A stretch of DNA of 58,711 bases, the filler included, from Sphacelaria rigidula (Eukaryota): assembly GCA_964200075.2 (NCBI GenBank). It is 9 parts of 9 records of this genome, joined end to end, with 100 filler letters (N's around TTAATTAATTAA, not from the genome) between each part and the next. Parts side by side here need not be neighbours in the genome. Positions count along the whole stretch, not along the records: positions 26,141 to 32,575 come from CAXNAA020020086.1; 8 more parts are not named here. One strand, written 5' to 3'. Under the pieces are notes generated by a model, which was not told where the DNA came from, made no database searches, and saw only the letters and a program-made list of their open reading frames with translations. Positions 1 to 58,711 of this stretch are shown here, piece by piece (within the stretch, counting starts at the first letter, position 1; every line of letters starts with the position of its first letter). The translations under genes and the position numbers were made by a program.

Positions 1-405
1 CCCCCTCCCCTTGCTCCGTGTCGAAAGGGATGCGTGTTCAATGGTCAAACGACTAAGGCAAGCAACAAATGAGTACGCCCCCCCCCCCCTCCCCCTCCCC
101 GACGAACGAAGGTGGCATGAGATCGTTTGATGCATTAGACAGTAGCGAGGAAACGATGGCTGTACTAGGAGATAGGTGGCGGCCACAGACGGCGAAACAG
201 GACGGGGATAAGACATGTAAAAGGTTTTGTGCAATGTATGGAAGAAACGTAATAAGCTATGAAGAAAACGTATTGAGCGCCGGAATGTTGAATGTGTCTC
301 TATCAGGAGTAGGAGCGGTGCTCCGTCTCGAAAGGGATACGTGGTCAATGGTCAAACGACTAAGGCAAGCAACAAATGAGTACGAGCGGCCGCCCCCACC
401 CCCCC
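1..405 (+). mobile_element. Dispersed repeat, probable LINE 3' end with reiterated tail unit
   Basis: Matches 43790-44330. The unit gctccgtctcgaaagggatgcgtggtcaatggtcaaacgactaaggcaagcaacaaatgagtacg plus poly-C occurs at about 13-90 and 319-400. LINE identity is inferred. Confidence 0.6.
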
Positions 406-772
406 GNNNNNNNNNNCGCCCCCCCCCTCCTCCTCCCCCGCCCTACCCGCCCCCTGTATTCGCCTTCGCTGTGCACTTTTTTCTGATGACGGCGGCGGAC
501 GGCTTTTCCCTGCTTGCCCCATCACGCACTATCCACCTTGATGTCTCGTCTCTTCCCTGGTCCTCTTCCGCCTACCCTATGTATCTTCCCCTGTGTCTAT
601 ATCGCCCGGCTCATCCCACCCCCCACCGTCTCTCCCCGTGTCCTTTTCTGCCCTCCCCGACCTTTTCCTTTGTCTGTCTTCGCCGTCGTTCGTATGCCTC
701 GATCTCTGCACCTCTGCACCTCTGCACCTCTGCCTCTACCTCTCTGTCTCTTGTCTGTCTCTTGTCTGACAG

Positions 773-931
773 GATGCCCGACCTTTGGACAGGGATGACG
801 GGAGCGATGAGGACGATGACGGCCCCGTGGCTCCGAACTGGGAGCCTGCCTCGAGGGACGCGGACCCTGCTAGCGGCAGTCGCGGCGGCGGCGACATCTT
901 GAGCATGCTCGTGTCCATCTACGGGAGCAAG
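773..931 (+). CDS. APC2: Anaphase-promoting complex subunit 2, internal exon
   Basis: cag|GAT...AAG|gt, 53 codons: DARPLDRDDGSDEDDDGPVAPNWEPASRDADPASGSRGGGDILSMLVSIYGSK. Matches the APC2 motif W.P.P.DADP...DII..LVSIYGSK. Preceded by a pyrimidine tract. Confidence 0.92.
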
Positions 932-1156
932 GTGGCCAACAGCTGTTGTACTGTATCTTGATCCATTTGTCGACATGGTCCCCCTCGTCGTCATCCATGC
1001 GTGTTTCTTGTTTCTTTTTTGTTATTGTGGTTTGTCCGTTTTGGTACTTGTGCACACGAGCCAGCTTGCTCTGCTGGTTTCTGGCCGCCGGAAAAGGGTG
1101 ACTGATGATTGTGCCACGCCAGCTAATACGATACCACAGCTCCGTCCGGATGATTG

Positions 1157-1432
1157 CACAGGTCGGATAGATCATGATCTGTCTGAAATAAGTCACTAAT
1201 CGTGGAAGACTCTCGAATCCGTGTGTCCAAAAACACAAGATGTGTGACCACGGCGTCATGGAAGCAAAACCGCAAAGCAAAACCGCAACTTTTGCGCTAC
1301 TCGGCGTGCTCGGCTTCCTGCGTTGTAAGGAGCAAACGTGGAGAAGGGGGGTCAAGTGATCCGGATCATGATCTGGATCAGTGTACTGAGAAGAAGTAAT
1401 TTTCAGACAGATCATGATCTGTCCGATGTGTG
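1157..1432. mobile_element. hAT-type MITE in APC2 intron
   Basis: ~31-bp imperfect TIRs (cacaggtcggatagatcatgatctgtctgaaa / tttcagacagatcatgatctgtccgatgtgtg). Exact 8-bp TSD gatgattg at 1149-1156 and 1433-1440. Confidence 0.85.
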
Positions 1433-2768
1433 GATGATTGATATGATTGCTTGTGGCACGGTCATGGTACATGCCCTTTTCGTCTCTCGGGGAGGTCGCA
1501 GCCTTCCCAGCCCCCGCCGGCCGCCAGCTCAAGTCCACTGAATCTGGTACTTACTCACACGTACCTCATCTCCATCAACATGCTTTCCGTGACTGTGTCG
1601 CAACAGCATGTAAAATTTTGCAGCTGCGGGGTTCAGTTAGGTGAAACTCCGCAGCTGCAGGATTAAGCCTGGAGTTCATTCAGCACTGCCTTCATGATAC
1701 ACTGCGTAGACTGGGTGCATCACCGCTGCCACGAAACACATAGACTAGTTGGAAGGACAAGTCACTCTATCCCACTTGTTGGTTGTGTCGCGGGTTGGGT
1801 TGACTTATTCCGACACAACCATCCCCAGTCGGGTCCCGGTCGGGGGATGAGGACCAAGTATACTATGTGCAGAAACGAGGGGTGTTGTACCGCAGCCGTG
1901 TCGATTCGCTTTTTTATGTTTTGCTCTAATCGAATTTTTTGTTGACCAAGAGTTTCTATAATACGTCGGCTACGTGTTGTTTGCTGATCGTTCTCGTGAC
2001 CTGTTTTTTTCACCGACATTTGTTTGGAGGATGGAGACCGTCGGTGACGTTTGGTTTCCGCCGTCACATTCAGGAGAAATACTATATCACACTCTGGATA
2101 ATGACAGTAGACTACATTGTCAAAAACTGTACTGCGTACTGTGTCGACTATTTGAGTCTGTCGGAATAGACAATGGATTCCATACTGTACCCTGTACACT
2201 TTGACAATGTTATCTGTTGTCATTATCCAGCAGAGCGTAAAATACATGCAAAAACGAACGTTGTGTTAAAAAATTATTACGTTTATCGATACTTTTTTTC
2301 TTCAGAGAATAGCATACGAGAATCTCGTCATATTTCATCGTCTTGCGCCGCCTTTCGTGTTTGTGAAACGAATATGTCTTGGGAAAGAAGAAAAATGTAC
2401 TGTTCTCAATATTTCAGGTGTTTCTTTCAAAGACTAAATATGAGTATGTTTCATTATGTTTCCACAAAGCTTTCACGTATTTTCCACTCATGCTTCTCCT
2501 TTTTCAATTTCTCGTATATCGCTATTCGTACGTCCACTGTTCCGAACTGGACGGGCCCCGCCTGGCGTATTTGACTCTCGAAGTCTCGTACGGAAAACAA
2601 ATTGAGTTTCGATTGAAAAAATAACCATCGAGATCCCACAGTTTTTTTTTTCTCCTTCAGTTTTGCCTTGATATCATACGTTTATCTCGTGTGGTCCAGC
2701 CAGACACAGCTAGGTTCATAGTGTTATCAGTTAATATCAACCAAGCAACCAACCACCCAACAAATCAA

Positions 2769-3406
2769 GAGATGATGGGTATCGTATCCTAAATCTCGAT
2801 GTATCTTGCTCGATACATGCGGGATATATCATGTTGATGTAGCTTAAAATTACCTGATATCTCCTTATCCCAAATATCGATGTATCTAGCTCGAAACATC
2901 CGGGATATATCATATCGATATTGCTTAAAATTGGGTGGTATTTCTATATCCCAGATCTCGATGTATCTACCTCGATTTATCCGAGCTATATCACATCGAT
3001 ATCGCTTATCATTGAGTAATATTTCCGTAACCCAGGTCTCCATGTATCTACCTCGATATATCCGAGCTATGTCATATCGATGTCGCTTACAATTGCGCGA
3101 TTTATCGATGCCATATCGCATCTCGTATCCCGCAATATATTGTGTGATATCACGCACCGTACGATATATGGCAGGATGGCGGGATAAAAAACGATATATT
3201 AAGTTATGTGTGTAAAAGCAGGTCGGGTTCCAGAGTCTAGACGTGTTGGGGAAGTTTGGGGGTGAATCTTCCGGTATCATATCCGATATTGTGCTATATC
3301 ACGCGGTACGATATATCAAATATCGTACACTAATCGATATCACTATTTTTTCCCAGAAAATTACGGATATCGTATCCCGTCGACTTTTTTTCGATACCCA
3401 TCACTA
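2769..3406. mobile_element. hAT-like MITE with internal 81-bp tandem repeat
   Basis: TIR tgatgggtatcg / cgatacccatca. Degraded 8-bp TSD caaatcaa/caattaaa. Four 81-bp units start at 2793, 2874, 2955 and 3036. CGATAT-rich. Confidence 0.7.
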
Positions 3407-3500
3407 CAATTAAACAACCAACCAACCATGTCATCAACCATGTCATCAACCATGTCATCAACCAAAATCCCTTCCTTGAAAAAAATAAAACCGAACACAG

Positions 3501-3644
3501 GAGTTGTTTGTGACCGAGTACCGGCTGATGCTGGCGGACAAGCTGGTGAATAACCTGACGTACGATACGGACCGAGACGTTCAAAACCTGGAGCTGCTCA
3601 AGCTTCGTTTCGGCGAATCCAGCATGCACCAATGCGAGATCATG
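3501..3644 (+). CDS. APC2: Anaphase-promoting complex subunit 2, internal exon (cullin homology region)
   Basis: cag|GAG...ATG|gtgag, 48 codons: ELFVTEYRLMLADKLVNNLTYDTDRDVQNLELLKLRFGESSMHQCEIM. Contains the hallmark APC2 motif ELLKLRFGE..MH.CE.M. In phase with the previous exon. Confidence 0.95.
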
Positions 3645-5126
3645 GTGAGGGTACAGGCAGGCCAGCGGACGGGTCGGTTAGTGGGTGGGTCGGGAGAGGA
3701 GCAGCTACATAGCTAGCTTGCCTTTCTCCCCACGCACTGACGTTATTCTTTCTCTGGTTGATAACATCAATGCGCAGATTGTGGGTTGATATATTAGTTG
3801 GTGCATTGATTGATTAACGCTTTAAAGACCGGACTCCAAGAAACATGGTGTTTGCACGCAGGGGCCTTTTCGTGAATCGGAGTCGTTTTCATTCGTTTGA
3901 AAAAAAATATGATGCCGGTTCACACAAAGCCCCCTGCGTGCAAGAAAACACGTCTCTGGGAGTTCGCTCCTCAAAGGGTTAATGGACGGATCGATGGATG
4001 GGATGCATTGAATTTTTTGGTGCACGTTTGAGTGATTTCACGATTCAAGACGTGCGTATGGGGTTGAAAGGATAATTTCCATACTCGGAATTTAGCTAAT
4101 TGGCAAAACAAGGCGTTATCAATAGTTAACCTTTTTTGCGGTATATTCATGTATTTCTTTTGACGTATTTGATGTTCAATATTCAACATTTTTGGCTTCA
4201 TTTTCACCATGGGAACGTACCCGTAGGTCTTATATCTTGTGACCACAGCTGGATTCCTATCGAACACTGTTATTCCTTTCCAATAATATGGAGGCGGTGT
4301 TTTTGGAAATTAGGCGCCCCAACACAGCACACCAGGCATCTGATGATATTAGAAGTTGACGCATGTGTGGACTGAAGCCGCAGGTAGGTGTTGGCGCAGC
4401 AGTTTCGGCGACTCAAGGCCTTTTGTGCGCTGCGTGGCTTGAAGCGATGATTTATGCACGATGCTGCGGTGATTCCGAAAATAACAACTCTTTCTGATAA
4501 CAATTCTAGGTGGTAACGACATGAAGTCCGCGCGGAGGCAGGAGTAGATCTTGCCATCCTCGTTTTTTACATCGGCCCCCTTTTTGGTCGAGGCTGGCTC
4601 CAAGGCGAGAAATTACCACCAGTTACGGTTTTCCATATGTCAAAAGCAGATACTCTTGGGTTTTGTACGCTGTGCCGAGCAAGACGCGGCCGCACAACGC
4701 AGCCAAGGAGAAGAGTGTCTTTTGTCAAGGACCACTGCGAACTTGTTCGAGCAGGGTGCAACGTCTCGTCCCTCACAGTGCCAGACTTGGCGTGGCAGTT
4801 ACCACCACGGTCTGAGAATGACAGGGGCAGTTGCCGTAGTTTTCTTTTATCGGAATCAACCGGATATTCTTCGGTCGTATGCTTCCACGTGAAGATATTT
4901 ACCGATTTCTGGCAGGCGCGTGATCGCCCTTTGTGCGGAGTTTTCACTTGGTTCCAGAATAGGACAGAGTGCGAGTTGTAATTTTATATTTTTTTCACAG
5001 ATGGATCGGGGGTATTGTAGCCCTGTCGAGGCGTGGCTCGCATCGTACAGTCAGTACAACAGTATTCGTTGGACTGGCACTAGGAACACAGTGTCAACTT
5101 CGTAAGGTATTGCCGTGCGCGGATAC

Positions 5127-5521
5127 TAGAGCTCGGAAGTGGTTCGCCCAACCATTAACCAGTTAAATGGTTACGCGTAGCGCACCCATTAAGGAGTGAA
5201 ATGGCACATAATGGTTTGGTCGTTGAACGGTTAAGCCGCGAACCAAAAAGTTCCCCCCGGCGGAGGGGGCCCCGCCGGAGGCGCTCCCGGAGGGCTCCGC
5301 TGCAGGCGCAGTGCCGGAGGCACGCTTTGACGCGACTTGGCTTCACAAGAGCCAAAAAATCCGCGTTCTGTATGTAGCATACGTTATCGGCAACGGCTTA
5401 TACAGCCGGTACGTGTAACAAATGTTTTGAAACCATTACCCAAAATTTTCATATAACCATTACCAGTATTACCGTTATAATAATAATGGCCAGTTATAAC
5501 TGGTACCATTTCCGATCTCTA
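5127..5521. mobile_element. hAT-type MITE (TAGAGCTCGGAA family), copy 1
   Basis: TIRs tagagctcggaagtggt / accatttccgatctcta. Exact 8-bp TSD gcggatac at 5119-5126 and 5522-5529. Second copy at 50962-51362. Confidence 0.9.
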
Positions 5522-5912
5522 GCGGATACATATCGTGTAACGAACGCTTCCCCCTTTCGCAGTAACATGTATCCTTTCCCATCCGGCTGCCAATCGCGCG
5601 ATGGCTGGTCTGTAGCGCAAGGTATCCGTGCTGACGTAGAGACCTCTCTTCCAAGGGCGTCTGCCCCTCTAGTCTCAGCAAATTTTAGGCCTTAGAGCAT
5701 GACCGTCTCCATTTGACGCCCGCGGATAATGAATTATAGTTTCCGAGAAATGCCTCCCGATGTTATATGAAAAGGAACAACACTGTAAAGGGGGTCATTC
5801 AATGTGCGACAACCAATCAACCAACCGACGTACTTGCCTCGCTTTTCTCATGCTTTTTTTTTTTCGGTTGTGATTTTTTCGTTTTTGTTTGCTGCTCGCT
5901 GTCTTTTCACAG

Positions 5913-6004
5913 GTGCGCGATTTGGAAGAGTCGAAGCGCGTTAACGCCAACGTGCACGAGCGTCTGGCGCACAAGCTCAGTCCGAGCCAAAAGGCGTTAC
6001 CCAA
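5913..6004 (+). CDS. APC2: Anaphase-promoting complex subunit 2, internal exon
   Basis: cag|GTG...AA|gtaagt: VRDLEESKRVNANVHERLAHKLSPSQKALP. Continues CEIM as in the APC2 motif CE.M..D...S.R.NAN. The gene runs off the contig. Confidence 0.9.
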
Positions 6005-6144
6005 GTAAGTTATCACACACATGTTATTTTACATACATACGCGAACACTGGACTAAATATGAAATCGCAACACAGGAGGTCACATACACAAAGCCTGACT
6101 CATCCAGCATTATTAGTATTATTATTATCAATACCTATACTCTT

Positions 6145-6435
6145 GCCGCCGCGCCCCGGTGGTGTAATGGTCCGATTGTCGCGATTAGGCTGGAGAGAAC
6201 GAGGGTTCGATTCCTGATGCGTTTTTTTTTTCCTTCGTAATGTATGATTCCCACCGTAGAAAGCTTGAGAACGTGAGTAAACAAAAGTAGTCGACTGGAT
6301 TTGTGTGAAGTGAGTTGACGCGGTGCGGGAGTGCTAACCTAATCCGCGAGACCAAAATGTATGGCGCGTACCGGGGGAGAGATGGGTTGATCCCTTGAGA
6401 CCACGGATTCATCCCGAGGAAGGGGAGGGGTTCAA
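6145..6435 (+). mobile_element. tRNA-derived SINE (family A)
   Basis: A-box-like tggtgtaatgg and B-box ggttcgattcc, then a body (gacgcggtgcgggag...aatccgcga) shared with 36021-36300 and 38320-38460. Confidence 0.7.
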
Positions 6436-6535
6436 NNNNNNNNNNNNNNNNNNNNNNNNNNNNNNNNNNNNNNNNNNNNTTAATTAATTAANNNNNNNNN
6501 NNNNNNNNNNNNNNNNNNNNNNNNNNNNNNNNNNN
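6436..6535. other. Artificial contig spacer (44N-TTAATTAATTAA-44N)
   Basis: Identical spacers also at 12971-13070, 19506-19605, 26041-26140, 32576-32675, 39110-39209, 45644-45743 and 52178-52277. The 12-mer has stops in all six frames. Confidence 0.97.
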
Positions 6536-6554
6536 CCATTAAATAATGCTGCTA

Positions 6555-7871
6555 CGAGCTGGGCCCCCTAAGAAGCTCACTTTCCTCCAGCCCGTTCTAA
6601 CTGACGATGTATCGCGAGTTGTGCCTACTATGACACATCGTGGTAATCGGCACATCAGCACGCGCCTTCAAATCCATGTGGCACTGCGATCTGACAAGGT
6701 CTCTTCAAACGAGATACCTAAATGTGGTCAAGTGCCGAAGTGTAGGGAGTTGAGGGTACCATGTGCGGCGGAATTGGCTAAAAAACGGCCGAAATTGGAT
6801 TCTCGGTTACAGTCGGTTGCGCCGCGTGGTGGTGCACAGGCTGCGATTGCACAACAACACATGTCGCACTAGGCGCACAGTCTCTGAGATGGCACGCAGA
6901 CGAGACCCCCGGCGCGCCAAGGAGTCTGGTAGTAGTGTACGAACCAACGAGCAGTTTGTGAAGTTCTCTGAGCCGAAAGTAGAATAAGACAAGTCGATTT
7001 CGAGAGAATGATGCGATTCCCGAGCTCACTTTTGAGTCGTTTTCGATGAACTTTCGACACGACGTAAAGGACGTATGTGCGAAGACTTCTTCGTTCCTGC
7101 CGTGTTTTTTGTTTCTTTGTGGTTTAATGGCGACGGGACATTTCAAAACAGTTTTTCGGAACAACATTGCCAATAACTCACGAAAACCCCCCCAAAAAAA
7201 ACAGGGAGAGGGGGTAAGGAGGGGTCTTCGCACATACGTCTTGTACATCGCATCAAAATTTTGTCGAAAACAACTTGAAATTAAATAGTATAACTGCGTA
7301 TGGGGTACTCGTGGCAGGTCCATCTTCACATACTATAGGAACCGGTTTCGACAGAACGACGCGATTTCTGAGCTTAGTTTCGAGCCTTTTTCGATAAAAT
7401 TTAGACACTATGTACAAGACGCACGTGCGAAGATCCATGCTTACCCCCTGGGTCTATTATTCTTTCGTTCGTGAGTTATTGGCAACGAAATATTTCACAA
7501 CAGTTTTTTCGTAACACAAATTCCAGTTACTTACAAAGAAAGAAAAAAAAAGACACCGGGGGGGGGGCAAGGCGGGGTCTTTGCATATACATTCAGTATA
7601 TCATGTCAAAATTTTATCGAGAACTATTCAACATTAAGCATGGGTNNNNNNNNNNTAATAGACAAAAAAATATTCAACATCTTTTTTTCCAAAACACAAT
7701 TCCATTTAATTAAAAAAAAAAAAAAAAAAAAGCCACGGGGGGGGGGGGGCAAGGCGGGGTCTTTGCATATACGTTCCGTATATCATGTCACAATTTTATC
7801 GAAAACGACTCAAAATTAAGCTAGGGTTCGCGTGTCAACATTCATGTTCGCATCTTGGGCGGCCCAGCTCG
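6555..7871. mobile_element. Tc1/mariner-type non-autonomous element with internal palindromic repeats
   Basis: TA|cgagctgggcc ... ggcccagctcg|TA. The left part matches 29140-29300. Internal inverted and tandem units at 6990-7820. Confidence 0.6.
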
Positions 7872-8744
7872 TATGCAAGGATTTTTGGGGGGGACAGTTT
7901 CCTTTCAAGGAATGCTTCCGAATATCCTTGACCAAAAAGCGTGGAACGGCCCTCTCTTCCCCTGTATCACACTTTCCGCCCGCAGAAGCATTACTGATGC
8001 GTTTCCATTGCAGTGAATCTGAGCTTGACGTGTGAACACATCTGTTGTACACATACACAAGGGTTTCGGCGGCTTACGCCGCTACGCTCAATGGATCGAA
8101 TTCAAGCTACATGGGAACCGACGACAATTACGTGCGTTGCGTAATCCTGTAGATTCGGTGTGTGCGTTGTGGTACACATCTTGACTGAGATACGACTCGA
8201 AGAAAAAAGAATATTGACCCGAGATGATAGAGAGCGTCTTCGGCATTAATCTGAGCGATCCCACAACAGAAGAACCCAGAGGAGAGCATTTTCACCAGTT
8301 TTGAGAGCAAGGGATGGAAATCTAAAGCGAGCTGCGAAGGATGAGGTACGCTTCGACCGAAAGGGAGAGGCCGTTAAAAGGCATCGACCCGAGATGAGAG
8401 CATCTTGAGCAGTTATAAGAGCGGTCAAAACGAAAAATATCCGAGAGTAGAACAGTTTCACCAGTTTTCACAGCGATATGTGGTCGAATAGACCCGAGGA
8501 AGAGATTCCTCCAATTACGGCGTTCAATAGCCAAGAAAATAATGCTGATTTATTTTTTCAGCAGTGGCCCGAGCCCCACCGAGGGCTCCCCTCTTGAGTG
8601 CTGCTTGAGTCGAAGTCAACCGATGAAATTGATGCCGATTCAAATCTCGAGTGTCCATTCCATAACTTGATCATATGGCCTCTCTGCGCGAGAGATTCCA
8701 CTCTGTCATGGCAATCGGTGCAGCTGAAAATGGAGCTGCGTCTA

Positions 8745-9275
8745 CGAGCTGGGCCGCCCGTATGACGTACATATCCCGAGCAAACCACAACTTGTCAGTT
8801 TCCCGAATCAGCCTGATGTAAGTATATCGCTGTGAACTGCAGACCAACCTAGTGATGCACGTTCTGCCGCTAAAAAGAAAAGAAGAAAAATGTACTGCAT
8901 AAAATATGACATCAGCGACGGAACCAGATTCCGCGAAAAAAAAGAGGATATGTCGGGATTCGAACTAGTCTCCATCATCACTTGAAATACCGGGGCGCAG
9001 CGATGTCACATGAAACATTGCACGTGCAACCCAATTTTGGGAAATTTGAGCTGAAATTTCACCAGAAGCTTCTGCACGCCAGTTCAAAATTCGTCCTCGA
9101 AGCGGCAACAGCTTTTTCTTCCCTCTCATGAAGTTGTTATATCACATTTTTTTGTGCTTGAAATTGAAAACGCTGGAACTTCCTGTTCTTATTTTTTTTG
9201 CTGCTTCGAATGAGTTCTGCGTATTGATAATAAAAAGCTCATGTCAGAATTTCAGCGCCCAAGACCGATTCTTAC
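8745..9275. mobile_element. Truncated Tc1/mariner-type MITE (CGAGCTGGGCC family)
   Basis: Starts TA|cgagctgggcc. Interior is similar to 18258-18851 and 52874-53469. No right TIR seen. Confidence 0.65.
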
Positions 9276-9429
9276 TGTTCGTATTTGGCACTTTTGACAC
9301 GGACACACGTCCTGGACACATTGCATCGCCCTACCGAAAGGAGTGTAGCTCACTTTTTAGAATCGCGGCGGCTCCGAGGTTTCAAGAACGGCCTTTGGGC
9401 AAAATTGCGTCTGAAAAAAAAAAGAGAGA

Positions 9430-9702
9430 GCTTTGGCGTCGGGTTTGCGACCATGGGCTGGCTTCTTACAGATCACGTAATATGAGAAACGACAAAAACA
9501 GCCGGTAAATTGCTGCAATCCTCTCTCAGCCACTCGAGCGAAGCAAGGCAACACAGCAGGCCACCCCTGCAATGCTGTCCTGGTTTCAAGCTACAGTTTG
9601 GACAATGACATAGGAATGAAGGACAAATAGACACAAAAAAAGCGGATATACGGACAACAAGTGAACCTCGGCTGAGAAGATTTGTCGGCCGTAACGGCCT
9701 GA
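9430..9702 (+). repeat. Diverged direct repeat of 11150-11418
   Basis: Collinear similarity from ttggcgtcgggtt to cctcggctgagaag...tcggccgtaacggcct. Confidence 0.7.
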
Positions 9703-10634
9703 AAAGATATATGCAAGACGAGTACCCTTAACGCGGCAGACGTGAAAAAGAAAAAAAGTATCGTAGGCATTCATGATCATCGTGAGCGCACGCTTCTTTT
9801 CCGACGTTGCCGTAGCGTCCCTCTCATGCATATTTTCCCCCCGTGATATCTCTTGTCTTGTACCAGCTCGAAACTCGAGTTTTCTCAGCATTAAAATCAT
9901 TCATGATACCCTTCAAAGTCTTTGATAGTGCACAAAGTGTGTCTTGTGAATCCTGCCGGTTTTGCGGAGCCAAAGAGTGCTGAAACACGGACCTGGGAGC
10001 GCCGAAAAAACTGAAACTTGTTGAAGGCGAGTAAAGTGACGTTGGATGGGCCATGGGATGCCTGCCTCGCGTCACGGGGCTTTCGCTCAATCCCACAACT
10101 CTCGTACCAATTACTATCCTAAATGAGGCCTACAGCGATTCTTCTTGCACGTTTATTTTCCCGTGATTTCTCGGAAACACTCCGGCAGCGGGCACTGCTC
10201 ACAACGCCGAGCTATACTTTTGCCCACGTCTGTGGTTTGTTCCGAGCTACACTGTGGTACAGTCGGCCTGAATATTTACAACGCCACGCATATAGCACCA
10301 GTACAGGAGAGTGAAATAGACGTACAGCACCGCCCAGCAGAGTAAAGTACAATGCAGTGCAGCGAGTACAGAACAGCATGCGTGTTTGACTCTCGTACCA
10401 ATTGATCTTCCTGAATGAGGAAGGCCCGAGCTGACCACATACTGACGTACGTCGACACCCCTGTTCAGCCTTCCGAGCAAAGGAGATCGGACACACAGGT
10501 GGAGCACAACACCGGGAGCACCAGTGGAGCCTAGACCTGACGTGTTAAGTTACGTAAATTGTGGTATGTGAAGTATTGTAAGTCCTCAAAAGTGCTTCGA
10601 TTGAGGTTGCGAGAGTCAAGTCTGAGAAGTCAAG

Positions 10635-11170
10635 ACTCACGGTGCCAAACGAAAAGACAGTGCAACCAAAGTGTGTTTAAACTATCGTATACTCGTAGTG
10701 TACCTGAGGTTGAAACCCGAACTCCTCTCTGCTTGCCAGTCGCGCCAACAAGTACTCCTTCCCCTTCAAGAAGAGCACCCTCTCCATGCGGAGCTCCTCC
10801 TTTCTCTTGGGCAGCTGCTACACATCTTGTCAAGCCGCCCCTTCCCTTCCCGCTGCTCCTCCTACTTCAAGAGGATACTGCTGTGGGAAATGCGAAGATA
10901 CGGTGGGACCCAGACCATCTCCGCATCACCGACAGCAGCGTCACTTTAAAGTAGAAGGAGCGGATCCGCAAGGAGAACGAGCGACCCGGCGAGACAAGGA
11001 GCAGCTCCGCATGGAGAGGGGGCTCCTCTTGAAGAAGAAGGAGCATTTGTTGGCCCGGCTCGGGAGCAGGGAGGGTTCGGTTTCAACCTCAGGTACACCA
11101 CGAGTGTACAGCAATATTTGGTTTACAACGCTTTTCCCTTCCCTTGCGTTTTGGCGTCGGGTTCGTGAGC
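10635..11170. repeat. Inverted duplication (arms about 10635-10810 and 10995-11170)
   Basis: gtgtacctgaggttgaaacc...ctccatgcggagct pairs with agctccgcatggag...ggtttcaacctcaggtacac. Confidence 0.75.
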
Positions 11171-13710
11171 ACGCGCCGGATCTTTCCACATCGCGTACTA
11201 TAAGAAACGACAACAAGAACAACGTGTAGATTGCTGCAACCCTTATTCCGCCACTCAAGCAAAAAAAGTCAGCACAACAGATTACCCCTGTACTGCTGTC
11301 GTAGTTTCTCGCTACGAATCATCACGTGGCAATGACAGGCAGACAGACACAAAAAATCGGAATAGAGGACAAAAAGCGAGCCTCGGCTGAGAAGCCTTCT
11401 CGGCCGTAACGGCCTCAGGGGCAAAACTCATGGAGATGGTATTTTCCAATCTCTTCGGTAGTGTACACTACGTATGCCTTGCGGATCCTGCTAGTTTTGC
11501 GAAGCCGTGGAGTACCAAAGCACTGATCTCGAGTTGTTGCCCCACGACCTGTAAACTCACGCCTCGAGACTATGAAGCACAAAGAGATCTACGGGCTGTT
11601 CGCTCGGACACCGATCTGCAAGTCGGAGAACACCGTCCTTGACCCCAGCAAAAGCTGCAGCCGCAGACATAAAACAATCACACCACGGTTTCGTTGGGCA
11701 GGTTATGGAGGTCAACAGCTCGTAGATGCCCGTATTCTTCCTGTTTTCGAAGCATGTTATTAGACCAATCTGGGGCCAGAGCATCAGGGACATTACCACT
11801 GCTCCCTAACGGCGATGTGTGACGAGCATGTCCTGGGTGATCTCGCACATTGTTCACGTAGGTGCGCGCAGTACAGTGACGCAAATTTGCGGTAGACTGA
11901 TAAAATATGCATCACAAGGGGAGTTGCGGATCTCGAAATCGGGACCAAACTCAAGAGGTGGTACATGCTTCAACTTTAAAATCCTCCCCGCACTCCTCGC
12001 CACCCCGTCCTGAACCTTGAATAAATATCAAACACGTTGATCGAAGACCACCAGGAAGCCGTATGAAGGCCCCTGCAAGGAGATGCATTCTAGAGGCAGG
12101 AGTGATCCGACATGCATAGATGACTCGTTACGTCACCTCATCTCTACTCAACTTAGTCTCCAGGTAACTCTAGATCTCAACCGCCCAGCCATTATTCTTC
12201 TTCGCTAAATCAGTCTAATTTCTCTGACTCGCGATCAATTTGTGAAGATCTCTCGAAAACATTGCACACCCTTCCTCGCGGTCCACGATATTCATCTAAA
12301 ATACCTGAAGTAGCTTGAGTTTTCGAGGTTTGAGTACGCCTGGCAGCTCAATCGCTTGGATTTCGAGTAACCCTCTCCGCCCCAAGTTCGGGCTTGAGTG
12401 AAAATGACTGAACGTAGTTGATTTATTTTTCAACTTTTGTGTCACCTCTTTTCAAAACTAATTCTTCATTTCGTCTCCACGCGCGTGCTGAGGGGGATGA
12501 AGGTGGGACTCCAAAATCCAAGTACTAAAGCTTCCAGACGTAGTCAGACCTCTAAACTCGAGTTGACTCAGTCAAGCTGTGAAAAGCTGTCGCGGAACTT
12601 TGAGTAAAGGTGCACACAGTTTGAGAGGTCAGCAGGAGTTGGCCGGAAGTCAGAGAAGTCAAATTCGCGGGGTGAATGCGAATGAGAGATCGTCTGAGTT
12701 ACGCAGTTACCTGGAAACCACTCACGACAGATTGGAAGGGGGTACGAGACAACCGGGCTAAGCTGAGTGAGTATCCATCTAATTTTGGCCACTCGTGCAG
12801 CCGATGCAGCTACAAGCAGAGGCATTCACGGTGTTTTCCAGCTGCATTTCGGTCAATACAGAGGGTTGTGACCCCAAAAAGGGGGGGAAGGGGGGGGGGG
12901 GGGGGTACTCAGGATCATGCGGGTCAACGTCGCCAGAACATGGACCTCGCATCCCCACAAAGCCGGGACGNNNNNNNNNNNNNNNNNNNNNNNNNNNNNN
13001 NNNNNNNNNNNNNNTTAATTAATTAANNNNNNNNNNNNNNNNNNNNNNNNNNNNNNNNNNNNNNNNNNNNACTAATCTCGCGGTCTAAGGGTTAACCCTG
13101 AGACAGCGAGAGTAGGTCATCTGTTGAATCGGCATCAATATCACTTGAAAAAAGTACGCATTATGCAGATAAGAATACCCTCGCGATCCAAGGGTTAAAT
13201 TCGTTTGAAGGCTGGCCCAGCTTGTACAAATCCCAATAATGTATGAATCGTATAGTAAAGATCGCCATTTTGGCATGTGCGGAGAGATTTCCTTTGATGA
13301 CGTGTAACCTAGTGAACGGCCGTTACAGGGGTAGTTCCCGGTAGCCCCGAAACTCTCATATCTGGACAGCCGGATCTGGGACCCCAAGACAACAGGTATC
13401 TTTCCAGCGAACTGCTAGCTATCTCTGGAGATCTTTCCTGGCTAACTTGCTCGCGCTCGTCGAGCTCTCCCGAACGATCTACTTGCCTAAACCCCACGAC
13501 TTGCGGTGAACCCTTGACTACATAACACGAGGAAAATCATCGGCCACCTTCGACGGGTCCTGCCGTCACCGGGAGCTTCATCATCTCCGCTTTGGCGACA
13601 CCAGTGCACATAATATTTCATTAGTTCAAATGGTGACACGAGTTGAATCACTATTTGTTTTGTCCGAACCGTGTAAGGGTTGAAGCTAAAGAGTTGGTAG
13701 ACTCGCTCAC

Positions 13711-14343
13711 CTTGCGAAGCCGATCCTTCTCCTCAGAGAACAGCTGATAATTTTGATACCACGCCTGCATCACGATCCGTCTAGGCAGCGTCCCGAACTC
13801 CTGCCTTGCGCCTATCTCTTGGACTTCAAGGATTGGTAGATTGCGCATCTCCGGGTTTAGCACATCGGGGCCAACACCCCGAATGCCAGGGAAGCACGCC
13901 ATCCCCTCTTTTGCCAAGAGCGTACCGAATTTTTTTTTATTTCCGCTGGCTGTGCGAAGGGACAACGCCCAACCCATGCGATCGGCAAGCGCCCTCGCCG
14001 CAGCGTACTCGAATAAATTATTCCCCAAACGACCCATGAAATGCAACTCTATGATACCCGGTCCTCTTCTCTCCTCCTGCTCTTCATTCCTGTCGCTGCC
14101 CCCCCTGCTGCTGCCGTCCCTATCCGCTTCGTGCCTGATATATGATGGTATTGACTCGGCAAGTTTGGAATCGTTCATGAGGAGTTGTTGTCGGACATCT
14201 CCGCCGCCTTCCCAACCCGAGTATGACTTGTCCCTCGCAGAAGACCAGCCTGAGTCGACGTCGCCGAGAAGAGCAAATAGTAGCGCAATGAAGACAAGCA
14301 GGGCGACCCCGAGATACACAAGCCATGCCGTACGCCTTCGCAT
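13711..14343 (-). CDS. GT11-like alpha-1,2-fucosyltransferase, first exon (type II membrane protein)
   Basis: ATG at 14343. N-terminal TM helix WLVYLGVALLVFIALLFALL, a stem region, then GRLGNNLFEYAAARALA (GT11 GxLGNQxFQYA-like) and AWYQNYQLF (GYFQ-like). Donor AAG|gtgagc after 211 codons. Later exons not found on this contig. Confidence 0.75.
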
Positions 14344-14859
14344 GGAGATCGGGCGTGCTGCTGTGTGAGAGTCTTGTGTAGCAAGGGCACAGTGGAGTTG
14401 ACACTAAAACACGACAGGACCGACAGGACAACTAGTTAAAACGGCCAGTTGCACTCGCTCGCTATCGTGTAGAAGGTGACTCGGTGACTGATGATGTTGA
14501 TATTTCTTGTCATTTATGTACGGTAATTTATCTGCCGTTATGGATTCTGCACTTGGGCGTTCTCAAGGTCCTCCCTGGGCAAGTACAGGTTTTCTGGACT
14601 GTGCGCATGAGCTGACTGAGACTATTCAACAAAGGAGGAAACTGTTCCGAAATGACGTCAAAATATTGGAAAACGATTAATTTACATGCGATACAATAAT
14701 AATAATAACTATAAAAAACGGAGCCGACCACTTCTCCTGCGTTCAATGTGCAGCGACAATAAACAACCCACGCCAGGAATGCTCACAGGTGCTGATCGCC
14801 ATAACAACTCCCGCGAAGACACAGCGAAGGTTTATACCAGTATCAAAGCGGTACCAGTC

Positions 14860-15233
14860 ATGCGTGCGGCTGTCACAACTGCAGGGATTTTGCTATCCCT
14901 TGCAAGACCCACAGATGCCTTTGCGCCCTTTTCGGTAGTCGGCAGAAGTACAGGATTGAGGAGGACGGCAAATGCAGGATGCGTCGCACGCACAGGCGCC
15001 GCCGAGGTAGGGGCTAGGAAGCGAAAAGCGTCTAATATGATGGCGGGCGATGCTGTTACCCTTGAGAAAGCTATAGACGGGGATCCCGTTGACGTCACGA
15101 AGTCCAGCCAGGCGATTTTGAACAACGATATGAATCCGTTCGTAACGATACCGCGCCGGGACGCCAGAGAGTGGTTCGATGGGTTGAGGGAACAGGCTCG
15201 GCCGCGGCCTGCGGGCATCGCGGAGCTGTCAAG
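14860..15233 (+). CDS. Putative plastid-targeted protein of unknown function, first exon
   Basis: MRAAVTTAGILLSLARPTDA-FAP: signal peptide plus ASAFAP-like cleavage motif, then an R/S/T/A-rich transit-like region. Candidate donor AG|gtgggc at 15234. Confidence 0.6.
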
Positions 15234-18200
15234 GTGGGCATCGATATTGAGTACCGCATGCAGCAGGCTGTTACTGTGTGTTTGGTTGGGGGAGCAGGAA
15301 AAATTGTGCTTTGAGTGTGCATCCTGTATGGCCTCTTCCGTAGGCGAGGGCTGTCATCGATGTTGCAGGCAAATCGAGGAGAGGACGTGGACTTACCCTA
15401 TTTAGTAGTACAAACAGTACCTATTGAGTAGTACAAACAGTACCTGACCGTTCCATCATGGCTGTGAGCGGCCCTGGTGACATGTGTGGGGCTATGATAA
15501 CCATGAGCTGGGCTGTACACGCAGCGTGGAGGAGATATTTGTCCGTCGCTCCGTGCTTTGTATTTCAAGATCGTCAAGTAATGCTGGCGTCTGTAGCTTT
15601 AGGCGTAGCCCTGTCGGTGCTGCATACAGCGGTGCCATGTACACGCTTGTTTCCCCGCGCATGCGGCTCATTTTTTTTCGTGGGTTCTTGATAGACCGGG
15701 CTCCCCTTGAAGTAAGTCGGGCTCCGGCTCCAGCCTGGTCTCGCTTCGCTGGTTCATGACGTATTTAGCCTTGTTCTGGGGTCTTGGGGTGCGTTTCCCG
15801 TCGTGATAAAATATTGTGCTTGTGTATTATGCACTCAGTTTGAGAGAAAAGCAGGGCGAAGATGTCTTGCCTTCAACCCCTATGGTGACACCCGCACTGA
15901 AATGCACCGCTCCCAAGCATCTTATTATCGGTATGAGCGGAAAGGGATCCATCACTCTACAGGCCCCCCATATTGCACTATGAGGGGTAACTACGGTATA
16001 TATAATAAGAGTACGAGAGTGAAATGATTCAGGGCCCGAACGACTGCCTCGTGGGGTAGCTGATCGATGAAATAAGCATGGCTTGCTTGTGCGCGAAACT
16101 TATGATCCGTGCATATCCCGTTGAACACCCCGGCCCCGTTCAAGGTAGAAGGCAAGCCTTTTGCGGGAGGGGGAGGGGGGGGGGCTCATGATCATGCATT
16201 CCGTAGTCATGAAACCATTGATCGTGCATCCCTACACAGCCGGGACGGAGTATGCCGGGTTTTCGCCGGACCAGGCTCGCAATCAATCATCAAGCAAGAA
16301 GCGCCGTGATATGTTCGGCCCGGAGCGTACTGATTATCTTGCATTTGGATGACATCCTACAATGAGTTGCTTCATTTTCTGGTATCGCCACTTCCAGAGA
16401 CAGCCACGAGTTCAACACTGCCTCATGGGTGCCTCGCCATTTGAAACACTACATAGTATGATCACGATTGCGCGGGATCGAGGTTCTCCCACCCCGCACA
16501 AAATGATGTTGCCCGATCACCATCGTGGTTACCGCAAACAAACGAAAAAACGCAAGCGCGCGAAAAATCGAGAACCTAGATGTCCAGCTTACGCCGTGAG
16601 TGGTGTATTATATCGCGCGGTTCGTTCAGGTTTAGTCCAGCGGTGTGTCGATTTTGTGTCTGAGGTTTTGGGAGAAAGTCCCCGCACCCGCGATAGCCAG
16701 CGAGGATGCGCACAACGAGGTGACGGGCAAAGAGCCGCAGTGATTAACTTGTTACCCTCTCCACCCGCCGCGGTGAGTGGCAAAGATGCGGCGAAGGTAT
16801 CTATCGCCCCGGTCGTACTCACGACCGAAGAGTACACGGAGGGCAGAAGAGGTGCACCGGTCAAGCTCACTCATGACGAAATCCCGCTGCACACCTTTTG
16901 GTGAAATATAATACACTCCTTCATGTCTTTTGCCAGGCGCCCATGTCTCATCATAGCATTCGCCTAGGCCTCCGAAAAAGCACGCTCTGAAAACTTACGG
17001 CACTTTTGGCAGACACAGTGTCGCGGCTGGTTTAGTGTCACATTTTCCACCACCCTCCAAGAAACAGTACACTTTGAAGTTAGCAGACTCGATAAAGTAT
17101 TAGACCACGAATGTGTTGACCTACACAGGCTGCTTCAGGGTGAACGACCGGAACGCATTCCCCAGCGATTGTTCACCCCTGAAACTGCCTCCTTGGACCC
17201 CGGATATCTGGCAAAATAAGAGAAGAAACGAAAGAGGAAAATTTCAGGGTCTTACTCGAAAAAATGACGCAAGTACAATATTCGCCCGTAGGTGCGCCGA
17301 AGTATACGAATGTATGAGGAATCCCCCAATTACTTGTTTCAGTATGCTATCGATGTGTCCCCTGTGCATTTTTTTTCTATTTGCAGCACCCATATCTATC
17401 AAACTGCCAATTTTGGGGATGATGAGAGCTTTTCTACGAAAATTGAAAGGGAAAACACCACGAGGCTTTCTGAGTCCTCGATACACATCATCAGTGGAAG
17501 TCTGACGATACCAAAACCCCTTACGACCGAAATACCACGTTGTGGGATAAATCTCGATCCCATACAAACCGTTTCTTATCTGTCCTCGTGATAGATTCCT
17601 GAGCTGATGGCGTTTACCCAGGTTTGATTCGTGATGAGAAGGGGTTCAGAGTGAGCCGTAAGTTCGCATTTTGAAGTTCAGAATTGTTTGAAGGCTCCTA
17701 ATCGGCCGAGAAACGTCTTCACTACCAGCTCCACGGCAAAGGACGCGAGAAAAATGTGGCCGTGTCACACTGTTCCCTTGCTGGTGGGGATCACTATGAT
17801 ACAAAATATATTGATATCGGGTCGGTTGTGCGTTCTGTATCTAGTGAGGAGTAAAGTTTGGGCACTCACCCTGAACCAGCCAGTAGCTGTAGACCATGTC
17901 TATGGTTACCTCATGCAAGAACTCTTGCTCGATTCTACACATCGCAGCGCATAAACTGACGATCGATGTTTCCCAACCGCTGGAACAGCAGACGCGATAG
18001 TTAGTTCGCATAGCACAATCCAAATCACGGTCGCACAAAATCACGCTGTACTGCGTACATAAGGTTGTCACTTCACACATAAGTAGAGCTAGCAGGTATC
18101 GTTCAGGGCTACGATTTCGCCTTCAACCAAAGTGAAGGGATTTTTGTAGGTGATGATTTCGTCGTCACCCTAGCTTTTCATCTTGCGGCAACGGTGGATC

Positions 18201-18257
18201 ACGCTGAAACTTGGTGCAGCTATGGGGGTAAATGGGGGGCCGATTTGGGCTACTATA

Positions 18258-18851
18258 CGAGCGGGGCCAGCAGTAAATCCCGCTTTCGCTTTCCACACCA
18301 CAACTTCTCAAGTTTTCCAAATCATCGCGACTTGAGCATATCGCTGTAAAGTGCAGACCGACCTGGTAGCACACGGCACCGCTGCTAAATGACGAAAAAA
18401 ATGTACTGGATAATGTTTAACCTTCACGAACGAAAAATAAAGAAAATCTGTCGGGGTTCGAACTCATGAACTCCATAATCGAGGTCTCCTGTATCACTTG
18501 AATTAAAGGAGCGCCGCCGTTTCACACGAAAAGTGCGATGTTGCGCCCAATTTGAGGTACTTTTGGCCGAAACTTCACCAAAATATCGTTGACGCGAGTG
18601 CACGTATGTGTTGGAGCGTTGTCGTCGTTTTTTTTTATCGATTTTCAAGGAAGTTGAAGCATTTTACCTGTTTTTGCTGATACTTCGGCTCGCTCTATCT
18701 TCCTGTTTTTTTTTTTCTCCTCTGCATCCTTGATAGGGTTGCGCGGGTTGATGATGAAAATATCGTGTCAAAATTTCAGCGCCTAGCTCTTCGAATCACC
18801 AATGGCATCTCCACTCTTCCTTAAAAAATCACTGTCAGCTGGCCCAGCTCG
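18258..18851. mobile_element. Tc1/mariner-type MITE (CGAGCTGGGCC family)
   Basis: TA|cgagcggggccagc ... gctggcccagctcg, 594 bp, collinear with 52874-53469. Confidence 0.8.
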
Positions 18852-18984
18852 CATTTCGGGAAAGTATGCCCGACCACTGTCTGCAGAAGAAGTGAATCGT
18901 AGTCGAGCCAGTCAGCTCAGTCACAAATACGCACGTCACCTCAAAATAACGACCCGGCTTATATGAAATTTACCACAAAAATAG

Positions 18985-19211
18985 CACATGTCGGACGAGT
19001 CATTAGTCGTCGAAACGAGTGCTCTCGTTACTGTTTTTTCAAAACACCACGAGTATGACTCCTGTGCCCGAGTTGTTTATTTTTGTCACGACGAGCAACG
19101 ACCCGAGTGCTCGACCTGTTTTTTTTTTTTCATCACGAGCAATGACTCTGGTACTCACCTTTTCGATTTTTGTCACCACGACCAATGACTCGAGTGCTCG
19201 TCCGACGTGTG
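18985..19211. mobile_element. MITE with CACATGTCGGACGAG TIRs
   Basis: 15-bp TIRs with one mismatch (18985-18999 and 19197-19211) and iterated acgag/ctcgagt motifs. The same terminus occurs at 37346. No TSD seen. Confidence 0.7.
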
Positions 19212-19605
19212 CATTCTTGCTGTGCTGTTGGCGGCTGCGGCTTTTCTGCTTGTACAGTGCTCCGCACTACCGCAGGCTCCCAGCATTCGCTAGTGCGGCT
19301 CTGCCCATGTGTTGAGAGGCACACTGTCAAGCGTCAGGTCGCTGGCTGTGCCGCATGAACGGGCCATTGCTGATGACTTCTTACAGATATCCTCTGTCCC
19401 ATAAGTCTGTATCGTTATGGACGTTTAATCGTGTGGGTATTTCAATGCTCACGATCATGCTACAGTTGGGCTCGTTAGAGAGATAACGTGCAGACGAAGC
19501 TGACTNNNNNNNNNNNNNNNNNNNNNNNNNNNNNNNNNNNNNNNNNNNNTTAATTAATTAANNNNNNNNNNNNNNNNNNNNNNNNNNNNNNNNNNNNNNN
19601 NNNNN

Positions 19606-19802
19606 TGAACATGACTCCAGAGGAGGAGATGGCAGAGCGTCGTGTCGCACTGGATCATGCAGTACAGGCGGCTGCGGACAAGGTTATGTCGGCGAGCGGC
19701 GTTGATAAGCTTCGGGAGGTTGCTGGGCGCCGTGTCAACGCTTTTCGGCGAGCACGGCGCGGTGATCCGCCTGCTCGTGTAGAGCCATTGATTGAAGGTG
19801 AG
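19606..19802 (+). repeat. Inverted copy of part of the adjacent gypsy pol (about 20610-20802)
   Basis: Near-identical reverse complement (MTPEEEMAERRVALDHAVQ...PARVE), fused at about 19802 to minus-strand pol sequence. Confidence 0.9.
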
Positions 19803-22035
19803 CTGCATGTGTTCCACCAGTAATACCCGCAGCGGCTCAACCATCTCCGCCAAACGCGGCAGGGACGTTCTCAGCCAGTGCACCTATTGCAGGAACTGCA
19901 TAAGCTCGCCTGCTATGTGGGGGCGCCTAAGATTGGCCAGCCCGGTCAGTCTCTCGCGGTCATGGGCCCCTTGACCACCTGAAAAGACCTTTCCGCACCA
20001 CGTGATCTGTGTATCGTAGAACATGCTCTTGTGCGCAGCCGCAAAAAGACCAGTATCCTCCGAACGGCCCAAAATCTCGTCCAGTGTACACAACAGATCA
20101 TCTTCATCTTTACCCCACCACAAGATACCATCCACCCATACTTTGCACTGAAGTCCGGTCAATAATGCTGTCATGATGCCTTGGAGGTACCCCGTCGCAT
20201 TCAACACACACCTCTTGCGGCACCCGTGTGGGGGTACACAGACCTTCGGGGAGTCGCGATTGTGAATATTTCTTGTGTATCAGCCGCCAACGGCATCTTC
20301 CAGTACCCCTGCAGCATATCAATCTTTCCAAAACACGCAGTGCCCAGCAGCTCGATCATCTCCACCTTGTGGTCAGGCATAACATTGGGAGTCTTCTCAA
20401 TTTGCTTGTTTACCGCGCGATAATCACTCACCAGTCGATAACCGCCCTTCTTCGGCGTCGCCATGGCCGCATTCGCCCACACTGCCTGTAAGCTGCGAAG
20501 TACGAGCCCAAGCGCCACCAGCATCGCCATACACCCTGCTAACCACATTGCCTTTACAGGAGAATACACCCGCGGGCTCGCCTTGACTGCCCTAGCCCCA
20601 GGTTTGAATCTCACCTTCAATAGCTCTACACGAGCAGGCGGATCACCGCGCCGTGCTCGCCGAAAAGCGTTGACACGGCGCCCAACAACCTCCCGAAGCT
20701 TATCAACGCCGCTCGCCGACATAACCTTGTCCGCAGCCGCCTGTACTGCATGATCCAGTGCGACACGACGCTCTGCCATCTCCTCCTCTGGAGTCATGTT
20801 CATCTCGGGATCATGCGACATCAATCGCTCAACGGAGGGGTCCACGGGCTCCTCTTGTCCATCTGGATCCTGTAACGCCTCAATCGCAATGCTCACACGC
20901 CTACATTCTCGGAATTCAGGCGTATCTACACCTCTCACCAACGCGTGTCTCGAGCGTGCGCATGCGTCCAGCCCACTGTACACGTCAATGCCCATGGCCT
21001 CCAGCGCACCGCCCCCGAGGATCACCACATCATCGGCACCTGGCATAACCGCATAGTGACACGGATCCAACACCACCGACCCCTACCTGGTGTGCAGAGC
21101 GGTGCGCACTTGGCACGTCTTCGACTGCATACTCCGTACATTACCATCAGCTGGTTTCACCGGGGGTGCACAAGCCATACTTGTGACAACTGACACATGA
21201 GGGAACACTGCTTGCAACTGGGCCGCCACTTTTTCAGACATGATAGTGATGCCAACCCCCGAATCCAAAACTGCAGTAAGAGGGCAAACGTTCTTGACTG
21301 CGGAACCTGGAACGGACAAGTCTGCCCGGCAGCATCGCTGCTTGCGGTCAACTATCACACCCTCAGCCAGTACATCTGCAGCCTCAGCGGTGTGCAGACC
21401 CCGCCATACCGGCATTGTCTGAGACGTCCACTCCTGAGCCGGTCCCGCCGCCAGTTGAGGTTGAGCTGCAGGAGCCGGAGCGGAAGGCTGGGGCGGCACC
21501 ATGCTATCCGCACTACCAGCACCCCCCTGGCGCTCCATCCCCTGGGTAAACAGCCCGTGTAGGAGCAGGACCTTTACCGCCCCCCTGCTGACCATGGACC
21601 TGTTGCTGCTGCTGCTGCTGCGGCGGCGGCGGCGGCGGCGACGACTTTGCTTCCCCACCTGACGCACTCGCTGCGGCCGCTGGTGTGCTCTGTTTGTTAC
21701 AGTCCTTCTTGTAGTGACCCTTATCGCCACACTCAAAACAACCTGCATAGCTCGGACGAGGTTTGTGGGGCTTTCTCGAGCTCTTACCGCCACTACCCGC
21801 TTCGGCGGCCGCAGCCGCTGCGCCGGCATGCGATGTCAGTTTTTTCGAGCCATGTGAGCCGCTTTTTTGCCCAAGTTGCGGTTGCTGGCGGCGGCGAGTG
21901 TCAACCTCCTGAACAGTTTTCCATCTTTCCGCAAAGTCATGAGCTACCTCATAAACCACTCTCGGGCACGTACGTTTTACAAACAGTCGGGTGCGACGTC
22001 AAAAACTCAATCCAGAAACGGCAACTTTCCTGAAT
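19803..22035 (-). mobile_element. Degenerate Ty3/gypsy LTR retrotransposon gag-pol fragment
   Basis: Order on the minus strand: CCHC knuckle CFECGDKGHYKKDC, aspartic protease AVLDSG, then RT motifs YRLVSDYRAVN, KIDMLQGYW, TPTRVPQ, LNAT..Q and VWVDGI. Several frameshifts split it into ORFs 21513-21959, 21083-21829, 20201-21076 and 19884-20207. Confidence 0.92.
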
Positions 22036-22055
22036 AAATGTTTATTGTGAACCTG

Positions 22056-22490
22056 TCTGGAATCAGGACAAGGTTATAGTGCTGCTTCAGAGGCTTCCTC
22101 CCTTTCACGGGCTCCAGAGACTTCAAGACTTCAAGCAGTTATACAAACGGCAGTCAGTCTTCGTCAACCAGAAGTAAGCTTCACGGGTTTTTCTCACGAA
22201 CACGATACGTTACGCATCCAATAGTTATTCTTCAAACAATTAATCCACGATCCGCCGCATATCTACATGTTGCATGTACACTGTAGGTGGACTACTTTAC
22301 AAGCCGCTGCTGCCGCTGCTGTTGAAAGGGCGAAGCCAATTTTCTCCGATGAGCTAGCGCTGAGAATCTAGGCTTGTCTCAACCAGAACAAGGTCACAGT
22401 GCTGATCCAGAGGCTTCCTCCCTGTCACTAGCTCCGAAATTTTCAAGACTCAAGCAGTTATACAAACAGTAGTCTTAGTTAACCAGAAGT
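22056..22490. repeat. Diverged ~120-bp direct repeat (about 22056-22175 and 22377-22490)
   Basis: Shared acaaggt.a.agtgctg..cagaggcttcctccct...caagcagttatacaaac...aaccagaagt. Confidence 0.7.
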
Positions 22491-22858
22491 GACAGATGTG
22501 TAAAGAATGTACAGTAGCACCTCTAGCATGAGGAGTACGGTAGCATATGGATATCAGTTGGAAGGTCGAAAATGAAATGCGTAGCATCTTGTGATTGTGA
22601 AGGGATCAAAGAATGAGAGAAAACCTCGGTAAAAAATTGGCCCAAAGAAAATGGGTGGGGTATAGCCTGGTGGCTATGTTCGGAGTGAGAAGTGACAACA
22701 CTAGAGGTCCTGATGGCAGTCGGTAGAGCGCTGGCAAGGGGAGTCGCCCTTCTCGGAGCTGACTGGTCAGTAGTCTAGTTGGTTGTCTCTTAAACCGTCA
22801 AAGCCTGCGAGTGGCCTGCGAAATACTGTTCCCAATTTTTACCGACCCGGTTTTTGAT

Positions 22859-23109
22859 AGGCCCATGCTATTTGTACATTCAGAGTTGGAACCTGAAATT
22901 TGGTACGGACAATGAATAGGGCATGGGAAAAAAAATTACCTCAGTACCGGAGAGTTTTTCGTTTTTTCCCATGAGTTAAGGGCAATAATCAGTTTTCAGG
23001 TCTCAGTATAATGCCTTCAACTCATGAAAAAAACAAAAAGGCTTTCGGTACCGAGGTAATTACCGAATTTCAGGGTCCAACTCTAAATGTATAAAAGAAT
23101 ATGGACCTG
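22859..23109. mobile_element. Foldback (palindromic) MITE-like element
   Basis: Outer ~47-bp arms (aggcccat...cagagttggaacctgaaatt) and inner arms (aattacctc.gtaccg...catgagtt) pair along almost the whole length. Confidence 0.75.
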
Positions 23110-23149
23110 CAAACTTCAACTCCGCATCAAGGCTGGCCCAGCTCGAACA

Positions 23150-23668
23150 GGGCAGCTGTTTCCATTATGCAGAGTGGGATATAGACACAGCACGTGTCTG
23201 TCAAAGCGGGTGGGCATAAGAGCGCGCTCGCCGACAGTACTACGGTAAGCATTGGTTAGATGCTGCTGATATTGCTGATAAAGAGGGCGCACGTGCCACG
23301 CAGCTCGAACAGAGTACAGGCAGCTCCGCTACCGCTGTTGCTGTTTAGCAGTGCACTGAGCAGGAGTTGGTGGCTGAAGCGGGAATATTTGATCCAGCCG
23401 CTGCTGCCGCTGCTGTTGGAGGCGCGAAGCTAATTTTCTCCGATGAGCTAGCTCTGAGAGGCAAAGGCCGTGGTTGCTTGTGGCCGCCGGACCAGCGCGT
23501 GATTGGGGACACACCTCACATGTTCACCGCTGCAAGGGGGTGTTATCTTCGTGATGAGAGTGAGCAGGGCAAGCTTGGGGCTTGCGATGCTCAGGGCGAG
23601 TCTATCTGCTGCAGTGATTCGGCGGGAGTTAATTCAGATGACTCGCAGGGGTGTCTGCTTGCAGGATT
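23150..23668 (+). repeat. Inverted diverged copy of about 24645-25160
   Basis: Both encode VAEAGI...WPPDQRVIGDTP...TAARGCYLRDESEQ..LGACDAQGESIC. A third short piece lies at about 22303-22365. Confidence 0.85.
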
Positions 23669-24025
23669 TAGACTTCTGTTCCTCAAGATCAGATTACTAT
23701 GTGGACTCCTCCCATCACGGGCACATGAACTTCAGCAGCTTTACTTATTCATGTATTACCCTCAGCATAGTACAGGAGAACATGGTCATAGCCTCTCGCC
23801 AGCAGAGTGGCAAAATCAAGCCTACTCGTCATGGAGGTCACCATCACAGAGTCGGGCACGCAACTCCACCTACAAATGTCCCTAGGTAACAATGGTGACT
23901 AGAGTCTACAGCATCCCCAAAGCTCTCTACTACCAACAAGTAGTTACATCAGAGCACTCAATCACCACAGCTCTTGCTCCTCAACATCATCACCCAACTC
24001 GGCGCTCACCACAACAGCAAACACC

Positions 24026-25840
24026 TCAGGTAATACCTTCTTTGTAGTCCTCCAGCCCGCTCCTGAGAAACAGCAGTACTCGAACCACAACCCTGTGCAC
24101 AGCATAGAGCATCCTTTCCTCTCTGACACTCCCTCCTTGCACCTTCAGTCTAGCTACACCTGGCACCCCCATGGTGTAGCTCAACACGCCTCTAAAAGGT
24201 ATATTCGCACAGCCAAACCAATGGGACAAATCCTCCGCTCCCACAGATGCTTGCGCATTCACGAACACTCGTTCTTCACTCACTTTTATAGAGGGAACAA
24301 GAGGCAAAACGGGAACATCCATACAGTCCCGAACAGCAACACCTCCCGATGGCATCAAGCCATCATCCTCCAGCACCTGACCGTACAGCGGCAAAGACAC
24401 CGCAAACAGCGGCAAAGACACCGCAGTCAACGCCGCCAAATACGCCAAAGCTGTCAATGCAAACAGCAGTGCACACGACCACCCCAACACCACGCGACGC
24501 TCGTCGTCGCCGTCAGAATTATGATCGATCGCTCTGCATACCCGCTTCACGCGGGTCACATGCCCCTGTTGTTTCGATCATGCAAGGCGTGTCCACAGCT
24601 ACGAGCTGGTCCGGCGGCAATTCCGCCAACCCGACATCCACCTGTCCTTCAAGCAGACACCCCTGCGAATCATCTGGACGATCTTCCGCCATGTCACTGG
24701 AGCAGATAGATTCACCCTGAGCATCGCAAGCCCCAAGCTCGCTCTGCTCACTCTCATCGCGAAGATAACACCCCCTTGCAGCGGTGAGCTTGCAAGGTGT
24801 GTCCCCAATCACGCGCTGGTCCGGCGGCCACAAGCAGCCTGGATATTTGCCTCTCAGCGCTAGTTAATCGGAGAAAATTGGCCTCGCGCTTCCAACAGCA
24901 GCGGTGGCAGCGGCTGGATCAATATTCCCGCTTCAGCCACCGCTACCTGCTCAGCGCACTCCTGAACGGCAACAGCGGCAGCTGAGCTGCCTACAGTCTG
25001 CTCGAGCTGCGTGGCATGTTCGCCCTCTCCAACAGCAATACCAGCAGCATCCAAACAAATGCTTACCGTGGTACTGTCGGCGGGCGCGCTCTCATGCCTA
25101 CCCGTTTTGACAGACACGTGCTGCGTCTCCTTCCCGCTCTGCACAGTGAAAACAGCTGCCCTGTATCGTGGTTGAAGACGCGCCCTACCGACTGCACGTT
25201 CAGCGGGTGCACTATCGTGCCTATCACCTCGGGCAGACACATGCTTGTAGGCTTTCACAGTGCAAGCATCTACCCTGTATCGTTGTTCCAAACGCGCAGC
25301 ACCTACTCCACGTTCGGCGGGTGCACTGTCGTGCCTGTCCCCTCGGGTAGACACATGTTTCTCGGCTGCCACAGGACAAGCAGCTGCGCTGTATCATTGT
25401 TTCAAACGTGGACCACCTACTGCACGTTCGGTGGGTGTACTGTCGTGCCTGCCCCCTCGAGCAGACACATGCTTCTCGGCTTTCACACTGCAAGCAGCCG
25501 CACCGGACGGCGCATGCTTGCGCAACGCGAAAAGCAACTGCTCGTCCTCAACATCATGAGCATGTTTCAAGAACGTGTCACACAGACATTTCGCAATATG
25601 TTTCGGCATGAGCTCAGAAACTGCTGCGACGACAAAGAGGTTTGTCCACCGCGCGTTCACCTGATCTACATCTCGCAAATATTGCTCGTATTTGCGTAAA
25701 AACTCACCCGATTTCTCGCTCGAAAACTTGCGGCCGTAGTATGGCATCTCCAGTGCCTGTACAGGAACAACACGACCATCGACGATGACATATTCCTGCA
25801 CCGCATCCATTTCGGCCAGCAGTACAGCACTCCACACCAC
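24026..25840 (-). pseudogene. Disrupted gag-like ORF with 114-bp (38-aa) tandem repeats, probably TE-derived
   Basis: Successive minus-strand ORFs broken by stops or frameshifts. The N-terminus (EFLRKYEQY...VSELMP....CLC...EDEQLL.AL) resembles a gag N-terminus, by eye only. Repeats AAAC.V.AEKHVS.RG.RHDS.P.ER.VG at about 25139-25497. Confidence 0.5.
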
Positions 25841-26813
25841 CTTTTTGAAAAACGAAGTGGCCTCCCACTCACAGGAACAACAACTCTCTCCTTACACCGA
25901 GACGCGCTGTACCACCTTACAATGACAATGGCCACAACGCCTCTTCCTCACGCAGGTCTCACCACGTGTTTGAAGTCCTTACACTCCTCTTCCTGGCCGT
26001 ACGTGGCCAAGCGTGGAACAAGCAACTCTCGCTGGCTCCANNNNNNNNNNNNNNNNNNNNNNNNNNNNNNNNNNNNNNNNNNNNTTAATTAATTAANNNN
26101 NNNNNNNNNNNNNNNNNNNNNNNNNNNNNNNNNNNNNNNNCAGGCGTGGGCCCTTCCGATCGGCGGGGGCGTGGTGTCTTTTTGCTGGTCCCCCGGTAAT
26201 TTCCCGATGCCCCCCCCCCCCCGCTAATATCAGTACTTCCTGTTTTCCGCTTGACTTCGAAACTCTTGTCCTGTCTTTTTTCACTTGTTCCATTCACCGA
26301 GACCGTGATTCGAGCTCGACGCCCTTCTGCCTCAGGGTGTGTATGCAGCGTCATCTCACGGTGTCGCCAATATGAAAAGGTGAAGCTTCCTCTACGGACA
26401 CTATTGCAATGGTCGGACGAACTAATGATTCGTCTGGAGATTACTTGATTCTAGTGTACCTTATTCGTACCGTATGAGTCAATCCTTACGCTTTGTTTTC
26501 AGCGTTGCAACCCAGATACGCGCAGCCCAGGCATGTGGAACGGCGCAGAAGTTGCGTGGAGACCTGCTTGACCAGCGGTCGACCTTTTTTCTCTCTCGGG
26601 CAATCGGGCCTAAGAAATCGTGGATTTGGTGATTCGAACTGCCGATGATTCGTTCCAACTGTGTACTATTGTAGTCGGAATTTCCGCTCGTTCTCTGTCT
26701 GGCAGTAGTCACAGGCACCACGAATTCAAGTACACAAAAAGAAGTGCACAAAACGTTCCCCAGGGGAAGGGGGGAGATATCCAAAACCGATCACTGACGG
26801 AAAACTAGAGTAC

Positions 26814-26989
26814 CTGTGTATTCTGTCTTCAGCCTGAGCCATGGATCCCGGAGTCCAGTACAGCTCAGCGAACACCGCGCACGATGCAGCCGTCAGGGTG
26901 ATACCCACCCCTGCAGCTGTGATACCGAGGATGATCACGGAGATCGACGGCTCTGCTTGGAAGCTGTCGACGATAGGCTGGCGCTTAGT
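26814..26989 (-). CDS. SMARCAL1/ZRANB3-type SNF2 helicase, exon with motifs V-VI
   Basis: cag|ACT...AG|gtac: TKRQPIVDSFQAEPSISVIILGITAAGVGITLTAASCAVFAELYWTPGSMAQAEDRIHR. FAEL.W.PG...QAEDR.HR is diagnostic of this subfamily. Confidence 0.93.
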
Positions 26990-28723
26990 CTGTCCCCGGA
27001 CGCAAGGAAGTCGCGTGCGCCGGGTGGATGCGATGCGGAGACGACAGAGAAGAAATGCATGGATGGGTGGAGTTAAAGGGGGAAAGTTGGGGAGGGGGGG
27101 TTCTCGGGACATAAATAATGCCTTAAAACTATGTTGATGTACTGTTTGTACGAGAAAAATCTAGTTACCCTGATGCAGCAAGCATATTTCCAAGAACACT
27201 AAAATGTGCTGATTTACGGGACGTGCGCCACGGTACTCTTGTTTTGATGTCGTGCTCCTCGAAATAGTCCTTCAAAGCATGCTGGGCTGGTAAAGGAACG
27301 TGACCCCAAGAGTTACAGTTACGGTATGTAGGTAGACTTATTGTTGTTCTGAGGTTGCTCTCTTTATGGACGTGTACCGGGAGCGTGCTAGCTGGAGCCG
27401 ATCTGAACAAAATGCACGTCCGATGAAAAACACAGTCTTCACTCAACATTGGGCAGATACTGCAGAAGCGGGCAGGAGGGGAGAGCGGAGGGGGGAGAGA
27501 TAATGCGGAAGCTCAGGCGTCAAAACATGTCCATATTCCTGAGTGCTCAACAAATTGAAGGGTCAAATGTTTTGTCAACGGGTCATTCTCCATCCTTTAT
27601 GGAGGGAACATGATAAAAGTTGCAGAAGGCAAGCGATCCAAACACGGAAGTCTCGCACGTGTGTGTGGTATGCGCAGAGGTAAACACCATCCAGCGTCCA
27701 GGTGACCTGATACGAACAAACAACAGCAGTAACAGCAGTAAGAACAAGTCTGTTGTTTCGTCAGAGGGTACTGTGTCGAGTAAAAGTGTGGCATCTCAGG
27801 ATGGACAAACGGACACCTCGCCTGAAAGAGCAGTCGCTTCGATCAACACAGGTGCAGTACGTCGATACATCAACTGCTGTGCCACAAGATGAGTGAATGA
27901 GCCCAAAACTGAAACAAAATGCGACCGGTTGAGGTGTGGGAGGTGGGAAAAGGAGGGGCGAGCTCATGACCACATCAACAAGGGCCAGGATACACATCGC
28001 CTTCCCCGACTGCCAGACCGTAGCCGCGACGTATCTCGTGGTCAGAACCTTTGTCATCGAGCGTAGTGGTACATATGTGATTTCACTGTAGATATCACTG
28101 TAGATATCGATGTAGATATCAATGCAGATGTCAATACAGATATCAACGCAGAGACAAGCAATCAAAAACGCGTAATTTCGAATAATTCTTCGAACGTACG
28201 AATGCGGGATGCATGTTACAGATCGACAAATCTGGAATTATCCGGGTAACGACCGGGAATGAGGAACAATAAGCACTGTAACAAAACGTATACTTCGTAC
28301 CTGATACCACGTGCCCACACACCCACATACCCACATACCCACATACCCACAGCTGTGTCTGGGAGTCCTGCGTAAAGTCAAAACGATCCCACTTGAACAG
28401 ATAGATAGTCCGGGTCGCGTCAGGGTCAACACTCCAAGGCATATTGGTGCAATATGGCTAGCGAACGATGAAGTGTAGTTATTCTAGTGAACTATGGGTA
28501 GGGTTAGGGTTAGGATAAGTGAACCATGAAGGCATGGTCGAGCACATTACATCAATACACTACACATACATGGTGCGTGTTGACTGGTCATACACCTGAA
28601 GCAATATAGTGTTCGAGACACTACACGGCGCGGCGATACCGTCATATCTTCATGCTTATGACACTGTTAACCTTGCAATCTACTGAGCATATACTGCACA
28701 CGTGAAACGCAGAAGTATCCTAC

Positions 28724-28801
28724 CTGACTCGTATGTCCGTCAATCCTCACTGACTTGACGCCCAATTTGCCCAGACCTGTCTCTAGAGCATCGATGACCT
28801 C
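28724..28801 (-). CDS. SMARCAL1/ZRANB3-type helicase, internal exon
   Basis: cag|GAG...CAG|gtag, 26 codons EVIDALETGLGKLGVKSVRIDGHTSQ (RIDG motif). Phase 0 at both ends. Confidence 0.9.
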
Positions 28802-29635
28802 CTGCCGTATGTTGTCATGTTCCAAAAATATCGGGACAGATAGGAGGGAGAGCGACATTCGAGCGTGCGGTGGGGGAAGGGGGAAGAGGTGCTCCATCCA
28901 CACGTTCAAATGTCTGTTTTGAACTCAAGCGTGTCGAAATCATATGTACGAACCATTAGATCTATTCACGCATAAGCCGTGATGTGACTGCATCCATCGA
29001 CCCTCTCCTCCACCCAGCGGTGATTCGGACCTTGACGTGTCTCATTCCTCTCGAATCTACAATACATACCCCTTTACTGTCGTGCTATTGCTGCCGCGCC
29101 CCGGTAGTCAAACTGGTACACACATTAATTAACACTACAACCTGGGCTGCCTAAGAAGCACTTTCCTTCAGCCTGTTTTATGTTACGATGTATTGCGAGT
29201 TGTGCCTACCATGACACGTCGTAGTAATCGGCGAATCAGCGCGCGTCTCCACATTCATGTAGCACTGCGATCCGACAAGGTCTCCTCAAAAGGAAGTACC
29301 AAACTGTAGTCATTGTAGTGTTGGCAGACTTTTGCTATTAGAATTCCCACAGTAGTAAGGCCCCTTCCCCTGGTTTCTGCGTAGTCGAACTGGTACATAC
29401 ATCACCACTATTAGTGTGGCCAGATTTTTGTATCTAGAATTCCGACCGTAGTTCAGCGGTTTCCCCTGGTTTTCGTCGAATCTAACAACGCGGGAACGTG
29501 CGTGTGGCCAAATCAACATGTGATTAAAGTCGCTCTTGTCGCAGGAGTGGACGCTGACCCGATGCGCGATACAACAAACGTGCAAGGCAAGGATTGGGGG
29601 CGAGGTGGAGGTGGGTCAACTGCTCCCTTGAGACA

Positions 29636-29890
29636 GTGTGTGTGTGTGTGTGTGTGTGTGCTGTCGTCCCATCAATCCTGGGGGCCGGTCTACACCTTTC
29701 GGTACATGTGGGCGCACTCGCCGGGTTCACACAGGAAGAAGGCCGACACAGGAGGAGTTCTTTCTTATGTGTTTGTTTTTGTTCTCCACCTTCCTTCCGC
29801 GGTGCTTGCCTTTTATTTTTTCTAATCGCGAAAGGGGTTCAGCAGTCCCTCTCCCTCGTCGACCATTCAGTCCCTTTTTTTGTTTTTTTT
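29636..29890 (-). mobile_element. 5'-truncated SINE (family B) with (CA)n tail
   Basis: Matches 49243-49470 and 39730-39850. (TG)n at 29636-29660. Confidence 0.7.
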
Positions 29891-30004
29891 CTGAGACTAC
29901 GGACTACAATCGAGGAAGGCGAGAGGAAGGGAAAGCAAGGGGCAGGCTACGCGTACGACGACAACTTGAAGAAAACAATTATCTACGCCCATGTATCTAT
30001 ATAC

Positions 30005-31774
30005 CTGGTGATGGGCGAACACCACAAGCTTCCGCGGCTCCTTACCCACGCTTCCTTCGCTCTTGACCCTCGCTTTTCGTTTTCCTCTTTTCCCGTCGTG
30101 GTCACGTCCAGCAACCGCCACCTCAGCAGGACTTCCCCGTCTCCCGCGACTCTCGCGCGATCGCAATACACCAGCACCACACCCACCCGAATCATGACCT
30201 GCCGTAATCGAATTTGGCGATTCATTTTGTGGCATCTCTCTTTCTTTTTTGATGGTGTTGATGTTGAGCCTTCGCTGTTGCGATTTGTCCGCCGCCGCGG
30301 CAGACGATCCACGAGAATGTTTCTTCTTATCGGCCTCTCTGCGGCGAGTACGCCGCTTTGATAACGACGAAAGGGATTCGACGGCATCATCGTCCTCATC
30401 ATCATCGCCGCTTTGCCCTGCGTGATCTCTATCCGGGACAAACTCTTCATCATCATCCTCATCACCGCTACTACCGCAATCATCGTGGCTATTACAATCT
30501 ATTTCACACATAGCTTCGTCGTGGCTAGCCCGAGCCCGCCTACGAGGTCTCGCTGACCCACCATCACCACCGCCGCCGCCATCACCACAATTGCCAACAC
30601 TTTTCCGTTTACGCGAGCCCACTGCTGCCGCCACACCTTCCCTCCGCCCTGCTCCTGCTAATCTTCCGCTGCCGCCACGATCACGGCGACGACTAGGTCT
30701 ACTAGCCCTGCCACCCGATCCTATGCAGAAATCTTCATCACTATCACTACCGCCGTCGCCACCGCTGCCGCTGCCTCCTCCGCGGGCTCTCGGCTGCGAA
30801 TCCTTCCCTACCCTACCGCCACCCCGCCCCCTTGTCGCGTCGTCACCGCTGCCTTCGCCGCTATCGCTGTCCAATGCAAGCCTGCGTAGCTTTCGGCTTC
30901 TGGGAATATCGCCGCCGAGTACATCATTGTCGGCATCACTGCCTTCGGTGTCTCCGCCGCTGCGGCCGTCAGTGGAGAGACGAGACAGCTTCTTTTGTGC
31001 TTTGCTTGTCTCGCGGCCGCGGTCACGACCGCCGCAGGGGTCACCTCGATCATCATCGCTATCTAGCATCCACATTCCGTCGTCTTCTTGCTCGTCGGAG
31101 GCCACGGCGTTCCCGGAACAGCGTGGACCGCTGCTGCTCCGGAGATCGTCATTATCCGCAGTGCCTCTAGTCCTTCCTTGTCCTCGTTTCTGTCCTGCTG
31201 CCTTGCCCGACGCGAATATTTTCTCCTTTGCGGATAGTCGTCCTGCGGGAGATCGGCCCTCGGTGACGTTGTCGGCGGCTGATCTGTTGTTGCAAGCAGG
31301 TTTCGCCGTTTCGCACATATCACACCGACGGCTCGCCGCCGAGTTGATGTATGTACAAGCTGGGCATGACCACTCTTCACTAGCCTCGACTTTGCCGCCG
31401 TCGCCCCCGCCGCCGCCACCATTGTGACGGTCGTCCTTGGATGATGCGTTGTGGATCTCTTGCCCTTGTCCTCGTGTTGCATGGGGACCATCGTACTCCG
31501 CTCTTTGCGCCGGCGACGATGGAAATGGGCCAAGAGATGGCGATGACGATGATGCGCCGGGTACGCGCAACGGCGGGAAGAAATGCTTCGGTTTTGGAGG
31601 CGTAGGAGGACGAGAAGGACGACTACAAAGAGGACCTGGATCGAGCTTCCGGGCGTCCACAATACCGCCGATGCCACACTCTGTCCCACGATTCTTGCTC
31701 CCAGCGTTGGTTCTACCGTCAATATCCTCGGCGTCAATTAGGAGGGACTTGAGGTGTGCCAGGATGCCCTTAAT
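30005..31774 (-). CDS. SMARCAL1/ZRANB3-type helicase, 1770-bp exon with RanBP2-type zinc finger and long low-complexity insert
   Basis: tag|ATT...CAG|gtat, 590 open codons: IKGILAHLKSLLI...WSCPACTYINSAASRRCDMCET...KLVVFAHHQ (motif IV). In phase with the next exon. Confidence 0.88.
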
Positions 31775-33779
31775 CTATCCACGTGAGGAGGCAGGCGGAG
31801 GAAAATACGGTGAAGAGGTTTCCAAGGGAAAATGACGGTTTGTTACGGCGGGCGAGAGGGACAGCGGCTGCGGGGATGCAGGTTTGAAGGGCAAGAGGAG
31901 CGGCTGTGAGAGAAAGAGCGAGGGTGACATATACATATACATATATTAACGGCGAGAAGTAGAAAGTGCGAAAGATCATTCGACAGGTACGGAGACGGGC
32001 AGAAACATAGACGTAAACATAGACATAGCCGTAGAAGGAGGCAAAGAAAGAGACGGGAACGCAAAAGAGAGAGCGAAGGTGAGAGAAGAGATGCAGTAGA
32101 GACGTCCGTAGCCGTCTCGTGGTGCTCGCCGTGAAATACTCACGACCGATCTCCGAACAGGGCGAACGCTCGCGAGATGGCTTCGAAAAATTGAGGGAGA
32201 ACGACCTCGATAGATTCTGAGTTATCCTACGATAGGGGGTGTACTCATGATCATGCATGCCATAGTCATGAGACCATTGACCTCATATAGGGGGGAGTAT
32301 TTGATTGCACCAAAAAGAAAGGCTCAGAGGTGTGTCAGGCGATCTGCCCCACTCGCGGTGCGCTTGTATTTCGTTCAAAACGATGTCAAGCAGTATGAAT
32401 GAGCGCCATTTACCTGTAACAAGGTCGTTCGAACAACCGTTGCTACTTTCAACGACGATTTGGCTTGGGATTTCGTGCAAGAAGTGGCCCGAAATACCCC
32501 CCCCCCCCTATCGTGATGGTGAGACACCCATAAGGCAGTGTATAAGACGTGGCTGTCTCGGGAAGTGGCGATACCNNNNNNNNNNNNNNNNNNNNNNNNN
32601 NNNNNNNNNNNNNNNNNNNTTAATTAATTAANNNNNNNNNNNNNNNNNNNNNNNNNNNNNNNNNNNNNNNNNNNNCCCTACAAAGCCGGGACGGAGCACG
32701 CCGGGTTCTCGCCGGACCAGGCCATGAAGCCGGGGGGGGGGAGGGACTTATGAACTTGCATACCGTAGTCATATGACCATCGACCTCGCATCCCCACAGA
32801 GCTGGGACGGAGCACGCCAAGTTCTTGCCGGACCAGGGTCGTGATGTCGGGGGGAAAGAGGGGACACACGACGCAAAATTGTGTCCAGATATCGTTGAAA
32901 ACGTGATGACATTTGACGAACGCCGGGATAACATTGCAGAACCTATACTACATCAAATGTCGTAACCCATCTAAAGGCTCGATGCAAGTTGTGTGAGCAA
33001 AAAATCCGGCGAAGGTCAATGTCAGTGGTTTCGAGATGCCCCCGAGGTTCGCTCGCCTGGCCTCCTGACCTTGATATCCGCCCTCACGCCTCTGTACACA
33101 CGCCACTCGATGTCTTCGGCACTTCTACGTCTTCCGCCGGGCTGCTGTGCGGTTGGATCATCCTGTTGGAGCAGATAACGATGTCCCTTCTACCTGTATT
33201 CCTTGCCCTCTGGGTGGGTGTCACACGAATTCGTGACTACTGGCACTTTCAGGTACGGTACCTCGGGGTCTCTCAATTGCGAAATTTTCGGTGTAGTTTG
33301 GACGGTAGGTCTGTCGTTCAACCATACCTGATGATACCTAAGTGTGTGTGGCAGGAGTTCGCTTGTTCATCAACCACTGGGGCGTTGGGAAAGATAAGAG
33401 TCACAAACCATGGTGTCCGCAGCATGCTGCAGCAACCAGAATTTGGCTGAGATCATTTTGTGAGTGTGTAACGCTCACTACGGATGGTGGACGCATCAGA
33501 AACGTACACTAGTCCATCACTCCCTTCACCATTTCTTCCACTAGTATGTCATACAAAGCTAATTTCACTCGGGCTTCCTGTTGGATGCCCAGCAATGAGC
33601 ATGCCCCAAATGAGATTGCAGCGCTAACCCTCGAGGAGCTGTCGTCGACGGTGTACAAGCGAAGGTGTGCGATCACACCAAAAGGAGAACGACCCCCGTG
33701 GTTGATCCTGCGTTAATGGTCCAGCATGGGCCGATGATTATTTTGGTCGAGCCAAATTGAGGCGAATCTTTTCACATAT

Positions 33780-35580
33780 CAAACAAATAAAATCACGATT
33801 CGTTTAATCATCTTTGCAAATATCGTGCATGTGTTTCGTACATCTTTTTAACTCGTGATTCGTATGCCATTCGTTTGACATTTTCATCACGATTGATTCG
33901 TATTGTACAACTTTCCCCAACATTTTCCTGACCCTTACGGTTCGAATCTTTCCGATGCTTTCCTTACCGTTGATTCGTGCGGTAGGACTCTTTCCAGTAT
34001 TTCTCCACACAACATGTTTCCCAGTTGTGAATCGTACGGTATGACTCTTTCCAACGTTTCCACAACTTACAATTCGTTCAAGGAGGGTGATCTATGCATA
34101 TGTTTTACCCGTGAATCGTGCTGTTGCCGCTCTCTTGAGATTGCCTAAATCTGCCTATATCTGTAGAAACACTTACTCCAGCAGTCTGCGAATCCGTCTT
34201 TCCTTAATAAACATTTCGGTATCTCCCTCATCTCCAATGCGCAGTCAACGTCCCTGGAACCCGCTAGGTCGAGTCTCATGAGGACGAAAAAACCACATTT
34301 CAAAAGCACGCCCGCAAAGGTGACTACAGTATGCCAAGGCCGAGCTGCTTTGAATCTTTATTGGATATCTCACATACGGCGCAAATAACTGGCAGAGCAA
34401 ACACTGAGCACTACGAGTTATGTATCGAATGTAGAACGCGGCGGAACGGTCCGCATTTGTTTCATGTGTTTGACACCAGTTGTGTACGGCGCAGTACACC
34501 GCAAGTAGTCCCGCAAATACGATTGGCCCTTCCCGGAGCCCCTCCACCTGGCATCCGACGCAACGACCATTGTCGGTATGTTTAACGGACTATTCGTGGA
34601 AGGCGGGAGTAGTCCGTTAAGAGCGACTTACGTTCCCTCCGTCTCACGCTTGCTGCTCCCTACTGCTTTCGCGCGTGGCCTCGCCGCAGAAATAGAACAT
34701 CAGACACACGAGATTGACCCCTGTCCACCCGTTCAATGACGGGGATGGGCTACATGCACTCATATCAAATAGCGTGATGCGGTGCGTGTGATGGGGGGTA
34801 CTGGTACGCAGTACAGCGGTTGCGCCACACTTTGATCTTCACGTACGAGCAATGCGATTTATCGAACAGCCCGAATGAAAAGATTTCGACGAGTCCCTCA
34901 AGAGGGTATGGGCATCATATTCCCATAACCAAAAATCACAGTAAAAAACGATGTAATGCCTTTGTGGTGGGTGGTATCGGCGTGGCCAATCACGGGCGAG
35001 CGTCATTTCAAAGTATTTTTGTTCGTCCCGTTAAGACGCCGCTCAAGTCTCCTCATATCATACATGCCTGTTATGAACTCGTGTTTTGTACGTTGCAGTT
35101 AATACATACATTCCCCTCATGTTTGATTCGTACGGCACGACGGTTTTTCAATGCGTTTTCCATGCTTGATTCGTATGCTGCCACTTTTCCGAGTCATTTT
35201 CAGTTGCGATTAGTACAGTGGGAATTTTGGCAATATTGTCACCGCCCTTGATTCGCACAGCACAACTATTTCCGCTCTCCTCCCGAGTTGTGATTCATAC
35301 GGTATGATTATTTCCCACATTTCCCCCACACATTTCCCATCCTTGATTCGGTACCACTCTTTTCGACTTTGTTTACACCTATGATTCTTACGGCACGAAT
35401 CATCAAATCTTTCGAATATTTCCCCACTTCTGATCCGTACGAGAAATGTGACTCATTCCGGATTATCCCTAGGGGCTTGTGTAGCATGGTTTTGACATGA
35501 ATTCCTCCTCCTTTTGGTTCTTACAACATGAATCAAATGCGTATTTTTTTCCCGATAGTGATTCGTATGGGACGAACCGT
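33780..35580 (+). repeat. Degenerate TGATTCGTA-motif array in two blocks (about 33780-34080 and 35050-35580)
   Basis: tgattcgtacgg-like motifs recur roughly every 40-60 bp, usually followed by tttcc. Confidence 0.6.
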
Positions 35581-36020
35581 AGGCGTCATATGTCGTCCTG
35601 CTTGTGGATCATCTCGCTTGCCTTGTTTGGTGCCGAATTGTTGATTCAGGACGATGTCTTGGCGGGGTGGATCATCGGAGCAAGTTCCGCGGCCGTGGCC
35701 ACACGCTGGGTTACTCTGCGACCTCGCTTAAAACCGCAACCTGGCTGTGAATCAGCGACTCGTTCACTCCGTAGGACCGGCGCCTTGGCGTTAATAGCGA
35801 CGGAGTTGGGTGGCGACAGTGGGAGCGATACTTGCGTTTCTGTTGCTCAAGGAGAGCCCGAATCCGATCCAAGAAATACTGTGTAGTCCTATTTATGGAT
35901 GCGAGGCCATGATGAGAAAGAATAGAACCCAACAAAAGCGTACATGTATATATTGGAAAAATAATAGCAAAGTTCTGTCTTTCAAAACGAGTCATTATCA
36001 TTTGTCGCGCGCAATGTTGT

Positions 36021-36300
36021 CGGCGTACCCCGGTGGTCTAACGGCACAAGTGAAGCATTCGGTCCGAAGAACAGGGGTTCGATTTCCGGCAACTGATTTA
36101 TGGATTTTTGCCTCAGGACTACCTGATTTCCGTCGTTGAAAATGTGAGTTTATTTGGAGAGAGTCGACGCGGTGCGGGAGAGCTGATGGTCGTGATCCAA
36201 TCCACGATACCAAAGTGTGAGGAAAGCGTGTACTGGGAGAGTGTTCGGTTCTTTCCTCCAGACTAGTAGACCACAGGGTGTTGCCGCTCATATACCTTTA
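36021..36300 (+). mobile_element. tRNA-derived SINE (family A)
   Basis: ccccggtggtctaacgg ... ggttcgatttcc head and gacgcggtgcgggag body, as at 6145. Confidence 0.65.
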
Positions 36301-37345
36301 TTTCCGCCGCGCGTGTGACACATTATTTTTCCCACATGTATATGACGAGTGGATGAGAGTGTTGCTGGTAAATTCCTGCTTGCGCGCCCCTGTGTTCGTC
36401 AGCGCCCCTGAATCGTTTCAATCGACCCGCCTCGTGCTGAAGCTCTTTGTGCTGAATGCATTATATGTACAGTAGAGCAAGCTGTTATTACAGCATTGTG
36501 AGGCGTTTCCTACCTTCTTGGTCGATTTGTATGCGGACACTACAGCGTGTGAAATTAGGCGCACCCGCATGTTGGCTTTTCACTACAGCATCAAGGGGGT
36601 AAGACCTATTTTTGGCCCCCTCTCGGTAGTTGCCGCACGGGATTATTGCCCGTTGCTACGCTACTGTGTAATTTTCCCTCCGTGGTCAGTACTTGCCCTC
36701 TGTGATGACATCACTGCAGTAGCACTTCTTTTAGAAGAGTGACCTTGGTAGTATCCGCGTGTGTTGCACATTTCCCCCCACTCCAAAATAGTAGTTGCAC
36801 ACACGTGGTGCGTTGCATAATTCGAATCTCAGATGAATTCTGATTTCTTCGCATTGTGACACCACATCACCCGCCATCAAAAGCAGTGCATTTGGTGGTA
36901 TTTTGCTGTGCTACTCTCGCGCCGAATTACCTCACTCAGCTTTAATTTATGTTTTTCTCGGGAGCCATTATGACGGAGGCACTCTGCTGATGTTGTGAAC
37001 ATCGCTGCCTCCCTGCGCCCCTTTGAAAACACGCCGTTGCGTTCTGCTGCACTGTGCTTATTTCGTGGTCAAATTGTAAGTGCCCCGCAATTTCTCTACA
37101 TCCTTGTTTAGTGCCGTTGACGATTTTGCTCTTCGATCACTTCCATCATACTCCACAGAAAACGTAGTTGCGCGCGTCATTGCCACCCTGGATCGATTCC
37201 GATTTTCGCCGTCTCCGACATTGATGCTACGACAGAGTGGGGGGTAAGCCAAGCTTTGCACGAGAAAGCCACTTAAAACGTGGCTGCAGGCAGAACTATC
37301 CCAATTTCACAAAGTGAAATTGGTTTTTGCTCCGGGTAAAGATTC

Positions 37346-37560
37346 CACATGTCGGACGAGCGCGAGTGGCTCGTTGGCCGTAAAAATTAATAGGGCGAGT
37401 ACTCGAGTCATTGCTCGTTGTGAGAAAATATCATAAGGGCAAGCACTCGAGTCATCGCTCGTTGTGGAAAAAAATCAAAAGGGCGAGCACTCGAGTCATA
37501 GCTCGTTGTGGAAAAAACATGATGGGGCGAGCACTCAAGTCGTCGCTCGTGAAGAACGAT
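37346..37560. mobile_element. DNA-transposon end with subterminal repeat array
   Basis: Starts cacatgtcggacgag (same as 18985), then 4-5 copies of gcgagcactcgagtcat.gctcgttgtg. Confidence 0.7.
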
Positions 37561-38036
37561 TTGAGTGGAGGAGTCAGCAATCCCACGAGCGAAAAATTAT
37601 GTGCAATGGCCTAGAAAAGGTATACTTCTCGTTTTTTGCCTAAGAAACGTACGAAAAATGGCCAGAAACCCGAAAACAGCCAAACACGCCATTTTGACCG
37701 TTTTCGCTCAGGATTTTTCACGCACGTCATTCGGGGGGGGCATTGGCACCCGGGACTCGAAAAAAAACGGATAAAAAGCATGGTACTCGAGAGATATGGG
37801 CACGCGAAAACGGACATATTGTCTCCAGGAACCGATTACCTTTTTTTGCAGGCCACATTTCGCCGAGGTATGCCTGATCTAGGAATTCTTTTTCAATTGT
37901 ACCTTATCTGGCCCACCGATCGGCCGAGAACGTACCTCTGCTAGGCCATGGCTCTCTACACTGTACCGGGGAGTCTACGCGCCAACACCAACCATGATGC
38001 AAACACACTAGGCTCTCTTCCCGCCCATTTGCCGCT

Positions 38037-39109
38037 CACGATCGCCGCAACGACCACGCCCCTTCCTCCCCGGAAATGGTTCCCGAGTCTCTCGGCATCG
38101 ACACAAACTGGACTTACAACTCACAACGCGTGGGTCTTTTGTCGTACGGGAGGTTGTCGGACACACCGTACTCGTGCCTCCGACGAAAACACAAACGGCA
38201 CACGTGCACGGCAATCCCAAACGGCCAGCGTGGAAAGATGTACTCCTTACAGAATGGAATATTTTGCTTGTTGCAACAGGTGCGATAGTCTATATTACAC
38301 GCAGTACACTTTTTGATCCAGGGTGTGGGTTATTCGACGGGTTAACGCGGTGCGGGCGTGGTGATCCAATCCGCGACACCCTCAATGGAAACCGTGTCCC
38401 GGAGGAGGGATGGGTGGATCCCTTGAGACCATGGACTCGTCCCGAATGTGACTTGGGTACAGTACGTCTATAATGTGACCACGGCTGCTGGATCCCTGGG
38501 GGGTCAGTTAAGGCACGACAATCAATCAAATCAAATCACATTAAGTTGGCCTGAACCCTTGGACCGCGAGGGCAGTTCATCTAGATTAGGGTTAGGGTAT
38601 AATATAAATCATGCATATTTCTTTCAAGCTAAATTGATGCCGATTCAACACAGGGTCACAGGCGAGGGGGTGTCTCGTCGTCAACGTGTTGGTGCTAAGT
38701 ACAATAGCCATCAAGTGGCAGTTGTGCAATCACATTACTTCGGTTTGGATGTTGTACATCGCAGGGCAAGTGATTTGACAGCTGACGTTCGTCTCACGAG
38801 TTTCGTCTGGCACGTATCCCCACCACTGACAGTATTCTCATCTCGTGACCAACCCGCACATGAGGAGAGCTGTACTGTATCCGTTGCTTGAACCAAGCAT
38901 TGATGAAGCGACGACCTCCCGTTGGTGACGGAAGAGCCTCGCTTGACCGTAACACCAGCCCCGAGATCGGAACAATACGGTGTGTTCGACAACCTCCCGT
39001 ACGACAAAAGACCCACGCGTTGTGAGTTGTAAGTCCAGTTTGTGTCGATGCCGAGAGACTCGGGAACCATTACCGGGGAGAAAGGGGCGTGGTCGTTGTG
39101 GCGACCGTG
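38037..39109. repeat. Near-identical inverted repeat pair (38037-38170 and 38976-39109)
   Basis: Both give MVPESLGIDTNWTYNSQRVGLLSYGRLS on opposite strands. The second copy is cut by the contig end. Confidence 0.85.
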
Positions 39110-42100
39110 NNNNNNNNNNNNNNNNNNNNNNNNNNNNNNNNNNNNNNNNNNNNTTAATTAATTAANNNNNNNNNNNNNNNNNNNNNNNNNNNNNNNNNNN
39201 NNNNNNNNNGCGGGCGGTGCCCCGCGGGGTGGGGAGTGGGTTGTGTGGGAGGCGGGTTTCCCTTTTTGAGGAGGGGAGGTACCCCCCTGATCGATGTATG
39301 ATGGCGATAGTAGTTGCTGTGTGTGCGCGAATCGGTTTTAAAACACACATCCATATATTTCAAATATGCTGCTTGTTGCTGTGTTCGACACTGCGGACAC
39401 TGCGTACCAACCGCTGCGTGACGCCTTCGGCGGTTTCATCTGCTCACTACACAGCGGCAGGGTGCAGGATGACAAAGCACACCGCAGGACGTCACATCCT
39501 CAGCCTATCGCTGTCCTGCATTGATATCGTGCTGTCCTATGCAGTTCGCCACATCATGAACGTAGCTGCTTGTACCTGCGGCCAACGTGTACGTGGGATA
39601 TCACCCATCACTACGCGCTATATCGCTACGCCACATGTTGTAAAACCTGTCCGTGTTGCAGCTATGGCGTGTTTTTGCCCAGGTGGCGCACGCAGGAGTG
39701 GAAGGCCGCCTCCATCGCTGTAATGGTTGCCTAGCTTGAAAAAATCCTGTGTTGGCTTTCCTCCTGTGTTGCCCCGGCTGGTGCGCCCACATATACCGAA
39801 AGGTGGAGACCGGCGTCCAGAATAGATGGGACGACAACACACACCACACACTGTGCGCAGTACACTTTCAACATCGTGTTCGTACTGACTGTAGAAATCT
39901 TCATCCAGGGTCTGGTACATTTCCACATGTATGTAATGTTACTCAGTGAGATCGTGGGGGAAAATCGCAACATCTGGGCGAACCGCAGGTGAGGCAATCG
40001 CCAAAATATTCACCTGCAAACTCTGCTCCAGTGCACGGTACGTCGATATCGCTAGGACACTACCATAACCACGTTTCCGGCTGCCAGGCTGTCAGGACAT
40101 AGGATCCGCTAGCATTACTACTGTCTGAACGGGGATGTTGCCCCCTTGTCGGGTACGCGGGGAAGGCTCCATGGCAGAACTCAGTGGTCGCATCAAGCAG
40201 CTGCACGCTGGGCGTTCTCACTCCAGACTTCAGTTTGAAGGATGATACTAGGTAGGCAGCTGCAGCTGCTGTCTTCCAAGGTACCCCTGAAAGTAATATG
40301 CAGGCATCTTCTGTTTGACAAAGTTTTTCCCAAAAAAAACGAAATCAATAGGGGTTTTAGAGTTGACAAATTTAGCAAAAAACGAGACCGAGTCGCGAAA
40401 AACCGGTTGGTCGATTTTTCACCCGGAGCAGAAACCATTTTTACTTAGTAAAATTGGAATACTCACTCATACAACGCACACGCGATTGCTTTCAACGTGC
40501 TGAGCGGAAACACGCATAGTTGTTGCAGACTTGTGAAAGACCGGGATGATCCGTGCATTGGTTGCCCGGTGCCCTCCACATATTCACATTAATGATGTGG
40601 TCCCTGCACCAATACGAACAGCCCAGATGATCTGCGTTCCCCGCCTTCGGTGCAACAAGTGAATGCTTCACACTTTACAAACAAGGACACGGAAACTGCT
40701 TTTTTTTTCATCTCTAGTAATGGCTCTCTAGGTTACTGAGAGAGCTGATAACACCCCGACACTTCTAACCCCAACGGCAACGATCAATGACGGCCACGCG
40801 GCTCGAAAGCACCCGGCAAATTTCCAAAACGGAATATGCAGCCCACAACTTTACAGATCACCAGCGCAATATATACATAACACTTCCACATGGATACCAA
40901 AAAGTGGAGGTGGAAAGCGTGAACCATGTAGTACAGGAGACAAAAAACCAACCGATCGGACGGTGTCAGCACCACGGGACTCACACGACAAACTCAAGTT
41001 CTACGTACGTCTATTCGCCGTTGAAACACAAACCCAGGAAACAAAAACTGCGTAGATTATCAATATTCGTAAAATGACCTACAATTCAACTTACTCTCGA
41101 GTGACCTCCTTCTCCCATGAATGTATCCATTCCACTCCCCCCCCCCCGTCTACATCGCAAAAGACGCGCGCCGCGTCATGTTAACGCGCAGGTGTCACGT
41201 GTTCGAAAAAAAACATACTACCACAGGTTCGATATAACTCCTCTAATTAGCCCTTCCCTTCCATGCTTGACTTGACCGACGACGTGACCCCCCCCCTCTC
41301 CTCAATCACCCTCGAAAAACAAATTGCTACACTTGTCTGCCCAACATACCGCCTTGACGAGGCTCCTTCTAGTGACCCGACTGATCCGTGTTGCTGCCAT
41401 CCACCCCCACACACATTCTATTTCAATTCTCGATCTTTTCACGTGGCGTCATCCGCTGTGTTCAAGCGACCTCATCCCCAACAGTAACGTGACGTCATTC
41501 TCTCAAGAATTCGCGCGTACCACCAGTCAGGTCGACATGACTCCACCGCTCATCCATGCGCCACCTTCGTGTGACGTTATCCCCTGCGGTTCAACTACTA
41601 ATAGTACCATTCGGCCAGCAGGGGCAACGGCAGTCAGCATGATTATTCTCCACTGTGAGCATCTGCTCTGCACGCAGGGTCAATTTCCAATCCCACTTGC
41701 GATTCGGCATCATTTTCGGTCGTGTTCAAGCGAGAGCGATGCCGATTCACGATGGGCCCTCACCCCAGTTAGTCCACTCCCGTCCCAAAAGGGTTGGGGC
41801 ATGGCACTTAGGCAGGGCAAGATAAAAGCGCTTCGTGAACGCGTCACGAAACTCTTAAAGCCGTACGATTACAAGGCGCGAGAACGTACATGACTCCAAA
41901 CCGTCGCGCAACAAACCAATCTTCGGTTGTCATTAACCCACAGCCAACAACGTCCCCTGGCTTGCGATCCCATCATGATCATACTGACACAACAACAACG
42001 TGACTTTTAGTATTCATTGCGACGGCCTTGCCTCCATCGCTCAGAGGCAACCCCTCGCTACACATACCTGCACCCAGTCTCCTCGATGCACAATACACCA

Positions 42101-42195
42101 TGTTTGTCACGAGGCCAGATTCTGGGATACATGATTTTCGACTTCCCTATCCCTGCACCAGTGTCTTCCTGTTTTGACTTCGAGAGTACGGTTTT

Positions 42196-42348
42196 TCACG
42201 ATGCCGTGGACGCGGCAGGTTCGCCTTGTTCGTCTAGCACCACCTTACCATCGTCTCCTTCTCCATTGTTCGAGTCTGAACCAGGAACTGGGGTGCCGGA
42301 GGCCATGCCAGCTAGGACACTGCTCCAAAGGAGATCCACGCAGTTCAC
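42196..42348 (-). CDS. Mpv17/PMP22 family membrane protein, last exon
   Basis: aag|GTG: VNCVDLLWSSVLAGMASG...AASTAS*. Completes the motif RVLW-VN.V...W...L from the upstream exon. Confidence 0.82.
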   Translation of the reverse strand: MNCVDLLWSSVLAGMASGTPVPGSDSNNGEGDDGKVVLDEQGEPAASTAS

Positions 42349-43554
42349 CTTCAGATGATTGTGAGAATGGAGTGTAGCGAACGAAAGAAAGAGAGAAACA
42401 AATAGATGAGTTAAGGCGAGGTCTTTTTCAGGCGGCGGGCCCATGGGTACGGGCCAAATTATATAACGCATACACTAATTTCAAGTAATTTAATCCAAAT
42501 TATTACCAGTCCCTCTACATTATATAACGCAGACTTGATTTTAGTATAGACTCCGTCACACTCGTGATCACGGGCCTTCTGGTCTCTGCAGCCACTGTAG
42601 CCACAGCAGCCACAGCAGCCACAGTACAGGACTGTACTGTACTGCGGAAAGATGGTATCCAGGACACCAACAGCCCCACAAGGAGTGCTTTGTCTTTCTG
42701 TATACGGGTTGGTGTCCTCAACGTTTGCTATGAGCGTCGTCGTGCCTGCGGTATCGTTGCGGTGGCGGGGGTCGGCGTTGCAGTCTTCATTTTTTGCGCT
42801 GAGCTAGCTTTCGCCTCCTGCACCCTGCACGGCTTTGGATATGGGGCATGAGATAAGGCGGTGCTATCGTTGTCGCTGTGCGTTGTTTCATGCTCTCTGA
42901 TAGCATAACCCCAGAAAAGGACTGTATTGGCATTAATGCTGCTACTGTAGCTCTCTACTGTTGGCCGTCGTGCTTTTGTTCGGGATGGCTCGTGTTGAGC
43001 TGTGCCGTACAGACAGTACTCACGCGATGCCGACCGCCTGGCCAGGGTTGGCGCATCTTGCGGTAAAGATACGGTTGGTATCGCGACAGAAATTGTTTGG
43101 AGATGCAATGGCGAAAACGACCAAATACTCTTACAAACGGGACATCAGACAGCTAATGCAAACATGCATTCCTCTTGCATGTGTGATCCCGTGTGCCAGA
43201 GCACCGCCCTCCTTCTAAGGTATGCCGTATAAGCTTGTTTCATGATGACATGGTGCCTGTGAAAATATCACCATGTACTGAACTGTTCTGGGCTGTAGCC
43301 AGCTAGCGGAGGGAAATGAAGCCCAGGCCGGGCCTGGACAGAAAAAAAAAACCCAAACAATTCAATCTTATTGCCCTCTCTGCGGCATATGGCGCTTGAG
43401 TAGCGCACGTGTGTCCATCAACACAGAAATCCAGGGTTTAATCCGTTCGAGGATCATGGAAAACAACGAAAAAATCGATGATTTCAGTTTAACTATTATA
43501 TAACGATCCGTACTCATGAACTCGGTGCCCTTTTTCACCGGCAGGCCGTCGAAG

Positions 43555-44330
43555 GACTTATGATACCTAGCAAATAAAACCACCGGTGAACCAGCGATGT
43601 CTGTTTTTTTTGTCATTCGCCAGACGCAAACCGCGTTGCATAGGGCTATTTTCGAACTTGTAGCATTGAGACTTGTGCCAAATGAATGTGGAAGCAGTAC
43701 TTTCCCCTCTCCCCCCGGAAATAGTGGGAAAATGTGGACTATACTAGAAGTAACGGGACGTGTTAGAAGAGGAGATGAGAGAACTACACCAACGTAGCAT
43801 GAAACCGTTTGGAACATCAAAAAGTGACGAGAATATGACCGCTGCCCTAGGAGGTGGGTGGTGGCCACAGACGACGAAACAGAAAGTGGAAGATACATGT
43901 AAAAATGTTCTTATGTATTGTTTGGAAGAAACATCGTGAGCGCCCAAATGTTGGAGGTGTCACTATTTGATGGAGTAAAAAAACGGTGCTCCGTCTCGGA
44001 AGGGATGCGTGGTCAATGGTCAAATGTCGAAGGTAAGCGAAAAATGAATACCCCCCCCCGCCCCCCCGTGTGTACGGTGCTCCGTCTCGAAAAGGGTGCG
44101 TGGACAACGGTCACATGACCAAGGCAACAAATGAGTACGCCCCTCCGTGCACAGGAATGTTGCTCCGTTTCACAAGGGATATGTGGTCAATTATCCAACG
44201 ACTGAGGCAAGCAACAAATGAGTACGCTCCAACCTCCCCCCCCCCCACCTGCTCCGTCTCGAAAGGGATGCGTGGTCAATGGTCAAATGACTAAGGCAAG
44301 CAACAAATGAGTACGCCCCCCCCCACCTCC
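43555..44330 (+). mobile_element. Probable LINE 3' end with four tandem tail units, in Mpv17 intron
   Basis: Matches 1-405. Tail unit at about 43988, 44078, 44162 and 44251. Confidence 0.6.
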
Positions 44331-45120
44331 CGTGCACTAGTCGTGTGGCAGAAATGTTCGAAAACAAAAAACACATGGGCATCAGACAGAAGACGACGGA
44401 CGGCTGAGAAGCAAACGAGAAAGAAAGAGCCATCTACAGATACGATAGGTACTTCTGCAGAGAAAAACAAAATAGTAGCGCGGGTGGTTGCAGCGGAGGG
44501 CATGCTTGCACTGTCGGACGGACGAACGCATCGTTAGGCTTAAACGGTACCGTTGTCAATTCAAAGCCATGCGTGTGCCCTGAGACATCCCACCCTCGAA
44601 ATACTTCGCGATTAACCGACTCCCCCAGAACAAGAGCACCGACATGGTTGCATCCCGCACAAACGCCAGAGGAACGATTCGTCGTTCGTACAGCAAACAA
44701 TCGGGGCGCAAGTCGGGCACGTGTTTGATGAAGACGACATTGAAATGTATTCATCGCAGAAAACAATAGAATGCTTGATTGGTTGATTGTCGCACACCAA
44801 TTTATCCGCTACGAATTCAGGCGTGGTTGGTCATTTGATAGAATATGGACGGACCCAAGGCAAACAAATGGAAATCCTCGCGGAAGGGAAGGAAACTTGA
44901 GACGAGAACGTGAAAGTATACTCATGCAAAGTACGGAGGAGGAACATACATGTGGTTCATTCAGTGCATATAGATTCACGTATGTATGCATACATACACG
45001 GATATTACCAAACGTACATTCCGACCGTGCGAAAAACAAAACAAAAAGGAAATGTCCACACACAAACGGAACAACCCCGCTCCGTCTCCATTTCCCTCCT
45101 CAAAATATATGCGCACGTAC

Positions 45121-45270
45121 CCAGAGCACCCGATGCCTTGGAGGTATCATGAAGTATGTCACCACGTGCACAAACGGCCAAAACCGCCAACCAGTCGTCA
45201 CCACCTTCGGCACCTTCTCCACCACCGTGGCCTGAATCTCCTCTGCCGGGTCTCCGCGGAGGGCACTCAC
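45121..45270 (-). CDS. Mpv17/PMP22 family membrane protein, internal exon
   Basis: cag|GTG...TGG|gtacgt, 50 codons: VSALRGDPAEEIQATVVEKVPKVVTTGWRFWPFVHVVTYFMIPPRHRVLW. Contains the family motif W..WP......Y..IP...RVL. Confidence 0.88.
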
Positions 45271-46368
45271 CTGTACACGGTCACAAGTCCCCGGAAACAC
45301 AGCAAACGATAGGCGGATGCAAATTAATTGGCACACCTACATGGGTGTGTATAAAGCAGATCTCTCTGCAGTGTGCAGAGCACGTTCTTCACAATCCTGG
45401 GGTTCCGCGATCCTGACCCCCTGGGCAACAACAACGAGGATAATTTCCCATGACCAACAGCTGGCTGTCTTCAGTCCGGGCTGTGAAGGTCTACTCGGAA
45501 GCACCAGTGGAGTAGCGACCCATGGTGAATCGTACACGGAGTGGAAGAGTGACGTATGTTGGAAATATGCAGCACAGCCTAGCTGCTTGCATTTTGTGAG
45601 TCTTTACTCTGATAGCAAATTAGCGGCGTAACTAATCACGTTTNNNNNNNNNNNNNNNNNNNNNNNNNNNNNNNNNNNNNNNNNNNNTTAATTAATTAAN
45701 NNNNNNNNNNNNNNNNNNNNNNNNNNNNNNNNNNNNNNNNNNNGTGCCTGGGCGGGGCGGGGGGGGCGGGTCTGGGGGGGGGGGCAGGGCTGGCGGGGGG
45801 GGGGTGGGGGGGGGGGGGGGGTCACAAGATAGACGCATTCACGGTGAAATAACGGTGACATACCCTCGCTGAAGGGAACTCGCTACAGTACACAGTACAG
45901 GGGGGAAATGAGAATGAAAAAGGAGGAATGTAACTGAGAGTAAACTTGAGAAAATATATATAAGAAGCGGAGGGACGGAAGAGAAAACACACGAAAACAA
46001 GAGAGAAAAGAAAGGAAAATGCCACACTGAGATCTATTATTATTGCGTATACACATGTATATATATATATATTGTTGATTGGTTGATTCATTGGTTGTCA
46101 TGCATATGCTGATCTCCGAGGAACCTAGCCGTCGTCACACAATAGGCGTACCCAAGATGAACAGAATCGCTACAGTCGCTACAAGAATCTCGAGTAAGGG
46201 AAATATACAAAGAAATACGGATATAACCAAAATAGAGCAAGCGGAGGATATTGAAGATGGAAATAATGAAAATGACGGAAAAGGAGCAAAGAAACAGAGA
46301 TGCCCAGCCCTGCAACATGACTTTAGGCAAGATGGCCGTAGAGAGAGAAATGAGAGAGAGAAAAGGGG

Positions 46369-46372
<4 letters not shown>

Positions 46373-46405
<33 letters not shown>
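46373..46405. repeat. (GA)n microsatellite
   Basis: Uninterrupted gagaga run. Confidence 0.95.
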
Positions 46406-46413
<8 letters not shown>

Positions 46414-47364
46414 CGGAAAGTGACAGCAGACAGGAGGAAGAACAAGCAAGGGCGTGATGGAACGAACCCAAAGACTGAGCAAAATACGCTTACAGATACA
46501 GCTACAATCATCACCAAGATTGGAGGCGAAGGAAAGGAGTCCACAGCCGATGAAAATAAGACAGGACAAGGGTCTGTCGAGAAAAAGAAATCGGACACGG
46601 AGCCCCCCCCCCCCGTCCCTGAGGGCGGTGTTGACAAACCCTTGGACAGGAATATATATTTAGCCCCGCCTTTTCCTCCCATTCTTCGTCGGGTACGAAG
46701 CGAGCGTTATCTCGACCAGCTACGTATATTTCTTCCCTCCTCCCGCAGCCACCCGACTGGCGATGATAGTTGTGTCGGGGAAGTCGAATCCAACCAGTAA
46801 ACAAATCTATTACAACCACAAACATCGAGGAGAGTGGCAGGACCTACAGACTAGTCGTCGTACTGCGTCAGTCATGATGCAACATACACACTAGCCAGTG
46901 GGCTGTATCGGCAGTGCTTGAGTCGGAGCTCATTCCGGCAGCTGCGGAGGTTTCTGTGTTGGTACCCAAGCTCAACACCGCAGCTGAGCAGTGATACCCA
47001 GAGCGGGAACACGGTCGTACGATGAGCTTTGATGGAGATGAGGCACGAGTAAGCGAGTGCCAGATTCGGCCGACTTGGGCCAGCGGCTGTCGCTGGGAGT
47101 CTGCACCCTCCCGGGCGACCAGAATGAAAGACATATGCCTCGTAATTAGCTGAAGCAGGAAAATTAACGAAGAAAAAAAATACTTGCAAGGAAGTTTAGA
47201 AGAAGGGCAAGCTCAGGAAGGAGGGCGGAGCAAAGATTCAAGAATGTAGATGTACATGAAGCTAGAGCTAGGTCCTCTGTGGAGGAGCTCAACGTGGCGA
47301 CCTGCAATGCACACACGGCCATTTGGCTACCCCCAATTTTCCTCCTGGGTGGTCAAGTTTTCGA

Positions 47365-47715
47365 GCCTTCAGAGGAATCAAACGCGTCCGGAGGGGTGCG
47401 TGGCCCTCCAAACGGATGCGCGGCCCTCCAGAGGAATATTTTTTCGTTTACTGCAGAGGGATTATACGCCTGCCTCCGCAGGCTTGTTTTTGCCTCGGGA
47501 GGGCCGCGCATCCCTCCGGAGGCATTTTGCTATCCTTGAATCCCTCCGGAAGGGTGCGCGGCCCTCCAGGGCGGTAGTGTTTGATTTCCTCCAGAGGAAT
47601 TATACGCCTCCGGAGCCTTGCTTTGCCTCTGGAGAGCCGCGTACCCCTCTGGAGGAAACCAAACACTACCGCCCTGGAGGGCCGCGTGTGTGGGCGTACA
47701 TTGTCCCTCCCCGGG
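47365..47715. repeat. CCTCCRGAGG-motif array containing a 41-bp inverted repeat
   Basis: Arms 47557-47597 and 47646-47686, one mismatch, 48-nt spacer. Confidence 0.8.
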
Positions 47716-49242
47716 AAAGCACTGACTGAGTTGTTCATTAAGTACCGTATATTATTAACTTATCCCCCACAAGTCATGATCCAGTCGTGGTTACTATCCA
47801 AATGATAGGCATACCCTGGATGAAACAAAACGAAAACACTCGCTGGACGAAGGAAAGAGAAGAAGAAAAGAGAAGAAGGAAAACAGAAAGAAGGAGGAGC
47901 AGGCGCAAAGAAGACCAGACAGAAAAGAAAAAAAAAACAGGCGAAAACAAAAACAAAAATACTCTTAATAAGCGAAAGCAAAGCAAAAGCGAAACAACAA
48001 AAGAAGAACAACAGTACTACAGACAGCAAGCAGGTCGGTCACGCTGAGGTGGTCTTGCCAAAAACCAGAGCAACGTTCTCGGAATGCCGGAGGCACGGAG
48101 GTCAGGCAACACTGAGTTCTCTGCCGCAAGATACCGCATCTTCTCCTGTGGAACAGAAGGGAGAGAGGTAAGAAGAGCTGGACGGCGCAGGGTTGAGTCG
48201 GCGGTTAATGAGTCGATCATCAACAACACTACGTGAACACAGACACTTCCAAGTCCGAGTCCGGACAAGATACGGACATGTCTTGGATTGAGTTGACACG
48301 TTCTGGACTGAGCTGGATAGCACTGTGAATCAGGTCCCGAACCACCACACCACCTGCTTGTTCTAATAGATGCGGATGCTAGGGTTGAGATACGAAGACG
48401 AGACATACGTGGTAAAGTAACGGGGGTATACGGTAGCGGTCCAGGGCGAACGCAGCAATGGTACGCGGCCCTGCTAGATTTTTGTAGATATTTTCAACAA
48501 GCTTTTCCTGGCCTACTTCCTCTTGCGGTGCTCGCCTCATCTTTTCTTTGCAAGAAGGGTTTAGCGGTGCATTTCCCTCGTCAACCGTGAAGTGGAAGTT
48601 TGTGTCAACCATCACTACTACAAAATTGATGGCAGATCTCAAGATAAATCTATCACCCATGTTTTCGGGAAGAAAAAAAATGTTTCATACAAAAAACAAA
48701 AAATCATGGCAGTTCAGTGCATTACGTTTTGACGTTTCTACACACGCGCGCGAGCGCTATTTTCTCGCACAATACTCTACCGTGATGTCGCCAACCCCTT
48801 CCTCACGAGACTGTCATGCGGATCATGGCCCTGGTTCGTCTCACTACTTCCTTACGTAAACCCTATCCTGTCATGAGAGGCTGGTACGGGTATCTGAAAG
48901 GAGGATGGGGTTCAGGCCCATAATTATCGACACGGTTTTTCCCAAGACTTCCGAATTTTTCAGACACGTCGGACGCCGCGTTCGGGTTTTCCAACAATGA
49001 AGTGGCTTGACTTTTTCTCCGGAACTTCATTTTGGGGCAAATCTGGAGATTACCCAGCACTTCGGAGAGCTACCCTGTGCGTACGCCGGGGCGCTCACAA
49101 GCTTTCGAGACTCATCAGTTGCCATCAATGTCCGAAATTCATCGAAAAACTCCAAAAAACGGTGTCGATAATAATGGGCCTTAGCAGGACGAATGCTGGA
49201 GAGCGAGCAGTACTGCAGGGACAAGGAGGAGGAACTGTTACA

Positions 49243-49607
49243 GTGTGCGTGTTGTCGTCCCATCTATTCTGGACGCCAGTCTACACCTTTCGGTATATAC
49301 TTCGTATGGGCGCACCAGCCGCGGTTACACAGGAGGAACGTCAACACAGGAGCTTTTTTCTTTTTTGTTTGTTTTTAGTACTCCACCTTTCTTCTGCGGT
49401 GCTTGCTTATATATTTTTCATCGCAAGAAGCATCCGGCAATCCCCTTCCCTTGTCGACCGTCAAGTCGAATTTTTTGTACCCACGACACAGTCGCTCTCC
49501 GCTGTTATGCATGGTGTGAGAAAAATCCCAGATCACTCCGAGATTTTAACCCACGACCCAACCGTCAGAAGATTTCGAGGTTACCAACTGAGCCACCGGG
49601 GCGACCG
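49243..49607 (-). mobile_element. Near full-length tRNA-derived SINE (family B)
   Basis: Minus strand begins gccccggtggctcagttggt (A box) ... gggttaaaatctc (decayed B box) and ends gatgggacgacaacacgcacac. Confidence 0.75.
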
Positions 49608-49899
49608 ATTACAGTCATTATTATTATTATTATTATTTCCACACATTAGTCCGATCTCGCGAACCCGTGGTCACAGACGTGACTCGCCTTTCCAATACCG
49701 TCCCTGCTATTTCTTACAAGACACATTACCGAAACTAAAAATAAGACGAGAGACGCCACGGAAACCAGTGAGATGTAGCTCCCCCGAGTTCAACCAGGAG
49801 AGAAAGGAAAGAAAGAAAAACAAACGAACACACGAACATCAAACGCCAGATCTGTCAGAAATGTACACCGAAAGACAGTACGAGGGTAAAATCGGTGAG

Positions 49900-52100
49900 A
49901 GATCTAAACATCACTGCTCTACTTTGCAGATTGCAACAACATCGGAATCTATCGATCCAACCGTCATCGAGAACATCCCGCGACGACCGACAGCGCTGCC
50001 ACTCGGAGACCCGCCGATCCGGAATGAAGCTGAAGAGGCACTGAAAGATTCGGGCGATGCCAAAGCGATGGGACCGAATGCTGGGTTACCTGCTAAACTC
50101 GTCAAGCTTGAGGTCGTCGGGGCGTTTATCGGGATTATGTTCCACTTCAACAACACGATGGTTATCGTGTGAACATTTGGCGAGGTGCTGTCGGCGTGGA
50201 AAGACGCCAGCACCGAAGTGCTACACAAGTACGGGATAGGAGTGCGTGTGGCTAAGAACGGGGCATTTCCCCCGTAGCGCATGCTGGTAAAGTTCTACTC
50301 AAGATCGTAGCTAACAGGCTCCGCAGTTTCTGCGAGGACGCAGGGATTTCGCCGGAAACAGTGGCCAATGCTACGGTAGGGGTGCACGTTTTGCGCGAAA
50401 TCTTGTCTAGTTCAAGGGCTCCTCACGATTCTAGATGCACAAGAATATGGTCAGGACATCCCCGTTTGCGAACTCATTCGGGATATCCCCAGCACATTGG
50501 AATAGTAATCCTGGCGTACTCTCACATATTTTCATAAGTCGTGTTTCGGATGAGATCAAGGGCTCCTAACAATTGTAACCTCAGAAACTATTTGTGCACC
50601 CCGACCGTAGCATCACTCCGCCGTGTGGGTTCCGGCGCAACCGACCGTCCAACGACATGATGTTCGCGGTACGCCCACTGCAGGAGTTGGGACGGCCGAG
50701 CCACATTCACGCACCATTTAACAGCCGATCATCGAAACTAGGGACGGAGCTTGTCATTGAGGATGAGAACCCCGGAGAAATAAAATATTCTTGTCCGCAC
50801 CAAATCTTCGAAATATGGTCCCATTCCTTCATCGACCATAAGCTGTTGACAACTACTACACGCCATACAAATTTGGATTCTGATAACGGACATGTTGGGG
50901 TCCTAAGTGAAAAAAACAACTTTGGGGAATTTCGGCGATCCTATCGGATCACCTACATTTCTAGAGCTCGGAAATGGTACCAGTTGTAACTGGCCATTAT
51001 CATTATAATGGAAATAGTGGTGATGGTTATATGTTTTTTTTCCGATAATGGTTTCAAACCATTATTTACCGTTACCGGCTTTATAAGCCGTTACCGGCTA
51101 CGTTTGCTATATACAGCCCACTTTGAAGTACGTTTTTAGCTCTGGTGGAGCCAAATCGAGTGAAACCGTGCCCCCGGCACGGCGTCTCCAGCGGGGCCCC
51201 CTCTGCCGGGATGTACTCATGATCATGCCGTGGGGGGGCTCTTTGGCTCGCGGCCGCGCCGCTCGATAACCAAGCCATTACGTACCATTTAAGTGGTCAA
51301 TGAGTGCGCTACGCGTAACCATCCAACCGATTGATGGTTAGACAAACCATTTCCGAGCTCTATAAATTTCCCAATTTTTTTTAGATCTGGTTTACCTGTC
51401 GCCGAACAGAGTTCGGGGGCAGACACGACCATTGTCTTGAATATGGTTCATCTACATGATGCGCCAAAGTAAGGATGGCAATTCCGTAAAAGAAAAGACG
51501 CTGCAAAGGGTGAGTCTCGCGGTGCGGAAAACGCTCCACGCGGATGACGTAGACAACGCCTCAAGGTCCCGTCATGGGCTTGCTAGGGCGATGGCTGTGA
51601 TAGTGGTGCTCTGCCAGAGTTTCGGACGACCGGTACCGGGGAACACGATAGAGTCCGTGCACCTGTGGTCAGGAACTCAGCTAGCTAGAGGCCGTGCTGT
51701 ACGACAAGGTGGCAGATGAGCGATATCGGAAGATCGTCGAGCTTGTCTGCCTTGGTGTTATCAGCGTGGACGTGACTCTTTATATCGAAGTCGAGCGTGC
51801 GTTAGCGCTGCGTGGGCACGCCTCCGCAGAGTTCCACACTCTACGATCGGCACAATACGCTGCTCTTTCTCAAACTCAGGCTGCGTAGATTTGGGGATGG
51901 TGGAAGCTACGTTGTACAGGTTTTCCACGTGAACGCTGCGCCCAGAGGACTTCGGAAGCCTGGGCACTGTCTGCCAGAACCTCCTGCTGCCTTCAGTTGG
52001 CTTCCACTGGAAGGATCGTAAGGGACAGAAAGAAGACTCTGACGTACAGAGCTATGCTGAAGCTGGCCCATTGCGAGCGTATCGAAATGGCCGTATGAAT
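49900..52100 (+). mobile_element. Degenerate RTE-clade LINE reverse-transcriptase region, interrupted by insertions
   Basis: Remnant motifs [34 protein letters not shown]...DMMFAVR.LQELGR and LHADD, with many stops and frameshifts. Confidence 0.8.
50962..51362. mobile_element. hAT-type MITE (TAGAGCTCGGAA family), copy 2, opposite orientation
   Basis: Perfect 17-bp TIRs tagagctcggaaatggt / accatttccgagctcta. TSD tacatttc/taaatttc (7 of 8 match). Confidence 0.9.
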
Positions 52101-52873
52101 AATTATTCCCGCCCCCCCCCCCCCCCCCCCCCCCGCAGCCTCGCGCCCGCCCCGCCCGGCGTCCGGGACGAGGGGGGNNNNNNNNNNNNNNNNNNNNNNN
52201 NNNNNNNNNNNNNNNNNNNNNTTAATTAATTAANNNNNNNNNNNNNNNNNNNNNNNNNNNNNNNNNNNNNNNNNNNNACTCTCGAAAAAGGCCGAGATCG
52301 AGAGACCGCAAGGAAGAGCGGATGGAGAAGTAAGGAGTGGACGGGTAAAGTACTAGCTAGTAGTGCCGGTATTCGGAGTCCGTAGCGATGTGACGAGGAT
52401 AGAGTTTGAAAGGGATGCAATCAAGTTGGAATACACTGTTTAGGAAGAGGAAACGTATAAAGGGAGGGAGAACACTTTCGAGTCACGCTAAAACAGAGCG
52501 CGAGCAAGGATTGGGAAAGGATAGAGACAAGAAAGGTGTCGGGATGGGTTCGAAGGGTAGAGTGGAGGGTATGCATAGCTAATGGAACGACAAACCTAAC
52601 CCGTAGTCCACGGGTGAACGGAGGAAAAAAGAAGCAGGAACCAGTGAGTTCCCGGAAGGAAAAGGAGAGGGGACACGGCGGCCCTATGCAAATAGACAAA
52701 GACCAAACCGGGAACGGGAAGAAGAACCAAGCAAGGGAAAATATGAAAAAAAACACAACGGATAGAGGAAAGTAGACAACAAAAGAGTGAGTAACGATTC
52801 GGAAAGCAAGTCAAGAAGAGGATCGTGGAACGTGTGTGGGTTCGCCACAGATAAGCGCAAAATAATAGAGATA

Positions 52874-53469
52874 CAAGCTGGGCCAGCTTAAAAGCGGCTA
52901 AAACTTGCTCACACCACAGCTACCCCAGTTTCCCGAATGAACTCGATGTAAGCATATCACTGTGAAGTGTAGACCAACCTGGTGACACACGGCACCGCCG
53001 CTGAATGAAGAAAACAAATGAAACAAATGTACTGCATAATGTATGACCTTAACGACGGACGAAAAAAAGAAGAGAATCTGTCGGGATTCGAACTTATGAC
53101 CTCCATAATTGGAGCCTCCCATCACTTGATTTATAGGGGTGCAGCAGCGTCACGGAAGATGTTGAACGCACGGCCCAATTCGACGCTCTTGACCTGAAAG
53201 TTTAGGTAGACCTTTTGGACGTAAGGAACTGATACTTCACATTAGTAGCTGCAGATTCTCCTTTTATTCCTGGACTAATCGCATCATCTTGTTTTTGCTG
53301 AAATTTTGAATGCCCATAACTTTATTTGTTTATTTTTCTTTGCTGCTCACGTGATCTTCTGCATTTCGATCATAAAAGGCTGCTGTCAAAATGTCAGCGT
53401 CCAACTCCTAATATCGCGCCGTGCGTCGCCTGAGCGAGATTCACACCTACTCTTGGCTGGCCCAGCTCG
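52874..53469. mobile_element. Tc1/mariner-type MITE (CGAGCTGGGCC family)
   Basis: TA|caagctgggccagc ... gctggcccagctcg|TA, 596 bp. Confidence 0.85.
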
Positions 53470-53684
53470 TAGCCCAACAAGTAAGTGACCGCGACCTAGA
53501 TATAGTGGGAATCCAAGAGTTATGGGAAAAAGAGGGGGCGGAAATAGGAGGCAAAGTTGAAGAGTAAGCATGGACAGGGGAAAAGCGGAAGGGACAGAAC
53601 CCCAAGAGCAGGGGAGCGGGAGGAATAGGATGCTTAGTCAAGGAATACCTGTATGACATTGCAGAAATGATCACACGTCGGACA

Positions 53685-55255
53685 GATGAGCTCCCTATAG
53701 CTCGAGCTAGCTCTTCTTGAGCGTAGCTCCCTAGTGAGCTATGAGAGCTGCATGAGCTACGCATGTTTTCCTCGGGTGAGCTATGAGCGCTACATGAGCT
53801 ACGCATGTTTTCCTCGGGTGAGCTATGGGAGCTGTATGAGCTACGCACGTTTGCGAAAGGTGAGCTACTAACCCGAAACTCATCAGCTCATATTCGTCCT
53901 GCGTGAGCTATGAGAGNNNNNNNNNNNNNNNNNNNNNNNNNNNNNNNNNNNNNNNNNNNNNNNNNNNNNNNNNNNNNNNNNNNNNNNNNNNNNNNNNNNN
54001 NNNNNNNNNNNNNNNNNNNNNNNNNNNNNNNNNNNNNNNNNNNNNNNNNNNNNNNNNNNNNNNNNNNNNNNNNNNNNNNNNNNNNNNNNNNNNNNNNNNN
54101 NNNNNNNNNNNNNNNNNNNNNNNNNNNNNNNNNNNNNNNNNNNNNNNNNNNNNNNNNNNNNNNNNNNNNNNNNNNNNNNNNNNNNNNNNNNNNNNNNNNN
54201 NNNNNNNNNNNNNNNNNNNNNNNNNNNNNNNNNNNNNNNNNNNNNNNNNNNNNNNNNNNNNNNNNNNNNNNNNNNNNNNNNNNNNNNNNNNNNNNNNNNN
54301 NNNNNNNNNNNNNNNNNNNNNNNNNNNNNNNNNNNNNNNNNNNNNNNNNNNNNNNNNNNNNNNNNNNNNNNNNNNNNNNNNNNNNNNNNNNNNNNNNNNN
54401 NNNNNNNNNNNNNNNNNNGTTGAATCGGCTCCAATTTCACTTGAATAATGTGTGCATGACGAGATGGACTCATACCCTCGCGGCCAACCGATCAAAAGAA
54501 ATGAATCGGTCGATTATTGTAGACACAGAATACTAATACTTTCTTTAACCATCCGACCAAGCGAACGAGGATATGTGTTGGCTTCTCTTCTTCCTATCGC
54601 GAAGAGTGAGGCAAAAAATCACAACCTCATGATATGTGGCGCCATCCTTTCGAACTAGAATGTTACATCAGAAGCGACACGGGGTTGGCCAGCGGCGAGC
54701 TAGGCATATGACGTGAGTGAGCCACGACCGTGTGTCCCTGGGGTGAGCTACCGGACGTAGCTCATCCGCTCATGTTTTCCCCGGGTGAGCTACAAGAAGA
54801 GCTGCGTGAGGTACACATGTTTGCCTTGGGTGAGCTATCGAGCGTAGCTCATCCGCATATGTTTCCCCTGGGTGAGCTTTCAACCCGTAGCTCATCAGCT
54901 CATATTCGCCCTGAGTGAGCTATGGGAGCTGTATGATCTACACACGTTTGCGATATGTGAGTCACCAACCCGTAGCTCATCAGCTCAGCTTCGTCCTGGG
55001 TGAGCTTTGAGAGCTGCATGAGCTACGCGTGTTTCCCCTGGGTGAGCTACCAACCCATAGCTCATCAGCTCATGTTCGCCCTGGGTGAGCTATGAGAGCT
55101 GCATGAGCTACGCATGTTTGTCCTGGGTGAGCTACCAACTCGTAGCTCATCAGCGCAAGTTTACCTTGTGTTGAGCTATCGGACGTAGCTCACGCGTACA
55201 TGTTTGACTGCAAGTGAGCTACCGCCCGCAGATGAGCTAGCTCATGAGCTGTTCT
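53685..55255. repeat. TGAGCTA-motif tandem array (about 42-bp units) spanning an assembly gap
   Basis: gggtgagctatgagagctgcatgagctacgcatgttttcctc-like units at 53730-53915 and 54715-55250. Confidence 0.85.
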
Positions 55256-55269
55256 ACGTGTGGAAATGA

Positions 55270-56650
55270 TGGAAGACGCGAAATTCGACGAGAGTATCTG
55301 GATAAAGGTACCAAGACAGCGGGGGACGAAGGATTCATTCGTAGTAGGGAACATGTATATGCCCCCACAATCGAAGAGTAGGGTGGACGATGTACAGCTG
55401 TGGTTTGAAGAGATAGCAGCAGATGTACATTAGTATATAATGGAAGAATAAGTAATGTTAGTGGGGGACTTCAGTGTAAGGGTTGGAAACGCAGGTCAAC
55501 CGGATAATATCATTGGCCAATACGGGGAAGAGAAGAACACGAACGGGGCAGACATGCTGAAGTTCCTTCAGAACAACGAGATGAAGACGCTGAACGATAG
55601 AGCGCAAACGCCAGAGGCGCAATGGACATGAACCAGAAAATGCGAAGACGAGAGAGAACGCTTCGTTCTTGACTATATAATGGTAGAGCATGGAAATAGT
55701 CAAGAAATGGACGTACATGTATGCGCGGAGGACGTGGGAACTACAGATCGTTGCCCAATTTGGACAGAGAGCCAACACACGAGAGCGAAAAGAAGTAGGC
55801 GGGGTAGGAAGCTGTACAAATAGAGAAAAGAAAAACTAGAAAGGGATGAACAAGAGCAGGTGTCCCAAGAGGAGATGGCAAAAAGTGTAATGATATCTCC
55901 ATAGCTCTTGGAAGTCGTAGGTACAGCTGATACCGAAATGAAAAGGGATCAGGCAAGAGCGAAAATTATAGGAGGATGGGAGCAGTTGGTCAAGAACACG
56001 GTGAGTGAAGTCATAAGGAAGAAACTGCTCGTATGCAACAGAGCAGTAAAATGGTGGGATGAGGAAGTAAAATAGACTGTAAAGGAAAGGAAAGAGAGGC
56101 CAACGCAAGATGCATATCGAGTAAAAGTACCGTACGATGGTAGGAGTATACTAAATCTTGGAGGTAAGTAAAATATGTGGTGGGGGAAGCGAAAGAAGGG
56201 AGTGTGGGAAGATGTAGTGATGATCATGGGAAACCAGGCGGCGGGAAAAATGGACAAGGAGATGGACACAATGCGGGCACTGAACGGTGAAATGGTCAGT
56301 AGTACGAAGAAGGTAAAAGTGCTAGTCGAAAGATACCTTGAATGAGCAACACCAAAATCTGACACAACGTTCGACACGGAACTCGAAATAAAAACCAACG
56401 CGTGGGCAGAGGCAAATGTAGACACGTCGAAACGGGACGGTAGTGGCTCCAAAGATTTGCAGAGAGAACCTGGCAGAGATGAAGTAAAGGAGTATGTAGC
56501 TAAACTCAAGAAGAGAAGGGAAGCAGGGGCAGAGGAAGTAGTGAAAGGATTTCTGAAGTACGGGGGAGAGGGGATGATTGCTATGATGGGTTATGCTCTA
56601 TATTGCTGGGAAAACGAGTACACACTCAAGAGGTGGAGAAAAGGAGTAGT
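55270..56650 (+). mobile_element. Degenerate LINE ORF2 (APE endonuclease to start of RT)
   Basis: ESIWIKV...VGNMYMPP, LVGDF.VRVG, NTNG..MLKFL, DYIMV, TD, KWWDEEV and EEVVKGFLKYGGE...WRKGVV, with multiple stops. Confidence 0.8.
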
Positions 56651-56671
56651 ACCTCACCTTTCACAGGCATC

Positions 56672-56990
56672 GTAGGTGAGGTAGGTACCCGGCACCGGTA
56701 TTTGGGGTATCTCATACGCTGTACCCTTCCGATACCGGTCCAATCTGGTCTTTTGAAATGGCATACCTCCGATACCAGGGTATTTCGAGATTTCAATACC
56801 TCCCGTACCCGCCAAATCCGGTATTTTGAAATGGCATATTCACGATACCAAGGTATTTCGAGATTTCATCACCTCCCGTACCCGCCAAATCCGGTAATTT
56901 GAAATGGCATATTCACGATACCCACGCATACCACGGTATGGGATACCCCGGTGAGTACCGAGGGTACGCTCGGTACGGTACCTCACCTAC
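56672..56990. mobile_element. TIR element with internal 73-bp tandem repeat
   Basis: gtaggtgaggta / tacctcacctac TIRs. Units marked by gaaatggcata at 56755, 56828 and 56901. Confidence 0.7.
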
Positions 56991-57303
56991 CGTACCTGGG
57001 GAACACTGTAAAACTCGTGAGCCGATATCAAGGAAGGGTGGGGATCCGCTAATTCTTGGGTTCAACGGAGGTTACCAGGTTCACACTGCTGAGGAAAAAA
57101 AATGTATTCGCCGGAAGCATACGCCAAGTCCGTGGTGTCACCGTACAACGTGCCCACTACTACTACATCCTCAAGGATCACCATTGCAAGCTCAGTTCTA
57201 CATTATGCCGAAGTCGAGACATCACAACGGGGTGTTATACCGCAACCTCGACGGTGCACAGCAATTACTGGCAAAAATGGCGATTTTTTTTTCCGAAAAG
57301 GGT

Positions 57304-57319
57304 GGTGTTGAGAAACACC
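57304..57319 (-). promoter_or_regulatory. Histone mRNA 3' stem-loop
   Basis: Minus strand GGTGTT-TCTC-AACACC followed by ACCC: 6-bp stem, 4-nt loop, about 75 nt after the H3 stop. Confidence 0.85.
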
Positions 57320-57393
57320 AGAGGTTTGTTAGGGTTTACGCACAAGCAAGTGCTCATGAACCCAAGGGGAGGCATCGTTGACTCGTGTTGCAC

Positions 57394-57831
<438 letters not shown>

Positions 57832-58175
57832 CTAGGGCTGAGAAAGGAGAGGACGTGTTTGTGTGTTGCGTGGGGGGCGGCGTGGGATGATAAAATGGGA
57901 ATTCTCCTAGATTTAGGTCATTCCTCAATTCAAAAAATGCTGCTGACTGCTGACGCTCTGATTTGTCCAAAATCCATGTTTGAACACTTGCTTGAGCTGT
58001 TTGAACCGCGAACCGGCATCACGCGTTATCTGAAACTCCCGTCATTTCCGAAAAGACGACAAAAGACACAAGATAACTGACGAAACCCAATCGCGACCCC
58101 TCCCCCACTTGTACATCACCCAAACTCTGTCAATCTCTGAAACAACGAAGAAGAACAGCAACAGCATCAACAACC

Positions 58176-58193
58176 ATGCCGACCTACAGCGAG
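58176..58193 (+). CDS. H1: Linker histone H1, exon 1
   Basis: caaccATG CCG ACC TAC AGC GAG|gtgagc = MPTYSE. Joins exon 2 to give PTYSEMV.EAI, the start of the H1 globular domain. Confidence 0.85.
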
Positions 58194-58622
58194 GTGAGCA
58201 TCGGATGAGTCACCATACAGCGCAGCACCGCAATCTGGAGTAGAATACTATAGAGCAATCTGGAATAGGAGTACTTTTGTACCGTGTGTGCTGTGCGTTA
58301 CTATGCTGTAGCACGACTCTGAGGAGACGTCCGAAGTTTGATCCTGTCATGCATTCGACCTACCCAAGTCGCAGCCGGGTTCTATACTGTACAACCTGGT
58401 GGGGTAGTTACACCCCCACAGTACAGCGCGGTACAGGGCGGTAGTTTACCACGTAGGTTACGCAGTAGGACATCGCAGGACATGTCCGCGTGCAGGTTGC
58501 TGAGCAGGGTGTCACGTCGCCGCGGAGCTCCTCTTCCCGATTGTATGCGAAATAGTATTCGAATGCGGAAATAAGATTCGCCACCTTAACTCGCGTGCAT
58601 TCAAATCTCGCCAATGGCTCAG

Positions 58623-58711
58623 ATGGTGTTCGAGGCCATCAAGGCCCTCAAGGAGCGTAACGGCTCCAGCCTCGCAGCTATCAAGAAGTACATGGTCACC
58701 ACCCACCCCGA
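58623..58711 (+). CDS. H1: Linker histone H1, exon 2 (truncated by window end)
   Basis: cag|ATG...: MVFEAIKALKERNGSSLAAIKKYMVTTHP, the H1/H5 winged-helix motif L.ER.GSS..AIKKY. Confidence 0.93.
   Translation, partial: MVFEAIKALKERNGSSLAAIKKYMVTTHP

Follow-up and report, generated by a model that had tools for sequence, protein, structure and literature searches.

The window analysed is a 58,711-nucleotide stretch of Sphacelaria rigidula DNA (GCA_964200075.2) made of contigs of ~6.4 kb (~6435 bases), and because these are unrelated contigs joined by N linkers, neighbors in the window are not neighbors in the genome. The linkers are 100 bases long, carry a six-frame stop word, and lie at 6436, 12971, 19506, 26041, 32576, 39110, 45644, and 52178. 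One contig holds a gene piece on the minus strand (Table 1). Translation bore out the first-pass annotation of one open 1770-bp exon that begins in the helix after the conserved lysine of lobe 2 and ends in the motif IV strand: minus-strand 30005..31774 is open through 590 codons, is flanked by an AG acceptor and a GT donor, and from stop to stop gives a frame of 625 aa, the longest among 215 ORFs listed between 20000 and 45000. The first 13 residues align with the lysine helix of Ectocarpus, Scytosiphon, Undaria, and other orthologues; the G-x-A-K motif itself belongs to the preceding exon, which is off the contig or not found. Joined in frame, the three exons of the contig give a lobe 2 with intact SMARCAL1-type motifs IV, V, and VI, and the exon with motifs V and VI is 88% identical to Ectocarpus proteins. 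The initial assignment to SMARCAL1/ZRANB3-like helicases stands on these motifs and on named matches that are SMARCAL1-like; sequence comparison supports the exon as part of an SNF2 ATPase of that family.

Table 1. Features of the gene piece, in window coordinates
Feature	Position	Strand	Evidence
Contig G000:C20086 carrying the gene piece	26141..32575	.	Genome placement
Exon with helicase motifs V and VI	26814..26989	-	Spliced contigs and translation
GT-AG intron, 1734 nt	26990..28723	-	Joint in X1, X2, X4; absent in X5
Exon, 26 codons, lobe 2	28724..28801	-	Spliced contigs and translation
GT-AG intron, 1203 nt	28802..30004	-	Joint in X1, X2, X4; absent in X5
Large coding exon, 590 codons, phase 0 at both ends	30005..31774	-	Open frame, AG/GT ends, spliced contigs
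Helicase motif IV strand (last 11 residues of exon)	30005..30037	-	Translation, alignment
566-residue low-complexity acidic/basic insert	30038..31735	-	Composition
Short Trp-hydrophobic-Asp-Ser-Asp motif, common to Ectocarpus inserts	31049..31072	-	Alignment and motif scan
RanBP2-type/NZF zinc finger, Thr-Tyr plus Met in second C-x-x-C	31313..31372	-	Pfam PF00641
Helix after the conserved lysine of the lobe 2 G-x-A-K motif	31736..31774	-	Alignment with orthologues

High-copy repeats occur in the introns of the gene (26356-26785, 29581-30010, and 32161-32575; summed contig depth in the thousands or more), with at least 39 other genome matches near 32220-32500, and three telomere-like GGGTTA units lie in an intron at ~28495-28515. 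A different contig of the window holds pieces that by eye resemble the gag zinc knuckle, protease, and reverse transcriptase of an LTR retrotransposon (19884-21998, minus strand), and another has a 424-codon open frame (48898-50169, plus strand).

Four of the eight listed sequencing runs were compared, as assembled contigs. X1, X2, and X4 are three samples from one study, and X5, which is DNA-like, comes from another; the RNA nature of the first three is a guess made without a record, and they are treated as RNA because GT-AG joints are present there and absent in X5. In each of X1, X2, and X4, a single contig (3199-3238 nt) spans 30004-31776 without a break and continues, across GT-AG introns, into 28724-28801 and then 26814-26989, whereas X5 reads through without either joint. 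The RNA check suggested in the first-pass annotation therefore has the whole exon, insert included, retained within spliced RNA-like contigs of this one study. None of the joints listed falls inside the exon; contigs drop rare variants, and a minor splice form that removes insert sequence could coexist. The transcript contigs extend a further 1352-1380 nt upstream of the exon, leaving room for the ~403 codons that Scytosiphon P0138 has there.

The ~565 low-complexity residues originally reported between the helix and motif IV were counted as 566 (exon residues 14-579), led by G (92), R (69), S (68), D (62), and A (52). Besides the zinc finger, a Pfam scan of the exon gave only a sub-threshold acidic match, and an Atlas search with the insert region returned only Helicase_C clusters, under 0.9. 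The first reading had seen no clear PIP box, and a motif scan likewise gave no PIP-like match anywhere in the exon. SUMO-interacting-like motifs had 0 matches in the window insert, and a SUMO-interacting role was dropped for it on that ground. Among other inserts, such motifs numbered 4 in 8 finger-bearing inserts versus 0.27 expected from shuffles, and 12 in 16 finger-less inserts versus 3.9 expected, with 3 of the 12 from a mis-delimited row.

Low complexity, poor alignment between species, and the ability of contigs to conceal rare isoforms could all be expected if the insert were an unspliced intron, a mobile element, or an intein lying outside the working protein. That origin is highly improbable, given that the insert is continuous in spliced contigs whose flanking introns are gone and that its finger is conserved across classes. 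Pfam gives no intein or transposon family in the exon at E up to 1, on which basis an intein or mobile-element origin was rejected. A second allele also argues against an artefact: within the exon, X4 carries 18 substitutions and a single 3-nt deletion yet keeps the frame, and the 17 listed substitutions, none of which falls in the finger, comprise 8 silent and 9 residue-changing events (pN/pS 0.36, one-sided P 0.033).

The position of the insert within the motor is unusual. In the family as a whole, the distance from the lysine to motif IV has a median of 23 residues (169 of 257 rows measurable). The usual place for inserts in SNF2 proteins is named the major insertion site. All three Swr1-type proteins compared have their long insert before the lysine helix, with motif IV 20 residues after the helix, and Kluyveromyces lactis Rad5 aligns from the lysine helix through motif VI over 143 residues versus 138, placing its RING upstream. 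By alignment, then, the algal insert follows the lysine helix and its site is different from that of Swr1 and Rad5, which precedes it. The parallel drawn earlier with RAD5/HLTF survives in part. Like Rad5/HLTF with their embedded RING and Ino80/Swr1 with their long insert, the algal protein carries a ubiquitin-related zinc module or long insert within the SNF2 core, but the analogy is loose because the sites differ. In addition, the RING is a ligase whereas the algal finger is a putative reader, and Pfam scans gave no RING or HIRAN in the exon or its orthologues. The loop before motif IV seems to tolerate additions elsewhere, as it is longer than usual in one fungal Mot1 inspected; that Mot1/BTAF1 loop is still short, has no finger, and belongs to another subfamily with another job, and PDB alignments of Mot1 begin only at motif IV.

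An AlphaFold model of the compact orthologue P0151 (826 residues), built on a seven-sequence alignment with mean pLDDT 62 and pTM 0.47, places a helix at 439-477 and the motif IV strand at 557-560. Predicted confidence drops below 50 at 480-505 and 533-552, and the finger sits between these stretches at moderate confidence. A fold search with this model returned general SNF2 motors only, with no SMARCAL1 or ZRANB3 ATPase core in the best 60 of 86 PDB matches.

The proposal of a RanBP2-type finger inside the ATPase core was confirmed by a Pfam Zn_ribbon_RanBP match (PF00641, E 8.6e-9, 34.9 bits versus a cut-off of 27). The finger lies at 31313-31372, against ~31307-31372 in the first reading. 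The pattern W-x-C-x2-C-x3-N-x6-C-x2-C occupies exon residues 135-154. According to the available sections of PMC11372445, a ubiquitin-binding NZF has a Thr-(Phe/Tyr) pair, defined as the motif for the ubiquitin I44 patch, plus a hydrophobic residue in the second C-x-x-C. The window finger has this full signature: four Cys, Trp, Asn, Thr-Tyr, and the hydrophobic residue. It also matches ZRANB3 in residue and register at W625, T631, Y632, N634, and M643. In the accessible part of PMC12841045, mutations at these positions weakened polyubiquitin binding or eliminated it; Table 1 there rates W625, Y632, and N634 as required, with a contribution from T631 and M643. A general NZF consensus is given in the portion of PMC3940038 available. 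Thr-Tyr or Thr-Phe is kept in 8 of the 10 in-core fingers listed, and beyond the core signature these fingers show little conservation, like the published NPL4/ZRANB3 group. On these sequence grounds the finger is a probable ubiquitin reader, in line with the ubiquitin-type finger first suggested. No K63 specificity, such as had been put forward for assay, is predicted: on its own, the ZRANB3 NZF binds di-ubiquitins with affinities of 28-48 uM and shows no linkage preference (PMC11372445, available sections).

Complex prediction with the genome's own ubiquitin gave 0.38 versus 0.03 for the best control, a grade that the tool calls weak and a value in a range in which, for pairs without prior plausibility, wrong passes outnumber right ones. 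The runs agree in 100% of contacts, with partner pLDDT of at least 67. In the benchmark, the mark was reached by 51 of 78 solved pairs and 2 of 108 mismatched pairs, and passing scores of 0.60 or less came from only 5 solved pairs but from all 4 passing mismatches. The predicted contact may echo solved NZF-ubiquitin structures.

RanBP2-type fingers bind several kinds of ligand. The PDB matches of the window finger include TAB2, TAB3, HOIL-1, HOIP, Npl4, and TRABID, but also Nup153 and RanBP2, and the best by E-value are the multi-finger nucleoporins Nup153 and Nup358. Two near-identical in-core fingers (P0065/P0067) have Thr-Leu, and that of P0151 has Cys at the third hydrophobic position. These features leave some room for a finger that binds Ran, RNA or single-stranded DNA, or a partner protein instead of ubiquitin, or for an enzyme that acts outside replication forks. 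Either is improbable, as the nucleoporin fingers among the PDB matches listed lack the Thr-aromatic pair that most in-core fingers keep, the very pair assigned to the I44 patch.

Orthologues with an in-core finger at the same place occur in Ectocarpus sp. 12 (P0009, P0124) and sp. 8 (P0137), Scytosiphon promiscuus (P0138, a record that stops within the insert), Undaria pinnatifida (P0139), Chrysoparadoxa australica (P0152, full length), P0065/P0067, and P0151. Insert length is 566 residues in the window, 390-392 in Ectocarpus, 381 in Undaria, 219 in Chrysoparadoxa, 168 in P0065, and 78 in P0151. Of 431 proteins gathered, 256 were measurable by motif and 215 were distinct; the finger lies between the RRxK motif and motif IV in 6 of the 215 and after the helicase in 9, counts that give no prevalence estimate since the collection was made with these same queries and takes in other SNF2 subfamilies. 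No in-core finger appeared in an oomycete or diatom protein among the matches listed.

A related clade, many of whose members have an N-terminal GRF finger, carries at the same site an acidic insert, 64 to ~390 residues long (a range that leaves out the mis-delimited P0186), with no zinc finger in it, and Pinguiococcus P0172 has a short loop there. Within the GRF-finger group, P0154, P0159, P0179, P0185, P0207, and relatives have a weak HARP and an acidic in-core insert without NZF, often joined by a PIP-like motif and by an RPA-like helix at the C-terminus; the tail of P0170 contains five PIP-like repeats. Because the related clade fills the same site without a finger, the loop probably preceded the finger, an order that rests on unstarred tree branches. 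The first reading needs amending here, as the site is also filled where no finger is present. The layout is lineage-restricted, as the first-pass annotation had it, but common to several brown algae, Chrysoparadoxa, and other relatives. A search of the literature on the architecture and the taxa, with most subscription papers beyond its reach, found no published description of an in-core finger, and the layout is apparently an undescribed variant of a known enzyme family that is real, expressed, and conserved.

The remainder of the protein is known from orthologues. Lobe 1, with Walker A and DExH, is intact in P0138 and P0152. Searches of the genome assembly (G000) with P0124, P0138, P0137, and P0008 did not find the lobe 1 and tail exons of the window gene; they found paralogues on contigs C168 and C228. 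The C228 paralogue (L021, L022) is of ZRANB3 type and includes an SRD-like stretch; a different contig, C117, holds an HNH match. The C168 paralogue (L023, L024) is the orthologue of P0012/P0143, SMARCAL1-like proteins of brown algae that lack a finger and are longer by ~100 residues ahead of the lysine helix. No NZF pattern occurs in C228:1-20000 or C168:10001-24000.

Scytosiphon P0138 has a HARP domain before the ATPase (27.6 bits, over the Pfam cut-off of 25). The HARP score of P0151 is weak (5.0 bits), and P0152 has no HARP match. With a purpose-built profile, candidate HARP-like exons were found on two separate contigs of the Sphacelaria genome, C25705 (6.5 bits) and C8994 (13.4 bits); they are phase-compatible and match the start of P0138.

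Of 19 clade proteins, some of them near-duplicates, 13 have a C-terminal helix that scores at least 2 bits with a profile built from 20 N-terminal RPA motifs of SMARCAL1; P0124, P0151, and P0152 are among those with such a helix. Scores in Ectocarpus are modest (4.8-7.1 bits). Among 226 controls, six scored 7 or more, all of them N-terminal motifs, and the best other scored 3.1. P0138, P0151, and P0152 have no N-terminal RPA32-binding motif, no RPA-partner peptide resembling the C-terminal helix of an orthologue was found in the PDB, and the G000 search did not find an RPA32 C-terminal domain. As the tail exons of the window gene were not found in G000, its RPA-like helix is assumed from orthologues. 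TIPIN uses an RPA32-binding motif of the SMARCAL1 kind. When the Ectocarpus tail was compared with G000, it matched a similar helix in a Swi3/TIPIN gene (E 0.37); this exon (G000:C107:6203-7678, minus strand, L031), with its RPA32-binding-like helix, was ruled out as the last exon of the gene and served as an internal control.

In its core motifs, HARP before the ATPase, RPA32-binding-like helix, and lack of HNH (in the two full-length orthologues, P0151 and P0152), the algal enzyme resembles animal SMARCAL1. No HNH was found either in P0124, which extends to the RPA-like helix. The two differ in that SMARCAL1 has two HARPs and the algal orthologue one, that residues 5-30 of SMARCAL1 bind RPA32C (available text of PMC11109976) and so lie N-terminally whereas the algal helix is C-terminal, and that the algal proteins carry an insert of 78-566 residues with an NZF. 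With ZRANB3, both animal and diatom ZRANB3-like (e.g. Skeletonema P0132), they share the ATPase core and the key residues of the NZF. The ZRANB3 finger follows the helicase and is accompanied by SRD, HNH, and PIP/APIM, whereas the algal finger lies inside lobe 2, without HNH in full-length orthologues. The Ectocarpus and Chrysoparadoxa records checked have no canonical PIP, and P0151 has a PIP-like motif. Atlas neighbors of P0152 include both SMARCAL1 and ZRANB3 clusters.

A careful tree excluded the hairpin and the insert and was built from 360 core columns, using 40 of the 80 rows of a quick tree; the window row fills 26% of the columns. The finger-bearing rows form one group (94/90, unstarred), in which the window sequence is sister to Ectocarpus (99/98) and P0065 groups with a fragment from Tribonema minus (97/87). 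This group joins the finger-less insert group, Pinguiococcus, and diatom HNH-bearing proteins at 83/93 (unstarred). The best tree contains a union with animal ZRANB3 (62/79) but none with animal SMARCAL1, which is nevertheless not rejected (p-AU 0.373).

The first-pass annotation had the finger moved into the motor domain. Relocation is not established, because the trees fit it and independent gain alike. One history has a ZRANB3-type ancestor, with helicase, PIP, NZF, SRD, and HNH, that lost its nuclease and moved its finger into the core; in the alternative, a SMARCAL1-type gene gained a finger. The clade with diatom HNH-bearing proteins, the weak grouping with animal ZRANB3, and a PIP-like motif after the helicase in several members point to the ZRANB3-type ancestor. 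Of 125 other family members, however, 31 likewise carry PIP-like motifs, among them animal SMARCAL1. HARP and the RPA-like helix are traits of SMARCAL1, the quick tree placed the diatom group outside, and the same genome has the separate gene on C228 with its SRD-like stretch. Together with the unrejected union with SMARCAL1, these points make the ZRANB3-type ancestor a tentative and rather doubtful choice, and one compatible with the explanation preferred below.

That explanation, given a probability of about 60%, is a fork-remodelling translocase recruited by ubiquitin and RPA, with its finger on a flexible tether, for which we infer the binding, the fork activity, and the role of the tether. 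The enzyme would be a single-subunit SNF2 DNA translocase of the SMARCAL1/ZRANB3 group, with the order, as predicted from orthologues, of HARP, lobe 1, helical hairpin, lysine helix, disordered insert with NZF, and lobe 2, followed by a disordered tail and the RPA32-binding-like helix. It would anneal or regress stalled replication forks, and HARP, by analogy with the family, may read the fork junction. Two weak handles would bring it there: the C-terminal helix, which would engage single-stranded DNA coated with RPA, and the finger, which would bind ubiquitin (e.g. on PCNA or RPA) without chain-type specificity. In RecA folds, the N-terminal end of the motif IV strand faces away from the ATP cleft. 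The insert is predicted to exit lobe 2 at this end, and the exit away from the cleft suggests a long flexible tether, not a rigid part of the motor, in an expandable, phosphorylatable region that may also bear nuclear localization signals.

A second role for the insert is regulation of the motor, in which an acidic/basic loop holds lobe 2 or competes with DNA until ubiquitin or phosphorylation releases it, so that ubiquitin both recruits the enzyme and switches it on. The site is filled in the finger-bearing group and the related clade with similar acid/base make-up, every orthologue that has a finger has it inside the core, and the window insert contains 17 CK2-type sites (from a motif scan with no chance control), all of which would suit a regulator. 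Such control is nonetheless unlikely. Insert length varies about seven-fold, the finger stands anywhere from ~40 to 165 residues past the lysine helix, and the sequence around it barely aligns, with nothing apart from the finger conserved across classes. The embedded RING of Rad5 offers a further counterexample, as the accessible part of PMC7804152 describes it as mobile, with little motor contact, and thought autonomous. Tethering is favored because of this length variation and the lack of other conserved sequence; allosteric coupling between insert and motor is possible. Bolder still is the idea that, in brown algae and their relatives, one enzyme merges the RPA-guided route of SMARCAL1 with the ubiquitin-guided route of ZRANB3 and that ubiquitin bound at lobe 2 gates the motor. 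It is improbable, but if true it would describe a ubiquitin-switched SNF2 translocase at an insertion site not seen in Rad5 or Ino80/Swr1.

In the available sections of a review (PMC12841045), SMARCAL1 is said to have no orthologues outside choanozoans, and non-animal ZRANB3-like proteins are said always to keep the nuclease. HARP-bearing, nuclease-free algal proteins with an RPA-like helix fit that scheme poorly, orthology permitting. The algal layout places a conserved ubiquitin-type reader at an unusual site within an ATPase and combines targeting parts that animals split over two enzymes. P0151 provides a ready construct with which to ask whether such a reader serves only as a tether or also controls an SNF2 motor; Chrysoparadoxa CAM9452974.1 is a further compact orthologue. 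More broadly, ochrophyte algae appear to have reshuffled the targeting modules of fork remodellers (HARP, RPA helix, NZF, PIP, GRF, and HNH) around one motor.
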